This document shows positions 1-64,000 of a DNA stretch of 64,000 nt, piece by piece (position 1 is the stretch's first letter; every line of letters begins with the position of its first letter). Origin of the DNA: Spirochaetia bacterium (GTDB taxonomy: Bacteria; Spirochaetota; Spirochaetia; SZUA-6; Bin103); contig CBDBDQ010000005.1 in NCBI GenBank assembly GCA_965203905.1, forward strand, positions 1,728,001 through 1,792,000, given 5' to 3'. The notes below the pieces were generated by a model that worked only from the letters and a program-made list of their open reading frames with translations, was not told the origin of the DNA and searched no databases. The translations under genes were made by a program, and so were the position numbers.

Positions 1-359
1 TCCTGGAGCTGGTGAGCGCCCACCTGATGCGCCACGCACCGGCCGGCGTGCGGGTGCGTTGCCAGCCCAGCGAGGTGCACGGCGCGCCCTACCTGGTGCC
101 CGCCGACCACCCCGGCAACCGGGCCGCGGCGGCGGTGCTGGAGCGGCTCTACGGGAGGGCGCCGTTGCACACCGGCTCCGGAGGCAGCATTCCGGTGTGC
201 GGGCTGCTGCTGGAGGAGCTGGGCATCCACACCATCGGCTTCTCCTTCGCCCTCGACGACGAGGGAGCCCACGGACCGAACGAGTTCTTCCGGCTGGCCA
301 GCTTTCGCCGCGCGCAGGAGGCGTACTGCCTGATCCTGCAAGAATTGGCGGCAGCATGA
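1..359 (+). CDS. M20/M25/M40 family metallo-dipeptidase, C-terminal part (runs off the window start)
   Basis: Motifs 'GSGGSIP' and 'AHGPNEFF' are typical of M20 peptidase C-termini. The stop overlaps the next ATG (ATGA at 356-359). Confidence 0.8.
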   Translation, partial: LELVSAHLMRHAPAGVRVRCQPSEVHGAPYLVPADHPGNRAAAAVLERLYGRAPLHTGSGGSIPVCGLLLEELGIHTIGFSFALDDEGAHGPNEFFRLASFRRAQEAYCLILQELAAA

Positions 360-1114
360 CGGCGCTGCAGAGCCGAGCCCGCGGCGCCGCGGGCAGCGTC
401 GCGGGAGCGCTCCTCGCCGCCAGCCTGCTGGTGGCGGGATGCAGCGTGGACCAGGAGATAGCGGTGCGCCTGAACGGCGCCGGCGAGGCCCAGGTGCGGG
501 TGGAGCTGCAGCCGGTGTTCATCGACTACCTGCTCGCACTGGCGGAGATTGCCGACGAGGTGGAGCTGCCGGACGACCCCTCCGAGGCTCTGTTCGACAT
601 CGAAGAGGTGGAAGCGGCTATCGCCGACTGGCCCGGGGTGGAGGCGGCGCGGATCGCCACGCCGACGCCGGCGCAGCTGGAGCTGGACCTGACGTTCGAC
701 GATCTGCAGGCGGCGTTCGCCCTCACCGAGGCCGGCGCCGGCACGACGCCCCTGATCAGCCTCACCGGGGGCAGGCGCCGCACCCTGAGCGTGCATCTGG
801 ACAGCGACAACTACTCCCAGCTCACCGCGCTGTTCCCGGTGCTGGAGCATCCGCTGGTGATCAGTCTCGGGCCGCAGCCCGACCTGGAGGTCAATGACGA
901 GGAATACCTGGAGATGATGCAGTTCGTGCTCGGTGACGACGGCCCACCGGCGATCCTCGATGCGGAGGTGAAGGTGCGGGTGCAGGTCGAGGGCCGCGTC
1001 GTGGAGCAGCAGGGCGGCGAGCTGCAGGAGGACGGCAGCGTGCTGATCACCATCCCGCTGCTGCGCATTCTGGTGCTCGATCAGCCCCTCGACTACCGCG
1101 TCGTGTTCGAATAG
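356..1114 (+). CDS. Hypothetical lipoprotein
   Basis: ATG at 356 is coupled to the upstream stop. Hydrophobic signal with lipobox 'LVAGC', followed by an acidic globular sequence. The ORF-track extension from 59 is a shadow. Confidence 0.75.
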   Translation: MTALQSRARGAAGSVAGALLAASLLVAGCSVDQEIAVRLNGAGEAQVRVELQPVFIDYLLALAEIADEVELPDDPSEALFDIEEVEAAIADWPGVEAARIATPTPAQLELDLTFDDLQAAFALTEAGAGTTPLISLTGGRRRTLSVHLDSDNYSQLTALFPVLEHPLVISLGPQPDLEVNDEEYLEMMQFVLGDDGPPAILDAEVKVRVQVEGRVVEQQGGELQEDGSVLITIPLLRILVLDQPLDYRVVFE

Positions 1115-1141
1115 CGGAACGCGCCGCAAAGGAGCCGCCGC

Positions 1142-2416
1142 ATGCAAGTTCGCCAGAGTCCGGGAGATACCGGTTGGTTCGTGCACGACCGGTTCGGCCT
1201 GTTCATCCACTGGGGCCTGTACGCCCTGCCGGCGCGTCACGAGTGGGTGATGCAGAAGGAGGAGATCGAGCCGAAGACGTACGAACGCTACTTCGACTAC
1301 TTCGAGCCCGACCTCTACGACCCCGCGCAGTGGGCGGAGGCTGCCGCGGCGGCGGGCATGAAGTACTTCGTGGTGACCACCAAGCACCACGAGGGGTTCT
1401 GCCTGTGGGACACCGCCCTGACCGACTACAAGGCGCCCAACACCCCGGCCGGCCGTGACCTGCTGCGACCGATGGTGGAGGCGTTCCGCACCGAGGGCCT
1501 GCGGGTCGGCTTCTACCACTCGGTGATCGACTGGCATCATCCCCAGTTCGTCATCGACGACCTGCACGCCCTTCGCAATAGCCCGCAGCGCGCACAGCTC
1601 AACGCGCAGCGCGACCAGAGCAAGTACATCGAGTACCTGCACGGCCAGGTGCGCGAGCTGCTGACCGGGTTCGGCCGCCTCGACATCCTGTGGTGCGACT
1701 TCAGCTATCCCGATCGGGGCAAGGGGCGGGCCGACTGGGACAGCCCGCGCCTGTACCGGATGATCCGCGAGTTGCAGCCGCACGTGGTGCTCAACGACCG
1801 CCTGGACCTGGACGACGGCTGGGACATCCGCACCCCGGAGCAGTGGCAGCCGCAGTCGTGGATCACGGTCGATGGGCAGCCGGTGGTGTGGGAGGCGTGC
1901 CAGACCTTCTCCGGCGCCTGGGGCTACCACCGCGACGAGGCCTCGTGGAAGAGCGTAGGCCAGTTGATCCGCATGCTGGTGGACACGGTGAGCAAGGGTG
2001 GCAACCTGCTCCTCAACGTGGGTCCCACCGGGCGCGGCGAGTTCGACCGTCGTGCCCTGGAACGCCTGCGCGGCATGGGCGAGTGGATGCGGCGCCACAG
2101 CCGCTCCATTTACGGCTGCACCCAGGCACCGGCGGAGTTCGCGACTCCTACCGACTGCCGGCTGACCTGGCATCCCGAGAAAAAGCGGCTCTACGTGCAC
2201 CTGTTCGCGTGGCCGTTCCGCCACCTCCACCTGCCCGGCTATGCCGGCAAGGTCGCCTACGCGCAACTGCTGAACGACGCCTCGGAGCTGTCGATGCAGG
2301 CGGTGAGCGAGCACCAGCAGCGGGTGGAGGGCGTACCCGCCGACAGCGTGGTGCTGGAGCTCCCGGTACTGCAGCCGGACACCCCGGTGCCGGTGGTCGA
2401 GCTGTTCCTGCGCTAG
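1142..2416 (+). CDS. Alpha-L-fucosidase (GH29)
   Basis: 'RFGLFIHWG', 'TTKHHEGFCLW', nucleophile region 'LWCD', 'GGNLLLNVGP'. RBS AAGGAG upstream. Confidence 0.93.
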   Translation: MQVRQSPGDTGWFVHDRFGLFIHWGLYALPARHEWVMQKEEIEPKTYERYFDYFEPDLYDPAQWAEAAAAAGMKYFVVTTKHHEGFCLWDTALTDYKAPNTPAGRDLLRPMVEAFRTEGLRVGFYHSVIDWHHPQFVIDDLHALRNSPQRAQLNAQRDQSKYIEYLHGQVRELLTGFGRLDILWCDFSYPDRGKGRADWDSPRLYRMIRELQPHVVLNDRLDLDDGWDIRTPEQWQPQSWITVDGQPVVWEACQTFSGAWGYHRDEASWKSVGQLIRMLVDTVSKGGNLLLNVGPTGRGEFDRRALERLRGMGEWMRRHSRSIYGCTQAPAEFATPTDCRLTWHPEKKRLYVHLFAWPFRHLHLPGYAGKVAYAQLLNDASELSMQAVSEHQQRVEGVPADSVVLELPVLQPDTPVPVVELFLR

Positions 2417-2602
2417 GAGGCTGCCGGTTGGCGCGTCAGCGGCATAAGCGACGGACTCCGTACGGGATGGCGAGGCTGGGCCGAAGGCGGCGCTTTCGGG
2501 GCGCCGAGTGCGCGGCCCGATGATCGCTACGTCGGTCGCCCGGCCGCACGATGTCCCGCGGGCAGCGGGGAGCCTGCCCCGGGGGCACGCCCGGGGAGCG
2601 GC

Positions 2603-3310
2603 ATGGGCCTGCTACTGATCGTCGCGCTCGTCGCGGCGCTCGGTGTCCTCTTCCTCGTCACCCGCGTGGTGGTGCGCCGGCGCCGGGTGCGCGCCAGTCG
2701 CAAGCGGGCCCGCGGCCCACTCCCGGAGGTCGCAAAGCGCGCCCAGGAGCGGGCGCGGGAGCTGCTCGGGCGCAGCGACGTGCTGATCGCCGCCACCAAG
2801 ACCACCAGCTTCCAACCCAGCGCCGAGGTGATCGAGCTGTCCCTGGTCGATACCACGGGCGCGGTGCGGCTGGACCGGGTGATGCTGCCCACCGGCACCA
2901 TCACCCGCGAAGCGATCGCCGCGCACGGCCTCGACCGCGACGAGCTGCAGCGGCTGCAGGCGCCCCACTATCTGGACGTGCACGAGGAGATCGAAACGGC
3001 CCTGGCGGCGGCCACCGTGGTGCTGGCATACGACGCGCCACTGGAGCACCGCCGCCTGTACCGTACCGCCGCCGGCCACGAGCGCGAGCTGCCGGAAGTT
3101 CCCTGGGAGTGCGCACAGGTGCTCTATGTCGAGTACTCCGGCACGCCCGCCGGCAAGGGGCCGGATTCGCGCCGCTGGACCCTGAGCCAGGCGGTCAGGC
3201 GCGAGGGAGTCCCCGCCGGCAAGCCGCACCTGCGCGCCCTCGGCGATTGTCGCACCGTGCTGCACCTGCTGCAGGCGATAACCGGCAGCGACGACACCCC
3301 CCGCCGCTGA
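2603..3310 (+). CDS. Membrane-anchored DEDDh 3'-5' exonuclease-like protein with degenerate active site
   Basis: N-terminal hydrophobic helix followed by an Arg-rich stretch. DnaQ-like scaffold 'EVIELSLVD...AIAAHGL...VLAYDAPLE...RALGDC', but ExoI reads 'ATKTTS' instead of D-x-E-T-T-G. Confidence 0.75.
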   Translation: MGLLLIVALVAALGVLFLVTRVVVRRRRVRASRKRARGPLPEVAKRAQERARELLGRSDVLIAATKTTSFQPSAEVIELSLVDTTGAVRLDRVMLPTGTITREAIAAHGLDRDELQRLQAPHYLDVHEEIETALAAATVVLAYDAPLEHRRLYRTAAGHERELPEVPWECAQVLYVEYSGTPAGKGPDSRRWTLSQAVRREGVPAGKPHLRALGDCRTVLHLLQAITGSDDTPRR

Positions 3311-3339
3311 TCCCGCCCCATGCGACCCGCCGGGACAGC

Positions 3340-3737
3340 CTATTTGGGAAACACGATCCGCACCGAGTCTCTGGTAATCCGAGCGATGTAGGGCGGGACC
3401 CGCGTGCTCAGAATCTGGCGGATCGCAGAATCATGCTTGTGCAGCAGCGTTGCCTGATCGTCGCCAGAGATGTTGTTGCTGCGAAAGGCAAAGTAGCGGA
3501 CACGGTAGTCCTGGACAGCTCGCAGTTCGATGTCGGCATGACGGACTCGGTTGTCGCCGCTCAAGACCGCCCAGCCGTTGCCGCCTGCCAGTGCCAGCCA
3601 CTCTGAATCATCCCGCTCGTCGGGCCTGAAGTGATCGGAGTGAAGTTCCACCCATAGCCAAGAGCTGACAAGGCGGAAGGTATCGTATACCTGCCGAGGC
3701 ACCGATCTACCAGGAACGTGAAAATCGTCCGTCCTAT
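3340..3737 (-). pseudogene. VapC45-like PIN-domain toxin, frameshifted
   Basis: The N-terminal motif 'FTFLVDRCLGRYTIPSALSALGY' (about 3722-3654) is in a different frame from the rest ('VELHSDHF...DSEWLALAG..GWAVLSGDNRVR'). One base is missing near 3652, and there is no nearby start codon in the motif frame. Confidence 0.7.
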
Positions 3738-4429
3738 GCGGCGGAACGCCTGCCCCGGAGATCCTGCTCGAAGTGGATCGCTTCTCGTACCCGTTCCAGG
3801 GTCATCGCGTAGTCATGAGCCAGAACATCAATTGTGTCCCCGCCCCTGTGACGCTGGTACAGTATCTCCGTCGGTATGCCGGTCCCGCTGAGGCACGGCC
3901 TGCCGAACTGAACCGCGGGATCGATCTCGATTGTCCGTGGCTCCGCCGACTCTACCTCGGCAGTGGGAAACGGAAAGAGCTTGCAGGCTCCCCCGGAGGG
4001 GTGCCGCTCGATTCGCCGCAGAGCAGCTCGCAGCACCTTGTCGAGCAGAATCTGCTTGTCGTCGTTGCTGACGTTGGTCAGCAACCCGGAAACCAAAGCA
4101 AACAGCTCGTATCCATCGGTGAGGATATCCTGCTCTGCCAAGGGGTGCTCCGACTGCCAGGCGACAGACAGAATCTCGATGGCTGTTCTCACGCGGAAGA
4201 GCGTTACGCGGTGACGCTTCCGGATCGAATTGAGAACGTGGAGTTCAACCAGATTGCGAAACGAGAGCATACGGCGCGCGGAGTCATCCAACTGAAGCAC
4301 GGGATGGAACTGTCCCCATCCCGTCTTCGTGCCAAGAAACCAAGCTCGAACAGTGGCTACCGGAGCCCTGACGTAGCGAGCGGCATCCGCAAACGTGTAT
4401 GCGCCAAGTGTGGAGATCTCAAGACTCAC
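3734..4429 (-). CDS. DUF433-domain antitoxin (VapB45-like, N-terminal HTH)
   Basis: 'YTFADAARYV', 'LSFRNLVELHVL' and C-terminal DUF433 'IDPAVQFGRPCLSGTGIPT...LAHDY'. Lies directly upstream of the PIN gene. GTG start at 4429 is inferred. Confidence 0.85.
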   Translation of the reverse strand: MSLEISTLGAYTFADAARYVRAPVATVRAWFLGTKTGWGQFHPVLQLDDSARRMLSFRNLVELHVLNSIRKRHRVTLFRVRTAIEILSVAWQSEHPLAEQDILTDGYELFALVSGLLTNVSNDDKQILLDKVLRAALRRIERHPSGGACKLFPFPTAEVESAEPRTIEIDPAVQFGRPCLSGTGIPTEILYQRHRGGDTIDVLAHDYAMTLERVREAIHFEQDLRGRRSAA

Positions 4430-4613
4430 GGGCAGAGCACCTGTCGAAGTGGTGCAACAGCGCGACTCCGGCCGGCAATGGCGATGTGCGCGCATTTCTC
4501 TTTGGCGGCGCTGATGCCTTCACGCATCTTTCGGATGTTACCCCCGGCCGTTCGGCCGGTCAACGAGAATACTTGGCCGGAGGCACATGGGCCCGCGGCC
4601 AGGTGCGTACGTG

Positions 4614-5561
4614 TCAGGTGCGAAAGTAGGGTGGGCAGTCGGGGTGGCAGGTCTCCCAGGCGGCATCGAACGCCTCCACCAGAGGGGCGTCCAGGGCACC
4701 GGCGCGGCAGGCGTCGAGGTTGGCGGCAAGCTGCTCCAGGGTGCTGGCCCCGAGGATGACGGCGTCGCCGGCGGCGGCGTCCAGGTCGCTGTGGTGACGC
4801 ATCCAGGCCAGTGCCGCCGCCGCCATGCCGATCCCCGCGGCTTCGCATGCCGCCTGCACTCCCTCCATGGCGGTCAGGTAGGCGGGCTGCCAGTAGCGCG
4901 GCACGTAGTTTGCCTGCTCGCTGAAGCGGCCTTGGGACGGCACCTCCGTCGCGCCGAGATAGCGCCCCGTCAGCAGGCCGCCGGCGAGCGGGTTGTAGGC
5001 GTAGAAGCTCATGCCCAGGTGGCGCAGGCACGGCAGCAGCTCGGGCTCCACGTCGCGGGTCACCGCGTTGTACATGCCCTGGTACACCTCGGGCAGCGGC
5101 CAGCCGTGGCGGCGGCACAAGTGGTGCGCGTCCGCCACCTGCCAGGCGGCGTAGTTGCTCAGCCCCAGCCGCCGGAACCTGCCGGCGGCGTGCAGCCGGG
5201 CGCATGCCTCCAGCGTCGCTTCCAGAGGCGTGGCGTTGTCCGGGCTGTGCAGGTAGAACAGGTCCACCGCGTCGCACTGCAAGCGCTGGAGAGAACCCGT
5301 AAGCTGCCGTTCCACTTCCTCGGGACGCAGCGACGGTGTGCCGTTCGCGGCGCCGGGATGGGCCTTGGTGGCCAGGGTGATGCCCTCCCAGCCGCGCTGC
5401 GCCAGGATCTCGCCCAGGATTCTCTCCGTCTCGCCGCCACCGTACATGAACGCGGTATCGAGCTCACCGGCGCCCCAATCCGTAAACGCCGCCACGGCCC
5501 GCGCGGCCGCCTCCAGGTCCATCCTCCGGCCGAATGTCATCGTCCCCAACACAATGCGCAT
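4614..5561 (-). CDS. Aldo/keto reductase (AKR7/aflatoxin aldehyde reductase-like)
   Basis: 'LGTMTFG', 'LDTAFMY', 'LATK', 'DLFYLHSPD', 'LGLSNY', 'YQGMYN', 'YNPLAGGLLTG'. RBS AAGGAG before the ATG at 5561. Confidence 0.9.
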   Translation of the reverse strand: MRIVLGTMTFGRRMDLEAAARAVAAFTDWGAGELDTAFMYGGGETERILGEILAQRGWEGITLATKAHPGAANGTPSLRPEEVERQLTGSLQRLQCDAVDLFYLHSPDNATPLEATLEACARLHAAGRFRRLGLSNYAAWQVADAHHLCRRHGWPLPEVYQGMYNAVTRDVEPELLPCLRHLGMSFYAYNPLAGGLLTGRYLGATEVPSQGRFSEQANYVPRYWQPAYLTAMEGVQAACEAAGIGMAAAALAWMRHHSDLDAAAGDAVILGASTLEQLAANLDACRAGALDAPLVEAFDAAWETCHPDCPPYFRT

Positions 5562-5691
5562 CACTGCACTCCTTTCATTCAACGTAGACGGTGCGGTCGG
5601 AGGCGTCACCGGAATACTTAATGGACGCTGCGTATCGCGGAGGTCTGGAACAGCTCGACGATCCTATCCGTATCGCTGCTCGCGAACGCGG

Positions 5692-5991
5692 CTACGGGTG
5701 CGCGCGGCTCACGCGGGCCAGGAAGTCGGCAGTCGTGGCGCAGTCCACGATCCATTCCCCCGCTTCGGCGAGGCGATCCGCGTCGGTGACGCCGGCGAGC
5801 ACCGCCGACAACCGCTCCGCCGCCGCCGGACCGAACCGGCGCTCCGCCAAACGGTGCAGCAACGCCCTCTGCCGCTCGATCCCCTGTTCGATCCCTTGCT
5901 CAATCCCGCGTTCGATGCCTCGCTCGATCCCGCGTTCGATGCCTTGCTCCAGGATCTCCGCTCCCCAGCGATCGATCTTCTCCGCCAACAC
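5692..5991 (-). CDS. Putative nested small Rpn product (RpnS-type antitoxin) from an internal in-frame start
   Basis: In-frame GTG at 5991 is preceded by the strong Shine-Dalgarno GAGGAGG (6006-6000) at 8-nt spacing, just before the repeat-bearing C-terminal domain. Confidence 0.6.
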   Translation of the reverse strand: MLAEKIDRWGAEILEQGIERGIERGIERGIEQGIEQGIERQRALLHRLAERRFGPAAAERLSAVLAGVTDADRLAEAGEWIVDCATTADFLARVSRAHP

Positions 5992-6714
5992 TGCGCTTAC
6001 CTCCTCATACTCGCGAATCGACGGCAACTCCACGCCCCACTTCCGGCCCAGGACGCCGAGCCACAGGTCGAAGCTCCTCGTCAGGCCCGGTTCGCCCGCT
6101 TCCGCAAGCCACTCCCCCAACTCCCGTACCCGCTCGGGCAACGCGCCCACCTGCACGCTCTGCTCCACCTCCGCTACCCATCGCAGCAGGTTCGCTCGCG
6201 GCAGATCATCCGCCTTTACCGCCACCAGATCAACCACGTGGTAGCTCACAGCGAGCTGCGACGGGCCGTCCTGCTCCGTCCGCTGCACCAGCCCGGCGAG
6301 CGTCGGCGGCGCGTCCCACCGCGTGTCGCCGTTGTACACAACCACGTGCAGCGCCGGATCGGCACGATCTCCCTTGCCCCATGTGGTGCGGTCACGGTAC
6401 AGCCGCTGGTAGAGCAGGCTCGTGTAGTTCAGGAACCGTAGCGGCATCGAGTAATCCACGCTCGACTGGTGCTCGATCACCACGTGCAGCGTCTGTACTC
6501 CGCCGCGGCCGTCGCGGCGGTCGATCGACCAGACCACGTCACCGAGCCGTCGGCGCAGTTCGTCGGTGACGTTCTCGGTGGCGCCGTCGCGCAGGGTGGC
6601 GAAGTCGAGCGCCTCGGCCCAGCCGGCAGGGCGCAGCGGCGCGATGAACCCGATGAGCAGGTCCTTGGCGATGCGTCGATGGGTGAGCAGTCGTTTGTAC
6701 GCAGGGTCGTCCAT
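5692..6714 (-). CDS. Rpn family recombination-promoting nuclease / YhgA-like PD-(D/E)XK protein
   Basis: 'DPAYKRLL', 'GDVVW', 'VIEHQSSVD..MPLRFLNY', 'VVYNG..RW', and C-terminal GIE(R/Q) repeats. Confidence 0.9.
   Translation of the reverse strand: MDDPAYKRLLTHRRIAKDLLIGFIAPLRPAGWAEALDFATLRDGATENVTDELRRRLGDVVWSIDRRDGRGGVQTLHVVIEHQSSVDYSMPLRFLNYTSLLYQRLYRDRTTWGKGDRADPALHVVVYNGDTRWDAPPTLAGLVQRTEQDGPSQLAVSYHVVDLVAVKADDLPRANLLRWVAEVEQSVQVGALPERVRELGEWLAEAGEPGLTRSFDLWLGVLGRKWGVELPSIREYEEVSAVLAEKIDRWGAEILEQGIERGIERGIERGIEQGIEQGIERQRALLHRLAERRFGPAAAERLSAVLAGVTDADRLAEAGEWIVDCATTADFLARVSRAHP
5872..5943 (-). repeat. Six 12-bp coding tandem repeats (GIER/GIEQ) in Rpn
   Basis: Translation reads GIER-GIER-GIER-GIEQ-GIEQ-GIER. 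Confidence 0.9.
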
Positions 6715-6917
6715 GATTCCGTGTCGGCGCGGTGCCCGTTACCACTGACAATGCCTTGGAGTCAGCGGCGCTTCAGTGCCTGGCATCGGAGCGTCGGCGA
6801 CTACCGATCTCGGAAGCGGAAGGTGTCTGCGGCCTGCTGGCGGGTGAGTTGGAGCGTCACCAGAACGCACCGCTCGGGACACGAATGTGGACATTTCTTG
6901 TGCTAAAATCGGTTGCA

Positions 6918-8120
6918 GTGGGACGCAGATACGAACGGAGCCATCCGTGGATTACCTTCACGATCGATTTGCGGCCCGCCGGGCCGCGGGTGTGGTCACT
7001 GCTGGGACAGGCGGTGGCGCGCTGCGGACAGATCGCCGAAGCTGTCCTGCCACCCTTGAAAGCTGCGGAGATGTATCGGCTATACCTCTCCCGAGGAGCG
7101 CGCGCCACCACCGCGATCGAGGGCAACACGCTGAGCGAAGCGCAGGTCAGAGCCCGGCTCGCGGGACAGCTGGAGCTTCCGCTGTCGCAGGAGTACCTGG
7201 GTCGCGAGGTGGACAACATCCTGGACTCCTGCGAGGCAATCTGGCAGGAGATCAGGAGTGGCCGGTCGCCGAGTCTCTCCGCGGAGCTGCTTGCCGACTA
7301 CAACCGCCGCGTCCTGGCCGGCCTGGAAGCGCACCTCGATGAGGGCGTGATCCCGGGCGAGATCCCACACCATCGGGTGGCCGTCGGCGGCTACCAGGGC
7401 GCACCGCGTGGCGACTGCGCATACTTGCTCGATCGGCTGTGTGCCTGGTTGGAGCACGACCATCCTCCGGAAGGCGTCGCGTTCTTTCCTGCGGCGGATC
7501 ACCGCATCGCTGTCTCGTTGCTGCACGCCATACTGGCCCACCTCTACCTGGCATGGATTCACCCGTTCGGCGACGGCAACGGCCGCACCGCGCGGCTCGT
7601 GGAGTTCATGCTGCTGGCGCGCTCCGGGGTGCCCGCTCCGGCCACCCATCTGCTGAGCAATCACTACAACCAGACCCGTACCGAATACTACCGACAGCTC
7701 GATCGTTCCAGCCGAGCCAACGCCGGTAGCGGCGACCCCGTGGAGTTCGTGTGCTACGCCTTGCAGGGATTCGTTGACGGCCTGCGGGAGCAGTGCGCGT
7801 ATGTCGGCCGCGTACAACTCGGCATCGCATGGGAGCACCTGGTGTACGAGACATTCAACGCCGAGCCGCCGACCGCCGCCAACGCCCGGCGCCGGACGCT
7901 GGTGCTCGCACTCGGCGCCGACGGGCGGCCCGTGCCGAAGCCGGAGATCCCCGACCTCACGCCCGCCCTCGCACGCAGCTACGCCACGAGGACCGAAAAG
8001 ACCCTCACCCGCGACCTGAACTGGCTCCGCGACCGGGAGCTCGTGCTCCGCACCGCGCTGGGGTACCGGGCACGGGTGGAGCGCATGCGCAGCTTCCAGC
8101 CTGACGCCGCGCTGCCGTAA
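6918..8120 (+). CDS. Fic family protein
   Basis: Canonical Fic motif 'HPFGDGNGRTAR' and 'ATTAIEGNTLS'; C-terminal HTH-like 'EKTLTRDLNWL'. Start is uncertain (GTG 6918 or ATG 6885). An extended -10, TGcTAAAAT, lies at 6901-6909. Confidence 0.88.
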   Translation: MGRRYERSHPWITFTIDLRPAGPRVWSLLGQAVARCGQIAEAVLPPLKAAEMYRLYLSRGARATTAIEGNTLSEAQVRARLAGQLELPLSQEYLGREVDNILDSCEAIWQEIRSGRSPSLSAELLADYNRRVLAGLEAHLDEGVIPGEIPHHRVAVGGYQGAPRGDCAYLLDRLCAWLEHDHPPEGVAFFPAADHRIAVSLLHAILAHLYLAWIHPFGDGNGRTARLVEFMLLARSGVPAPATHLLSNHYNQTRTEYYRQLDRSSRANAGSGDPVEFVCYALQGFVDGLREQCAYVGRVQLGIAWEHLVYETFNAEPPTAANARRRTLVLALGADGRPVPKPEIPDLTPALARSYATRTEKTLTRDLNWLRDRELVLRTALGYRARVERMRSFQPDAALP

Positions 8121-8154
8121 CGAATGGATGATCCGGACATCGCACCGCTGGGGC

Positions 8155-9285
8155 TTACAGCTCGACCGGTTGTTCGGTGCCGTGCGAACTGAATAACTTC
8201 GCGAGATCCTCCACGGTGAGGTCCAGCAGGTTGGCCATACGCCGATTGGAGACATGACCCCCTTGGAGTGCGAGGCGCATCACTTCCATGAACGGTCTGG
8301 AGAACTGTGGCGGGGCGACGTTCTTGGGCACGGCATTGCCGTTATTGCGGAGCGCTGCGTCGGAGACCGACTGCGCAGTTGCACGAGACAGCCGGTCGAG
8401 CGCGACCAGCCGCCACTTCAGCGCGGAAGCCGTCACCTGCAATTCGTCGGCTACCCGGTTCAGCCGCTGGATGAGTGCATCTCCGGACAGATTCGACCAA
8501 CTGCCGAAGCGCGCCAGTGTGGCCGAGGGCATGAGAGCCGCAGCGGAGAAATTGTTGGCCAGTTGCTCCACCCGGTTTCCACCGGTATCTCTCACTTCCT
8601 CAAAGTGCGCGGGGGGCATCGCCTCCCACGTGAGGATATGAAAAAATTCATGAGCGAGATCGAAGTGACGGCGTCCCGGGACTTCGTGGCGCGCGATCAG
8701 GATGGCATCGAGTTCCGGAAGACGGCAGGCGGCGCCCGAGATGCCGCGCCGCGCTTCGACCATGAGGACCAGTACGCCGAATTCCCGTTCTACGACCTCG
8801 GTCAAGCGGCTCGCCGGGATATCGCCAAGAGCGAACTCGGCCGCGAACCGTTCACCGGCTTGCATGGCGTCCTCAAATCTGGAGCGCCGCGTCAGCCCAA
8901 GCGTACGGCGCATCAGCGGTGTGCTGTGTCCAACCGCCGCGGCCAAGGTCAGGAAGGCGGCGATCCAGCGGCCCGCGTGGTGTTCGTAGGTCGAAAGCTG
9001 TTCAGTCTCGACACCGGTGTGCCGCCAGCAGAAACGACCTTCGCCGACCAGCCGAAAAGGATCGGTGAAGTACTCCAGGGAAGCGTCCAGCACCTCGACC
9101 GCGAGCACCAGTTCCTCCGCCGTCACTTTCCGGATACCGGTCTCTATGGCCGAGACGGTCTGGCGATCGTTGAAGCCGAGCAGGTGGGCAAGGTCTTCCT
9201 GCGACAGCTTGCGCTCCTCCCGTAGCGCCTTGATCCGTGTACCGATCAACGATGTCGGCTGGCGAAGTCTTGCACCTGCGGTCAT
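8155..9285 (-). CDS. XRE-family HTH fused to ImmA/IrrE (DUF955) metallopeptidase
   Basis: 'RIKALREERKLSQEDLA...VSAIETG' HTH; 'RRHFDLAHEFFH' HExxH; 'EQLANNFSAAALMP'. Confidence 0.9.
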   Translation of the reverse strand: MTAGARLRQPTSLIGTRIKALREERKLSQEDLAHLLGFNDRQTVSAIETGIRKVTAEELVLAVEVLDASLEYFTDPFRLVGEGRFCWRHTGVETEQLSTYEHHAGRWIAAFLTLAAAVGHSTPLMRRTLGLTRRSRFEDAMQAGERFAAEFALGDIPASRLTEVVEREFGVLVLMVEARRGISGAACRLPELDAILIARHEVPGRRHFDLAHEFFHILTWEAMPPAHFEEVRDTGGNRVEQLANNFSAAALMPSATLARFGSWSNLSGDALIQRLNRVADELQVTASALKWRLVALDRLSRATAQSVSDAALRNNGNAVPKNVAPPQFSRPFMEVMRLALQGGHVSNRRMANLLDLTVEDLAKLFSSHGTEQPVEL

Positions 9286-9386
9286 GCAAGGAATATATGC
9301 GAAACGGCGAATGTCACGGGATGCTTGCCCGCGCGGCGCCCGGGAGACGACCGGGACGTGCCAGCAGCTCGGGCGAGTAGCGGCGG

Positions 9387-10742
9387 TTACAGCTTCAGGC
9401 GGCCTTCGGCGGAGAAGGGCAGCGGCTGCGGGGGGCCGGTGACCTGGGCGTTGGGGCGGGCGTCCACTTCGGCGGCCAGGTTGACGGACACCTGAAGCTG
9501 GTGCAGCGACAGGGTGTCGCGGATCCAGGCCAGGCGTACCGCGGTGGGGTCGGGGATGGTGCTGGTGCGGATGGCGGCCTGGATCGCGAGCCGGTCGTCG
9601 GCCATCACCATGGGGATCTTCACGGCCGTGGTGGCGGTGGAGGTGAGGGCGTTGGGATAGGTCTCGGCGAAGCTGAGCTTGTCGAACAGGCGCTGGGTGG
9701 TGACGTCGACCACGCCGATGCCGTTGACGTTGCCGCCGGTCGCCGGCGTGGTGTCCAGCGCCACCAGGCGGGTGATGGCGGGACCGCCGCTGGCGAACGG
9801 CGTGGTGTAGCGTCCCACCACGTTGCAGTCGAGGCCGGTGCCGCTGATGTCCTTGCCGATGCGGCCGATCACCAGCACGTCCAGCTCGTCCAGCGGCAGC
9901 CGCGGGTAGAGGTCCCATGCCAGCTCCAGCAGCGCCGGCTCGCGTTCGGGGATGGCCGCCGCCGGCACCAGTTCCAGGTGGTGGGTCTGATGGCGCGCGT
10001 TCTCCACCACCGCCAGGCCGCCGATCACGTTGCCGCGCGCCAGCACCGTCTGTCCGACCGCGGCGATGCGCTCCGCCAACTGGCCGAAGCCGCGGGTATG
10101 GCAGGTCTCGGCGCCCTTCTGCTTGCCCAGGCCGATCGCCAGCATCTTGATCAGCCCGCTCTCATAGCGGCCGCGGAACGAGCTGTGCGGCTTGATCCGG
10201 GCCAGGATCAGCGTGGCATCGGCCTCCGCCGCGAGCTTGTCGCAGTACGCGGGCAGAGCGGGCGCCGCCGCGCCCAGCGCCACCACCTCCATGGAGGATC
10301 GGATCGGCGCCCCCACGGCGGCCTCGGTGACCCCCATCTTGGCCAGCAGCTCGGTCTGGCCGGCGGCGGTGGCCCCGCCGTGGCTGCCCATCGCCGGCAC
10401 CACGAACGGCTCCGCACCGAGCCGCCGCACGGCCGCCGCCAGCAGCCGCACCAGCTCGGGCAGGTTCGCCAGGCCGCGGCTGCCCACCGCCAGCGCCACC
10501 CGCTGCCCCGGCCGCACCATCCCGGCCAGCCCGCCGGCGGCCAGCGCCGCCTCAAGTGTCGCCTCCAGATCGGCAATCGGCGACACCGGGAACTCCTGCC
10601 GTACCGGCACCACGTCCGGCAGTGGCACCCCCTCCAGGATGCGGTCTATGGCAGTACGATCAGAACCTGGCAACGATCCGCTCCAGGGTGTTCCAGTTGC
10701 GCGCCGTGGCGACGACGCCGAGCCGCTTCTCGAGGTACGCAT
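9387..10742 (-). CDS. LarA/lactate racemase-domain protein (DUF2088/DUF362-like); start uncertain, likely true N-terminus near 10655
   Basis: 'VALAVGSRG', 'VPAMGSHGGAT', 'RIKPHSSF', 'KMLAIGLGKQKGA', 'IGKDISGTGLD.NV'. Confidence 0.8.
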   Translation of the reverse strand: MRTSRSGSASSPRRATGTPWSGSLPGSDRTAIDRILEGVPLPDVVPVRQEFPVSPIADLEATLEAALAAGGLAGMVRPGQRVALAVGSRGLANLPELVRLLAAAVRRLGAEPFVVPAMGSHGGATAAGQTELLAKMGVTEAAVGAPIRSSMEVVALGAAAPALPAYCDKLAAEADATLILARIKPHSSFRGRYESGLIKMLAIGLGKQKGAETCHTRGFGQLAERIAAVGQTVLARGNVIGGLAVVENARHQTHHLELVPAAAIPEREPALLELAWDLYPRLPLDELDVLVIGRIGKDISGTGLDCNVVGRYTTPFASGGPAITRLVALDTTPATGGNVNGIGVVDVTTQRLFDKLSFAETYPNALTSTATTAVKIPMVMADDRLAIQAAIRTSTIPDPTAVRLAWIRDTLSLHQLQVSVNLAAEVDARPNAQVTGPPQPLPFSAEGRLKL

Positions 10743-11196
10743 ACGAGAGGGTCATCGCCTTGACGCCATCCGGAGTCCAGACGTAGACCTCGGAACCCTC
10801 GATCGCGATGGCCTCGGGATGGTGATCCTCCTCCAGCAGCGCCCCTGCCACCTCGGGATCGGGCTCCTCGGAGAGGAAGTTCACCAGGTAGCGCGACGGG
10901 TTGGACACGACCTCCTGCAACGGATTGTGCACCAGCACCGCCCGAACCTGGTTGGCCGTTCGGACCACGCAGGGAACGTTTACGTCGAACTCGGCGCTGA
11001 GCAGACGCCGCACGGCGCCGGCCACTTCACTGGGATTGTCCGACTCGGTGGAAACGATCACGTTCCCGCTCTGCAGGACGGTGGCCACCCCGGAGTAGCC
11101 CTGGTCGGCCAACGCCGCCCTGAGTTTCGCCATCGGCACCCGATTGCCGGTCCCGACGTTGATGCCCCGTGGCATCACGAGATAGCGCTCGGTCAT
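10660..11196 (-). CDS. DUF1697 domain protein
   Basis: 'RGINVG.GNRVPMAKLR', 'TVLQSGNV', 'TARNWNT'. Confidence 0.88.
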   Translation of the reverse strand: MTERYLVMPRGINVGTGNRVPMAKLRAALADQGYSGVATVLQSGNVIVSTESDNPSEVAGAVRRLLSAEFDVNVPCVVRTANQVRAVLVHNPLQEVVSNPSRYLVNFLSEEPDPEVAGALLEEDHHPEAIAIEGSEVYVWTPDGVKAMTLSYAYLEKRLGVVATARNWNTLERIVARF

Positions 11197-11585
11197 CGAA
11201 GCTCGTATTCGAGGACGCAGGAGTGCTTGCCCGCGTCGTTGTCGATCTTGAGCGTGCCCGAGATTCCGGCCAGCTCACCGGTGCCGGAGTCCGGAACGAT
11301 CGTCACCGTGAGCGCGGCCTCGCCTTTTTCCATCAGACCGTGGTGTTGCATGAGGAATGAGCCCGCCTTGCCGCCGACCGAGCCGGTGAAGTGCTCGATG
11401 GCAACGTATCCGGCCGAGCCGGGGGTGGCCGTGTAGGCCGCAACCATCTGCGCCTCGGACCTGCCGACCAGGTCACCCGAGAATTGCTTGCGAACCACGT
11501 TCCGGTTGAGCTTGATGCCGTCCTGCTCGAAGAAGGGAGGCTCGGCCTCGATGGTGACTTCGAAGGTTCCGCGAGCGCTAGCCAT
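11193..11585 (-). CDS. DUF3224 domain protein
   Basis: 'KQFSGDLVG', 'SAGYVAIE.FTG', 'GSFLMQH', 'IVPDSGTGELAGISG'. Confidence 0.88.
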   Translation of the reverse strand: MASARGTFEVTIEAEPPFFEQDGIKLNRNVVRKQFSGDLVGRSEAQMVAAYTATPGSAGYVAIEHFTGSVGGKAGSFLMQHHGLMEKGEAALTVTIVPDSGTGELAGISGTLKIDNDAGKHSCVLEYELR

Positions 11586-11598
11586 CAGCAAGTCCCCG

Positions 11599-13791
11599 CT
11601 ACTCCCAGGTACGCTGCGCCACGGCTGCCGCCGCGGCCACGATCTGGTCGTCGCTGACCAGGGTCGCCAGTTCCAGCGCGCGCGACACTGGCGGTGAAAT
11701 GTCCAGCGAGGTGAGCACCGCGACCGGGGCGTCCAGGTCGTCGAAGAAGCGGCTCTGCACCTGGTCCGCCACCGTCGCCGCGATGCCGTGGCTGCGTGCC
11801 GCCTCCTCCACGATCAATACCGCGCCGGTCCTGCCCAGCGAGGCGCCGATGGTGGCGTAGTCCAGGTCGACGTGGTCCAGGGTCTTGAGGTCGATGACCT
11901 CCGCGTTGGCACCCTCGGCCCGCATCCGCTCGGCCAGCGCCAGGCAGCGTCCCACCAGGTGCCCGTAGGTGACGATGGTGAGGTCGTCGCCCTGCGCCAC
12001 CACTTCCGCCTGGCCCAACGGCAGGAAGTAGTCCAGATCCCCCTCGGGCACCGGGAAGGACTGGGTGTAGAGGGCGTGGTGCTCCAGGATCACCACCGGA
12101 TCGAGGGACTGCATGGCGCTGTTGAACAGCCCGATGTAATCGTACGAGTTGGCCGGCGCGATGATGCGGAACCCGGGGAACAGTCCGTAGAGCCCGACCG
12201 GATCCATGGAGTGCTGGGCGCCGTAGCCGAGGCCGGTGCCGATGCGGGTGCGCACCACCAGCGGCACCTCGGTGGTGTTGCCGTACATGTGGCGGCCCTT
12301 GCTGATCTGGTTGAAGAGCTGGTCGGCGGCCACCAGGGCGAAGTCGGCGAACATGATCTCCACCACCACGCGCATGCCGATTTGTGCGGCGCCGAAGCCC
12401 AGGCCGGCGAAGCCGCCCTCGGAGATGGGGGTGTTGATGACGCGCTCGGGGAACCGCGTCGGCAGCCCCTTGGTGGCGCCGTAGGCGCCGCCGCCGAGAT
12501 TGGCCACCTCCTCGCCGAATACGATGGTGCGCGGGTCGCGCTCCAGCCAGCGGCCGGTCACCGCGGCGATGGCATCGGAGTAGGCCAGCGCACCGCCGTC
12601 GGCCCGGTTGCCGCCGCCGTACCCGAACTCGCTGAAGGAAACACCGTCCCACTCGCCTCCGGCGCTGCGCATGCCGTCGGACGCGGTGTGCGGCTCCGGC
12701 CAAAGCTCCGCGCGCACGCTCCAGCTCCCGCCGTCGCCGCGCGCGGCACACGCCTCCATGGCCGCCACCACCGCCTGCTCGCTGCCGGCGCGGATCTGCT
12801 CCACCTCGGCCGCGCTGAGGGTGCCGGCCTGCTCCAGGGCCTCGGGCAGGACGCGGGTCACCTCCTTGCGCGCGTACTGCGCCTCCTCCTCGCGGCTGCG
12901 GTAGCGGAACGCGCTGCCGGGTACGTCGCCGGCGTGGTGGAAGCGGCGGTAGCACTTGGCCTCGATCAGCGCCGGCCGGCCGCCTTCGCGCAGCGCGCCG
13001 GCCACCTGGCCCACCACCTGGTAGATGGCCACCGGGTCGCTGCCGTCGACGATGTAGGCGTCCATGTCGTAGGCGGCGGCGCGCACCGACAGGTCCTCCA
13101 CCGCCGAGGCCTCCTGCACCGAGGTGGCGACCGCGTACAGGTTGTTCTCCACGAAGCAGATCAGCGGCAGGTCCCAGAGCCCGACCATGTTCAGCGCCTC
13201 GTGCAACGCACCCTGGTGCAGGGCGCCGTCGCCGACGAAGGCCACCACCACGTTGCCGCTGCCGGTGTGCTTCTCGGCGTAAGCGGCGCCGGCGGCCAGC
13301 GGCACCCCGCCGCCGACGATGGCGTTGGAGCCGAGGAAGCCCGCCTCCGGGTAGCGCAGGTGCATGGAGCCGCCGCGCCCGCCGCAGTAGCCGGGCGCCA
13401 GGCCCATGATCTCCGCCATGGTGCGGCGCACCACCTCCAGCCCCTCCTCCGGCAGCGCGGCCGCGGCGGCGTCCCAGTCGCCCGGCACCCGGTACTGCAG
13501 CGCCTTGGCCAGGAACTGGTGGTGCGAGCGGTAGGTGGCCGCGAACTTGTCGCCGGGGCGCAGGGCGGCAACGGTGGCCGCCGCGGTGGCTTCCTGGCCG
13601 ACGCTGGTGTGCACCGGTCCCCACACGGCGTCGCTGCCCTTCAACTCCAGCAGGGCCAGCTCGAAGCGGTTGATCAGCAGCACGTCGAACAGCATGCGCG
13701 CCGCCACCGGCTTGGGCAGGGCGGCCAGGTCGTCCGCCTCGGAGGACCACCGCTGCCATTGGAACCGAGGCTTGAGATTCTTGCGTTTCAT
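11599..13791 (-). CDS. ThDP-dependent 2-oxoacid dehydrogenase E1, fused alpha+beta subunits
   Basis: 'HTSVGQEA', 'GRGGSMH', ThDP motif 'GDGA...EALN...ENNLYA'; beta half 'NTPISEGGF', 'YGAQHS', 'EVIDL'. ATG at 13791. Confidence 0.92.
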   Translation of the reverse strand: MKRKNLKPRFQWQRWSSEADDLAALPKPVAARMLFDVLLINRFELALLELKGSDAVWGPVHTSVGQEATAAATVAALRPGDKFAATYRSHHQFLAKALQYRVPGDWDAAAAALPEEGLEVVRRTMAEIMGLAPGYCGGRGGSMHLRYPEAGFLGSNAIVGGGVPLAAGAAYAEKHTGSGNVVVAFVGDGALHQGALHEALNMVGLWDLPLICFVENNLYAVATSVQEASAVEDLSVRAAAYDMDAYIVDGSDPVAIYQVVGQVAGALREGGRPALIEAKCYRRFHHAGDVPGSAFRYRSREEEAQYARKEVTRVLPEALEQAGTLSAAEVEQIRAGSEQAVVAAMEACAARGDGGSWSVRAELWPEPHTASDGMRSAGGEWDGVSFSEFGYGGGNRADGGALAYSDAIAAVTGRWLERDPRTIVFGEEVANLGGGAYGATKGLPTRFPERVINTPISEGGFAGLGFGAAQIGMRVVVEIMFADFALVAADQLFNQISKGRHMYGNTTEVPLVVRTRIGTGLGYGAQHSMDPVGLYGLFPGFRIIAPANSYDYIGLFNSAMQSLDPVVILEHHALYTQSFPVPEGDLDYFLPLGQAEVVAQGDDLTIVTYGHLVGRCLALAERMRAEGANAEVIDLKTLDHVDLDYATIGASLGRTGAVLIVEEAARSHGIAATVADQVQSRFFDDLDAPVAVLTSLDISPPVSRALELATLVSDDQIVAAAAAVAQRTWE

Positions 13792-13799
13792 CAGTTCAC

Positions 13800-14567
13800 C
13801 TAGTCCATATGGAAGCCGCCGTTGACGTCGAGGATCTCGCCGGTGATGTACCGGGCGCGGTCGGACGCCAGGAACGCCACGGCGTCCGCCACCTCGTCCG
13901 CGGTGGCGTAACGCTTGAACGGAATGTTGGCGGCGAAGTTTTGGTTCATCTCGTCTCCCCAGGCGCGCGTCAGGTCGGTGTCGACGGGGCCGGGCGCAAC
14001 CGCGTTCACGTTCACGCCGTGGGCGGCGGCGGCCAGCGCCATCGACTTGGTGAGGGCGATGATCCCGGCCTTGGAGGCGGCGTAGTCGGCCGGGGCCACG
14101 TAGCCGCCGATCTTGGCCGCCAGGGAGGCGATGCTGACGATCTTGCCGTGACCCTGCGCGCACATCACCTTGAGCGCCTCGCGGCTGGTGAGGAAGGTGC
14201 CGCGCAGGTTGATGGTCATGGTGCGGTCCCACTGCTCGGCGCCGAGCTCCAGCAGCGGACACATGGCGATGACGCCGGCGTTGTTCACCAGGATGTCGAT
14301 GCCGCCGTGCTCGCGCGCCACGCCACCGATCAGCGCCACGATCTGCTCCTCCGAAGCGACGTCCGTCCGCCGCGCGTGGCCGTGCCGGCCGCTGGCCGTC
14401 ACCAGCTCGGCGGTGGCCTCGGCCGCCGCCAGGTCGATGTCGCTCACCACCACGTCGGCGCCGTCCCGCGCCAGGGCCAGGCAGATCGCCCGGCCGATGC
14501 CGCGCGCCGCGCCGGTGACCACGGCCACGGGCGCGCGCCCGCCGCTTTCCCGCTGTTCGCTGCTCAC
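13800..14567 (-). CDS. SDR family oxidoreductase (FabG-like)
   Basis: 'TGAARGIG', 'NNAG', 'YAASK', 'VNAVAPG'. RBS GAGGAGG before the GTG at 14567. Confidence 0.92.
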   Translation of the reverse strand: MSSEQRESGGRAPVAVVTGAARGIGRAICLALARDGADVVVSDIDLAAAEATAELVTASGRHGHARRTDVASEEQIVALIGGVAREHGGIDILVNNAGVIAMCPLLELGAEQWDRTMTINLRGTFLTSREALKVMCAQGHGKIVSIASLAAKIGGYVAPADYAASKAGIIALTKSMALAAAAHGVNVNAVAPGPVDTDLTRAWGDEMNQNFAANIPFKRYATADEVADAVAFLASDRARYITGEILDVNGGFHMD

Positions 14568-14603
14568 CGCTCCTCCTCGCTGACGAGCCAATCCGACAGC
14601 CTC

Positions 14604-15050
14604 CTAGCGCAGGGTGTCGGGAGCCTGCCGCAGTTCCACCACTTCGCCGTCGGGACCGAGCAAGTACACCACCCAGACCCCGGGCCGGAATTCGACCGGG
14701 GCGTCGCTCAGGAAGCGTACGCCGGCCGCGCGCAGGCGCTCCACCTCGTCGTGGATCTCACTCACGCGCATGCCGAAGTGGATGTAACCGTGATCCGCCT
14801 GCGTGCGCTCGGCCGCCAGCGCCCGCCCCTCCGGCGTCCGGTACCGGAACAGCTCCAGCATGAACTCGCCGAGAAAGAGGTGGACGATGTCAGCGCAGGC
14901 GCCGTTCACGCCGATCACCCGCCCCAAGGGGAGTTCGGGATCGGCCGGCAGCCGGCGCCGCTCCTCGAACCCGAACAAGCCGGTGTAGAAGCCGATCGAG
15001 CGCTCCATGTCGGCCACGCTCAGGGCCACGTGGTCAGCTCCGTGGATCAT
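14604..15050 (-). CDS. VOC (glyoxalase/epimerase) family protein
   Basis: 'HVALSVADMERSIGFY', 'LELFRY', 'HFGMRV', 'GPDGEVVEL'. Confidence 0.9.
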   Translation of the reverse strand: MIHGADHVALSVADMERSIGFYTGLFGFEERRRLPADPELPLGRVIGVNGACADIVHLFLGEFMLELFRYRTPEGRALAAERTQADHGYIHFGMRVSEIHDEVERLRAAGVRFLSDAPVEFRPGVWVVYLLGPDGEVVELRQAPDTLR

Positions 15051-15288
15051 GCAGCGGCAGGGTACTGCAAACCGGGCCGAACTGCTACGCCGCGCCGCGG
15101 CTTGAGTCAGAGCGTCGCATGACTCATGATCGGCGCCGGCAGCCACCGTGCAGTCGTCAGCCGGGACGGGCCGCACGGTCTCGGCGCCGGCGCCGGCGGG
15201 CACCGCGCCCGATGCCGTGTTACCCTTTCGAGCGTCTGGAGACGCGGTCACCAGCACCTCATGGTGCCCGGATGGAAGGAGCAGGTTT

Positions 15289-17100
15289 ATGCCGATGAAG
15301 CAGCGAGCTACCGGCAGGGTCGGTCGCCACGGACTCCTTGCGGCTCTCCTGGTCCTGTTGGTTGCGACTGGAGCGATACCACAGCCTGATGACCGGGCTG
15401 GGGTAGCCTGGCGACCGGTGCGCATCGGTGGCGGCTTCGCGTCGCCCATGGGGAATACGGGATACTCGCTCACCGCCGTCGCCTGGGGCGACGGGAAGTT
15501 CGTAGCGGTGGGAGGTGGCGGCACGATCGTGCACAGCGGGGACGGCGACCACTGGGAGGAGGCGAGCGCGGGCGCGACCGGCGACTGGCTCGATGCAATT
15601 GCCTGGGGCGACGGGAAGTTCGTGGCGGTGGGAAGTGGCGGCACGATCGTGCACAGTGGGGACGGCGACCGCTGGCAGGAGGCGAGCGCGGGCGCGACCG
15701 GGGAATGGCTCGGAGGCGTTGCGTGGGGCGACGGGAAGTTCGTGGCGGTGGGAAGTGGCGGCACCACCGTGCACAGCAGGGACGGGGATCACTGGGAGCA
15801 GGCGAGCGCCGGCGCCAACGTGGACTGGCTCGCGGCCGTCGCCTGGGGCGCCGGGCGGTTCGTAGCGGTCGGCGGTGACGGTGCCATCGTACACAGCGCG
15901 GACGGGGACCGCTGGCAGGAAGCGAGCGCGGGCGCGACCGGCGACCGACTCGATGCAATTGCCTGGGGCGCCGGGAAGTTCGTGGCGATCGGGAGTGACG
16001 GTACGATCGTGCACAGCGCGGACGGGGAGCGCTGGCAGGAGGCGAGATCCAGCGGCACGGCGGACCGCCTCCGAAGCGTTACCTGGGGCGACGGAAAGTT
16101 CGTGGTGGTCAGCGGCGACGGCAAGGTTTTCCACAGCAGGGAGGGAGATCGTTGGCAGGAGGCAAGCGGCCATGCGGACCATCTCTATGGCGTTGCGTAC
16201 GGCAACGGCGTATTCGTTGCCGTCGGGTGGGGAGCCAGGATCATGCGCAGCACCGATTCCGGCGGGGAACGCTGGCTGGAAGCGAGCGCCAGCCCTGCCG
16301 ATGGTGTCTTGTTGCCTCTCAACGGCGTTGGTTGGAACGGCACGCGCTTTGTCGCGGTCGGTGAGTCCACGATCTTGCACAGCAGCAGTGGGGAGCGTTG
16401 GAGAGATGCGGGCGCCCGCGATATCGCGGACTGGCTCGAAGGCGTAGCCGGGGGTAACGGGAAGTCCGTCGCGGTTGGGAGTACGATCCTGTACAGCAGC
16501 GATGGGGAGCGCTGGAAGGAGGCGAGCACCCGTGGAACGGCGGATTGGCTCAGAGGCGTCACTTGGGGCGGCGGCAAGTTCGTGGCAGTCGGGAGTGGCG
16601 GCTCGATCGTGTACAGCCGGGACGGTGAACGCTGGGAACAGGCGGGCGCGGGAGTAACGGCGGATTGGCTCGGAGGCGTCACCTGGGGCGGCGGCAAGTT
16701 CGTGGCGGTGGGGGGTGGCGGCACGATCCTGCACAGCCGGGACGGTGAACGCTGGGAGCATGCGGACGCCGGAGCAACGGCGGAATGGCTCAGAGGCGTC
16801 ACCTGGGGCGACAGCAAGTTCGTGGCGGTGGGGAGTGGCGGCACGATCCTGCACAGCACGGACGGGGAGCGCTGGGAAGAGGCGAGCGCCGGAGTGACGG
16901 CGGATTGGCTCCGAGGCGTTGCCTGGGGCGGCGGCAAGTTCGTGGCAGTCGGGAGTGGCGGTACGATCGTGTACAGCAGCGATGGAGAGCACTGGAAGGC
17001 GAGCGCCAGCGGTGCCGCGAACGATCTCGCAGGCGTTGTCTGGGGCGCCGGGAGGTTCGTCACGGTCGGGAGGAACGGCACGATCGCGGTGAGTCCGTAA
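15289..17100 (+). CDS. Secreted BNR/Ycf48-like tandem-repeat beta-propeller protein
   Basis: Signal-like hydrophobic segment, then 14 repeats of about 40 aa 'L..VAWG.GKFVAVG..GTI.HS.DG..W'. RBS AAGGAG upstream. Confidence 0.88.
   Translation: MPMKQRATGRVGRHGLLAALLVLLVATGAIPQPDDRAGVAWRPVRIGGGFASPMGNTGYSLTAVAWGDGKFVAVGGGGTIVHSGDGDHWEEASAGATGDWLDAIAWGDGKFVAVGSGGTIVHSGDGDRWQEASAGATGEWLGGVAWGDGKFVAVGSGGTTVHSRDGDHWEQASAGANVDWLAAVAWGAGRFVAVGGDGAIVHSADGDRWQEASAGATGDRLDAIAWGAGKFVAIGSDGTIVHSADGERWQEARSSGTADRLRSVTWGDGKFVVVSGDGKVFHSREGDRWQEASGHADHLYGVAYGNGVFVAVGWGARIMRSTDSGGERWLEASASPADGVLLPLNGVGWNGTRFVAVGESTILHSSSGERWRDAGARDIADWLEGVAGGNGKSVAVGSTILYSSDGERWKEASTRGTADWLRGVTWGGGKFVAVGSGGSIVYSRDGERWEQAGAGVTADWLGGVTWGGGKFVAVGGGGTILHSRDGERWEHADAGATAEWLRGVTWGDSKFVAVGSGGTILHSTDGERWEEASAGVTADWLRGVAWGGGKFVAVGSGGTIVYSSDGEHWKASASGAANDLAGVVWGAGRFVTVGRNGTIAVSP
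15466..17097 (+). repeat. Coding tandem repeats of about 120 bp (14 propeller blades)
   Basis: Near-identical units recur every 120 nt, e.g. 'gcctggggcg' at 15481, 15601, 15841, 15961 and 16921. Confidence 0.92.
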
Positions 17101-17238
17101 CCTGTGATCTATCCAAGCGACGGTCGCGGGTGCTACGTTAGTCGCGACGTCCGTCGCCATCTCTGATGCAGCCAGAACTGTACTCTGCCGCAGACATCCG
17201 CAACTCCGTAGTCGGGATCCGTCCGGTCCGTTAGCAAG

Positions 17239-18258
17239 ATGCCGTTGCGTGCATTGCCCAGGGGTGTGACAGCCGCGGCCCGCGGTGCTGCCGGAGCGTT
17301 GCTGGCGGTCCTGCTCGGCGGCTGCTTTCTGCTGCCGCAGGAGGAGGGCGTGCTGCCCCCGCCGCTGCTCAAGACTCCCGAGATAACCTATCGCACGGTG
17401 ACGGCGGAGGAAACGGTGATCGAGGACCGGGTGACGGTAGGCGGGGTGTTCATCTATCCCAGCCAGTACTCCCTCAAGTTCCGCTTTCGCGCCGGACCGT
17501 TGCGCGGCATCTACGTGCGTTACGGCGACGAGGTGACGCCCGGGCAGGTCGTCGCCGAGCTGGACACCGACCGCCTGCAGCTCGACGTGCGGCGCCAGGA
17601 GATCGTGCTGCGCAAGGCGGAGCTGGCCGCCGAGCGGGCCCGCGCGCAGGGAGCCGATCGCTTCACCACCGAGAATGCCGACCTGGACATCGAGCTGGAA
17701 CGGTTGCGCCTGCAGCAGCTCCAGGAGGAGCTTGCCAAGTCGCAGTTGCGCGCTCCGGTGGCGGGCGAGGTGGTGTACATCGCACCGCTCAGCGAGGGCG
17801 AGTCGGTGGATGCGTTCCGCACCGTGGTCCAGATTGCCGATCCGAGCGAGATCCTGCTCAGCTACAACGGTCCCAAGCGCTCCGAGTTCGCCCTGGGGGC
17901 CGACGTCGCGGTCGACATCCGCGGCACCAGGTATCAGGGCGAGGTGGTGATGACGCCCCTCAACGTGCCGCGCGACGCGCCGGATGAGATGCGCGAGCTG
18001 ATCCTGATGCGGGTGCAGGACCTGCCGGCGGAGGTGGAGAAGGGCGACACCGCCAGCGTGGTGCTGATCCGCGCGCGGCGCGAGGACGTGATCGTGCTGC
18101 CGCGCAACCTGGTGCAGACCTACCTGGGGCGGCGCTTCGTGTACGTGCTGGTCGACGGGCTGCGCGAGGAGCGCAACGTCGAGGTGGGCATCCAGACGCC
18201 GACCCAGGTGGAGGTCGCGGCCGGTCTGGAGGTGGGCGAAGAGGTGGTCGTACGCTAG
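17239..18258 (+). CDS. Efflux membrane-fusion (periplasmic adaptor) lipoprotein
   Basis: Lipobox 'LLGGC', lipoyl-like 'VRYGDEVTPGQVVAELD', coiled coil, 'LRAPVAGEV', C-terminal 'VEVG...GLEVGEEVV'. Confidence 0.88.
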   Translation: MPLRALPRGVTAAARGAAGALLAVLLGGCFLLPQEEGVLPPPLLKTPEITYRTVTAEETVIEDRVTVGGVFIYPSQYSLKFRFRAGPLRGIYVRYGDEVTPGQVVAELDTDRLQLDVRRQEIVLRKAELAAERARAQGADRFTTENADLDIELERLRLQQLQEELAKSQLRAPVAGEVVYIAPLSEGESVDAFRTVVQIADPSEILLSYNGPKRSEFALGADVAVDIRGTRYQGEVVMTPLNVPRDAPDEMRELILMRVQDLPAEVEKGDTASVVLIRARREDVIVLPRNLVQTYLGRRFVYVLVDGLREERNVEVGIQTPTQVEVAAGLEVGEEVVVR

Positions 18259-18263
18259 TCCTG

Positions 18264-21101
18264 GTGCTGCGCAAGATGGCCAGCAACCGGTGGCTGGTGC
18301 TGGCCCTGCTGGGCGGCTCGGTGCTGTCGGTGGCGCTGCTGGCCAGCGTTCCCATCTACACCGACGGCGTGCTGCAGCGCCTGCTGACCCGCGACCTGGA
18401 GCGCTACCAGGAACGTACCGGGCGCTACCCCGGCACCACCGCCGCCATCTACAACTTCTACCGGCTGGTGGAGTCGCCCGCCGCCAAGGCGCCGTTCCAC
18501 GACTCCCTGGAGGAGGAAATCCTCACCAACCTGGTGCCCAACCTGGGGGTGCCGGTGGCGGCCGCCATGAAGCGCCTCACCCTCGACTACCTGTACGACA
18601 TCCGCCCGCAGCCGGAGGAGAGCCGCGAGCCGACCGTGAAGAAGTTCAGCCGGGTGGAGGCGGTGCGGGACCTGGAGGCGCACGTCACCCTGCTGCACGG
18701 CCGCATGTTCCGGCCGCAGCCGGTGGACGGCGTGTACGAGGCGATCGTCAGCGCCGAGGCGATGCAGCAACTGGAGCTGATCCTGGACCGCAGCTACCTG
18801 CTGCACGACCTGCTGCAGGAGGAGCCGCGGCTGCAGGTCAGGGTGGTGGGGGTGTACACCAAGAAGGATCCCAGCGACCTGTTCTGGTTCCAGCGCTTCA
18901 CCACGTTCTCGGAGAGTTTTCTCATCGACTACGACACCTTCGTGCGCGACTTCCTGTACCAGCCGACGCGCAACCTGACCAACGGCGCCTGGTACTTCGC
19001 CCTGGACTATCACCAGATCACGCTGGACAACGTGCCCAACCTGCTGCGCCGCTACGACGAGTACCTGCGCGCCTCGGCGCAGCGGCGCGTGGAGCTGGAC
19101 TTCGGCATCGCCAGGCTGCTGGAGGAGTACAACCGGCGCGCGGCGATCCTGAAGCTCACCCTGTCGTTCCTGCACGTCCCGATCGTGCTGGTGCTGGCGT
19201 TCTTCATGTACATGGTGTCGCAGCTCATCGTGGAGGGTGACCTGGCCGAGATCGCGGTGCTGGAGAGCCGGGGCGCGGCCGGTTCGCAGCTGTTCACGGT
19301 GTACCTGGTGCAGAGCCTGCTGCTGGCCGTGGCGGCGCTGGCGCTCGGTCCGCCGCTGGCCCTGGTGATCGTGCGCTTCCTGGGCGCCGCCAACGGATTC
19401 CTGGAGTTCGTCGGCCGTACCACGCTGCGCGCTCACATCGGCCTGCGCGCCTACTGGTTCGCGCTCGCGGGGGCGGGAATCTTCCTGGCGGCCACCCTGC
19501 TGCCGGCTACCCGCGCCGCGCGCACCTCCATCGTCGAGCTGCGCGGCCGCGGTGCGCGGGCCCGGCGCTACACCTTCTGGCGCCGCTACTACCTCGACCT
19601 GGTGCTGATCGGCATCGCCATCTACGGCCTGGTGCAGTTCCAGCAGCGGCGCGAGATCCTGCTGCTCACCGCCGCCACCGGCTCCGACCTGCCGCTGGAT
19701 CCGCTGCTGTTCCTCACCTCGGTGGTGTTCATCCTCGGCAGCGCCATGCTCGCGCTGCGCCTGTTCCCGCTGCTGGTGCAGGCGCTGTTCCGCAGCGCCC
19801 GGCGGCGCTGGTCTCCGCCGTTCTACGCCGCCTTCATCCAGGTGGCACGCGCCCGCGGCCACGAGCAGTTCCTGATGGTGTTCCTGATCCTCACCCTGGC
19901 GCTGGGCATCTACAACAGCAGCGCGGCGCGCACCGTCAACCGCAACATCGAGGAGCGCATCTACTACGCCGCCGGGGCCGACCTCACGCTGCAGCCCTAC
20001 TTTCCCAGCGACGCGCCGAGCCCCGGGTTGGGCGACGCAGCGGGACTCGGCGGCCCCGGGGCCGCGCCGGCTTCCAGCTCCTCGTCCGTCCAGTACCGGG
20101 AGCCCCCCTATCATCCGTACACCGAGCTGCCGGGGTTGCAGCAGACCACCCGCGTGCTGCGCCAGGCGCGGGCCCAGGTGTCGCTGCCGGGCAACCGGCG
20201 TACCATGGCGGAGATGATGGCAATCGTGCCCGGGGAGTTCGGCAAGGTGGCGTGGTTCCGCCGTGACCTGCTTCCGGCGCACTGGTACCACTACCTCAAC
20301 CGGCTCACCGACGACCCCAAGGCGATGCTGCTCTCCACCTCGATCGCCGACGAGTACGACCTCAAGCGCGGCGACACCATTCTCGTTACCTGGCAGGGCC
20401 AGGACGTGGTGGACGGGGTGGTGTACGGCTTCGTCGACTTCTGGCCCACGTTCATGCCGGTCGGCGGCCGCTCCACGCCCAAGCTGGTGGTGGCCAACTT
20501 CAACTACATCCGCGCCAAGATGGCCGTCGAGCCGTACGAGATCTGGGCGCGGCGGGAACCGCGCGCCACCAGCGCGGAGATATACGCCGCCATCGAGGAG
20601 CGCGAGCTGGACCTCGTCGCGCTGCAGGACGCCGCCCAGCAGGTGATCGAGGCCAAGAACGATCCGTTGCTGCAAGGCACCAATGGGGTGCTGACGCTCG
20701 GTTTCTCGGTGGCGATGCTGATCAGCCTGGTGGGCTTCGTAATGTACTGGGTGCTGACCCTGCGCGCGCGCACGCTGCAGTTCGGAGTGCTGCGCGCCAT
20801 CGGCATGTCCAGCCGCCGGGTGCTGCTGATGCTGGTGGTGGAGCAGCTCCTGATCACCGGCGCCGCCATCGTCGCCGGGGTCGTGATCGGCCGCGTGGCG
20901 GGGCTGCTGTTCGTGCCGCTGCTGCAGGTGGTGTACACCGCCGCCGACCAGGTGCCGCCGTTCCGGGTGGCCAGCGAGATCGGCGACCTGCTGCGCATCT
21001 ACGCCGTGGCCGGAGTGCTGCTGCTGCTCGGCGCGGTGCTGTTCCGCACCCTGCTGGCGCGCCTGGACATCCACCAGGCCCTCAAGCTGGGGGAAGAATG
21101 A
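18264..21101 (+). CDS. Large ABC transporter permease with two FtsX/MacB domains
   Basis: Two FtsX signatures, 'EIAVLESRGA' and 'FGVLRAIGMS', plus many TM helices. Confidence 0.9.
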   Translation: MLRKMASNRWLVLALLGGSVLSVALLASVPIYTDGVLQRLLTRDLERYQERTGRYPGTTAAIYNFYRLVESPAAKAPFHDSLEEEILTNLVPNLGVPVAAAMKRLTLDYLYDIRPQPEESREPTVKKFSRVEAVRDLEAHVTLLHGRMFRPQPVDGVYEAIVSAEAMQQLELILDRSYLLHDLLQEEPRLQVRVVGVYTKKDPSDLFWFQRFTTFSESFLIDYDTFVRDFLYQPTRNLTNGAWYFALDYHQITLDNVPNLLRRYDEYLRASAQRRVELDFGIARLLEEYNRRAAILKLTLSFLHVPIVLVLAFFMYMVSQLIVEGDLAEIAVLESRGAAGSQLFTVYLVQSLLLAVAALALGPPLALVIVRFLGAANGFLEFVGRTTLRAHIGLRAYWFALAGAGIFLAATLLPATRAARTSIVELRGRGARARRYTFWRRYYLDLVLIGIAIYGLVQFQQRREILLLTAATGSDLPLDPLLFLTSVVFILGSAMLALRLFPLLVQALFRSARRRWSPPFYAAFIQVARARGHEQFLMVFLILTLALGIYNSSAARTVNRNIEERIYYAAGADLTLQPYFPSDAPSPGLGDAAGLGGPGAAPASSSSSVQYREPPYHPYTELPGLQQTTRVLRQARAQVSLPGNRRTMAEMMAIVPGEFGKVAWFRRDLLPAHWYHYLNRLTDDPKAMLLSTSIADEYDLKRGDTILVTWQGQDVVDGVVYGFVDFWPTFMPVGGRSTPKLVVANFNYIRAKMAVEPYEIWARREPRATSAEIYAAIEERELDLVALQDAAQQVIEAKNDPLLQGTNGVLTLGFSVAMLISLVGFVMYWVLTLRARTLQFGVLRAIGMSSRRVLLMLVVEQLLITGAAIVAGVVIGRVAGLLFVPLLQVVYTAADQVPPFRVASEIGDLLRIYAVAGVLLLLGAVLFRTLLARLDIHQALKLGEE

Positions 21102-21847
21102 GCAGCCTCGGTCGCTACTCGGGCAGCGGCGCCGGGACCATCTTCAGCTCCCCGTTCGTGCTCACGGCTGCCGATCTGACTCGTTCCTTCCGCGTCGGTG
21201 GAACCACGGTATACGCGCTGCAGGAGGTGAGCCTGCGGGTGCCGCGGGCGCGCCTCACCATCCTGCAGGGGCCCTCCGGCTCGGGCAAGACCACGCTGAT
21301 CAACATCCTCGGCGCCCTCGACTACCCCGACGGCGGCCGGGTGGAGTTCGACGACCTCAACATCGTGACCCTGAACGAGGGGGAACGGGACGAGTTGCGG
21401 CGCCGGCGCATGGGCTTCGTGTTCCAGTCGGTGGCCCTGATCGGAATGATGTCGGCGTTCGAGAACGTCGACTTCGCGCTGCGCGTGGCCGGCTACGACG
21501 ACACGCGGCGGGAGCAACGGGCGCAGGAGTGCCTGGCCCTGGTGGGGTTGCGCGGGCGCATGCACCACCGTCCGGGCGAGCTGTCCGGCGGCGAGCAGCA
21601 GCGGGTGGCGATCGCGCGGGCCATAGCGCACGAGCCGGCCTTGCTGTTCGCCGACGAGCCGACCGCGGAGCTGGATACCCACACCGGGCTGCAGGTGATC
21701 GGCATGGTGCGCGGGCTGGTACGCGAGCAGGGGGTGACGGTGGTGATGAGCAGCCACGATCCCTACATCATCGAGCTGGCCGATCACGTGGTGCAGTTGG
21801 AGGATGGCCGCGTCCTGGAGCCGGGGAGCCGGGATGATCAGCGCTGA
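21098..21847 (+). CDS. ABC transporter ATP-binding protein (LolD/MacB-type)
   Basis: Walker A 'GPSGSGKT', signature 'LSGGEQQR', 'FADEPT'. Confidence 0.95.
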   Translation: MSSLGRYSGSGAGTIFSSPFVLTAADLTRSFRVGGTTVYALQEVSLRVPRARLTILQGPSGSGKTTLINILGALDYPDGGRVEFDDLNIVTLNEGERDELRRRRMGFVFQSVALIGMMSAFENVDFALRVAGYDDTRREQRAQECLALVGLRGRMHHRPGELSGGEQQRVAIARAIAHEPALLFADEPTAELDTHTGLQVIGMVRGLVREQGVTVVMSSHDPYIIELADHVVQLEDGRVLEPGSRDDQR

Positions 21848-22718
21848 AAACCTGGTACGGATCTACAAGACCGAGGAGTTCGAGGTGATCGCCCTGCAGG
21901 GCCTCGACCTGGAGGTCGCCGACGGCGAGCTGATGGCGATCATCGGCAACAGCGGCAGCGGCAAGTCGACCCTGCTCAACGTGATCGGCGGGCTGGACCT
22001 GCCCTCGGCCGGGAAGATCACCGTGGCCGGACGCGACCTGCTGAAGCTGTCGCGCCTGGAGCTGATCCGCTACCGGCGCGAGAAGGTGGGCTTCGTGTGG
22101 CAGAGCAGTGCCCGCAACCTCATTCCCTACCTCTCGGCGGTACAGAACGTGGAGGTGCCGATGCTGCTCACCGGCCGTCCCGAGCGCCGGGGCCGGGCGC
22201 AACGGCTGCTGGAGCTGGTGGGGATGTCGCACCGCCTCCACAGCCGGCCGGGGCAGCTTTCCGGCGGCGAGCAGCAGCGGGTGGCGATCGCCATCGCCCT
22301 GGCCAACGAACCGCCCCTGGTGCTGGCCGACGAACCCACCGGCAGCGTCGACGGGCGCACCGCCGCGGGAGTGCTGGAGGCGCTGCGCACGGTCAACCGC
22401 GAGCTCGGGGTCACCGTGGTGATCGTCACCCATGACCGGCGCATCGCCCAGGCGGTGGATCGGGTGGTGGCGATCCGCGACGGGCGCACCAGCAGCGAAT
22501 TCATCCGCCGTGGCACCTACACCAGCGAGATGGCGCATCTGGCCACCCACATGGAGGAGGCGGAGAGCCACGAGGAGCTGGCGGTGGTGGACCGCGCCGG
22601 GCGGCTGCAGGTGCCCGCCGACTACCTGCGCGCCCTGGGAGTGGAGGGCCGCGACCGGCTGCAGGTGGAGCTGGAAGAGAACCGCATCGTCCTGCGGCGT
22701 CCGACGGAGGAAGCATGA
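21834..22718 (+). CDS. ABC transporter ATP-binding protein with C-terminal AbrB-like extension
   Basis: 'GNSGSGKS', 'LSGGEQQR', 'LADEPTG'; tail '[11 protein letters not shown]...[12 protein letters not shown]'. Confidence 0.93.
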
Positions 22719-23233
22719 CGGAGCGAGCCGGAAGCGGCGAGGCGCCGGTGATCGGGGTGATCATGGGCAGCACCTCGGACTGGGAGACCATGCGCCACGC
22801 CGACGAGACGCTGCAACAGTTCAGCGTTGCCTACGAGTGCCAGGTGGTCTCGGCGCACCGCACGCCGGACCGGATGCGCGACTACGCGCGGACCGCGGCC
22901 GGGCGCGGCCTGCAGGTGATCATCGCCGCCGCCGGCGGCGCCGCCCACCTGCCGGGCATGGTGGCGGCGCACACCCCGCTGCCGGTGCTCGGCGTGCCGG
23001 TGCAGAGCCATGCGCTGCACGGCATCGACTCCCTGCTCTCGATCGTGCAGATGCCGGCGGGAGTGCCGGTCGGCACGCTGGCCATCGGCCGCGCCGGCGC
23101 CGTCAACGCCGCCCTGCTGGCGGTAGCGGTGGTCGCCCTGGGCCGGCCGCGGCTGCGCGCCGAGCTGGAGGCGTTTCGCGCCCGCCAGACCGAGACCGTG
23201 CTGCAGGCGACACTGCCGCCCGCGAGTGGCTGA
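22715..23233 (+). CDS. purE: N5-carboxyaminoimidazole ribonucleotide mutase
   Basis: 'IMGSTSDW', 'SAHRTP', '[10 protein letters not shown]', 'PVLGVP', 'SIVQMP.GVPV'. Confidence 0.97.
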
Positions 23234-23334
23234 GGCCTCTGTCGATGACCGTCTCAGTACTGTCGCGGCAGGCCTGGACCCGCGGCGGCGCGCCGCAGCC
23301 GGCGCCCCGGGTGCGCGCGTAACGGGCTGCCGGG

Positions 23335-24543
23335 ATGGCACGTGGACACCGGCGCCCGCAACCAATCCTGCCGGGGGCGACGATCGGCATTCTCGGCAGC
23401 GGCCAGCTCGGCCGCATGCTGGCGCTGGCCGCGGCGGCGCTCGGTTACCGGGTGCGGGTGTACTCGCCCGACACGGACTCGCCGGCCGGCCAGGTCGCCG
23501 CGGGCGAGGTGGTGGGCGGCTACGAGGATGCCGCCGCCATCGCCCGCTTCGCCGCCGGAGTGGACCTGCTCACCTTCGAGTTCGAGAATCTTTCCAGTGC
23601 GGCGGTGGCGGCGGCAACGCGCCATGCCGTGGTGCGCCCCGGTGCGGAGGTGCTGGCGACGGCCCAGAACCGGCAGCGCGAGAAGCAGTACCTCAGTGCC
23701 GCTGGTTTCCCGGTAACCACGTGGAGCCCGTTGCCGGTGCCGGCCAACCGCGAGCCATCCGCGCGGCCGTCCTCCGCCGGCACGCCCCGCGCCGGCGGCC
23801 CGGGCGTCGATCCCGCGCCGCCCGAAGTCGGCTTTCCGGCCATCGTGAAGACCGCCGGCTTCGGCTACGACGGCAAGGGCCAGCGCCGCGTGGGGGACGC
23901 CGCCGAGCTCGCCGCCGCGGTCGCGGAAGCGGGCTCGGGGCCGCTCATCGTGGAGCAGGTGGTGCCCTTCGACCGCGAGCTGTCGGTCATCGGCGCGCGC
24001 TCGCCCGGCGGCGAGTTCCGCGTCTACGGGCCGTTCGAGAATAGCCACCGGCGCCACATCCTGGATCTGACCAGCTCCCCCGTCGCGATCGGCGAAGCGC
24101 TACGGCGCCACGCGCGCGAGCTGGTACGCGACCTCATGGAGCAACTCGACGTGATCGGCCTGCTGTGCGTGGAGCTGTTCCAGGCAGGCGACCGGCTGAT
24201 CGTCAACGAGGTGGCGCCGCGGCCCCACAACTCGGGCCACCTGACCATCGACGCCTGCGAGACCGGCCAGTTCGAGCAGCACATCCGCGCCGTGTGCGGG
24301 CTGCCGCTGGGCGACCCGGCGCAGCACACCCCCGCGGCGATGGCAAACCTGCTCGGCGACCTGTGGCCGCACGGCGCCACTCCCGCGTGGCAGCGGGCGC
24401 TGGCGCAGCCCGGTGTAAAGCTACACCTGTACGCCAAGAGTGAACCGCGGCCCGGACGCAAGATGGGCCACCTCACCGCCCTGGCGTCCGACACCGCGAC
24501 CGCGGTCCACCGCGCCACCTCCGCCCGAAAGCAGCTCGGCTGA
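23335..24543 (+). CDS. purK: N5-carboxyaminoimidazole ribonucleotide synthase
   Basis: 'GSGQLGRM', 'TFEFEN', 'GYDGKGQ', 'NEVAPRPHNSGH', 'RKMGH'. Follows purE. Confidence 0.96.
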   Translation: MARGHRRPQPILPGATIGILGSGQLGRMLALAAAALGYRVRVYSPDTDSPAGQVAAGEVVGGYEDAAAIARFAAGVDLLTFEFENLSSAAVAAATRHAVVRPGAEVLATAQNRQREKQYLSAAGFPVTTWSPLPVPANREPSARPSSAGTPRAGGPGVDPAPPEVGFPAIVKTAGFGYDGKGQRRVGDAAELAAAVAEAGSGPLIVEQVVPFDRELSVIGARSPGGEFRVYGPFENSHRRHILDLTSSPVAIGEALRRHARELVRDLMEQLDVIGLLCVELFQAGDRLIVNEVAPRPHNSGHLTIDACETGQFEQHIRAVCGLPLGDPAQHTPAAMANLLGDLWPHGATPAWQRALAQPGVKLHLYAKSEPRPGRKMGHLTALASDTATAVHRATSARKQLG

Positions 24544-24659
24544 CACGCTCCGGTGAGGCCCGTCTTGTGATAGGATGGGTACGCGCTGAATCAGCATGCG
24601 GTCTGCCACGGCGCAGAGACGCTGGACCGGTGTCTGCGGCGTGAAAAGGAGATCGAATC

Positions 24660-24980
24660 ATGATCATGACTACCACCCCCACGATCCAGGGGAAGAACAT
24701 CCGTGACTATCGCGGCATCGTCACCGGAGAGGCGATCATCGGCGCCAACATCTTCAAGGACTTCTTCGCCGGCATCCGCGACATCGTCGGTGGCCGGTCC
24801 GCGGCCTACGAAGGAGAGCTGCGCAACGCCCGTGAGATGGCCCTGCAGGAGTTGGAGGAAGCGGCGCGGCAGCAGGGCGGCAACGCGGTCGTGGGCATCG
24901 ATCTCGACTACGAGGTCGTCGGCCAGGGCGGCAGCATGCTGATGGTGAGCGCCAGCGGCACCGCCGTCACCGTCGACTGA
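24660..24980 (+). CDS. UPF0145/YbjQ family heavy-metal-binding domain protein
   Basis: '[22 protein letters not shown]', '[13 protein letters not shown]', 'MVSASGTAV'. RBS AAGGAG. Confidence 0.93.
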
Positions 24981-25021
24981 AGCGATATCGCGCGGCGATA
25001 CCCTGATGACGGAGTGCTGAA

Positions 25022-26368
25022 GTGACCATCGAGCAGCAGTATCTGGATCGGCACCGGCGATCGGCGCAGGCGTATGAGCGCGCCGGCGGGGCGTTTCCCG
25101 GTGGCGTGACCCACGATGCGCGCTACCTGGAGCCGTTTCCCATCGTCCTCACCGGCGCCCAGGGCACGCGCAAGGTGGACCTGGACGACAACCAGTACAT
25201 CGACTACGTGATGGGCCACGGCGCCCTGCTGCTCGGGCACAGCCATCCCGCCATCGTGGCGGCGGTGAGCGAGCAGATGCAGCGCGGCACCCACCTGGGA
25301 GGCAACACCGAGCTGGAGTTGCGCTGGGCCGAGGCGGTGCAGCGGCTGATGCCGTCGGCGGAGCGGGTGCGGTTCCACAGTTCCGGCACCGAGGCCACGC
25401 TGATGGCGTTGCGCCTGGCACGCGCCTTCACCGGGCGCAGCAAGGTGCTGCGTTTTCAAGAGCATTTCCACGGCTGGCACGACTACGCCGCGGCCATTCC
25501 GGGTGACGGACCGTTTGCCGGCCCCGGCATCCCGGCGGCGGTGGGCGCGAGCGTACGGGTCATCCCCGCGGGCGACGCGGAGTTGCTGGAGCGGACCCTG
25601 GCCGGCGACCCTGAAATCGCGGCGGTGATCCTGGAGCCCACCGGCGCCCTCGGCGGTCGCCTGCCGTTAGCCGCCGAGTTTGTGCGCCAGGTGCGCGAGA
25701 GCACCACCCGGCACGGCGTGCTGCTGATCTTCGACGAGGTCGTCACCGGCTTCCGCATCACCCCGGGCGGCGCCCAGCGGCGGCTGGGGATCCGGCCCGA
25801 CCTCACCACCATGGCCAAGATCGTCGCCGGCGGTCTGCCGGGCGGGGCGGTGGGCGGCCGCGCCGAGATTCTCGATCAGATCGCCATGTCCGGCGGCGCC
25901 CGCCGCGTGGCCCATCCCGGCACCTTCAACGCCAACCCGCTGAGCGCGGTCGCCGGCAGCACCTGTCTCGGGCTGGTGGCCAGCGAGCCTCTGACCGAGC
26001 GTGCCGGGCGCGCCGCCGACCGGTTGTGTACCGGCATGAATCGGCTGTTCGCGGACAGCGGCACGCAGGGCTTCGCCTACCACGACAGCTCGCTGCTGCA
26101 CGTGGCGCCCAATGTCGAGGGGGACGGCAGCCCGGCGGCGGTCGCGGCCGCCCTGCCGGCGCTGACCAGTACCCGCGGCGGAGCGGTGGCACAGCGCTTT
26201 CGCCTGGCGCTGCTGAACGAGGGGGTGGACGCCATGCGCGGCGTCGGCTACATCGTGTCGGCGCTGCACAGCGATGCGGACATCGACGCCACCCTGGTCG
26301 CCTTCGGCCGCGCCCTGGAACGCCTGCGGTCAGAGGGAATCCTCCAACGCCGCGCCGCCGCCGCGTAG
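25022..26368 (+). CDS. Class III PLP aminotransferase (glutamate-1-semialdehyde aminomutase-like)
   Basis: 'SGTEAT', 'FHGWHD', 'LIFDEVVTGFR', PLP Lys in 'MAKIVAGG', 'GTFNANP'. Confidence 0.9.
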   Translation: MTIEQQYLDRHRRSAQAYERAGGAFPGGVTHDARYLEPFPIVLTGAQGTRKVDLDDNQYIDYVMGHGALLLGHSHPAIVAAVSEQMQRGTHLGGNTELELRWAEAVQRLMPSAERVRFHSSGTEATLMALRLARAFTGRSKVLRFQEHFHGWHDYAAAIPGDGPFAGPGIPAAVGASVRVIPAGDAELLERTLAGDPEIAAVILEPTGALGGRLPLAAEFVRQVRESTTRHGVLLIFDEVVTGFRITPGGAQRRLGIRPDLTTMAKIVAGGLPGGAVGGRAEILDQIAMSGGARRVAHPGTFNANPLSAVAGSTCLGLVASEPLTERAGRAADRLCTGMNRLFADSGTQGFAYHDSSLLHVAPNVEGDGSPAAVAAALPALTSTRGGAVAQRFRLALLNEGVDAMRGVGYIVSALHSDADIDATLVAFGRALERLRSEGILQRRAAAA

Positions 26369-26378
26369 GGATTGAATT

Positions 26379-26873
26379 CTACACGCGAATCACGGGATAC
26401 TGTGGAAACCGGTCGTTCCAGGTATCCATGTTGAATACACCAACCTTACTGACAATCGGCCTGCTCCAAGCGCTCGAATTGGGACCAAGTAATGGAAGTT
26501 TCTGCTTCAGTGCATCAAGTCTACTGAGCAGGACCTTCCTGTCTATTCCAGTGATGAGGACGAAGTAATCTATCGGCTTGTGAGCTCGTCCAGATGCCCA
26601 TTCATAGAGGAACGAGTCGCGATACTTGTACTTGAGCGACTCGTCAAGCTGGCCTCGCTTGAAACGCGCCCGGAATCCCTCAGTGTTTTCTTCTGGGACT
26701 TGGGTAGCTTCCGGGTCCTTTATCTCGACAAACAAGAAACGTTCCGGTAGCTCAATTATGAAGTCGACCGCCTTCATACAGTGACTAAGACCATGGCTTG
26801 AGCCATCATCGAACTTGCGACCACTTATGGCCCCATTAAATGTGATCTGAATAGTGCCTTCGGAGAGCGTCAC
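26379..26873 (-). CDS. Hypothetical protein, putative PD-(D/E)XK-fold nuclease
   Basis: 'KAVDFII...LFVEIKD' has D..ExK spacing. AT-richer than its flanks and coupled to the upstream ATPase (overlap 26870-26873). Confidence 0.65.
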   Translation of the reverse strand: MTLSEGTIQITFNGAISGRKFDDGSSHGLSHCMKAVDFIIELPERFLFVEIKDPEATQVPEENTEGFRARFKRGQLDESLKYKYRDSFLYEWASGRAHKPIDYFVLITGIDRKVLLSRLDALKQKLPLLGPNSSAWSRPIVSKVGVFNMDTWNDRFPQYPVIRV

Positions 26874-27892
26874 CTAACTGGCTCGCTCATGCTTCGGTCG
26901 ATTTCACGGTCATATAGCTCGTCAAACGTTTCGGCGATCGCATTCGGTGCGATATCCAGGTAATGATGAGTGGTTCGACACGCTATTTCCCTAGTATCCT
27001 TGTCCCGGTAGAGGGAATGAAATGCTATCTTGTCATCGTCGGTGCTGAGCAAGTCAAGTTCTTTGAGGATGACATAGTCATGGGTGGCGAGCAGAATCTG
27101 AACGCCGATACGTTGCAGCTCGAGCAGAACCTTTATCAGTGTCCCAAAGACTTTGGGATTCAGATTGGTCTCAGGTTCGTCCCATAGCAACAGCGACCCA
27201 TCTCGCAACGTGCCGTTTTGAATCAGGAGCCACAGTAGGGCTAGCTTACGGACACCCTCTGCAAGCAACGAAAACTCGAGATTACCCTGTCTATTTCGGA
27301 GAAAAAACTCTTCGTGTTGGATGCTGACCTTGCCCTGAATCGCATCCTGAAGGATAGCCAACAAGCGCTTGCGGCTCGGTTCCGTCGGACCACGTAGTAT
27401 TGGTGTATAGGCGCGGTCGAGAATGTCCTTGTAGATTTCCTCGAAGTGAATCTCCCGAGTCTCATAGAGAGATCGGAACCCGGGAGCGTTCGAAAGCATC
27501 TCCTTTACCGGAATGTAGACAGATTCGATAGGATTGTCTATCCAGGCTCTCGATCTTGTTGACTTTACCGTAGACCCGGAGCGGGTCCGGCTGGAAAATG
27601 ATGACTGTAGTCTGAGTGAGCCACGGAAGACTCGTATAGTTGCCTTCGAGTTGCCCTGTTGGCGTTTGACTAGACGTCCTAATGAACGACCTGAAGGAAG
27701 GAACACTCGTACGAGTTTATCCACAAATCGGCCATCTGTTTTGTAGGCATCACACGCCGCATGGCAGACTTTCATGAAATGAGTCTTACCAGTGCCGTTG
27801 GCGCCTACTAAGACATTGATTCCTGGGGATAGGTCCAGGGTCAGTTTGGAGAACGCCGTAAAGCACTCAAGTTCAACTCGGCTCAATCCCAC
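26870..27892 (-). CDS. ABC-type/AAA_21 (AbiEii/OLD-like) ATPase
   Basis: 'PGINVLVGANGTGKTH' Walker A, signature-like 'LAEGVRK', Walker B 'LLWDEPE.NL.P', 'ATHD'. No TM segments. GTG start is inferred. Confidence 0.88.
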   Translation of the reverse strand: MGLSRVELECFTAFSKLTLDLSPGINVLVGANGTGKTHFMKVCHAACDAYKTDGRFVDKLVRVFLPSGRSLGRLVKRQQGNSKATIRVFRGSLRLQSSFSSRTRSGSTVKSTRSRAWIDNPIESVYIPVKEMLSNAPGFRSLYETREIHFEEIYKDILDRAYTPILRGPTEPSRKRLLAILQDAIQGKVSIQHEEFFLRNRQGNLEFSLLAEGVRKLALLWLLIQNGTLRDGSLLLWDEPETNLNPKVFGTLIKVLLELQRIGVQILLATHDYVILKELDLLSTDDDKIAFHSLYRDKDTREIACRTTHHYLDIAPNAIAETFDELYDREIDRSMSEPVR

Positions 27893-28097
27893 GGTCACCC
27901 GCTGCAGCTCCCCATCGCCGGTACGATGATCCCGCAGTCCGGCCGACTCGCGGGCAGAGGTCAAGAAACACCCATCCAACATTAGGTATGGTCAAGACCG
28001 CACGACTATATCACACCGCTGCGGAACGGACCTGTGGCGGCGTCGCCGGGATCGCCGCTGGTCACCGCGAGGTCACCCGCCCCGCCCGGCAAGGGGA

Positions 28098-28126
28098 TTG
28101 ACAGCACTCCCGCCGCGGCATAACTT
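28098..28126 (+). promoter_or_regulatory. Sigma70-type promoter
   Basis: TTGACA (28098-28103), 17-nt spacer, TAACTT (28121-28126), followed by a GGAGG RBS and ATG 28149. Confidence 0.75.
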
Positions 28127-28148
28127 GTAACGTCACGGGAGGTGCGAG

Positions 28149-28403
28149 ATGCGCATCACGATAGCAGTACTGATCATGGGGGCAATTACCTTGTTCGCCA
28201 TGTCGCTGGTGTTCGACGACGTGCTTCCCTTCTCGCTCAGCGTTCCTCAGGTGGTGGCCCAGCCGGTAGTGGAGGCCGCGCCAGCGGTGACCGCTCCTGC
28301 CAGTGTCACTACCTCAAGCGTGGTCCAGACGCAGAGTATGACCCAGGAGGAAACGTGGAGCAAGGGGTATGCCGGCGCCGGGTGCGCGGCGGGAGGCCAT
28401 TAG
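28149..28403 (+). CDS. Small (84 aa) secreted or membrane-anchored hypothetical protein
   Basis: Has its own promoter, RBS and terminator. Hydrophobic N-terminus, V/A/P/T/S/Q-rich linker, C-terminus 'WSKGYAGAGCAAGGH'. Confidence 0.7.
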   Translation: MRITIAVLIMGAITLFAMSLVFDDVLPFSLSVPQVVAQPVVEAAPAVTAPASVTTSSVVQTQSMTQEETWSKGYAGAGCAAGGH

Positions 28404-28431
28404 GCCCCGCGCCATCCGACACCTGTCTACG

Positions 28432-28471
28432 AGGACTTCGGTGGCCTGACCCGGCTGTCGGAGTCCTTTTT
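28432..28471 (+). terminator. Intrinsic terminator
   Basis: Stem AGGACTTCGGTGGCC / GGCTGTCGGAGTCCT (with G-U pairs), followed by a T-run. Confidence 0.75.
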
Positions 28472-28479
28472 GTTGCACC

Positions 28480-31400
28480 ATGGATACTGACGCGCTGAAC
28501 CTGTTCCATCCCGCCGTGGCGAGCTGGTTTCGCGGTGCCTTTGCCGCCCCGTCGCCGGCGCAGCGCGCGGCGTGGCCGGCCATCAAGGCCGCCAGCCACA
28601 CCCTGATCGCGGCGCCGACCGGCTCCGGCAAGACGCTGGCGGCGTTCCTGTGTGCCATCGACGAGCTGGTGCGGGAGGCCGCCGCGGGTACCCTGACGGA
28701 CGAGACCCGGGTCGTCTACGTCTCCCCGCTGAAGGCTCTCAGCAACGACATCGAGCGCAACCTGCAGGCTCCCCTGCAGGGCGTCTGCACGCTGTTGCAG
28801 AACTCCGATGCGGTCGACGCGGCGCAGATCCGCGCCGGCCTGCGTACCGGCGATACGCCGGCTTCCGTCCGCACCGCCATGACCAAGCGGCCGCCGCACA
28901 TCGTGGTCACCACGCCGGAGTCACTCTACCTGCTGCTCACCAGCGCCGGCGGCCGCGGCATGCTGGCCACCACGCGCACCGTGATCGTGGACGAGATTCA
29001 CGCCATTCTCGGCTCCAAGCGCGGCTCCCACCTGGCGCTGAGCCTGGAGCGACTGGACGCCCTCACCGTGAAACCGGTGACCCGCATCGGCCTGTCCGCA
29101 ACCCAGCGTCCCATCGCCACGGCCGCCGCCTTCCTGACCGGAATGGGGGATTGCCAGTCCGCCGCCGATCCGCCGCCGGCCTGCCGCATCGTCGACAGCG
29201 GCCACCGCCGCGCCATGGACGTGGCGCTGGAGCTGCCCGCCTCACCCCTGGAGGCGGTGATGGCGAACGAGGTGTGGGAAGAACTGTACCAGCGCCTGGC
29301 GGAGCTGATCCTGGATCACCGCACCACCCTGATCTTCGTCAACACGCGGCGCCTGGCGGAGCGCATGAGCCATGCTCTGGAGGCACTGCTGGGAGCCGAG
29401 CAGGTGGCAGCTCACCACGGCAGCCTGTCGCGTGAGCAGCGTCTGGACGCCGAGCAGCGGCTGAAGGCCGGCAACCTGCGCGTCATCGTCGCCACCGCGT
29501 CGCTGGAGCTGGGCATCGACATCGGCGTGGTCGACCTGGTGTGCCAGTTCGGCTCGCCCAAGTCGATCATGGCGTTCCTGCAGCGCGTCGGGCGCTCCGG
29601 TCACCACATCTCCGGCACCCCCAAGGGCCGGCTGTTCCCCCTTACCCGCGACGAACTGGTGGAGTGCACGGCGCTGCTGGCCGCGGCCCAGGCCGGAGAA
29701 CTGGATCGCATCAGCGTGCCGCCGCAGCCGCTGGACGTGCTGGCGCAACAGATCGTGGCCGAGGTGAGCACGCGGGAGTGGGCGACCGATGCGCTGTTCG
29801 CCGTCTGCCGGCGCGCGTATTCCTACCGCGAGCTGCCGCGCGAGCGGTTCGATTGCGTGGTGCGCATGCTGGCCGAGGGGTTCTCCACCGCGCGCGGGCG
29901 CCGCGCCGCCTACCTGCATCACGACGCCATCGGCGGCCGGGTGCGTGCCCGCCGCGGCGCCGGCCTGGCCGCGCTGACCAACGGCGGCGCGATTCCCGAC
30001 AACTTCGACTACCAGGTGCGGGTCGATCCGCAGGACCTGTTCATCGGCAGCGTCCACGAGGACTTCGCCGTGGAGAGCGTACCCGGCGACATCTTTCTGC
30101 TCGGCAACAAGTCGTGGGAGATCGTCAAGGTCGAGACCGGGGTGGTGCGGGTGGTGGATGCCGGTGGCAAGCCGCCGACCCTGCCGTTCTGGCTGGGGGA
30201 GGCCCCGGGGCGCAGCGACGAGCTGTCGCAGGCGGTGTCCGGCCTGCGGGCGCGGGTGCAGCGGCTGGTCGAGGCGGACGGCGCGGCCGCCGCCTGCCGC
30301 TGGCTGGCAGGGGAGGTGGGGCTGGATGCCGCGGCCGCGGACCAGGTGGTGGGGTACCTGCACGCCGGCATGAACGCCCTGGGCGCCATGCCCACCCATG
30401 CCACCGCGGTGATGGAGCGCTTCTTCGATGAAGCCGGCGACATGCACCTGGTGATTCACTCTCCGCGCGGCAGCCGCCTCAACCGCGCCTGGGGGCTGGC
30501 GCTGCGCAAGCGTTTCTGCCGCAACTTCAACTTCGAGCTGCAGGCGGCGGCCAATGAAGACACCCTGGTGCTGTCGCTGGGCCAGACCCACAGCTTCCCG
30601 CTGGCCGACGTGTGGCGCTACCTGAATCGCACCAGCGTGCGCGAGGTGCTGGTGCAGGCGCTGCTCGACGCACCCATGTTTCAGACCCGCTGGCGCTGGA
30701 ACGCCTCCTGCGCCCTGGCCGTGCTGCGCCAGCGCGGCGGCAAGCGGGTGGCACCCTACCTGCAGCGGATGCAGTCCGAGGACCTGTTGTCGCTGGTGTT
30801 TCCCGATCAGCTTGCCTGTCAGGAGAACCTCAGCGGCGAGCGCGAGATCCCCGACCACCCCCTGGTGACCCAGGCGATCGGCGACTGCCTGACCGAGGCG
30901 ATGGACATCGCACAGCTCGAGTCGCTGCTGGAGGAGATGGATCGGGGCGCGGTGACCCTGGTGGCGCGCGACCTGCGCGAGCCGTCTCCCTTCGCCCAGG
31001 AGATCATCAATGCGCGGCCGTACGCGTTCCTGGATGACGCGCCCCTGGAGGAGCGCCGCACGCAGGCGATTCGCAACCGGCGCTGGATCACGCCGGAGGA
31101 AGCGCGCGAGTTCGGAGCGCTCGATGCCGCCGCCATCGCCCAGGTACGTGCCGAGGCGCTGCCGCGGGTGGAAGACGCCGACGAACTGCACGATGCCCTG
31201 GAGCTGCTCACCTTCATCGACGAGGCCGAAGGGGTAGGCGCCGGATGGGAGGAGCTGTTTGCCGCCCTGGCCGGCCAGGGCCGGGCCACGCGACTGACCC
31301 TGCCCGCCACCTCCGCCGGGCCCCCCGCGGCACGCTGGATCGCGGCCGAGCGGCTGCCCCTGTGGCAGGCCCTGGTCGATCCGCTACGCTCCGAACCGGC

Positions 31401-33012
31401 GCTGCAGCTCCCGGCGGAGCTGACCGAGCGGACGTGGCGGCGCGAAGAGGCGTTGCGCGAGGTGGTGCGCGGCCGCCTGGAGGCGGCCGGCCCGATCAGC
31501 GCCGCCGCCCTGGCACGGCAGATCGGCGTGTCGCGGCAGGAGGTGGAGCTGGCGCTGCTGGCGCTGGAGATCGAAGGCGCGGTGCTGCGCGGCGAGTTCA
31601 CCGGCGGCGGCGGCGAGGAGTGGTGTGAGCGGCGCCTGCTGGCACGGATCCATCGCTACACCCTGGGTCGCCTGCGCCGCGAGATCGAGCCGCTGGCGTT
31701 CGACGACTACCTGCGGTTTCTGTTCGACTGGCAGATGGTCGCTCCCATCACCGGGCACAGCGCTGGCGAGGCGGCGGAGGGTCCGGACGCGCTGCTTGCC
31801 GTAGTCCACCAGCTCGCGGGATACGAGGCTCCCGCGGCGGCCTGGGAGGAGTGGATCCTGCCGGCGCGGGTGCCCGGCTACGACCCGGCCTGGCTCGATC
31901 TGCTGTGCGCCGGGGGCGACGTGGCGTGGGCGCGGCTACGGCCGCCGAACGGAAATCGACACGGCAACAGCGGCGGTCCGGTGGCGAGCAGCCCCATCGC
32001 GCTGCTGACGCGGGAGGAGATGCCGCTCTGGCGGAGTCCCGCATCCGTAGGGGAGGCCACGGAGACTCCGCTCAGTGCCGCCGCCGAAGCGATCTGCGCC
32101 AGCCTGCGCCGTGACGGCGCCCTGTTCCGCGACGAACTGCAGCGCGCCGCCGGTTTGCTGCCGGCGCAGGTGGACACCGCGCTGGGGGAACTGGCTGCGG
32201 CAGGTATCGTCACCTGCGACAGCTTCGCCGGGCTGCGCACGTTGATCCGGCCGGCGCCACGCGGCGCGGTGGAACGACGCGCCGCGCGGGTGGGCGGGGC
32301 GCTCGGCGCGGGCCGCGGCGTGGCCGGTGGGCCGCGGCGGTTGGCGGCCGTCCCCGCCGGCGGGCCGCGCGCCGGCGGCCGGCGCCTGGAGCGCACGGGC
32401 CGCTGGAGCCTGCTGCCGCGGCCGGCGCAGCACGGCGAAGAACGCCCGGCGTCGGAGCTGGAGAGCATCGCGTTGCGTCTCCTGGAACGGTACGGGGTGG
32501 TGTTCCGGCGCATCCTGGAGCGGGAGTCGCTGGCGCCGTCGTGGCGCGAGCTGGTCTCCGTGTACCGGCGGCTCGAGGCGCGCGGCCAGATTCGCGGCGG
32601 CTACTTCGTAAGCGGGGTGGGCGGCGAGCAGTTTGCCCTGGCCGAGGCGATCGCCAGGATGCGCGCCGTGCGCCGGAGCGCACCGTCCGGCGAGCTGCGA
32701 GTGCTGGCGGCGGTCGATCCAGCCGGCGGTATCGGCCTCCGGGTGCACCCGGCTCGGGAGCGGCAACGGGTGGCCGGCGTGCGCGGGAATCGGATCCTGT
32801 ACCGCGATGGAGTGCCGCTGGCGGTGCGTGAGGCGGGTGCCGTCCGGCTCCTCGACGGCGTCGCTGCGGCCCTGTCGGAAGCGGAGCGCTGGGAGCTGCA
32901 ACGGCTGTTGCTGGCCCGCGACCCGCGCCGGGCACGCCGTGTCGCCGCGCACCTGCATGCGGTCGCCGCGCAGCGAGAGGCAGGTTCCGTGCCCGCCGCG
33001 CCCGCATCGTAA
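28480..33012 (+). CDS. lhr: Lhr family SF2 helicase, long form with C-terminal winged-helix/glycosylase-like region
   Basis: 'APTGSGKT', '[10 protein letters not shown]', 'TTPESL', 'DEIH', 'GLSAT', 'SLELGIDIG', 'QRVGRSGH', C-terminal '[10 protein letters not shown]...[13 protein letters not shown]'. Confidence 0.93.
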
Positions 33013-33020
33013 CTGCGAGG

Positions 33021-33050
33021 TTGCATTACCCCGGTCGAAAACCGTAGATT
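33021..33050 (+). promoter_or_regulatory. Putative sigma70 promoter of the men operon
   Basis: TTGCAT, 18-nt spacer, TAGATT, 10 nt before ATG 33060. Confidence 0.45.
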
Positions 33051-33059
33051 CTCACAGGA

Positions 33060-33806
33060 ATGGCTCCGGTCGCGGGCACCTCCGGCGTGCCATTGCTGGT
33101 GCGCACACGCGCTGCGGATCGGATCGGCGCCATGTTTGACGGAATTGCCCGTCGCTACGACGTTCTGAATCGCGTGCTGTCGCTGCAGCGCGATCAGCGT
33201 TGGCGCAGATTGGCAGCGCAGTTGGTATTGGCCGCTCATCCCCGCACGGTTCTCGACATAGCTACCGGCACCGCAGATCTGCCCCTGATACTCGCGGCGC
33301 TCGATCCGCGCCTTCGCGTGACCGGGATCGACATCGCAGGCGAGATGCTGGCGCGGGGACGCGCCAAGGTGCGCCGCCAAGGGGCCGGCGGGCGCATCGA
33401 CCTGCGTCAGGGCGACGCTCTGGCGTTACCGTCCGCCGCGGCGAGCGTGGACGCGGTCACCATCGCCTTCGGGATCCGCAACGTGGCCGACTACCGTACC
33501 GCGTTGCGCGAGATGTACCGCGTCCTGCGGCCATCCGGATCGGTCACGATCCTGGAGTTCTCGCTGCCGCCGCACCCCCTCGTACGCCTCACGTATCTGC
33601 TCTACTTCCGCCACCTGTTGCCCGCCGTCGGCGGTCTGATCTCGGGCAACCGCACCGCGTATCGCTACTTGAACCGCTCGGTAGAGTCGTTTCCCGGCGC
33701 CGAGGAGTTCGCCCGTCTGCTCACCGCCGTCGGCTTCGAACGGGTCCGGCGGCTGGCGCTGACATTCGGGATCGCGGCGATCTACCACGCGCGCAAGCCG
33801 GCCTGA
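33060..33806 (+). CDS. menG: Demethylmenaquinone methyltransferase (UbiE/MenG)
   Basis: 'MFDGIARRYDVLNRVLS', 'LDIATGTAD', 'IAFGIRNV', 'YRYLNRS'. Confidence 0.9.
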   Translation: MAPVAGTSGVPLLVRTRAADRIGAMFDGIARRYDVLNRVLSLQRDQRWRRLAAQLVLAAHPRTVLDIATGTADLPLILAALDPRLRVTGIDIAGEMLARGRAKVRRQGAGGRIDLRQGDALALPSAAASVDAVTIAFGIRNVADYRTALREMYRVLRPSGSVTILEFSLPPHPLVRLTYLLYFRHLLPAVGGLISGNRTAYRYLNRSVESFPGAEEFARLLTAVGFERVRRLALTFGIAAIYHARKPA

Positions 33807-35255
33807 ATGATGCCCGTGTCGCGGCACCGACTCGCGCCCGCTGCCACGCCGCCCGACCGCCGGCTCGAGCGCGCTCTGCAGGCCCTTTGTCCGGGGTCCT
33901 GGCACTGGTGCGAGCGGTATCCGGGCGCGGTTTGCCACCGCGCCGAGCTGGCACTGGGCGGAGCGGATCCCCTCACCTTTCTCCGTCACCTCGCCGCCGA
34001 CGGCAGTCTGCCGTGGGGCGGTGGCTGCTACTGGTCGGATCGCAGTCACACCCTGCAGTGCGCGGGAGTGGGGAGTGCGGCCGAGGTGACCGGTGAAGAC
34101 GGCATTCCGTTTACCGAGGTGTGTGCCGCCGTGGCAGCGCTGATCGGGAGCCCGCGGCAACGGCTCTACGGGGGGTTCCGGTTCCGTGGCGGGCAGCGGG
34201 CCCACGGCGAGGAGCCGTGGTGGACGCCGTTCGGGAGCTACCGCTTCACCCTGCCTCGGATCGAGTTGGCGCGGACCCCGGCGGGCACCACCCTGGCGTG
34301 CAACTTCCGTCACGACGAACAGGATGCGGCCGGCTTGCCGCACGACCTGGCCGCCCGCTGCCGCGCGGCGGTGCAGGCGGCATTGGCCGGGCCGGCCGCC
34401 CCGCAGGGACGCCCGAACCCGGTAGCCGCGTGCAGCCACGTGCCGGATCAATCGCGCTGGCGGCAACTCGTCGCCGCGGTGCTGCGGCGCTTTGGAAGCT
34501 GCCTCGACGGCGGCAGCGATCCGCTGGAGAAGATCGTGTTGGCGCGCAGGACGACGCTGCAGTTCGCCGCCCGCATCTGCGCGCTTACCCTGCTGCAGCG
34601 GCTGCGGACGGTGAACCCGGCGGCCTACCACTTCGCGCTGCAGCCGCCTTCCGGCGTCACGTTCTTCGGTGCCTCGCCGGAGCGGTTGTTGCGCATCTCC
34701 GGTGACACCGTGGAAACGGAAGCGTTGGCCGGTACCCGGCCCCGCGGCGACAGCGCGGCGGCGGACGCACGGCTGGAAGCAGAGTTGCTGCGCTCGGACA
34801 AGGAGTTGCGCGAACACCGGTACGTCCATGCCAGCATCGCCCGCAGCCTGCGCGAACTGTGCAGCCGGGTGTCCACCCAGGATGTGGTCCGGGTACGCAA
34901 GCTGGCTCACGTTCAGCACCTGCACACCTCGTTCAGCGGCACGCTGCGGCCGGGAGTAGGGTTGGCCGAGGTCCTGCAGCGGCTGCACCCGACCCCTGCG
35001 GTCGGCGGCTACCCCACCTGTGGGGTCAGCGACCTGATCGCCGCCACCGAGGCGTTCGACCGCGGCTGGTACGCCGGTCCGGTTGGCTGGATCGGTGCCG
35101 GCGCCGCGGAGTTCGCCGTGGGAATCCGCGCCGGCGTGGCCGACGGCGACACGCTCCATCTCTACGCCGGGAATGGGATCGTGCGCGGCTCGACGGCGGA
35201 CGCGGAGTGGGCGGAGATGGAACAGAAGATTCTTCAGATCCTGGACGTAGTCTGA
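33807..35255 (+). CDS. menF: Isochorismate synthase
   Basis: 'EKIVLAR', 'FFGASPERL', 'EALAGT', 'KELREH', 'LHPTPAVGG', 'RGWYAGP'. Directly upstream of menD. Confidence 0.9.
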   Translation: MMPVSRHRLAPAATPPDRRLERALQALCPGSWHWCERYPGAVCHRAELALGGADPLTFLRHLAADGSLPWGGGCYWSDRSHTLQCAGVGSAAEVTGEDGIPFTEVCAAVAALIGSPRQRLYGGFRFRGGQRAHGEEPWWTPFGSYRFTLPRIELARTPAGTTLACNFRHDEQDAAGLPHDLAARCRAAVQAALAGPAAPQGRPNPVAACSHVPDQSRWRQLVAAVLRRFGSCLDGGSDPLEKIVLARRTTLQFAARICALTLLQRLRTVNPAAYHFALQPPSGVTFFGASPERLLRISGDTVETEALAGTRPRGDSAAADARLEAELLRSDKELREHRYVHASIARSLRELCSRVSTQDVVRVRKLAHVQHLHTSFSGTLRPGVGLAEVLQRLHPTPAVGGYPTCGVSDLIAATEAFDRGWYAGPVGWIGAGAAEFAVGIRAGVADGDTLHLYAGNGIVRGSTADAEWAEMEQKILQILDVV

Positions 35256-35269
35256 ACGGAACGGCATGC

Positions 35270-37066
35270 GTGGGTGACGGCGGCGGCAGCAACAGCCACT
35301 GGGCCCAGCTCCTGGTCGAGGAGCTGACGCGCTGCGGCTGCCGTTACTTTCTCATCTCTCCGGGGTCGCGCTCGACGCCGCTGGTGGTCGCCGCCGCGCG
35401 CCACCCGGCAGTGACCGCGCGCGTCTGTCTGGAGGAACGTGGCGCCGCCTTCCATGCCGTGGGTTACGGGCGCGCCGCCGGCCGGCCCGCGGTGCTGGTG
35501 TGCACCTCCGGCACGGCACTCGCCAACTACCTGCCGGCGGTGGTGGAGGCCGCCCAGGACCAGGTCCCGCTGCTGGTGCTGAGCGCGGACCGGCCACCCG
35601 AGCTGCAGGATACCGGCGCCAACCAGACGATCGCACAGCGCGGCATATTCGGCGGATACACCCGCTGGAGTGGCGAGCTTCCCGCGCCGACGCCGCGCAT
35701 CGATCCGCGGGTGGTGCTGACGACCGTCGATCAGGCGGTGTTTCGCGCCACCGCCGACGCGCCCGGACCGGTGCACCTCAACTGCCCGTTCCGCGAGCCG
35801 CTGGAACCGGAACCGCTTCCCGAGCCGCTGGTCGCGGGGCCCGCCGCTGCGCGCTGGCGCACCGGCGGCGAACCGTTCACCACCTATCGCACGCCGGCGG
35901 GCACCGAAGCGCGGGCCGCGCCTCCGGCCACTGCCGCGGCGCCGCCTGAGGAGCCGGTGTCTGCGCTCCTGAGCCTGGTTGCGGAGAGCCGGCAGGGCTT
36001 GCTGGTGGCAGGCGGCCTGCCGCAAGGTTGCGCCGGCGCCGTCGAGGCGCTGGCGGCCCGCCTGGGGTGGCCGCTGCTCGGCGACATCACCAGTGGTGTC
36101 CGCGGCACGCCGGGACTGCAACTTCTGCTGCAGTGCGCGGCTGGACGCGAACTGCTGCACCCGGACTGCGTGCTGCACTTCGGCACCCGCGTCGTGGCCA
36201 GACAGTACCAGGAGCTGCTCGCCGCCGCGGCGCCGCGGTTGGCACAGGTGGCGGCCGCCCCGGACCGCCTCGATCCCAGCCACTCGGCGGCGCTACGTAT
36301 CGTGGCCGACCCGCGCCGGGTGGCGGATCAGCTTCACCGGCGCATTCCGAAGCGGCCCGTGTCTGCCCATGCCGGCGCGGTCCAGGCTGCCGCGGCTCGG
36401 GCGCGGCAGGCGCTGGCCGTATTGGGCGCCGGCCGCCGTGCCCCTTCCGAGCCAGCCGTTGCGGCCGCGGTGGCCGCGGCGGCCACGGGGCCGCCGGCGT
36501 GTGGGCTGTTCGGCGCCAGCAGCATGCCGATCCGCGACCTCGACACGTTCGCAACGCCGCTGCCGCCGGGCGTGACGGTGGCGGCCAACCGCGGCGCCAG
36601 CGGCATAGACGGTGCCGTGGCCAGTGCGGCGGGCTTTGCCGCCGGGCTGCAAGCTCCGGTGATTGCACTCCTTGGCGATCTTTCGCTGCTGCACGATCTA
36701 CCGTCTCTCAGTCAACTTCCGGATGTCGCCCCAGGCCTCGTCATCGTGGTGATCAACAATCGGGGAGGTGGGATTTTCTCGCTATTGCCCTTGGCGCAGA
36801 TCGAGGAGGCGGGATTCGAAGAACTGTTCGAACGCTACTTCGCAACGCCCCACGAGGTGGCGTTCCGCGAACTGGCGGCGACGTTCAGCATGCACTATGC
36901 ACGGCCACGAACAGTTGCCGAACTGGAGCGGCACCTCGCCGTCGCCACCGTTCGTGCCGGGCAAGGCGCCGACACCCTGCTCGAAGTCACCACCGAACGG
37001 GCGGCCAACGCCTCCCTGCATGCTGAGCTGCGCGACCTGGTAGAGCGCGCAGTACGTGAACGCTAG
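35270..37066 (+). CDS. menD: SEPHCHC synthase
   Basis: 'ISPGSRSTPL', 'ERGAAF', 'TSGTA.AN', 'ADRPPEL', 'NRGASGIDG', 'GDLSLLHD', 'NNRGGGIF'. GTG start at 35270. Confidence 0.95.
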   Translation: MGDGGGSNSHWAQLLVEELTRCGCRYFLISPGSRSTPLVVAAARHPAVTARVCLEERGAAFHAVGYGRAAGRPAVLVCTSGTALANYLPAVVEAAQDQVPLLVLSADRPPELQDTGANQTIAQRGIFGGYTRWSGELPAPTPRIDPRVVLTTVDQAVFRATADAPGPVHLNCPFREPLEPEPLPEPLVAGPAAARWRTGGEPFTTYRTPAGTEARAAPPATAAAPPEEPVSALLSLVAESRQGLLVAGGLPQGCAGAVEALAARLGWPLLGDITSGVRGTPGLQLLLQCAAGRELLHPDCVLHFGTRVVARQYQELLAAAAPRLAQVAAAPDRLDPSHSAALRIVADPRRVADQLHRRIPKRPVSAHAGAVQAAAARARQALAVLGAGRRAPSEPAVAAAVAAAATGPPACGLFGASSMPIRDLDTFATPLPPGVTVAANRGASGIDGAVASAAGFAAGLQAPVIALLGDLSLLHDLPSLSQLPDVAPGLVIVVINNRGGGIFSLLPLAQIEEAGFEELFERYFATPHEVAFRELAATFSMHYARPRTVAELERHLAVATVRAGQGADTLLEVTTERAANASLHAELRDLVERAVRER

Positions 37067-37069
37067 CGG

Positions 37070-37657
37070 CTACGCCGCCGGCAGCAGGGACTCGGCCTGA
37101 TTCACGACGGCACGCAGCAGCGACTCGTCGGGCCGGCTCCGCACCAGCACCTGCATGCCGAGAAACAGACTGAGCAGGCAACGCGCCGCCTGAGTCGCAT
37201 CTACCTGCCGCGCGATCTCGGCGCTGGCGATGCCGCGCTCGACCGCACTGCGGAAGCTGGCCTCCAACTCGGTGAGCGCGCCACGTACCATCGCAGCTAC
37301 CTCGAGGTCACTCGGAAGCAGTTCCATCGCCGTGCTGATGAGCAGATTGTGGTCGTCTGACCGCTCCACGCCAACTTCCGTGACCAGCGATTCAAAGACG
37401 TCGATTATCGCTTGGCGCGGTGCGGACGCCTCGGTCAGATCCGACAACCCGGCAGATGGAGAGACCTGGCCGTCGTGGCGCAGGGCCTGCAGAAACAGGG
37501 CATGCTTGTCACCGAAGGTAGCGTATACGCTGCTCCGGCTGACCCCCGTATGCTTCGCTATGTCCCGCATCGAGGTGGCCCGGTAGCCGCGTGCCCGGAA
37601 CAACTCCAAGGCCTTGGTCAGAGCATACTCGACGGTGAAGGTCTTTTTCCTCGGCAT
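37070..37657 (-). CDS. TetR/AcrR family regulator (ComR/NemR-like), copy 1
   Basis: 'FRARGYRATSMRDI...GVSRSSVYATFGDKHALF'. Confidence 0.92.
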   Translation of the reverse strand: MPRKKTFTVEYALTKALELFRARGYRATSMRDIAKHTGVSRSSVYATFGDKHALFLQALRHDGQVSPSAGLSDLTEASAPRQAIIDVFESLVTEVGVERSDDHNLLISTAMELLPSDLEVAAMVRGALTELEASFRSAVERGIASAEIARQVDATQAARCLLSLFLGMQVLVRSRPDESLLRAVVNQAESLLPAA

Positions 37658-37700
37658 GGCATTTTTCCAGTCGGCTGATCTTGTTGCGCAGCAACATCCT

Positions 37701-37724
37701 TAGACCGACCGTTCCAGATTACCA
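37701..37724 (-). promoter_or_regulatory. Putative TetR operator overlapping an extended -10
   Basis: Imperfect palindrome TAGACCGACCGTTCCA (37701-37716), resembling the NemR-type box. Adjacent minus-strand TGgTAATCT. Confidence 0.5.
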
Positions 37725-37865
37725 TGTCCGATGAAGAAGGCACAAGCGGTCGCTGGTTGGACTAGGTTGGACTGGTTGGACGGATCTCGTCGGTCACGGT
37801 CAAGCTGGTCCAATAGCGTTCCGAGGCGACGGGGTTCGGGCGCTGAGTGCGCCTGAACTGGTGCT

Positions 37866-38447
37866 TTATTGCAGCAGAGCCTCGGCCTGATGCTTGATCG
37901 CGCGCAGCAACGACTCTTCCGGTCGACTCCTGGCTAGAACCTGCAACCCGATCATCAGGCCGAGCAGCGAGCGCGCGGTGCGGTCAGGGTCCACGCTCCG
38001 GCCGATCTCGCCGGCTTTCTGTCCCTGTTCGATCAGGCTGCGGAAACCGTTCTCGATGCGCGTGAGGCCCTGGGTCACGAGGGCGGCGACCTCCCGATCG
38101 TGCGGCGACAGTTCCAGCGCCGTGTTGATCAGGAAACAACCGTTGCGGGTAGTGTCGTCCAGGGCCCGTTCGACAGCGTTCTCGAATGTGCTCGATATGG
38201 CCGCAAGCGGAGACGGCGCATGCGCCAGCATCGACACCGCTCCGGTGTGACACAGACCCATGTAGTAGCGGAGGGACTGCAGGAACAGACCGTGCTTGCT
38301 ACCGAAGGTATCGTAGATGCTGCCGCGTCCGATGCCCATGCAGTCGACGAGATCCTGCATCGACGTGGGGGCGTAGCCGTGTTTCCAGAACATGTGCATC
38401 GCGCTGGTCACGGCTTCCTCGATCTTGAATTGCTTCGTTCTGGGCAT
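37866..38447 (-). CDS. TetR/AcrR family regulator (ComR/NemR-like), copy 2
   Basis: 'FWKHGYAPTSMQDL...GIGRGSIYDTFGSKHGLF', 'GCFLINTALEL'. Confidence 0.92.
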   Translation of the reverse strand: MPRTKQFKIEEAVTSAMHMFWKHGYAPTSMQDLVDCMGIGRGSIYDTFGSKHGLFLQSLRYYMGLCHTGAVSMLAHAPSPLAAISSTFENAVERALDDTTRNGCFLINTALELSPHDREVAALVTQGLTRIENGFRSLIEQGQKAGEIGRSVDPDRTARSLLGLMIGLQVLARSRPEESLLRAIKHQAEALLQ

Positions 38448-38573
38448 GACGTGATTCTTGGATGACCTGTCTTGGGTTCTATCTGGGTCGCCCAAGCAGT
38501 ATAGCTTACTCTCGGTATCGTGTCACGCGCGATCAGGTAATCTACGCTTCCTGAATAGCGTGTACAGAACGCT

Positions 38574-38700
38574 TCACGCCACCCGGCCGGTGCCGCCGTC
38601 CAGGATACGGACGCAGACGTCCGCCATCGACTCCGGCTCGGTGATCACCTCGGCGCGCCCGTCGCCGTCGATGTCGTGGATCGCCACCGGCCCTGGGGAG
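38574..38700 (-). pseudogene. Fragment of an FG-GAP/VCBS Ca-binding repeat protein (polysaccharide lyase-like)
   Basis: 'VAIHDIDGDGRAEVI...VRILDGGTG' with no proper start. Confidence 0.45.
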
Positions 38701-38706
38701 CGGGGC

Positions 38707-39507
38707 TCAACGTTCCCGGCGCGGGTGCAGCAACGGCAGATGGCGGTCGTCGTCGAGGGGGTCGCCTGGCTGCAGCCGCTGCGCCAGCTCCGCCGGCAGG
38801 GCCGCGGGGTGACCGTTGTAGGTGCTGTCACCCGGCATGAACAGGAAGCCGAAGGCCCGCCGCCGGTGGCTGGTCATGTTGGGTCCGGCGGCGTGGGCCA
38901 GCATGCCATTGATGAAGATGCCGGCGCCGGCGCGCACCTCCGCCACCGACGGGTCGTTCCTCGCCCAGTCCGGAAAGGCGCGGAACAGGCCGCCCACGTT
39001 GGCGCTGGCGAGGTCGGCCTGGACCCCGACGTCGCCCTGCAGGTGGGTGCCGTCCAGGAAGTAGAGGCAGCCGTTCTGCACGCTGGCGTCGTCGAGGGCG
39101 ACCCACAGCATGATGGCGGCGCGGCTGTAAAACGGATCGTAGGGGTTGTCGATGTGCCAGTTGGTCGGGTTGCCCCACGGCGGCTTGTACAGCGCGTGGT
39201 CGTGGTACAGGCGGATCGAATCCACGCCGGCCAGCTCCGCCGCCATCGGCCCCAGCGGGCTGTCGAGTATCAGCCCTTCCACGGCCGCATTGCTCTTCCA
39301 CAGGTTCACGCACTGGGTGAACACGTTGCGGTAGTAATCTTCGTCCTCCGCGCCGTCGTGGCCGGCCTGCGCTACCCGCTCGGCCACCGCGGCGTCCACG
39401 GCCGTGCGCCAGGCCGCAAGCTCGGCCGCATCCAGCAGGTCATCCACCACCAGGAAGCCGCGTCGGCGGTAGGAGGCGATGCGCGGTTCGGTCAGCGTGC
39501 AATTCAT
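38707..39507 (-). CDS. Phytanoyl-CoA dioxygenase (PhyH) family Fe(II)/2OG oxygenase
   Basis: 'YRRRGFLVV', HxD in 'WHIDN', 'WVALDD...NGCL', distal 'HAAGPN'. Confidence 0.9.
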   Translation of the reverse strand: MNCTLTEPRIASYRRRGFLVVDDLLDAAELAAWRTAVDAAVAERVAQAGHDGAEDEDYYRNVFTQCVNLWKSNAAVEGLILDSPLGPMAAELAGVDSIRLYHDHALYKPPWGNPTNWHIDNPYDPFYSRAAIMLWVALDDASVQNGCLYFLDGTHLQGDVGVQADLASANVGGLFRAFPDWARNDPSVAEVRAGAGIFINGMLAHAAGPNMTSHRRRAFGFLFMPGDSTYNGHPAALPAELAQRLQPGDPLDDDRHLPLLHPRRER

Positions 39508-39585
39508 CCCATCGGCACCTGCAACCTAGCGTAGCATATCGCTGACAGGCGCGCCGCGAGCTCCATTTTTTCGCATTGTTAAGAG

Positions 39586-40161
39586 GTGAGTAGCGGCAGG
39601 TTGAGGTTCGGCGGCTGCTCAGCGCGGCGGGCGGTGCTGGTGGCAGCCTTGGTGATGGGCGCCGCGATCGCCGTGGCGAGCGGAGCGGGCGAGGCCCAGG
39701 AGGGCGAGGTGGTGGTGCTGATCACCGACCACCGCGAGGCGATCGACGACTTTGCGTCGCTGGTGGTGACCGCGACCGGTGCCCGGCTGCACCGGCGCGG
39801 CCACGTTGCCGACGCGGGCTGGACGGTGATCGAGGTGCCGCCGCGGGAGGTGGATCTGACCCGTTACCGGGACGGTGCCAGCCTCGAGCTGGTGCGGGCG
39901 CCGGTGGCCGCGGGGCGGTACGATGCGGCCGACCTGCTCCTGGCCGGCCCCGCCCGCGGCGTAGTGCTCGCCGGCGACCGGGTGACGGTGCCGCTGGAGG
40001 TCTCGCCGGTACGGGTAGCGGTCGAGGTGCGGCGCGGCCAGGTGACGAACCTGACCTTCGATCTGGTGGTGCACGACCTGCGCGATCATCCCGGAAAGAC
40101 CTGGGGCGTGCTGCTGGAAGAGGTGCGCGTCGCCAACGTGGCGGTCACCGTACCCGAGTAA
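39586..40161 (+). CDS. DUF4382 domain secreted protein
   Basis: Signal peptide, 'VLITD...IDDFASLVVT', 'VDLT', 'GRYD', 'LTFD'. Confidence 0.7.
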   Translation: MSSGRLRFGGCSARRAVLVAALVMGAAIAVASGAGEAQEGEVVVLITDHREAIDDFASLVVTATGARLHRRGHVADAGWTVIEVPPREVDLTRYRDGASLELVRAPVAAGRYDAADLLLAGPARGVVLAGDRVTVPLEVSPVRVAVEVRRGQVTNLTFDLVVHDLRDHPGKTWGVLLEEVRVANVAVTVPE

Positions 40162-40169
40162 CTGCAGCG

Positions 40170-41540
40170 GTGCCCGGCTCCCCGGCTACGATCTTCAACG
40201 AGTGGCAGGACGCGGCCGGCCGGCCGCGGGATCACTACGCGCCGCTCGCCGCTGCCGTCGCCACGCTCGGTCGACGCGAGCTGTGCCGGCGCTGGGATAC
40301 GGCCCGCCGCCGCGGGCTGCTGGACGCGGTCACCTTCTGCCTCGAGCCGCACCGGTTCCGGACGGCGCCGGCCGACTGGCTTCCGCGCGTCATCCCGCAC
40401 GCGCACTGGGAGGTGATCGCGGCCGGAGTGGGGCAGCGGCTGAAGGCGATCAATCGCTTCCTGCTCGACCTGTACCACGGCGGCCAGGACATCGTGCCCG
40501 ACGAAGTGGTCTATACCGCGCAGCATTTCTATCCCGAGGTGCTGGGATTCCAGCCGCCGCGCGACCTGTTCGTCCATCTCTATGCGATCGATCTGGTGCA
40601 CCTGGGCGGCGGGCGCTACGTGGTCCTGGAAGACACCGCGCGGATTCCGTTCGGGATCGGTTACCAGCTCAAGACGCTGGAGCTCGTGGGCCAGGTGATA
40701 CCGGAGTTCGCCGCCGGCTACGACCTGGAACGCTACGAGATCCGGCAGGCCTACCTCGACCTGTTCCGCTCGCTCTGCGACTCCCCGTCACCGGTGTGCG
40801 TGCTGCTGACCGACGGCAGGTTCGGAGCTGCCTTCTTCGAGCACCGCTACCTGTCGGAGCTGCTGGGCATCCCGCTGGTGGAGGGCTCCGACCTCTACGT
40901 CGGCTATGACGGGCGGGTGTACCTGCGCACCCTGGATCGCGATCTTCCCGTCGACCTGGTATACCGGCGGGTGGAAGACCTGGACCTGTTCGTGCCGGGC
41001 CTGCACGACGCCTGCCTGGACCACCGGGTGATTCTGGTGAACGCCATCGGGGCCGGCGCGGTGGAGGACAAGCTGGTGTTCAAGTGGGTGCCGGAGATGA
41101 TCGAGCGTTACCTGGGCGAGGCGCCGATCCTGCCGCAGGCGACCAGCTACGACCTGACCGACCCGGAGAGCCGCCGCTACGTGCTGGACCACCTGGACCG
41201 GCTGGTGATCAAGTCGCGCCGGGAACACGTCGCCGGCGGCGTCTCCGTAGTGTCCGATCTGGGGCCGGCCGCCAGGAGGCGTCTCGGCGAACGCATTCTG
41301 GAGCAGCCGCGGATGCTGGTGGCGCAGGAGTGTCTGGACTTTTCCCAGCACCTGGTCTTGAATGCCGCGACGGGTGCGCTGGAGGGTCGCTACGTGGACT
41401 TGCGGGTGTTCGCGCTGCAGGACGGTTCGGGCCAGGTGACCGTGTTCGCGGGCGGTTTGACCCGTGTCGCTGCGGCCACCGGGCGCATCACCAGCCACTC
41501 GGCGGGTGGGTCGTTCAAGCCTACCTGGGTGCTCCGTTAG
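40170..41540 (+). CDS. Circularly permuted type 2 ATP-grasp protein
   Basis: 'WLPRVIP', 'GVGQRLKAINRFLLDLY', 'AFFEHRYLSELLGIPLVEG.DL', 'VDLVYRRV', 'VDLRVF', 'GGLTRV', 'GGSFK.TWV'. Confidence 0.9.
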   Translation: MPGSPATIFNEWQDAAGRPRDHYAPLAAAVATLGRRELCRRWDTARRRGLLDAVTFCLEPHRFRTAPADWLPRVIPHAHWEVIAAGVGQRLKAINRFLLDLYHGGQDIVPDEVVYTAQHFYPEVLGFQPPRDLFVHLYAIDLVHLGGGRYVVLEDTARIPFGIGYQLKTLELVGQVIPEFAAGYDLERYEIRQAYLDLFRSLCDSPSPVCVLLTDGRFGAAFFEHRYLSELLGIPLVEGSDLYVGYDGRVYLRTLDRDLPVDLVYRRVEDLDLFVPGLHDACLDHRVILVNAIGAGAVEDKLVFKWVPEMIERYLGEAPILPQATSYDLTDPESRRYVLDHLDRLVIKSRREHVAGGVSVVSDLGPAARRRLGERILEQPRMLVAQECLDFSQHLVLNAATGALEGRYVDLRVFALQDGSGQVTVFAGGLTRVAAATGRITSHSAGGSFKPTWVLR

Positions 41541-41574
41541 GAGTCTGCACGGTCACTCCGCGACATGGAGAACG

Positions 41575-42543
41575 ATGAAAATCGATGCACAGGCATCGTC
41601 CGCCGGATTGCGCCAGACTCCTGACGCCGGGACGGAACGGGCCACCGGCGGCGCCGATACCCGCATCGCCTCCTATCTCTACGCAGCTCGCTACCGTTAT
41701 TCCGATTCCGTCCTGCACAACGACAACCAGCTTCGCATCTTCCCGCTGACCGACTCCGGTCAGGAGCCGGTGGACCTGCAACTCTGGACCCGCCCGCATG
41801 GCAGGGGGGTGGAGTACGTGGACCGTTTCGGCAACCGCGTGCGGCGCGTGCGCATCGTCGCCGCTCACGACAGCCTGGTAGTGGCCAGCGCCGGCCGGGT
41901 GCGGCTGGCCACCGCACGGCCGGAACCGGAGGACGCGGATCTGGAAGAGGTGCGCGCGCTGCCCGAGGCCTTCGAGTACACTTCGCGTTCGGCGCTGGTG
42001 GACCCCGCCGCCGTCTCCGGCCTGGCCGACGAGGTGGCCCCCGCTCCCGACTCGCTGCTCGCTGCGGTCGACGGCGCCGCTGGCTGGGTGCACCGCAATA
42101 TCCGATATCGCCGCGGCACCACCGGTGTGACGACCACCGCCGTCCAGGTGCTGCGGGCGCTGGAAGGCGTGTGCCAGGACAAGGCCCACCTCACCCTGGG
42201 GATGCTGCGGGCGCTGGGCATCCCGAGCCGCTACGTGAGCGGGCTGCTCACCGGTGAGGTGGGCGAGACCCATGCCTGGGTGGAGGTGCGCCACCCGCGC
42301 CGCGGCTGGCTCGCGGTCGATCCCACGCGTGGGATGCTGTGTCCGCCTCCCTGCGACTACATCAAGCTGGCGGTCGGCCGCGACTATGCCGACGTGCCCC
42401 CGGTAGCCGGTTCGTTCCTGTCCCGGGGTGCGGCCAGCGAATGTGCCGCCATCTCGACGGCGAAGCTGGACGCCGCCGGCGCCGCGACGCTCGGCGACGC
42501 CCTGGAGCTGTTGCGGAGCGCCCACGTGGTCAGGCACGCGTAG
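41575..42543 (+). CDS. Transglutaminase family protein (N-terminal Bact_transglu_N domain)
   Basis: Catalytic triad 'GVCQD', 'THAWVE', 'VDPT'; also 'RYVSG', 'VGRDYADV.P' and 'DRFGNRV'. Confidence 0.92.
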   Translation: MKIDAQASSAGLRQTPDAGTERATGGADTRIASYLYAARYRYSDSVLHNDNQLRIFPLTDSGQEPVDLQLWTRPHGRGVEYVDRFGNRVRRVRIVAAHDSLVVASAGRVRLATARPEPEDADLEEVRALPEAFEYTSRSALVDPAAVSGLADEVAPAPDSLLAAVDGAAGWVHRNIRYRRGTTGVTTTAVQVLRALEGVCQDKAHLTLGMLRALGIPSRYVSGLLTGEVGETHAWVEVRHPRRGWLAVDPTRGMLCPPPCDYIKLAVGRDYADVPPVAGSFLSRGAASECAAISTAKLDAAGAATLGDALELLRSAHVVRHA

Positions 42544-42545
42544 GC

Positions 42546-43067
42546 ATGGATCCGAGAACCGCCGCCCTGGGGGCCGACCGCTGGCTGACCGACTCCCGAG
42601 TATACAACCTGGTCTGGCTGGGGCGCTGGATCGAACGTGCCCAGAGCGTGGCGCGCCTGCTGCTGTGGTCCGCAAGGCACGATGCAACCAACCGGCTGCA
42701 GGACGTACTCGCCATCGCGTCCGAGATACGCGGCGTCACGGTGGCGGAGAACGAGTCGCCGCTGGAGGCGCTGCTGATTCGCGACAACGGCGCCTCCCTG
42801 CGCGCCTGCCTGGCGGCCGCGCGCTACAATGCCACCCACGTGGCGCCGATCGCGGTGATCCGCAGCATCGGCGCCGCGATCGAGACCTTGGACCACCACG
42901 ATCCACCGCCCGCGACGACGGCGGAGGTGGGCGCACTGATGGAGCGCACCCTGGGCCTGCTGAACGACCTGCATGCGGCGGTGGAGGAGGCCTGGTTCCA
43001 TCCCGAGGTGCCGTCCGAGGAAGAGGTGTATCGGCGCTTCCTTCAACAGCAACAGCAGCAGCAGTAG
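42546..43067 (+). CDS. Short alpha-E domain protein with C-terminal poly-Gln
   Basis: 'LVWLGRWIERA' alpha-E ER motif, 'SLRACLAAARYNA'. Ends in QQQQQQQ. Confidence 0.82.
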   Translation: MDPRTAALGADRWLTDSRVYNLVWLGRWIERAQSVARLLLWSARHDATNRLQDVLAIASEIRGVTVAENESPLEALLIRDNGASLRACLAAARYNATHVAPIAVIRSIGAAIETLDHHDPPPATTAEVGALMERTLGLLNDLHAAVEEAWFHPEVPSEEEVYRRFLQQQQQQQ

Positions 43068-43100
43068 CCGGCAGCCGGCGCGGGGCGGACGGTACCCGCC

Positions 43101-45647
43101 TTATCCCTGGAGGAACAGCCCTGGTACGAACCGATGCGGCAGGGCGGGGTGCACCGGCATCACCCGTACCGTGGCCCGCAGCTTGCCGGTGCTGCGGCAG
43201 ACCGCCTGGGCGCGGTAGGTGGCCACCTCACCGCTCTGCTCGACCAGCTCCATCACCGTGCTCTCGCCACCGTCGATGGCGTCGTCGGCGCCGGCCAGCA
43301 AGCCGTGGTAGAGGGCCACCTCCACCGCCGCGGGCTCCAGGCCGCCGAGCCGCACCGAGGCGGTAACGTCGATCCGGTCCCCGACGCGTAACGTCGGCGC
43401 GCTGGCGGTGGTGAGCCGCTCCACGGTGATCCCCTCCCAATGCTGCTCCAGCAGCGCCAGGTAGCGCGCCAGGTCGACCGCTTCGCGCCAGCCGTCAGCG
43501 TGCAGCCGTTGCGCCTGGGCCAGCGCCGGCTCGTAGAAGTTGCGGTGGTACTCGGCGACCATGCGCTGGGCGCTGAAACGCTGGCCCACCTCCTTCATCG
43601 AGCGCCGCATCTTGGCGATCCAGGAGCGCGGCAGGCCGTCGATGCTGCGGTCGTAGAACGCCGGTATCACCATCTGCTCCAGCTCGGCGAAGACCGCGTC
43701 CACCTCCAACTCGTCCTGTACCTCGTGGTCGTCGTAAGTGGTAGTGGAGCCCACCGCCCAGCCGATCTCGGGACGGTACGCCTCGTCCCACCAGCCGTCC
43801 AGCGTGGACACCACCAGCGACCCGTTGACCGCCGCTTTCATGCCGCTGGTGCCGCTGGCCTCGTGCGGCCGGCGCGGGGTGTTGAGCCACACGTCGCAGC
43901 CCGCTACCAGGTAGCGCGCCACGCTGATGTCGTAGTCGTCCAGGAACACCAGTCGGCTGCGCAGGTCGTGGTCGGCGGCGAACTGGATGATGTGGCGGAT
44001 CATCTCCTTGCCCTGGTGGTCGTTGGGGTGGGCCTTGCCGGCGAAGATGATCTGCAGCGGGCGTTCCTGATCGGTCAGCAGGCGCACCAGCCGCTCGGGC
44101 CGGCGGAACAGCAGACCAGCCCGCTTGTAGCCGGCGAAGCGGCGTGCGAAGCCGATGGTGAGCGCGTCCGGGCGCAGTGCCACCTTCGCCGCCTGCAGAT
44201 CGCGATCCGAGGCCCCCTCGTGACGGAGCTGCGCCACGATGCGGCGGCGCGCGAACCAGATCATGCGCTCACGCCGCCGCTCGTGGGTACGCCACAGCTC
44301 TTCGTCGGCGATGTTGTCCACCTGGTCCCAGATTGATACCTCGGGGGCGTGTTTCTCGACCGCGGGCCCCAGGTAGCGCACCAGCAGGTCCTGGATGTCG
44401 TGCGAGATCCAGCTGCGCGGATGCACCCCGTTGGTGACGTGGCGGATCGGCACCTCGGCGACCGGCACTCCAGGCCACAGGCCGCGCCACATGCGCCGCG
44501 ACACCTGGCCGTGCAGGCGGCTGACGCCGTTGCAGTACGCCGCCAGACGCAAGGCCAGCGGCGTGAGGCCGAACTCGCCGTGGTGCTCGCCGTTGTGTAC
44601 GGAACTGCCCAACCCCAGGAACTGATCCTCGCTCAGCCCCAGTTCCGTGCGCATGCTGCGCGCCTGGTCGAGCACCAGCGCGGCGTCGAAGCTCTCGTTG
44701 CCCGCCGGCACCGGGGTATGGGTGGTGAACACCGTCGTGCTCCACACCGCCAGCCGCGCCTCGGCAAAGCTCAGCCCGTGCTCGCTCATCAGGGCCCGCA
44801 CCCGCTCCAGACCCAGGAACGCCGAATGGCCCTCGTTCATGTGGGTAACCGCCAGCGGGATCTGCAGTGCCTGCAGCGCGCGGATGCCGCCGATGCCCAG
44901 CAGCAGTTCCTGGCGCAGACGGGCGCGGCGGTCGGCGACGTACAACTGGCCGGTGATGTGCCGGGTCGAGGGATCGTTGGCCTCCAGATCGGTGTCCAGC
45001 AGGTACAGCGTCACCCTGCCCACCAGCACCCGCCACACCTGGGCGTGCGCCAATTCCTCGCCCAGCTCCACCGCCACCGTCAACGGTGAGCCGTCGGCCC
45101 GGGTGCACAGCTTCAGGGGCAGGTTGTAGAAGTCGTTGGCCGGGTACGATTCCTGCTGTTGTCCGTCCATGCCGACGTGCTGGCGGAAGTAGCCGGTGCG
45201 GTACAGCAGTCCCACGCCAACCAGCGGCAGCCCCAGGTCGGAGCAACTCTTGAGGTGATCGCCGGAGAGCACTCCGAGACCACCCGAGTAGATCGGCAGG
45301 GCGACGTCGAGGCCGAACTCCATGGAGAAGTAGGCCACCACGCCGTCGCGCGGGCCGCGGTACCAGGACTCGGCTTCCAGGTAGGCGCGGTAAGTGGCGT
45401 AGACGCGGTCCATGTGCGCCAGGAACGCCTCATCCCGCGCCAGTTGCTGCAACCGTTCCTGCGCCACCGCGCCCAGCAGCAGAACGGGAGTCTGGCGGGT
45501 TTCGAACCAGAGGTCGTTGTCGATGCGCATGAACAGACGAATGGCGTCGAAGTGCCAGCTGATCCAGAAGTCGTGGGCCATCTCGGCCAGCGGCGCCAGC
45601 CGCGCGGGAAGGTTCGGTTTGACCGTGAAGGTGAGTTGGTTGGGCAT
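43101..45647 (-). CDS. glgP: Alpha-glucan (glycogen) phosphorylase
   Basis: 'YFSMEFG', 'YSGGLGVL.GDHLK', 'HMNEGH', 'FTTHTPVPAG', 'ARRFAGYKR', PLP motif 'EASGTSGMK'. Confidence 0.96.
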   Translation of the reverse strand: MPNQLTFTVKPNLPARLAPLAEMAHDFWISWHFDAIRLFMRIDNDLWFETRQTPVLLLGAVAQERLQQLARDEAFLAHMDRVYATYRAYLEAESWYRGPRDGVVAYFSMEFGLDVALPIYSGGLGVLSGDHLKSCSDLGLPLVGVGLLYRTGYFRQHVGMDGQQQESYPANDFYNLPLKLCTRADGSPLTVAVELGEELAHAQVWRVLVGRVTLYLLDTDLEANDPSTRHITGQLYVADRRARLRQELLLGIGGIRALQALQIPLAVTHMNEGHSAFLGLERVRALMSEHGLSFAEARLAVWSTTVFTTHTPVPAGNESFDAALVLDQARSMRTELGLSEDQFLGLGSSVHNGEHHGEFGLTPLALRLAAYCNGVSRLHGQVSRRMWRGLWPGVPVAEVPIRHVTNGVHPRSWISHDIQDLLVRYLGPAVEKHAPEVSIWDQVDNIADEELWRTHERRRERMIWFARRRIVAQLRHEGASDRDLQAAKVALRPDALTIGFARRFAGYKRAGLLFRRPERLVRLLTDQERPLQIIFAGKAHPNDHQGKEMIRHIIQFAADHDLRSRLVFLDDYDISVARYLVAGCDVWLNTPRRPHEASGTSGMKAAVNGSLVVSTLDGWWDEAYRPEIGWAVGSTTTYDDHEVQDELEVDAVFAELEQMVIPAFYDRSIDGLPRSWIAKMRRSMKEVGQRFSAQRMVAEYHRNFYEPALAQAQRLHADGWREAVDLARYLALLEQHWEGITVERLTTASAPTLRVGDRIDVTASVRLGGLEPAAVEVALYHGLLAGADDAIDGGESTVMELVEQSGEVATYRAQAVCRSTGKLRATVRVMPVHPALPHRFVPGLFLQG

Positions 45648-45744
45648 GGTCGTTGGCCACCCGAAGTGTCAGGCTCGGGGTGCGTATTAGTGCCCGGATG
45701 GCCTCCGGCTGTCTACCGCTGCCGGTGACGCCGGCGCGGCGGTG

Positions 45745-48700
45745 TCAGGAAGCGAGATCGGCTGCGGGGATCGTCTCCTGCAACGCGTGCAGCTCTTCCA
45801 GATAGCGCTGCGCCGCGCGGTCCCAGGACACAATGCTGCGGCGAGCGTTGCTGCGCGCCCGCTGGATCTGGCCGGCGCTGGCGTGGCGGAAGAACCAGGT
45901 GCAGCGCTCCATGGCGTCGAGAAACCCGGCGGGACGATAGTCGCCGAACAGCACGCCGCAGCCGCTCACCGTCGAGCCGCGGAGCTGCAGCGGCGTCACG
46001 GTGTCGCGCAGCCCGCCGGTGGCGTGCGCGACCACCAGGCAACCGCAACTCATCGCCTCCAACTGGGAGATGCCCCCCGGCTCGAACTGCGACGGCATCA
46101 GGAACGCGTCGGCGGCCAGCAGCGGCAGGCTGATCTCCTGGTAGCCGATGCGGGTTGAGACCGCCCCGGGGTAGTGCTCCATCAGGGCCCGCATCCCGTC
46201 CGCGAGCTGCTCCGCGCGATGATCGTTGGGCGCGATCGGGCCGCCGATGATCGCCTGCACGCCGAGGTTGCGGAAGATCCCTTCTGACGCCTCCAGCAGA
46301 ATCTGGAACCCCTTCTGATCGCTGACCCGGTGAATCATCACGTAGAGCACCTGGTCGGGGTCCACGACCAGGCCGTACTCGAGCTGCGCCAGCAGCTTGG
46401 TGCGCATCCGCACGACCTGGTCGCGGCGGCCGCGGCTGCGGCAGCGGATGGCACCCGCCTCCGCGGCCAGCAGCTCGGGATAGCGCCGCTCCAGCTTGAC
46501 CCGCAGCTCCGGGTCGCCGGCGATGCGCTCGCGCAGCCGCGGGTACTGTTGTTGCTCCAGCCCCGAGCGGCTGAGCCGCCGCTGCACGCCGCTGCGGAAT
46601 CCCTTGCCGATTCCGTTGTTGATCCCGATGACGTCGTGCAACAGCGGTTCCAGGCCGTCGCAGTGCTGCTCGATCTGCTCGGCGTAGGAGGGACTCACGG
46701 TGAAGACCCGGTCGGCAAAGCGGATTCCGGCGGCCATCAGGTTGAACAGCCGCTCGTCGCGCGGGTCGGTGAACTGCGCCGCACGGTGTTCCGGCAGGTT
46801 GAACAGGGCGAACAGATCGACGCCATCCTCGTAGCGGTCGTAGCAGTCGAAATACTGCCAGCCGCCGTTGTGGATGATGTGCACGAAGCTGGTGCGGGCG
46901 AAGGCGGGACTGTCGGCGTAGTAGGGGTCGGCGCGCACGATGCCGCTGATCAGGGCAGCCGCGGCATCGTTGGTCGCCACTGCCAGCGGGTGGAGCTGAA
47001 AGCTGGCGATCACCTCGGCGGCGGCGCGCGCCAGGGCGATGCGGCGGCGGATGCGCTCGTTGGAGCGGTAGCCCCAGTACAGCCCGTCGAACAGCTCGTG
47101 GTGGTCGAGCAGGTAGTAGGTCACGCCGTCGACCACCCCGCCGTGGACTCCGATCGCGTAGTGCTCGCCGCCGACCTGGAACTGGACGTTGACCCCGGTG
47201 TAGGTCACGCCGAAGCGCTCGATCGCGGCTTCCATCTTGCTGACGGCATGCGCCTCGCCGCTGCGGTACAGGGGGGTGATGACGCACAGCCGCTCACCGA
47301 GGCCGGCCAGCTCCCGCGGCAGCTCGCAGGTGACGTTGGCCAGGCCGCCGCTCTTGGAGAACGGCTCTGCCTCGGCGGTCACGAACACGACCGTCCGGCT
47401 GCGAAGCTGGGCCAGCGCCTGCTCCAGCACCCGGTCGCGGCGCGTGCGTCCGCGCTGCACGGCGCCACGCAGGCGGTCCAACCCGGCGCCGGGTGGCAGT
47501 ACGCCGTCCCGGTGGGCGTGATACAGCACCCGTTTGAGCCCCAGCGCCACGCCCGCGTCGGCGGCCGCATCGTACAGCGGCAGCAACACCTCATCCAGGA
47601 ACCGCAGCAACCCGGCTTCGCCGCCGGCCGCGGCCGCCACCAGCTCCCCGTAGGCGAACGACGCCGCGACCTGCTCGCGCGACGCCGCAGCCAGCAGGCG
47701 GTCGAACGAATCGCGCAGCAGCGGGCCGTAGGCGGCGGCGTCGCCGGCCAGATCGATGCGCAGCAGCTTGACCCGTTGCCGGTAGCTCACCGACGTGGTG
47801 AGCGCTGACACGCGCAACTCGCGGCCGGTGAAGTAGCCGTAGCGCTGAGTCACCGGCGAGTAGGTGGGGTCCGCCACCACGTACCGGGCCCGCGGATCGA
47901 TCGCCGCGGCCGAGCGCAGGTCCACGCTCACGGCGGCGCTGTCCGTGGCAAAGCTGCACACCGCCAGCCACAGGCCCTCCGGGCCGGGTTTGATGGCGGC
48001 CGCCACCTGGTGGTGGTCGGTCGGCAGCAGGGTGCCGCGGCCGGGATTGCGCCGGTGGAAGGCGTACACCTCGCGGAACACTCCCTCCACGCTGCGGTCC
48101 GCCGCGCTGTCGAATCGGTTCCAGTCGACGTAGATATTGTCCGGGAACACCTTCCAGGCTTCGCCTTGCGCGTTGCCCTCGTAGTCCAGCAGCAGGTTGA
48201 CCAGGAACGACGTCAGCGTCAGCACCGGCCGCAGGTTGTCACGGCCGAAGGTGTTCACCGGTCGCCGCTCGTCGTGGTTGCCGAACATCCCCACCAGCTC
48301 GGCGCCCGGCGGCAGCGCGCGCCGGTAGTGCTGTTGGTACAGGTGATAGATCTCGCTGACCGGCGAGGTGCCCTGGGCGACCCGCTCGCAGATCTTGAAC
48401 AGCGCGGAGTCGTAGGGGACGATGCCGACCCGGCTGAGGTACTGTTCGCGCCCCCAGTAGGACTCCGCCAGGTGGAGCGAGAACCGCTTGCCCGCGCCGC
48501 GGGCGCTGCGCTCCAGCTCCCGCATCAGCAGGTAGTGCAGCGGACTGGCGATCAGGTCGTGGCACGCCGAGTCGAAGAACCCGGTGGTGATTAAGTGGTC
48601 GTCCTCGCGCTCGTTGACCACGATGGTGCCCTCTACCTGGTCCTCGTCCGAGCGCCTGCCGGTGGCAAGCACCGGAGCGTTGTTGCGCTTCATCATGATC

Positions 48701-50628
48701 GGCAGGGCGTGGGCGATGTCGCAGCGCACCCCGTCCACGTCGAATCGCTCCAGCAACGTGCGCAGAGCCTCGGCCAGCCATTCCCACACCGCCAGGCGGC
48801 GGTAGTTGAGCAGCACGCCGTCGTTCCAGCTTCCGTAGCGGCCGTCGGTGGAGGCGCGCGGCACCAGGTTGCCGGCGTCATCGAAGCACTGCACCAGCAG
48901 CGACGCGGGTACGTCGTGGACGCGGCGGTTGAGGTGCGGGATCAGATCCACCAGCACCTTCATCTCCAGCTCGTGGGCGGCGTCCACCAGGGCGCGCAGG
49001 CCGTCGTTGCCGCCCAGGCTCGGCTCCATCTCCACCAGGCTCTCCGGTGCGAACGGCGACGGCGAAGTGGCGTGGCGCGACCAGTCCTCGCGGTTGCTGC
49101 CGCGCTTCTGGACTCCCAGGAGATAGATGGCGGTGTAGCCGTAGGTCCGTTTCAGTTGCGGCAGGTGGGCGGCGATGTCGGCGAACGTGCCGAGGCGAAT
49201 CACCTGGCCGTGCTCGTTGTACACCAGGCCGGGGTGCTCGCCGTCGCTCCACCAGGCCCGCGTATGCCCGTGTATGTCGGGGAAGATCTGCAGCACCAGC
49301 TCGCCGCGCAGGTCGGGGATCACATTGACGCGCCCGCTGCAGGAAGCGTCTGCTACCCATTGGCGGCGCCCGCTGGGGAGTACCCGCGTCACGCAGAAGT
49401 CGTAATGGCCCAGCTCCTCGAACCGGTACTCCGCCACCAGGGGCGCGCCGGAAGCGTGGCGCGTCAGATCCAGCTCGGTGTAGTCGAGGTCGCTCTCGGC
49501 GGGATAGCGATCGAGGCGGTGGCCGTGGTAGATGTGCAGGCGGTAGCTGCCGCGGCGCGGCGGCAAGTCGAAGGAGAAGCGGTGAGCGGCGCCGCGCACC
49601 AGGGTGCGAAAGGTGCGCGCCAGGGGCGCGTCGAACTCCTTGGGCGCCAGCATCCGCTCCAACAGCAGGTTGGCGTGGTTGCGCACCTCGTGCAGGTCGT
49701 GGCCGGAGGCCGCCACCAACAGGCGCATCACCTCGCGGCGTGCCGTCTCGTCGCCGTACGCCTTGGCACGTTGGGCAAGGCGTTCAATGCGGCGCATGGC
49801 GGAGACGCAGACGGCCTCGTCGAAGTCCAGCGGAGCGTCGGCGCGGCGCGCGTTCAGTTGCCCCAACAGGGTTTGCCGCCGTGCGGCGGAGACCCGCACC
49901 GGAGTGCGCGGCGGCGCCGCCCGCTCCGCCGGCGCCAGTCCTGGGGTGGGCTCGCGCAAGGCGTGGAACAGGGCTTCCAGGATGGCGCGTTGCGGCGCCT
50001 CGAGCGTCTCCAGATGGGAGTAGCCGGTCTCGATCGCCCGCTCCTCCAGGCGCAGCAGGAGGGGCAGGGCGGCCGGCAGGGCGCCACCACTGCTGCGCTG
50101 CTCGGCAGCCAGGACATCGAACAGCCGCAGTCCGAGATAGATGGAGGGGGCACGCGCCGCGATCGGTCCCGGGCCCACCCGCGCCACCACCGCGGCGGCT
50201 TCCGCTTCGTAGAGGCAGGTGGCGCCGGGCCGCTCGCGGATCAACACGATGCGGCGGCCGGCCAGAGCCTCGTGGGTTGCGGCGCCGGCGAGGGCGAGTG
50301 CCTCGTGAATCAGCCGTACCGCGGTGCCGAGCCGCTGCATCAGGCGCTCGTCGCGGCGCAGGCGTTCTCCCGCCGCCGCACTCTCCTGCGCCGCCGCCAC
50401 CACCGCCGCATCGCGTGCTGCGGCCGCCAGGCGCCGGCGCTCCAGCGAATCGGCCGCCGCCCACTCCGGGCGCGGCGTGAACGCAAACGCGCGCTGCTCG
50501 GCGAATGCTCCTCGGATCGCCTCGCGGACCGCCTCTTCGTCGACCTCCGCCACCGTGAGCGGCGCCGTCAGGCAGGGTCCGAAGCCGACGCTCGTCGCCG
50601 GTGGGGAGGTGTCGTCGCTCAGCATCAT
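45745..50628 (-). CDS. Giant fusion: unknown N-terminal region + GH13 alpha-amylase-type domain + GT5 glycogen synthase
   Basis: GH13 regions 'VDLIPH', 'DGVRCDIAH', 'LAESYW', 'GNHDERR'. GT5 motifs 'EAEPFSKSGGLA', 'IHNGG', 'INNG', 'RVSDQKG', 'MPSQFEPGGISQLEAM', 'TGGLRDTV'. Confidence 0.88.
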   Translation of the reverse strand: MMLSDDTSPPATSVGFGPCLTAPLTVAEVDEEAVREAIRGAFAEQRAFAFTPRPEWAAADSLERRRLAAAARDAAVVAAAQESAAAGERLRRDERLMQRLGTAVRLIHEALALAGAATHEALAGRRIVLIRERPGATCLYEAEAAAVVARVGPGPIAARAPSIYLGLRLFDVLAAEQRSSGGALPAALPLLLRLEERAIETGYSHLETLEAPQRAILEALFHALREPTPGLAPAERAAPPRTPVRVSAARRQTLLGQLNARRADAPLDFDEAVCVSAMRRIERLAQRAKAYGDETARREVMRLLVAASGHDLHEVRNHANLLLERMLAPKEFDAPLARTFRTLVRGAAHRFSFDLPPRRGSYRLHIYHGHRLDRYPAESDLDYTELDLTRHASGAPLVAEYRFEELGHYDFCVTRVLPSGRRQWVADASCSGRVNVIPDLRGELVLQIFPDIHGHTRAWWSDGEHPGLVYNEHGQVIRLGTFADIAAHLPQLKRTYGYTAIYLLGVQKRGSNREDWSRHATSPSPFAPESLVEMEPSLGGNDGLRALVDAAHELEMKVLVDLIPHLNRRVHDVPASLLVQCFDDAGNLVPRASTDGRYGSWNDGVLLNYRRLAVWEWLAEALRTLLERFDVDGVRCDIAHALPIMMKRNNAPVLATGRRSDEDQVEGTIVVNEREDDHLITTGFFDSACHDLIASPLHYLLMRELERSARGAGKRFSLHLAESYWGREQYLSRVGIVPYDSALFKICERVAQGTSPVSEIYHLYQQHYRRALPPGAELVGMFGNHDERRPVNTFGRDNLRPVLTLTSFLVNLLLDYEGNAQGEAWKVFPDNIYVDWNRFDSAADRSVEGVFREVYAFHRRNPGRGTLLPTDHHQVAAAIKPGPEGLWLAVCSFATDSAAVSVDLRSAAAIDPRARYVVADPTYSPVTQRYGYFTGRELRVSALTTSVSYRQRVKLLRIDLAGDAAAYGPLLRDSFDRLLAAASREQVAASFAYGELVAAAAGGEAGLLRFLDEVLLPLYDAAADAGVALGLKRVLYHAHRDGVLPPGAGLDRLRGAVQRGRTRRDRVLEQALAQLRSRTVVFVTAEAEPFSKSGGLANVTCELPRELAGLGERLCVITPLYRSGEAHAVSKMEAAIERFGVTYTGVNVQFQVGGEHYAIGVHGGVVDGVTYYLLDHHELFDGLYWGYRSNERIRRRIALARAAAEVIASFQLHPLAVATNDAAAALISGIVRADPYYADSPAFARTSFVHIIHNGGWQYFDCYDRYEDGVDLFALFNLPEHRAAQFTDPRDERLFNLMAAGIRFADRVFTVSPSYAEQIEQHCDGLEPLLHDVIGINNGIGKGFRSGVQRRLSRSGLEQQQYPRLRERIAGDPELRVKLERRYPELLAAEAGAIRCRSRGRRDQVVRMRTKLLAQLEYGLVVDPDQVLYVMIHRVSDQKGFQILLEASEGIFRNLGVQAIIGGPIAPNDHRAEQLADGMRALMEHYPGAVSTRIGYQEISLPLLAADAFLMPSQFEPGGISQLEAMSCGCLVVAHATGGLRDTVTPLQLRGSTVSGCGVLFGDYRPAGFLDAMERCTWFFRHASAGQIQRARSNARRSIVSWDRAAQRYLEELHALQETIPAADLAS

Positions 50629-51401
50629 CGCCGGCGGGCGTTCTGGCAGCTTACGAAGCTGGCACCGACATCGGGCAACGGAGCCGGCAGCGGCGGCAGC
50701 GCCGTGAGAGGCTCCGGCGAGCGCGCCGGCGCCGACCGGACCCGTGCAGCGAAGTGGTCCAGGGTCTGCAGCAGCGTATCGGCGGTGCTCGAGGTGACGA
50801 CACCGATGAGGCCGAACGGTGGCTGGGGATCGCTCACCACCGCGGCCGTCACCTGCGTCCGACCGCCCGCAAGAGGCGTGAACGTCCAGCGCTCGCGCAG
50901 GCACAGGACGCGTGTGCCCTCGAACCTGGCGGCCAGATGATCGTCCCCCGCCAGGTCCGCGACGGCGCCGCCGGCTGGCAACCGCCACCAGGAGTCGCGG
51001 CTCACCACGACTCGCCGCGTAAACCCTTCGCCGCTGCGCACGTGACGGATCGACTGGTGTGCGGCACCGGCCGGCAGGGACAGTTGCTCGGCACACATCG
51101 CCTGCCACACGGTGCAGCCGGCCGGGTCGCGAAACAAGCCGACCGCCGCATCGACCGTGCCGAACACCCACGTCCGGGCACGCACCAGGCGATAGTCGGT
51201 CCCGGCGATGCCGCAGGACTCCGCTGCCGCCGCACCGCGCTCACCCTCGGGCCGACATCCGTCCGTTTCCGCGACCGCGGCGGTGGTGCCGAGCGTGGCC
51301 AACATCAGGCTGGTGAATGCGGTGAACGTTGCCCGCACCCCCGATCGCGCCGCACGACCGGTACCGCCGCAGGACTGCGCCCCGGCGCCGCGTTGCTTCA
51401 T
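50625..51401 (-). CDS. Putative secreted START/SRPBCC-like protein; start uncertain
   Basis: Signal-like segment, 'ERWTFTPLAGGRTQVT...DP'. Stop overlaps the start of the glycogen fusion gene. Confidence 0.5.
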   Translation of the reverse strand: MKQRGAGAQSCGGTGRAARSGVRATFTAFTSLMLATLGTTAAVAETDGCRPEGERGAAAAESCGIAGTDYRLVRARTWVFGTVDAAVGLFRDPAGCTVWQAMCAEQLSLPAGAAHQSIRHVRSGEGFTRRVVVSRDSWWRLPAGGAVADLAGDDHLAARFEGTRVLCLRERWTFTPLAGGRTQVTAAVVSDPQPPFGLIGVVTSSTADTLLQTLDHFAARVRSAPARSPEPLTALPPLPAPLPDVGASFVSCQNARRR

Positions 51402-51454
51402 GGCGATAACCTAATGCAACGACAGCTCGCCGGACGAGCGGGCTGCGAGACAAA

Positions 51455-53923
51455 TCAGATCCGTACCCGGCGCAGGCGCAGCGCGTTGCCGATCACCGAG
51501 ACCGAGCTCAGGCCCATGGCCGCCGCCGCCAGCATGGGGCTCAGCAGCACGCCGAACAGCGGAAACAGCACCCCGGCCGCCACCGGTATGGCGAGACTGT
51601 TGTACAGGAACGCCAGGAACAGGTTCTGGCGGATGTTGCGCCGAGTGGCGGCACTCAGCGCGCGGGCGCGGGCGATGGCGAGCAGGTCCCCTCGCACCAG
51701 GGTGATATCGGCGCTTTCCATCGCCACGTCGGTGCCGGTGCCCATGGCTATGCCGACCTCGGCCTGAGCCAGGGCAGGGGCGTCATTGATGCCGTCGCCC
51801 GCCATTGCCACCACGTGGCCCGCCTGTTGCAGGCGCTTGATCTCGGCCACCTTCTGCTCGGGAAGCACCTCGGCGACGACCGATTCGATGCCCACGCTGC
51901 GTGCCACGGTCTCCGCGGTGGCACGGTTGTCGCCGGTCGCCATGACCAGGTCGATGCCGGCCGCGCGCAGCAGCGCCAGGGCGGACGCGGTGGTGGGCTT
52001 CACCGAATCGGCGATTGCAATCGCGCCGGCCAGGCGGCCGCCGGCCGCCACCAGGACCACCGTGTGACCCGATGCGCGCAGCTCCGCGGCCGCGGCGTCG
52101 AGCCTGCGGTCGCCGGCCACCCCGCGCGTGGCCAGGAACGCGGGGCTCCCGAGCAGAATCTCCTGGCCGTCGGCCATGCCTGCGACACCCTGTCCGGTGA
52201 ACGAGGTGAACGCGGTCGCCGGCGCCACCGGGTAGCCGCGCTGCCGCGCCGCCGCCACTATGGCCTCGGACAGCGGGTGTTCGCTGGGAAGTGCCACCGA
52301 GGCGGCGGCGTGTAACAGGGAACGCTCGCCGGCAGGCGGCACGGCGACTACCCGCTGCACCCGAGGTCGCCCCTCGGTGAGGGTGCCGGTCTTGTCGACG
52401 ACCAGGGTGTCCACGGTGCTCAGCATCTCGCTGGCGGCGGCGTCCCGGAACAGCACGCCGAGAGTCGCGCCGCGGCCGGTGGCCACCATGATCGACATCG
52501 GGGTGGCCAGACCGAGGGCACAGGGGCAGGCGATGATCAGCACCGCCACGGCGTTCAGCAGCGCCACGGTCAGGCTGGGGTCCGGTCCGAGGAGCAACCA
52601 GACGCCGAAGGTGATGGCGGCGATGGCGATCACCGCCGGCACGAAAACGGCGGACACCGCGTCGGCGACGCGCTGGATCGGTGCCCGGCTGCGCTGAGCG
52701 TCCGCGACCATCTGCACGATTCGCGCCAGCAGGGTGTCGGCACCGACCTTGGCGGCACGGATCTCCAGCGCGCCGGAGCCGTTCACCGTGCCACCGATGA
52801 CTGCCGAGCCGGGCTCCTTCGACACCGGGATCCCCTCACCGGTAACCATCGATTCGTCCACGCTGCCGCTCCCGGACAGGACGACCCCGTCCACGGGCAG
52901 TTTCTCCCCGGGCCGCACCCGCAGCCGGTCGCCGACGGCGACCTCGTCGAGCGCCACGTCATGCTCGGTCCCATCGTCGTCCAGGCGGCGTGCGGTCGGA
53001 GGGGCCAGCTCCAGCAGCAGGCGCAGCGCCGCTCCGGTACGGCGCCGGGCGCGCAGCTCCAGCACCTGGCCGAGCAGCACCAGGGTGGTGATGGCGGCCG
53101 CGCTCTCGAAGTAGTACAGGGATATGTCGGCGCCGGCCCCGGCGGCCGCACCGCGAAAGGTGCCGGGGAACACGGTAGCCGCCACGCTGTAGAGGTAGGC
53201 GACCGCGATGCCGAGGCCGACCAGGGTGAACATGTTCAGGCTGCGGTTGACGATGGAAGCCCAGCCGCGCTGGAAGAAGGGCGCCGCGCCCCACAGCACC
53301 ACCGGGCTGGCCAGCACCAGTTGCAGCCACCCGAACCAGGGAGAAGCCGCCACGGGCGAGAGGGGGAGGACCATCAGCGGCGCGGTGAGGAGTGCGCTCA
53401 CTACCAGGCGGCGGGTCATGTCGCCGAGCTCGCCGTCATCGTCCGCGCCGGCGGACACCGTCCGCGGTTCCAGCGCCATGCCGCACGAGGGACAGGCGCC
53501 GGGACGCGGCTCGTCCACTTCCGGGTGCATCGGGCAGGTGAACCGAGTCACGGCGCCGGCGGCAGTGGGAGCAGCGTCGGCTCTGTGCCCCGCCATGTGC
53601 GCCGCGTGGTGGTGATGATGCACCTCAGTCCCGTGTCCGTGGGAGTGTTCGTGCCGATGGTCGCAGTGGTCCGCCGGCTGGTGTCCATGGTGGTCGCCGG
53701 CGTGTGTGCCGCCATCGGCGTGCGCATGGCACGCGCCGGGTTCGTGCGCCGCGTCGTGGTGCTCGTGTGTCGGGGCAGGCTGCTCCAGGAAGCTCTCCGG
53801 ATCGGCGCTGAACCGGGCCCGGCAGCCCGCAGAGCAGAACCGGTACGTCTTGCCGCCGTGCTGCAGGCGGTGCGGGCCGTCCGCCGCGACGGTCATGCCG
53901 CAGACCGGGTCGACGTGCGCCAT
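51455..53923 (-). CDS. copA: Copper-translocating P1B-type ATPase with YHS domain and His-rich linker
   Basis: 'DPVCGM...FCSAGC' YHS, 'CPMHP...CPSCGM', 'TGE', '[10 protein letters not shown]', 'DKTGT', 'SEHP', 'GDGINDAP', 'YN...MGLSS'. Confidence 0.95.
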
Positions 53924-53925
53924 GG

Positions 53926-54237
53926 TCAGAAGTCGGACCGCGCCAGCACCGCCATCAGCTCGTCCACCACTCTGGGCAACTCCCCGGCATCACTCCGGGC
54001 GGCATCCGCCACGCAGTGGTCGAGGTGCCGCTTGAGCACATTCAGGCCAAGCGAGTTGAGGGCCGCGCGGACGGCTGACACCTGGGTCAGGATGTCGACA
54101 CAGTAGCGCTCTTCCTCGATCATGCGACGGATCCCGGCGACCTGCCCCTCGATGCTGCGCAGCCGGCGCAAGGCGGCTTCGTTCACCGGGTGGGGACCGC
54201 GGCGAACGGTGGCGTCCCGGCTGCGATCGGTAGTCAT
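53926..54237 (-). CDS. csoR: CsoR/RcnR family metal-sensing repressor
   Basis: '[13 protein letters not shown]...YC.DILTQ', 'HLDHC' (Cys-His-Cys Cu site). Upstream of copA. Confidence 0.92.
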
Positions 54238-54267
54238 CGCTGGCATTCCCTGCACGGGCACAGATAC

Positions 54268-54296
54268 AGTATAATACCCCTGGGGGGTGGGGTCCA
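54268..54296 (-). promoter_or_regulatory. csoR-copA promoter containing a CsoR-type G/C-tract operator; overlapping divergent -10
   Basis: Minus strand TGGACC-N17-TATACT (54296-54268). The spacer holds TACCCCTGGGGGGT (54275-54288). Plus-strand TATAAT at 54270-54275. Confidence 0.75.
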
Positions 54297-54317
54297 CCCG
54301 CCACTGCCGGCGTGGTC

Positions 54318-54791
54318 ATGAACAAGCGTGTCTATACCATCATCACCGTGAGCGCTCTAGCGGCGGCCGCCATTCTGGCCGCTGTGGGCTACGCCTTACG
54401 ACACGACGACGAGCCCGACCGGGCCGACGCCGGCGACCCGGAGCTGGTGGCGCGCGGTCGGATCGTGTACCAGGAGAGCTGCGCCGCCTGCCACGGCTCG
54501 CGTCTCGAAGGGCAGCCGAACTGGCGCCAGATGAAACCCGACGGCACCCTGCCGGCGCCGCCCCACGACGTGACCGGCCACACCTGGCACCATTCCGACC
54601 AGCTCCTGTTTCAGATCACCAAGTTCGGGTCTGCCTCCGTGGCCGGCCCCGGCTTCAAGAGTGCCATGCCGGTCTACGAGGGGGTCCTGGAGGACGCCGA
54701 CATCTGGGCCGTGCTGGCATACATCAAGAGCCACTGGCCCGCGGACATCCAGGCAGCGCAGAGCGCGCGCTCGGGAGACACCCGCCGTTGA
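54318..54791 (+). CDS. Monoheme c-type cytochrome
   Basis: N-terminal anchor, 'CAACHG', 'PAPPHD.TGHTWHH.D', distal 'MP', 'LAYIKS.W'. Confidence 0.9.
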   Translation: MNKRVYTIITVSALAAAAILAAVGYALRHDDEPDRADAGDPELVARGRIVYQESCAACHGSRLEGQPNWRQMKPDGTLPAPPHDVTGHTWHHSDQLLFQITKFGSASVAGPGFKSAMPVYEGVLEDADIWAVLAYIKSHWPADIQAAQSARSGDTRR

Positions 54792-55001
54792 AGGCCTGGT
54801 GGAGCCGAGCGCTGGCTGCAAGCCCGAGGATCGTTACGAGCTGACCTTGATTTACGATCGGCTTGGTCGCCCGCGGGAAATGCACGGTCAGCTCACCGTC
54901 CTCGCAACTCGTGCTGATGCCGTCAGAGTCTACTTGGCGCGGCCGGCTTTGCCGCATCGGGACACCGGCGTGCTCACGTGCTCTGGTGTGGAGGCCGGCA
55001 C

Positions 55002-55389
55002 ATGGCAATAACTCAGGCGCGCGCTCCGGTTGCGGTTGACTACCCCGATTCGGATGGCCAGCCGATGGCCGGGCGGCTACGAGCGGCATGCGGCGGCGCG
55101 GTTGGCGGATGGGACGCTGACGCTGGAGAGCGAGGTGCTGGGGCTGGAGGCGTGGGCAAAGCCGGGCCGGCCGATGCGGTTCCGCGATCCGGCGACAGGC
55201 CGGGACCTGCCGAGCCAATCCGAAGAGCGTGCCGCGCGCCGCGCCGCCGACGCCCGCGCCGAACGCGAGGCTGCCGCGCGCCGCGCTGCCGAGGCATGGT
55301 TGGCGGAGTTGCAGGGCGCTCATCGGATCTGGTCGACGCCGAGGACTTCCCGGAACGCGCCGCGGCCGCACTTGCGCGCATGCCCGTGA
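55002..55389 (+). pseudogene. Uma2 family endonuclease remnant (core deleted)
   Basis: The N-terminus 'DYPDSDGQPMA' is joined out of frame to the C-terminus 'GYE...SEVLGL...RFRDPATG..L' plus the 'ARRAAEA' coiled tail. The nuclease core is absent. Confidence 0.7.
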
Positions 55390-55719
55390 TCGTGCAGAAA
55401 ACCAACGTCACCGCGGTGCTCGACGCGGAGCTTCGCCATCCGCGTACGGGTAGCTCGCCGCAATTCCGGTTCTTCCTTGCCGCAGCCGTGGCAGTTCACG
55501 CGTGGCGGCTGAGGATAGCCGTCGGCAGGCTCTGATTCTGCATCACCGATTCCGAGCATCCCGTACACGCCGAACAGCGCTGCGTGCGCGTGGATCGGGT
55601 TCGTGAGTTGTGCGTACCGAAACGGCCGATTCGGCCTGTTCCGCTGGTGCTTGGCGCGAATTCAGCGCAATAGCGGTTCCGCGTCCGCGGCGGGCACATC
55701 GCCGTCGTTCACTGCGTGA

Positions 55720-55864
55720 CGGCGAGCCTCTGCAACGTGCTAGTGTTGGCGCTGCTCGGTGCGGCGCGCGGCGCAGTAGGCTGGATATGGCTGGCAGACC
55801 GGTGGTGCTCGGCGCCATCATGCTGTTCTCCGCGGGCGGCATCCTCTACCGCAGGTGCCGATGA
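55720..55864 (+). pseudogene. Fragment of a ZIP-like divalent cation transporter C-terminus
   Basis: Frameshifted hydrophobic pieces 'LVLALLG', 'GWIWL' and 'VLGAIMLFSAGGILY'. Confidence 0.4.
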
Positions 55865-56098
55865 AGCGTCACTGGACGCCGCCGCTCGGTGCGGTGCTGG
55901 GTTGCGATGGCATTGGTGAGCGAGCTGGGCGTTCAGGTGAAGAGTGCGTCAGCTCCACTCCGCCAGGCAGCCGACGCCTCGGTTCGGCGACGCTCAGATT
56001 CGGGTCGCCGGGCGCATCGTGGCATCGTATACTCCTCTCCCGCACCGTGCGGCCTATCGCTTCACTGAATGCGGAAAACAGCACCTGAGAGGTGGGAG

Positions 56099-56416
56099 AT
56101 GCTGAAAAAGAGAGTTGAGAACATCGTGTCCGGAGCGACCGATGCCGTCACCGGTGCCCTGGATGCGCGGGCCCACTCGGCTTCGGTGCGCCTCGATGAC
56201 GACAGCATGCAGCGGATCGATCAACTGGTCGAAGCGGAGATGGTGGCCGACCGCGCGGCAGGCATTGCATTCCTGGTGCAGGAGGGCATCAAGGCGCGCA
56301 CGGACCTGTTCGACCAGATCAACGACAGCTTCGCGAAGATCCAACAAGTCAAGGACCACCTTCGGAGCCTGGGACCCGATTCCTCACCGGGCGAGGAGGC
56401 CGGCGCGTCCGATTAG
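56099..56416 (+). CDS. Small ribbon-helix-helix-like/coiled-coil hypothetical protein
   Basis: 'SVRLDDDSMQRIDQLVEA...RAAGIAFLVQEG' RHH pattern. RBS GGGAG; TATACT at 56028. Confidence 0.7.
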   Translation: MLKKRVENIVSGATDAVTGALDARAHSASVRLDDDSMQRIDQLVEAEMVADRAAGIAFLVQEGIKARTDLFDQINDSFAKIQQVKDHLRSLGPDSSPGEEAGASD

Positions 56417-56518
56417 CCTCGCCATGACGTCCAATGAGCCACCTTGCGCCTCGCGGCGGCCCGGGAAGCGAGCGGCGCGGCAAGTTGCGCATCGACGAGC
56501 GAGTAGTGGCGGAGGACG

Positions 56519-57377
56519 GTGCGTGCCGGCATCGATCTTCGACCGGCAGGTCGCGATCCGGCTGCTCGAACAGTCGCGAACGACCAGGCGTTGAGTGTCG
56601 TTGCGGCCTACGTTCGCGCGCACCCCGCCGCGGCGGCACACGTCATGGAGGGTCGTTCGCACGACGAGCTGATTGCGTTGCTGGCCGCCATCCCGGACGA
56701 CCTGGCGGCGGTGCTGCTCGCGCGATGGAGGTGACCATCGCCGCGCGCAGCCTGGACCGGATCGTGCCGTCGCGGGCAGCGGCCGTACTGGCCCGGCTTC
56801 CCGCCGCGCGAGCGGTGGCGCTGGCGCGCGGCATGCGGTCCGAGGCGAGGCGGCAGGCGCTGCGCTCGTTGCCTCCAAAGCGCAGGGAGCCTCTGGAGCG
56901 GCTGCTCAGCCTGGCGCGCCCATACCGTCGGTACGCGGATGGAGTCGCGCGTCCTCACGCTTCCTCCCGATACCACTGCAGCGGACGCCATCGTCCTGGT
57001 TCGCGCAGCCACGGCTCAGGTGATCACAGTACCTGTACGTCGTCGATCGACAGGGGCAATTGCTCGGCGTCGTCAGCCCCAAGCAGCTACTGGCCGGGGC
57101 CGCCGGGGCCGCCGTTGCGACGTCTGGCGCTCGCCGAGGCGTATCTGTGGCACGGCACGTACGACCTTGCGCTGGTCCTCGGTCCGGCGATGATCTTCTC
57201 CATGACGATGGCGGGCATGACCGGCGCGCTTATCCCGATCGTGTTGACCGCACTCGGTCGCGACCCCGCGCAATCAGCGTCCATAGTGCTGACCACCGTC
57301 ACGACGTGATCGGATTCCTGAGCTTCCTCGGGCTGGCGTTCCTGCTGGCCGACTTATTCGGCGTCATCTCGCCGTGA
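56519..57377 (+). pseudogene. Decayed MgtE/CBS magnesium-transporter genes
   Basis: Pieces in several frames: MgtE_N-like helices, CBS 'VLTLPPDTT' and 'YVVDRQGQLLGVV', and the MgtE TM end 'GALIP..L..LG.DPA.SAS.VLTTVT' / 'DVIGFLSFLGLA'. Confidence 0.7.
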
Positions 57378-57398
57378 GGGAGTATCCGCCCGGCGAGT

Positions 57399-58550
57399 TC
57401 ACGGACCGGATCTGCGACGGTTGCCGTCGGCGCTGGTCGCGGGTGGGCGGCGCGGCGGGGCGTGGTCTAGCACGAAGGTCATCAGCGACGGGATGCCGGC
57501 GACCCAGACGACCGGCGGCCGTTGGGCCGGCGGGCTCCAGACGTAGCCCAGCCGGTTCAATTCCTCGCGTGCCGCCAGTCGCCCCGCAGCGTCTTCGCCG
57601 GTTGCGACGAGGGCGTCATCGAGGTCGCGATCGGTCGCGGTCGCCGCACCGCCTGCGAACGGCGCCGCCGCCGCAACCGCCGCCGGCAGCAGGGCGCGCG
57701 CCTCCAGTTCCCGATAGCGGTCCTGGTAGTAGTCCGTAACCCGTCCGATTACGTGCGGTCGCGCCGCCGCTGCGTGCGCGGCGGTCAGCCGGGAGCCATC
57801 GATGGCCAGGCGCTGCTGCCACAGGGCGCGACCCCAGACTTGAATGAAGTACGGGTAGCGCTGGCTGTGCTCGACCACCGCATCGAGGGCATCGGCCTCG
57901 ATGCCGACGCCGTGGCCGGCCAGCGGGTCGATCAAAGCAGCGCGGGCAGCAGCGTCGCTCAGCAGGCCGATGCCGAGGCGTCCTTCATCCAGCCGGCTCC
58001 AGAACGAGGCGTTCATGGTATTCAGGTGCGCCGGCAGTCCCGGAGTACCGGCCAGCACCAGCAGCAACGGCGCGTCGGCGCGCACGTCCTGGCTCAGGTT
58101 GAGCAGCAGTTGGCCGACTTCACGCGTGAGGGTATGCGCTTCGTCGACCAGCACCACAGCCGGTCTTCTACGGCAGCGCGCAGTCAGCCGAACCGTGAGA
58201 TCCTGCGCCGATCGCTCCGGCGCCGCCCATTCGGCTTGACCGATGCCGCGCCGGATGAACGACGCCGGTAACAAGGCGTCGGCCAGGGACTGCCCGGTCC
58301 GTATCCGGCTCGGCGACAGCCGCACGACGTCCACCCTACCAGCGTCGCGACAGGTGCCCGCGAACCAGTTGAGCAGCACGGTCTTGCCGTTTCCGCGCGG
58401 CCCCATCAGCACCACGTCGTGCGGCGGGGCATTGCCGCCCAGCAGGTCAGCCAGGCACTGCGTCAATACGCCCTGCTCCCGCTCGCGGCCGGTCAGCGCA
58501 GGCGGAGCGGCGCCCGCACCGGGAGTGAATACCCGTTGTGGGGCTCTCAT
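57399..58550 (-). CDS. AAA_16-like P-loop ATP-binding protein
   Basis: 'FTPGAGAAPP.L.GRE', Walker A 'GPRGNGKT', Walker B 'VLVDEAH', 'LAGTP', 'YPYFIQ'. Confidence 0.85.
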   Translation of the reverse strand: MRAPQRVFTPGAGAAPPALTGREREQGVLTQCLADLLGGNAPPHDVVLMGPRGNGKTVLLNWFAGTCRDAGRVDVVRLSPSRIRTGQSLADALLPASFIRRGIGQAEWAAPERSAQDLTVRLTARCRRRPAVVLVDEAHTLTREVGQLLLNLSQDVRADAPLLLVLAGTPGLPAHLNTMNASFWSRLDEGRLGIGLLSDAAARAALIDPLAGHGVGIEADALDAVVEHSQRYPYFIQVWGRALWQQRLAIDGSRLTAAHAAAARPHVIGRVTDYYQDRYRELEARALLPAAVAAAAPFAGGAATATDRDLDDALVATGEDAAGRLAAREELNRLGYVWSPPAQRPPVVWVAGIPSLMTFVLDHAPPRRPPATSADGNRRRSGP

Positions 58551-58889
58551 GGCAGCCACCGGACGGGGCGATACGCGATCACGGCCGGTAGGACCACTAC
58601 TCCTTCCTTGAATCAATGAGGCGTAACGCAGTTTCGATTGCCGTCAAGCCGTGCCGCCGGGCGGTGGGTCGTCCGTGCCGCTGCTGGCGCGTGTGATAGT
58701 CCGCCGCCTGGGCCCGGTGCCCAGCATGGCAGCCTTCGTGGCGATCCGCAATCTGCTGATACTGCCGATCATGGTGGCACCGCTGTTCGCCAACGCCGGA
58801 CGCTCCGACATCGGGTCTCGCTGATCATCGCCAGTGTGAACGGTTTCAACCTCGCGCGTGGGATCTCGATCACCGGCAACAGGCCTCGA

Positions 58890-59234
58890 CTACGCGTTGG
58901 CCACCGTAGCCTCTCGCAACCCAAGGAATCGCACGACCGCGTGGCTCAATCGCTCCATGTCCCGGGCACTCAAGTGACCGATGCGCTGCCCGAGTCGACT
59001 CTTCGGAACAGTCGTAATCTTGTCTGCCATGAGACGTGAGACCGACCTGAGCCCGTTGCTCTCACTCGGTGCTACCGGCAGCCGTATCAAGGGAGCCTCG
59101 GTCTGGTCCGTGGTGAACACACAGATCGTTATCGACGCGGTGGCGTCGAAGCGATTATCCTGCACGATTACAGCCGGTCGTGGTTTTCCGGCGTAGCCGG
59201 CTCCGGACACGGTCCACACCTCTCCGCGTCTCAT
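58890..59234 (-). CDS. mazF: MazF/PemK family endoribonuclease toxin
   Basis: 'MRRGEVW', 'GKPRPAVIVQ', 'NGL...S..M.DKITTV', 'IGHL', 'FLGL'. Confidence 0.92.
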   Translation of the reverse strand: MRRGEVWTVSGAGYAGKPRPAVIVQDNRFDATASITICVFTTDQTEAPLIRLPVAPSESNGLRSVSRLMADKITTVPKSRLGQRIGHLSARDMERLSHAVVRFLGLREATVANA

Positions 59235-60196
59235 TCGTCATTCGAATCCGTTATTGCATTGATGAAGGCTTGGTCCTCGCGCTCTCGGACGCTCTCGCCG
59301 ACCGCTTTGGAGTCTCGATGAGCGGCGCGACGATAGCCACACGAGGATGTGTCTTGCGTCAACTTGACAGCAGCATCGAAGTCACCTGCGGTATGCCATT
59401 CGATTCCATCCAGATTGACGGGACAACCAGCAGTCTCTAAGCGCTGAGCAAGCTGCTGCCGCTGTTGAGAAGTATTGTCGAGACGTAGGATATGACGCGC
59501 ACCAATGTCACTAAACGGCCGAACAGCTCCTAATTCCACAAGAATCGTCCTGTTGGAGTCTCTACCCATCGCCATGCCTGCTTCGAACAAGACGTTCGGG
59601 CGTGCCTGCCCGGTCGGTTCGACCTCGTATTTGGGATCGTTCTCGCTTCTGAACTGTTGCTTAAGGCACGCTTCATCGTCCGGCGTCAGTAACACGATCA
59701 CGGCATGAGCGCGTGCAAATGCAGCATTCAGAATCTCGCCAACATAGGGCGTTGGCTGTCCTGCAGCTTGCACCGCTTCGGACCACTCCAGAGGATCAAG
59801 CCCAACTGAATGCAAGAATGTGAATAGTGCTACTCGTGCTTTCTCGTTACGCCCATGGACTACAAACACGTGGCGTGAATCGGGCGGGGGAAACGAGCCC
59901 TTGGAGCCCCCGTGATCGGGGCCTTTCACTACTCCGGGAGGACCGGTTATCAGTTCATCGGTGACGTCCCGGCACACACTTTGGTCTTGCCATGATTCGT
60001 CTGTTTCTTCTATCGTTATACGTTCAATTTCTTCCAAACGTGTGGTCCTTCCGCGTAGAGTAATGGGCCTTCCTTCCTGGTACGGAACAAGCACACGGTG
60101 TCGGATCATTTCGAAAGATAAATCATCGACCCATTGCCAGTAGTTAGGATTCTCGACTGTGTAAATCTTTACGTGGTAGTACGCCATCTGTCCCAT
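59231..60196 (-). CDS. TIR-like nucleotide-binding protein (CAP12/Pycsar-type TIR) fused to a MazE/DUF3018-like antitoxin C-terminus
   Basis: 'VFVVHGRN', 'LLTPDD', 'ARPNVLFEAG', 'PFSDI'. Tail 'AHRDSKAVGES..EREDQAFINAITD..DE' with an ATGA overlap onto mazF. Confidence 0.82.
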   Translation of the reverse strand: MGQMAYYHVKIYTVENPNYWQWVDDLSFEMIRHRVLVPYQEGRPITLRGRTTRLEEIERITIEETDESWQDQSVCRDVTDELITGPPGVVKGPDHGGSKGSFPPPDSRHVFVVHGRNEKARVALFTFLHSVGLDPLEWSEAVQAAGQPTPYVGEILNAAFARAHAVIVLLTPDDEACLKQQFRSENDPKYEVEPTGQARPNVLFEAGMAMGRDSNRTILVELGAVRPFSDIGARHILRLDNTSQQRQQLAQRLETAGCPVNLDGIEWHTAGDFDAAVKLTQDTSSCGYRRAAHRDSKAVGESVREREDQAFINAITDSNDE

Positions 60197-60268
60197 CCCT
60201 TTGGCTGAAACCGTGAGGCGTCGGCATAACGCTGGGCAAGCGCGCCAAGGTGGCGCACGGCCTACACA

Positions 60269-61525
60269 TCAGGTCGTCGAGTCTTCCGGGGCCTCGACTT
60301 CAAGGTCGTGATCCTCGCGGTAGGTTGGGTGGTACTCCTCGGTCTCCACGTCGGGGTCGGAGTCCGGGCGCAACCGCTGCAGATCCCACGTGGTGATAGC
60401 CGCGCGTACTTTGTACCGCATGCGCTTCTGGTGGCTGGCACCACCTACTGCAGCGGTGGCCGCTGGTGCGGCCCAGTCGTATGCGCGGCCGTAGATGCGT
60501 CTGATGTGCTCGACCGCGGCTTCCACAACGTCGTCGGTCACCTCGCTCAGCCTCGTGCGGCGTGAGGCGAGCCACCGCATGCCGAGTTCCGCTTGCCGCG
60601 CCATCTGTGCTTCATCACGCTCACGCAACCGCGCAGGCACCTTGAGGCGGTCTCCCTTCTCCTCCAGGATCGCCTGGGCGAAGTCCTCCGTGATGGCCGC
60701 CACAACCACCAGCCCGGGATATGAGTCGTCGTCCGCCGCACCCATCCAACGGGCCAATTCCGCATACGATCGCGCGCGCTGCAGGAGGCTGTAGCTGCCG
60801 ATCAACTCCAACTCGTCGATGAGCACGACCCAGCCGCGATAGCCGGCCGTCTTGATCATCTCCAGTACGAAGCGTAGACGCTGCGGAGGCAGGTCGCGGA
60901 GCTTCGGAGCGCGGAACGTGTAGGCACCTTGTTGCCCAATCTGGCGCAGACCGCGTTTTACGTCGCCCACCGCCACCTTGTCGCCCGACCAGAACCACCT
61001 GATGGAGTTCAACACCTCCTGATCCGGCAGCCGTTCATGCACCATCAGCGTGGCAGGGAAGATGCGGTGCAGGCCACAGCCAGTACTGTCGGCCCACTGA
61101 AAGAAGCGTGCGTAGCCCGCGTCTTTCGGACCCAGCAGTCTGTTTCCGATTTCATCTACCATGGCGCCGACTCTCCCGTCGGGGAGGGTGCCGCTGTCGG
61201 CCGCCGCACGGAACATCTTGCCCAGGTCGTAGAACGGCGTCTCCTTGCTCACGGCGACGCGGCTGCAAACGAAGTTTCGGTCCAGCGCAAGGTCCTCGAA
61301 GTGCTCCAGAAGGTGTGATTTCCCGGTACCGAAATCGCCCGAGATCAGCAAGCCACCGGGATTATTGCCCGCGTCAAGACCGAGGCGAGCCTGAAACTGT
61401 TGTTCCGCCTGGGGTTGCGTGCTGCCGAGAATGCGCACCGCCTCGCGGTTCGGAACGCCGTTGCGCAAGGCCTCTATCGCACGCCGACAAGCAAGCTGAT
61501 CAGGCATGTTCCGGTCTGCTTCCAC
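60269..61525 (-). CDS. DUF2791/BrxD-like P-loop ATPase (intact motifs)
   Basis: 'RAIEALRNGVP', Walker A 'GDFGTGKSH', Walker B 'VLIDELE'. Start at GTG 61525 or ATG 61507. Confidence 0.85.
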   Translation of the reverse strand: MEADRNMPDQLACRRAIEALRNGVPNREAVRILGSTQPQAEQQFQARLGLDAGNNPGGLLISGDFGTGKSHLLEHFEDLALDRNFVCSRVAVSKETPFYDLGKMFRAAADSGTLPDGRVGAMVDEIGNRLLGPKDAGYARFFQWADSTGCGLHRIFPATLMVHERLPDQEVLNSIRWFWSGDKVAVGDVKRGLRQIGQQGAYTFRAPKLRDLPPQRLRFVLEMIKTAGYRGWVVLIDELELIGSYSLLQRARSYAELARWMGAADDDSYPGLVVVAAITEDFAQAILEEKGDRLKVPARLRERDEAQMARQAELGMRWLASRRTRLSEVTDDVVEAAVEHIRRIYGRAYDWAAPAATAAVGGASHQKRMRYKVRAAITTWDLQRLRPDSDPDVETEEYHPTYREDHDLEVEAPEDSTT

Positions 61526-61532
61526 GCCGGCG

Positions 61533-62483
61533 TCAACCCGTCATGCGGCACAGCGCCGCCGCCGGATTCTCCATTCTCTTGTCGCGTACGTCATCGATTA
61601 TCCTGGTCTGCAAAGCCGGATAGATGCCCACGCCGCGCGACTGTCGATCCGCTTCCTGATCAAGAAACTCGACTTCGCAGCAGGACACTATCATGCTTGC
61701 CGAAAGCAGGTCGGCACTGTCGATGAATTCGCGCAGTATCTCATAGAAGTCCATGGTCATGGCCCTTGTGTAGTAGCGCGAGCCGTCGGACTGTCTCTTC
61801 CGCGCGGTGACCCGGGCGCTGTCGAGAATCACTACCGTCCCGGGGAATCCGACCTTGGCAAACCAGTAGAACGCGGAGCGCAGCAGATGCCGTGCCGTGT
61901 TGCGGTTGATCGGGTTGTAGATCGAGAATGGCTTGACGTTCGAAATGCGCGTGTTGGCACCCGTGAGCCAGTCGATGATCGGCTGCCCAGGATAAGGCTG
62001 TTCCGCGGAACGCTCGAACAGGCACAGGTGCGACATGGCGACACGGAAATCCTTGGCCATGTTCACGTCGTAGAAGACCTGTCGCTGCAGGCGCGGATTC
62101 AAGGCGGCAAGGAGGAACTCCTTGGCTACGTTGTTGCGTTCGGCCACGGCGTGCAGCGCATCCTCGTCGGCCGCCCCCACGCCCTCCGTCAGGTAGCCTT
62201 CATCAGCAACCAGCTTGAGCAGGAAAGAACGCGCGGCCAGACGCCAGTCCACCTGCGCGGCGAGAGCGAAGAACAGATCCTGCGGCATGTGGAAACGATG
62301 CGTGGCGGCATCCGCGGTCAGCACGAGATAGTCATGACTCTCTGCCAGCGTGGTGAGAGCGGATCGCAACTCGGACCGCTGTCGGTCGTCTCCCACGACA
62401 AATTTGACTGCCGTCCCGCCACGTTTGACGAACGTAGCGAGATAATCCCGTTCGATCTGCTCCAGCCACTCCGCGAGGTGCAT
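61533..62483 (-). CDS. DUF2791/BrxD-like protein with degenerate Walker motifs
   Basis: 'GGTAVKFVVG' lacks the following GxGKT. Walker B reads 'VILDSA'. Conserved 'LREFID' and 'G.YPALQTRI'. Confidence 0.78.
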   Translation of the reverse strand: MHLAEWLEQIERDYLATFVKRGGTAVKFVVGDDRQRSELRSALTTLAESHDYLVLTADAATHRFHMPQDLFFALAAQVDWRLAARSFLLKLVADEGYLTEGVGAADEDALHAVAERNNVAKEFLLAALNPRLQRQVFYDVNMAKDFRVAMSHLCLFERSAEQPYPGQPIIDWLTGANTRISNVKPFSIYNPINRNTARHLLRSAFYWFAKVGFPGTVVILDSARVTARKRQSDGSRYYTRAMTMDFYEILREFIDSADLLSASMIVSCCEVEFLDQEADRQSRGVGIYPALQTRIIDDVRDKRMENPAAALCRMTG

Positions 62484-62487
62484 CGGT

Positions 62488-63276
62488 CTACTCGGTGAAT
62501 TGAACCCCGTAGTAGCGGATCAGGTTGCCATTGCGATCCACAAACGAGAAGATTCCGGTACTCCCTCTCACGGAACCGGTAAAGCTGACCCGTGCTCCTG
62601 ACTTCGTGGTCGTCACCGGCGAAGAATCCAGAAGGTAGATATCACGCGCGAAATCGGTCTTCGTATACTGCGCGCTGGTCCCCGGCAGCGAGGTGAACAC
62701 GGCGTAGATCTCGGCCAGCGGAACCACCCGAGTGACGTCCGACAGGGGATCGGAAGTCTTGCCTTCGATGACTCTGAATGCCTTGTAGAGCGCGTTCAGG
62801 AAGCGCTGTTGTTGGGCGGCGCTCTTCGGCCGCATCCGCTGCTGAATGGCACGCAGATCAGCCGCGAGCTTCGAGGGACGAACGGCCACACGCTTCTTGC
62901 CGTCGATTTTCAGCGCGCGATCTGCAGGGAACAGTCGAATAATCGACGGCGAACATACGAGTGCATCGTCGCGGCTGCTGACATTAAGCCCGACTGCCGC
63001 TGCCTCACCACGCAATTCGTCTGCATACCGCTCGCTCAGGTAGGCCGTCTCGTCGGACTCTGCGAATGGCCAACTCCCCTTGGCATCGGTCACCTTTTCG
63101 CCCGTTGTTCCCAGTGTGGCGACGAGCTGCTCACCCTCACGCCGAATCTTGCCGATGTCTCCCTCCTGAGCTGCTCTCCGCAACTTTCGTGCGGTCGCGG
63201 CCAACACCTTGGCGGCGGCCTCCGCTGCTTCGGCAGCCGCTTCGACCGCGGCGAAGGCCTGTTCGAAGGTCGGCAT
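62488..63276 (-). CDS. Hypothetical protein (helical N-terminus, possible winged-helix C-terminus)
   Basis: 262-aa ORF tightly packed between the cytochrome stop (1-nt gap) and the DUF2791 start (4-nt gap). 'VPLAEIY..FT..PG...YTK.DFARDIYLL'. Confidence 0.78.
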   Translation of the reverse strand: MPTFEQAFAAVEAAAEAAEAAAKVLAATARKLRRAAQEGDIGKIRREGEQLVATLGTTGEKVTDAKGSWPFAESDETAYLSERYADELRGEAAAVGLNVSSRDDALVCSPSIIRLFPADRALKIDGKKRVAVRPSKLAADLRAIQQRMRPKSAAQQQRFLNALYKAFRVIEGKTSDPLSDVTRVVPLAEIYAVFTSLPGTSAQYTKTDFARDIYLLDSSPVTTTKSGARVSFTGSVRGSTGIFSFVDRNGNLIRYYGVQFTE

Positions 63277-63277
63277 A

Positions 63278-64000
63278 TCAGGGTGACCCCAGGGTGAGCA
63301 GGTAGTCGCGCAGGACCTCCAACTGGTGGCCGGTGTCGCCGCCCAGCACGTCGGGGGCGCCGAGCGGGTAGAACGCCGGCATGCGGGTGCCGGGCATCAG
63401 CGACTGCGGGTCGGCCAGCCAGTCGATGATCCAGTCGGGGCGCAGCCGCTGTGCGGCCAGCGCGAAGTCGGGCGCCCAGCGGTCCGGGGTGCCCGGCGGG
63501 AACTGGTCGCCCTGGATGTGACAGGTGGTGCAGTTGAAGTAGTCGGGCGAGAACATGGTCAGCGCCGCGGTCAGCTCCTCCGGCGCCAGGTCCGGCTGCA
63601 CCTGCTCCGCGAACGGATAGGCGGCGGCGTCGAGCGCGGTGAAGTAAGCGGTCAGCGCGTTGCGGTGCTCGGCGCTCATCCCGTAGCTGGGCATGCGCAT
63701 GCGCAGCCAGGGCCGGATCGTGGACGGCTCGTGGAAGAACGCGAACAGCCAGTCGGTCTGAACCTTGCGCCCCTCGCCCAGCAGGTTGGGCGGCGAGAAG
63801 CTGGCCGCCAGGGTGTCGGCGTCGGCACTGGAGCGCCCCTCGAACCGTTCCAGCCAGCTCGCCACCTGTTCCACTACCGCGCCGCCCTCGCCCTCGATGA
63901 CGTGGCAGCCCTGGCAGTTCATCTGCCGCACCAGGCGCTGCCCGGTCTCGAGACGCAGGTTGCGCGGCGTGCGCGGCACGATCCTGGTGACCTGCGGATC
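63278..64000 (-). CDS. Multiheme c-type cytochrome, C-terminal part (runs off the window end)
   Basis: Two CxxCH motifs ('CQGCH', 'CTTCH'), each followed by a 'P.L/PDF...W...P...RMP' class I cytochrome pattern. Confidence 0.85.
   Translation of the reverse strand, partial: DPQVTRIVPRTPRNLRLETGQRLVRQMNCQGCHVIEGEGGAVVEQVASWLERFEGRSSADADTLAASFSPPNLLGEGRKVQTDWLFAFFHEPSTIRPWLRMRMPSYGMSAEHRNALTAYFTALDAAAYPFAEQVQPDLAPEELTAALTMFSPDYFNCTTCHIQGDQFPPGTPDRWAPDFALAAQRLRPDWIIDWLADPQSLMPGTRMPAFYPLGAPDVLGGDTGHQLEVLRDYLLTLGSP

What the first reader, a model, noticed from the sequence alone, without database searches (positions are those of the whole stretch)
58890..60196. TIR protein ends in a MazE-like antitoxin tail and is translationally coupled to MazF
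Seen: after the TIR domain ends ('WHTAGDF'), the last roughly 33 aa (59335-59231) read 'YRRAAHRDSKAVGESVREREDQAFINAITDSNDE'. The stop overlaps the mazF ATG (ATGA), and no separate antitoxin gene is present. From memory of the family, this tail matches the C-terminal half of DUF3018/MazE-like antitoxins (A.RQS..VA.S..E..DQAFID.I.D), which normally sit in exactly this position. Inference: the antitoxin's DNA-binding half was replaced by a TIR NADase module, keeping the toxin-binding part. This could act as a guard, where attack on or a conformational change in the TIR protein frees MazF. It could also be a chance insertion kept in frame because MazF must stay neutralised.
Basis: partly seen in the sequence, partly recalled or inferred. 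Interest (0 to 1): 0.82.

Follow-up and report, generated by a model that had tools for sequence, protein, structure and literature searches.

The report
TIR defence protein doubling as MazF antitoxin
A bacterial TIR immune protein ends in the short toxin-binding tail of a MazE-like antitoxin and is co-translated with a MazF RNase toxin, so a defence enzyme has replaced the usual DNA-binding half of an antitoxin in a small, conserved group of genes.

Summary
ORF 59231-60196(-) encodes an N-domain, a CAP12/PycTIR-type TIR domain (PF10137, 9e-25) and a 40-aa tail. The tail matches positions 25-65 of 65 of PF11455 (MazE-like/DUF3018). The Pfam score is borderline (21.5 bits, cut-off 22), but a profile-profile comparison with 16 standalone antitoxins gives 99.1%, E 6.5e-19. 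Its stop overlaps the ATG of a PemK/MazF gene (ATGA).

- **Not a chimera:** the 12 best of 120 listed TIR homologs (59-83% identical) carry the tail and form one clade. A same-genus genome has a syntenic decayed copy. A second sample's contig bridges the junction.
- **Linked to MazF:** close MazF homologs share exact contig lengths with fused TIR proteins in 12 cases and form one clade.
- **What was lost:** standalone relatives have an N-terminal half and a GTTACATGTAAC palindrome just upstream. Both are absent here.
- **Predicted binding:** the tail sits across a MazF dimer (0.88; best control 0.43).

Best reading: a chimeric antitoxin that ties MazF neutralisation to the supply of a TIR defence protein. 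The guard idea is untested. New variant of known kinds; interest moderate to high.

The parts
59231..60196 (-). Gene for the TIR-MazE(C) fusion protein: 321 aa from the first ATG, probably 318 aa from the ATG at 60187.
   Evidence: ORF list and sequence. The database form P0001 is 318 aa, and homologs start M-x-YYHV.
59933..60196 (-). N-terminal domain (residues 1-88), confidently folded alpha/beta. No family was found for it. It is shared with all relatives of the TIR family.
   Evidence: AF2 pLDDT is 86-95 over residues 1-88. Pfam gives no hit there. The Atlas search gave no usable hit.
59348..59884 (-). TIR domain (structural residues 105-283; Pfam PF10137 covers residues 110-238), with the family-invariant E205 in NVLFEAGMA.
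   Evidence: PF10137 at 9e-25. PADLOC PDC-S35 at 7e-18. E205 is invariant in 66 of 66 aligned sequences. Best Foldseek matches are TIR-STING 7un8 (E 1e-4) and SPARTA TIR chains.
59234..59353 (-). MazE-like tail (residues 282-321): the toxin-binding C-terminal half of a PF11455 antitoxin. It is modelled with low confidence on its own.
   Evidence: Pfam positions 25-65 of 65. hhalign 99.1%, E 6.5e-19. pLDDT is below 50 for residues 293-321. In the complex model, residues 288-321 touch both MazF copies.
59231..59234 (-). ATGA stop/start overlap between the fusion gene and mazF (translational coupling).
   Evidence: Sequence. The same 4-base overlap occurs in 27 of 39 loci with standalone antitoxins.
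58890..59234 (-). PemK/MazF-family endoribonuclease toxin gene, 114 aa, intact.
   Evidence: PF02452 at 2.6e-20, profile positions 1-108 of 109. It is 81-94% identical to MazFs that share contigs with fused TIR proteins. The nearest solved structures are M. tuberculosis MazF7 and MazF9 (E 2e-8).
60197..60268 (-). 72-bp spacer upstream of the fusion gene. It lacks the GTTACATGTAAC palindrome found upstream of standalone antitoxin genes.
   Evidence: The palindrome has 0 matches in the whole window at up to 2 mismatches, against one exact copy in 51 of 79 tail-bearing loci. The sigma-70 scan found nothing on the minus strand.

Best explanation
This is a two-gene module in a low-GC defence island. 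Gene 1 encodes a PDC-S35-class TIR protein (N-domain plus a CAP12/PycTIR-type TIR) whose last 35-40 residues are the MazF-binding segment of a PF11455 (MazE-like) antitoxin. Gene 2, overlapping by ATGA, encodes a MazF endoribonuclease.

The tail is modelled with low confidence on its own and is predicted to fold across the MazF dimer groove. The TIR protein therefore acts as the antitoxin.

The module most likely arose once. The 3' end of a 400-aa-class TIR gene was joined in frame to about codon 25 of a neighbouring antitoxin gene. That join removed the antitoxin's DNA-binding half and its operator palindrome. Classic autoregulation is therefore lost, and MazF neutralisation depends only on continued synthesis and stability of the TIR protein.

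The consequences are inferred:
- Anything that stops supply of the TIR protein would free MazF. Examples are gene loss, host shut-off by a phage, and proteolysis.
- The TIR gene thereby becomes 'addictive'.
- An RNase back-up is added to a presumed NAD-depleting abortive-infection effector.

Shown here: the homology, the architecture, the conservation, the co-inheritance and the loss of the operator. Supported by a model only: binding. Inferred: neutralisation in cells, NADase activity and a defence role.
For: Domains and overlap:
- Domains and the ATGA overlap.
- The tail equals the C-terminal half of standalone PF11455 antitoxins.

Link between this tail type and this MazF type:
- MazF-like sequence lies directly downstream of the tail in 36 of 39 genome loci (26 near full length) and in 33 of 40 metagenome loci (29 near full length).

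Conservation of the fusion:
- All 12 best of the 120 listed TIR homologs carry the tail. They form one clade together with one fragment cut off before the tail (SH-aLRT 99).
- Two further clusters were found with the tail region alone, and 5 of 5 long tail-bearing proteins carry PF10137.
- Eighteen tail positions are invariant in 9 of 9 aligned tails, while the linker varies.
- At least three independent in-frame deletions removed the middle domain and kept the tail.

Co-inheritance with MazF:
- There are 12 exact contig-length coincidences between fused TIR proteins and the closest MazFs, covering 6 of the 10 fused clusters asked about. Two of these contigs are only 2296 and 2701 bp long.
- Those 13 MazFs (the window's included) fall in one clade of 20 rows (support 92). 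All 24 MazFs known to sit beside standalone antitoxins lie outside it.

Binding model and folds:
- Two MazF copies plus the tail score 0.88 (runs 0.88, 0.90, 0.86); the best of 3 controls is 0.43. That mark was reached by 58 of 80 solved complexes and 2 of 110 mismatched pairs. Runs agree in at least 86% of contacts, and partner pLDDT is at least 79.
- No PF11455 structure exists by sequence search.
- In the monomer model the tail is low-confidence.

Loss of regulation and lack of another antitoxin:
- The operator palindrome and the N-terminal half are absent.
- No other PF11455-like sequence exists in the genome.
Against: - There is no experiment. Binding rests on a model whose family type (MazE-MazF) is represented among solved complexes, so part of the score may come from likeness.
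- Adjacency of the fused genes to mazF in other genomes is inferred from equal contig lengths, not seen.
- No MazF contig match was seen for 4 of the 10 fused clusters asked about (P0005, P0009, P0010, P0012).
- The Pfam score of the tail is just under the curated cut-off (21.5 against 22 bits).
- The genome has 18 PemK-type matches, so cross-neutralisation by another antitoxin type cannot be excluded.
- The module decays readily. The same-genus genome G001/L003 has lost the TIR domain and MazF residues 1-59. Many 418-aa forms end within the tail at '...QAFIN', and 46-aa MazF remnants exist. TIR-family hits in the 6 other relatives with a match are partial or carry stops. This argues against a strong, lasting benefit.
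- NADase activity is assumed from family membership only.
Confidence: 0.75

Rival explanations
1. Integrated guard or dual-effector switch. The state of the TIR protein controls the tail: activation or oligomerisation, or binding or destruction by a phage counter-defence. Infection or an attack on the TIR would then release MazF. Conversely, MazF dimers bound to the tails could hold the TIR domains apart until release.
For: - The tail is tethered directly to the TIR domain. In the window's form only about 10 linker residues separate them.
- The closest structural matches of the TIR domain are TIRs solved as filaments or oligomers: TIR-STING fibres and SPARTA oligomers.
- The module lies in a defence island next to BrxD-like genes.
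- It is conserved over 14 clusters.
- A published precedent has a short neutralising element attached to an accessory domain proposed to be sensory: PanA/Panacea (PMC10440598, passages read).
Against: - Nothing here tests release.
- More than 5,000 tail-less relatives exist.
- The abundant 418-aa forms with a cut tail suggest the TIR protein regulates itself without MazF.
- Linker length and the middle domain vary freely, which is hard to square with a tuned allosteric link.
- Other, unrelated N-terminal partners carry the same tail: DUF427, VapB-like RHH, UPF0175. The partner may therefore matter little.
Confidence: 0.2
2. Frozen accident with no added function. A deletion between a TIR gene and a neighbouring TA operon survived only because the in-frame join still supplied the neutralising peptide. 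The pair then persists as a selfish addiction module and decays whenever MazF is inactivated first.
For: - Decay series: L003 has lost the TIR domain and the MazF 5' half. Truncated tails and MazF fragments occur. Relatives carry pseudogenes.
- The fusion is rare. It was found in 1 decayed locus among the 39 tail loci from 185,579 species genomes, in 0 of 20 matching plasmid records and in 0 of 1 matching phage records.
- The same tail occurs on unrelated N-terminal partners.
- The N-domain and TIR body have GC3 of 0.50 and 0.53, against 0.71 for mazF.
Against: - The clade has diverged to 59% identity with the tail motif intact.
- MazF co-diversifies with the fused TIR proteins.
- TIR invariant residues are kept in the fused clade.
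- Easy escape routes exist, such as deletions into mazF. Many lineages nevertheless keep both genes whole.
Confidence: 0.3
3. The tail is vestigial. MazF is inactive, or it is neutralised by another antitoxin encoded elsewhere in the genome.
For: The genome holds 18 PemK-type matches, and so presumably several MazE-type antitoxins. The Pfam score of the tail is below the cut-off.
Against: - The tail motif is invariant at 18 positions across the clade.
- MazF is full length, with 34 invariant and 36 nearly invariant family columns kept.
- No other PF11455-like sequence is in the genome.
- The complex model passes its controls.
Confidence: 0.06
4. Assembly chimera or annotation artefact at about 59340.
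For: The GC3 step within the gene.
Against: - The same junction is present in 14 protein clusters from other assemblies.
- A same-genus genome has a syntenic copy with the same order of parts.
- A contig from a second sample (X2, 59211-59519, 0 differences) bridges the junction.
Confidence: 0.01

Closest known systems
PF11455 (MazE-like, formerly DUF3018) antitoxin with PemK/MazF toxin, a type II TA. One example is listed as TA5 (PSPSV_B0012/B0011) on plasmid pPsv48B of Pseudomonas syringae (PMC6354349, one passage read).
   Same: Same toxin family. Same C-terminal antitoxin segment (AHRxSxAVxxSxxEREDQAFIxA motif). Same gene order and the same 4-base stop/start overlap.
   Different: The N-terminal half of the antitoxin (RxRLRxxGLRPIQIWVPD) and the upstream GTTACATGTAAC palindrome are missing. 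A roughly 280-aa TIR protein takes their place.
PDC-S35, a candidate defence system of PADLOC-DB 2.0 with TIR proteins of PF10137. That 'S' stands for single-gene is recalled, not checked.
   Same: N-domain plus TIR body. HMM hits of 7e-18 to 8e-12 against five PDC-S35 models. More than 5,000 relatives of 300 or 400 aa.
   Different: Those relatives end after the TIR domain or after a roughly 100-aa C-domain, and have no antitoxin tail. Plasmid-borne relatives inspected stand without a MazF.
PanA (Panacea-domain) antitoxins of the NetFlax network (PMC10440598, passages read).
   Same: Logic: a short neutralising element (for example Phd-C) does the neutralising, attached to a larger accessory domain. 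The paper reports that Phd-C fused to SUMO still neutralises.
   Different: Different families. The accessory domain here is a presumed enzymatic defence effector, not Panacea.
CAP12 (CBASS) and PycTIR (Pycsar) effectors, TIR-STING, SPARTA TIR-APAZ.
   Same: TIR subfamily (PF10137) and fold.
   Different: No cyclase, SAVED/STING or Argonaute partner was found in the neighbourhood. The N-domain belongs to no known family.
Fused toxin-antitoxin CapRel. It is mentioned in PMC10440598; further detail is recalled.
   Same: An antitoxin element covalently tied to another functional module, with release not needing dissociation.
   Different: There the toxin and antitoxin are one chain. Here the antitoxin peptide is fused to a second, unrelated effector and the toxin is a separate protein.

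Membership tests
Type II MazEF toxin-antitoxin (PF11455-type) | PemK/MazF toxin domain, full length | tested here: met
   PF02452 at 2.6e-20, profile positions 1-108 of 109. Family-invariant columns are kept.
Type II MazEF toxin-antitoxin (PF11455-type) | Antitoxin gene immediately upstream, with its stop overlapping the toxin start | tested here: met
   ATGA at 59231-59234. The same overlap occurs in 27 of 39 canonical loci.
Type II MazEF toxin-antitoxin (PF11455-type) | C-terminal toxin-binding segment of the antitoxin | tested here: met
   Pfam positions 25-65 of 65 at E 2.2e-4, which is 21.5 bits and just under the 22-bit cut-off. hhalign 99.1%, E 6.5e-19.
Type II MazEF toxin-antitoxin (PF11455-type) | N-terminal half of the antitoxin (PF11455 positions 1-24), presumed DNA-binding and dimerising, with the upstream palindrome | tested here: not met
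   Profile positions 1-24 do not match. The palindrome is absent from the window but present in 51 of 79 loci.
Type II MazEF toxin-antitoxin (PF11455-type) | The antitoxin binds and neutralises the toxin | not testable with these tools
   Model only: score 0.88, best control 0.43.
PF10137 CAP12/PycTIR-type TIR | Domain match above the curated cut-off and a TIR fold | tested here: met
   87.4 bits against a cut-off of 24.7. Foldseek finds TIR-STING and SPARTA TIR chains.
PF10137 CAP12/PycTIR-type TIR | Conserved glutamate of the active site | tested here: inconclusive
   E205 is invariant in 66 of 66 aligned sequences. That it is the catalytic residue is inferred from its position and was not superposed.
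PF10137 CAP12/PycTIR-type TIR | NAD+ hydrolase activity | not testable with these tools
   No assay was possible.
Pycsar / CBASS | Cyclase gene and a nucleotide-sensing domain beside the effector | tested here: not met
   The neighbours are BrxD-like ATPases, an AAA ATPase and MazF. No cyclase was found.
PDC-S35 (PADLOC candidate) | HMM match to the PDC-S35 models | tested here: met
   Five models match at 7.2e-18 to 7.6e-12.
PDC-S35 (PADLOC candidate) | Stand-alone gene. This definition is recalled, not checked. | tested here: not met
   The gene is coupled to mazF by the ATGA overlap.

The most novel reading that the evidence does not exclude
The fusion is a wired guard. The MazF dimer clamps the tails of the TIR proteins and holds their TIR domains apart. 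In turn, TIR activation, or destruction or sequestration of the TIR by a phage anti-TIR factor, pulls the tail off MazF. Blocking one effector would then fire the other. This would be a natural two-effector dead-man's switch built from a single in-frame join.
Probability: 0.18. Interest if true: 0.85.

Novelty: new variant of a known kind. Interest (0 to 1): 0.63.

Why it matters
Type II antitoxins are seen as two modules: a DNA-binding half and a toxin-binding tail. Here nature has swapped the first module for a whole immune effector and discarded the operator with it.

This gives a compact natural test case for three open questions.
- Can a bare neutralising peptide on an arbitrary carrier sustain a TA pair over evolutionary time?
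- Do TA modules serve to lock defence genes into genomes, or to back them up against phage counter-defence?
- How does a TA pair behave without transcriptional autoregulation?

The existence of intact, middle-domain-deleted, tail-truncated and fully decayed natural variants provides a ready-made allelic series for experiments.

Tried and rejected
**Searches that returned nothing useful**
- NCBIfam gave no significant family for the fusion or the tail.
- PDB sequence searches with the tail profile and with the standalone-antitoxin profile found no relative.
- The metagenome-contig scan found 40 tail loci, all with 58% tail identity or less. None carries the TIR fusion.
- The plasmid and phage collections hold TIR-only matches. 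0 of 20 plasmid records and 0 of 1 phage records cover 80% of the query.
- The sigma-70 promoter and terminator scan found nothing on the gene strand. This is uninformative for a high-GC organism.
- The Atlas search with the N-domain gave no usable hit.
- Earlier-findings look-ups by place, by words and by sequence showed nothing.

**Literature**
- 'TIR domain, MazF, antitoxin, fusion' found 3 reviews.
- 'PDC-S35' found 0 papers.
- 'DUF3018' found 3 papers.
- 'PemK, TIR, NADase, toxin-antitoxin' found 2 reviews.
- A five-term search found 18 papers, none on this fusion by title or abstract.
- 'MazE-like / PF11455' returned only unrelated 'maze-like' papers.
- The palindrome string found 2 unrelated tobacco papers.
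- The 'chimeric antitoxin' terms found 0 papers.
- Supplementary files were not consulted. A PDC-S35 description may sit in one.

**Sequencing runs and counts**
- No RNA holder was listed among the sequencing runs.
- Parts of the stretch have no cover in runs X2, X3 and X5.
- My first ORF-based count of MazF downstream of the tail, 32 of 39, missed broken or oddly started copies. The tblastn count of 36 of 39 replaces it.
- My first regex for the tail missed P0011, which was corrected.
- The careful IQ-TREE search did not finish. The quick tree is what I cite.
Full report
**1. What is in the sequence**

Two overlapping genes lie on the minus strand.
- A 321-aa ORF spans 59231-60196. Its likely true start is the ATG at 60187, giving 318 aa. 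That is the form in the protein database, and homologs begin M-x-YYHV.
- A 114-aa ORF spans 58890-59234.
- The first gene's stop TGA and the second gene's ATG share the letters ATGA at 59231-59234.

Pfam reads the first protein as a CAP12/PycTIR-type TIR domain (PF10137, residues 110-238, 9e-25). It also finds a weak match of residues 282-321 to positions 25-65 of the 65-position PF11455 'MazE-like' model, formerly DUF3018. That match scores E 0.0088 in the whole protein. For the tail alone it scores 2.2e-4 and 21.5 bits, just under the 22-bit cut-off. The second protein is a full-length PemK/MazF toxin (PF02452, 2.6e-20).

**2. Is the tail really an antitoxin half?**

Yes. I aligned the tails of nine fused proteins (A2) and scanned two public collections with that alignment.
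- It found 39 loci in species-representative genomes and 40 in metagenomes.
- In nearly all of them the motif closes a small ORF of roughly 55-120 aa.
- Seven such ORFs were scanned. Five are complete PF11455 members (E 1e-23 to 1e-27). One combines UPF0175 with PF11455, and one combines DUF427 with the tail.
- A profile of 16 standalone antitoxins (A5) matches the tail profile with hhalign probability 99.1% and E 6.5e-19. The match covers 40 columns at 50% identity and falls exactly on the C-terminal half, columns 40-79 of 79.
- Against 1.84 billion representative proteins the tail profile gave 118 hits at E 0.001 or better. Of these, 114 are 142 aa or shorter, and they include full PF11455 members.

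The tail is also tied to this MazF type. MazF-like sequence lies directly downstream of the tail in 36 of 39 genome loci (26 near full length) and in 33 of 40 metagenome loci (29 near full length). Three of the 7 metagenome misses have 252 bases or fewer of room downstream. In 27 of the 39 genome loci the two genes overlap by the same four bases.

**3. What was lost**

Standalone antitoxins have an N-terminal half (consensus RxRLRxxGLRPIQIWVPD). Just upstream of the gene they also have an exact 12-bp palindrome, GTTACATGTAAC.
- The palindrome occurs once, on the gene strand, in 51 of the 79 tail-bearing loci. It occurs in none of the other 13 loci held.
- The window has no copy, even at two mismatches.
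- Homology of the fused tail starts at the D of 'WVPD'.

The fusion therefore kept the toxin-binding half. It dropped the presumed DNA-binding half together with its presumed operator. That the palindrome is an operator is my inference. I found no paper on it.

**4. Not an artefact, and not unique**

- Of the 120 best TIR homologs listed (5,450 proteins at E 0.001 or better), exactly the top 12 carry the same tail. They are 59-83% identical to the window protein.
- In a quick maximum-likelihood tree these 12 form one clade, together with one fragment cut off before the tail (SH-aLRT 99).
- A search with the tail region alone added two more clusters. All 5 long proteins it found carry PF10137. 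The total is 14 clusters with 55 member sequences.
- A same-genus genome (G001, the same locus as L003) is syntenic at 78% nucleotide identity from the window's upstream genes down to 59933. It then lacks about 600 bp (the TIR domain), keeps the tail (59323-59248), lacks 59247-59057 (the tail's end plus MazF residues 1-59), and keeps MazF residues 60-113. The order N-domain, tail, mazF is therefore older than the split of the two species.
- Run X1 holds the whole stretch in one contig, but it may be the source of the assembly.
- A contig from a second sample of the same study (X2, 59211-59519, no differences) bridges the junction.

**5. Co-inheritance with MazF**

The tool that shows gene neighbourhoods was closed, so I compared contig lengths recorded for protein clusters.
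- Twelve fused TIR proteins share their exact contig length with one of the closest MazF homologs: 8687, 267139, 4604808, 36922, 5997950, 3516189, 10259, 43776, 2701, 9114, 2296 and 13399 bp.
- These cover 6 of the 10 fused clusters I asked about.
- On the 2296- and 2701-bp contigs the two genes must lie within a few hundred bases of each other.
- No match was seen for P0005, P0009, P0010 or P0012.

In a FastTree of 152 MazFs, the 13 'TIR-linked' ones (the window's included) sit in one clade of 20 rows (support 92). All 24 MazFs known to follow standalone antitoxins lie outside it. This fits one fusion event followed by inheritance of the pair as a unit.

**6. History of the fusion protein**

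- Tail-less relatives come in two classes, of about 300 aa and about 400 aa. The longer class has a C-terminal domain of about 100 aa with weak winged-helix hits.
- Fused forms of about 420 aa (P0002, P0003, P0006, P0007, P0011) carry this domain and then the tail. The tail was therefore added to a 400-aa-class protein.
- The window's protein and several others lack the middle domain.
- By the tree, the losses are at least three separate in-frame deletions: P0004 against its sister P0002; the P0001/P0005 pair; and the P0008/P0009/P0010/P0012 group. Each left the tail in frame.
- Across the nine aligned tails 18 positions are invariant, while the linker varies.

Together these points argue for selection on the tail.

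**7. Structure**

- AlphaFold2 with a 66-row alignment gives a mean pLDDT of 83. The N-domain (1-88) and the TIR domain (105-283) are confident. The tail has pLDDT below 50 for residues 293-321.
- Best Foldseek matches are bacterial TIRs: TIR-STING 7un8 at E 1e-4, and SPARTA TIR-APAZ chains.
- E205, in the motif NVLFEAGMA, is invariant in 66 of 66 aligned sequences. I take it to be the catalytic glutamate by inference.
- A complex model of two MazF chains plus the 42-aa tail scored 0.88 (runs 0.88, 0.90, 0.86). The best of three controls scored 0.43.
- That mark was reached by 58 of 80 solved complexes and 2 of 110 mismatched pairs. Runs agree in at least 86% of contacts, and partner pLDDT is at least 79.
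- Tail residues 288-321 touch both MazF copies, including MazF residues 9-19 and 41-51.
- No PF11455 structure exists by sequence search. The nearest solved MazFs are M. tuberculosis MazF7 and MazF9.
- MazE-MazF complexes of other families are solved, so part of the score may reflect likeness to them.

**8. Context**

- The pair lies in a low-GC stretch (51-66% GC against about 70-74% in the flanks).
- It sits downstream of three genes: an unassigned 262-aa ORF and two BrxD-like proteins. These remain intact in G001, where the TIR-MazF module has decayed, so they look like an independent system.
- The genome holds 18 PemK-type matches but no other PF11455-like sequence.
- Four small ORFs around mazF match no antitoxin family.

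**9. How it most likely works**

The TIR protein serves as the antitoxin through its tail. Translational coupling sets the ratio of the two proteins. Without the DNA-binding half and the palindrome, the pair cannot autoregulate in the classic way. MazF neutralisation therefore depends on continued supply of the TIR protein.

I give about 0.8 to tail-dependent neutralisation and 0.6 to the TIR being an active NAD-consuming defence effector.

Several observations weigh against a strong integrated function:
- the module decays often (G001; 418-aa forms whose tail stops at '...QAFIN'; a 46-aa MazF remnant seen on 3 contigs; pseudogenes in relatives);
- the fusion is rare;
- the same tail occurs on unrelated partners, namely DUF427 in L037, a VapB-like RHH in P0285/L005, UPF0175 in L016, and an unassigned domain in P0316.

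The last point agrees with the published finding that a short neutralising peptide works on an arbitrary carrier (PMC10440598, passages read).

**10. Novelty**

I found no paper describing a TIR-antitoxin fusion with MazF. The parts are known families. The combination, and the loss of the operator with the DNA-binding half, is a new variant. It is a real, conserved natural chimera with a ready-made series of natural deletion variants, and its biology can be tested with simple experiments.

Noticed in passing
L002-L080, about 100-240 nt upstream of the tail match (for example L009 272-283, L025 3888-3899): An exact 12-bp palindrome, GTTACATGTAAC, sits just upstream of standalone PF11455 antitoxin genes in 51 of 79 loci from several phyla. 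It is probably their operator. It is absent from the window and was not found in the literature as a TA operator.
   Followed up: partly
window 60269-63276 (-): Three co-oriented genes lie upstream: a 262-aa ORF with no family, a 316-aa BrxD-like protein, and a 418-aa BrxD-like P-loop ATPase (PF10923; PADLOC BrxD at 1e-17, with a weak SngB hit). The set is conserved and intact in the same-genus genome L003, although the TIR-MazF module there has decayed. It is possibly a separate defence system.
   Followed up: partly
L003 3725-4236 (the same place as G001:C1, about 534757-535017): A decayed sister copy: a 119-aa ORF joining the N-domain directly to the tail, followed by a remnant of MazF residues 60-113.
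   Followed up: yes
window 59331 to 60236, run X3: One contig of a coral metagenome joins the tail-coding piece (59247-59331) to 60236 with 26 other letters between, so the whole TIR ORF is missing. It then continues unlike the window where mazF should be. This is weak evidence: 46 letters on one side and 8 differences in 85 letters.
   Followed up: no
L037 3713-4093; L016 3494-4126; L005 3881-4105; P0316: The same antitoxin tail sits on other N-terminal partners. L037 has DUF427 plus the tail, followed by MazF with an ATGA overlap. L016 has UPF0175 plus a full PF11455. L005 (same as P0285) has a VapB-like RHH plus the tail. P0316 has an unassigned 90-aa domain.
   Followed up: partly
P0003 cluster (418-aa members), P0242: Many fused proteins end inside the tail at '...QAFIN', 8 residues short. 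A 46-aa MazF C-terminal fragment occurs on 3 contigs. This suggests a recurrent deletion spanning the tail's end and the mazF 5' half that leaves the TIR protein whole.
   Followed up: partly
window 58893-60196: GC3 rises along the module: N-domain 0.50, TIR 0.53, tail 0.61, MazF 0.71. Neighbouring island genes have 0.70-0.77 and the core cytochrome c gene 0.95.
   Followed up: no
G000 whole genome: There are 18 PemK/MazF-type matches in the 7.99-Mb genome. TIR-family genes in relatives are mostly partial or carry stops, for example G019 with 2 TGA stops.
   Followed up: no
window 57399-58616 (-): A 405-aa AAA_22/AAA_16 ATPase gene lies 273 bp downstream of mazF, at core-like GC. It is not syntenic with L003.
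   Followed up: no
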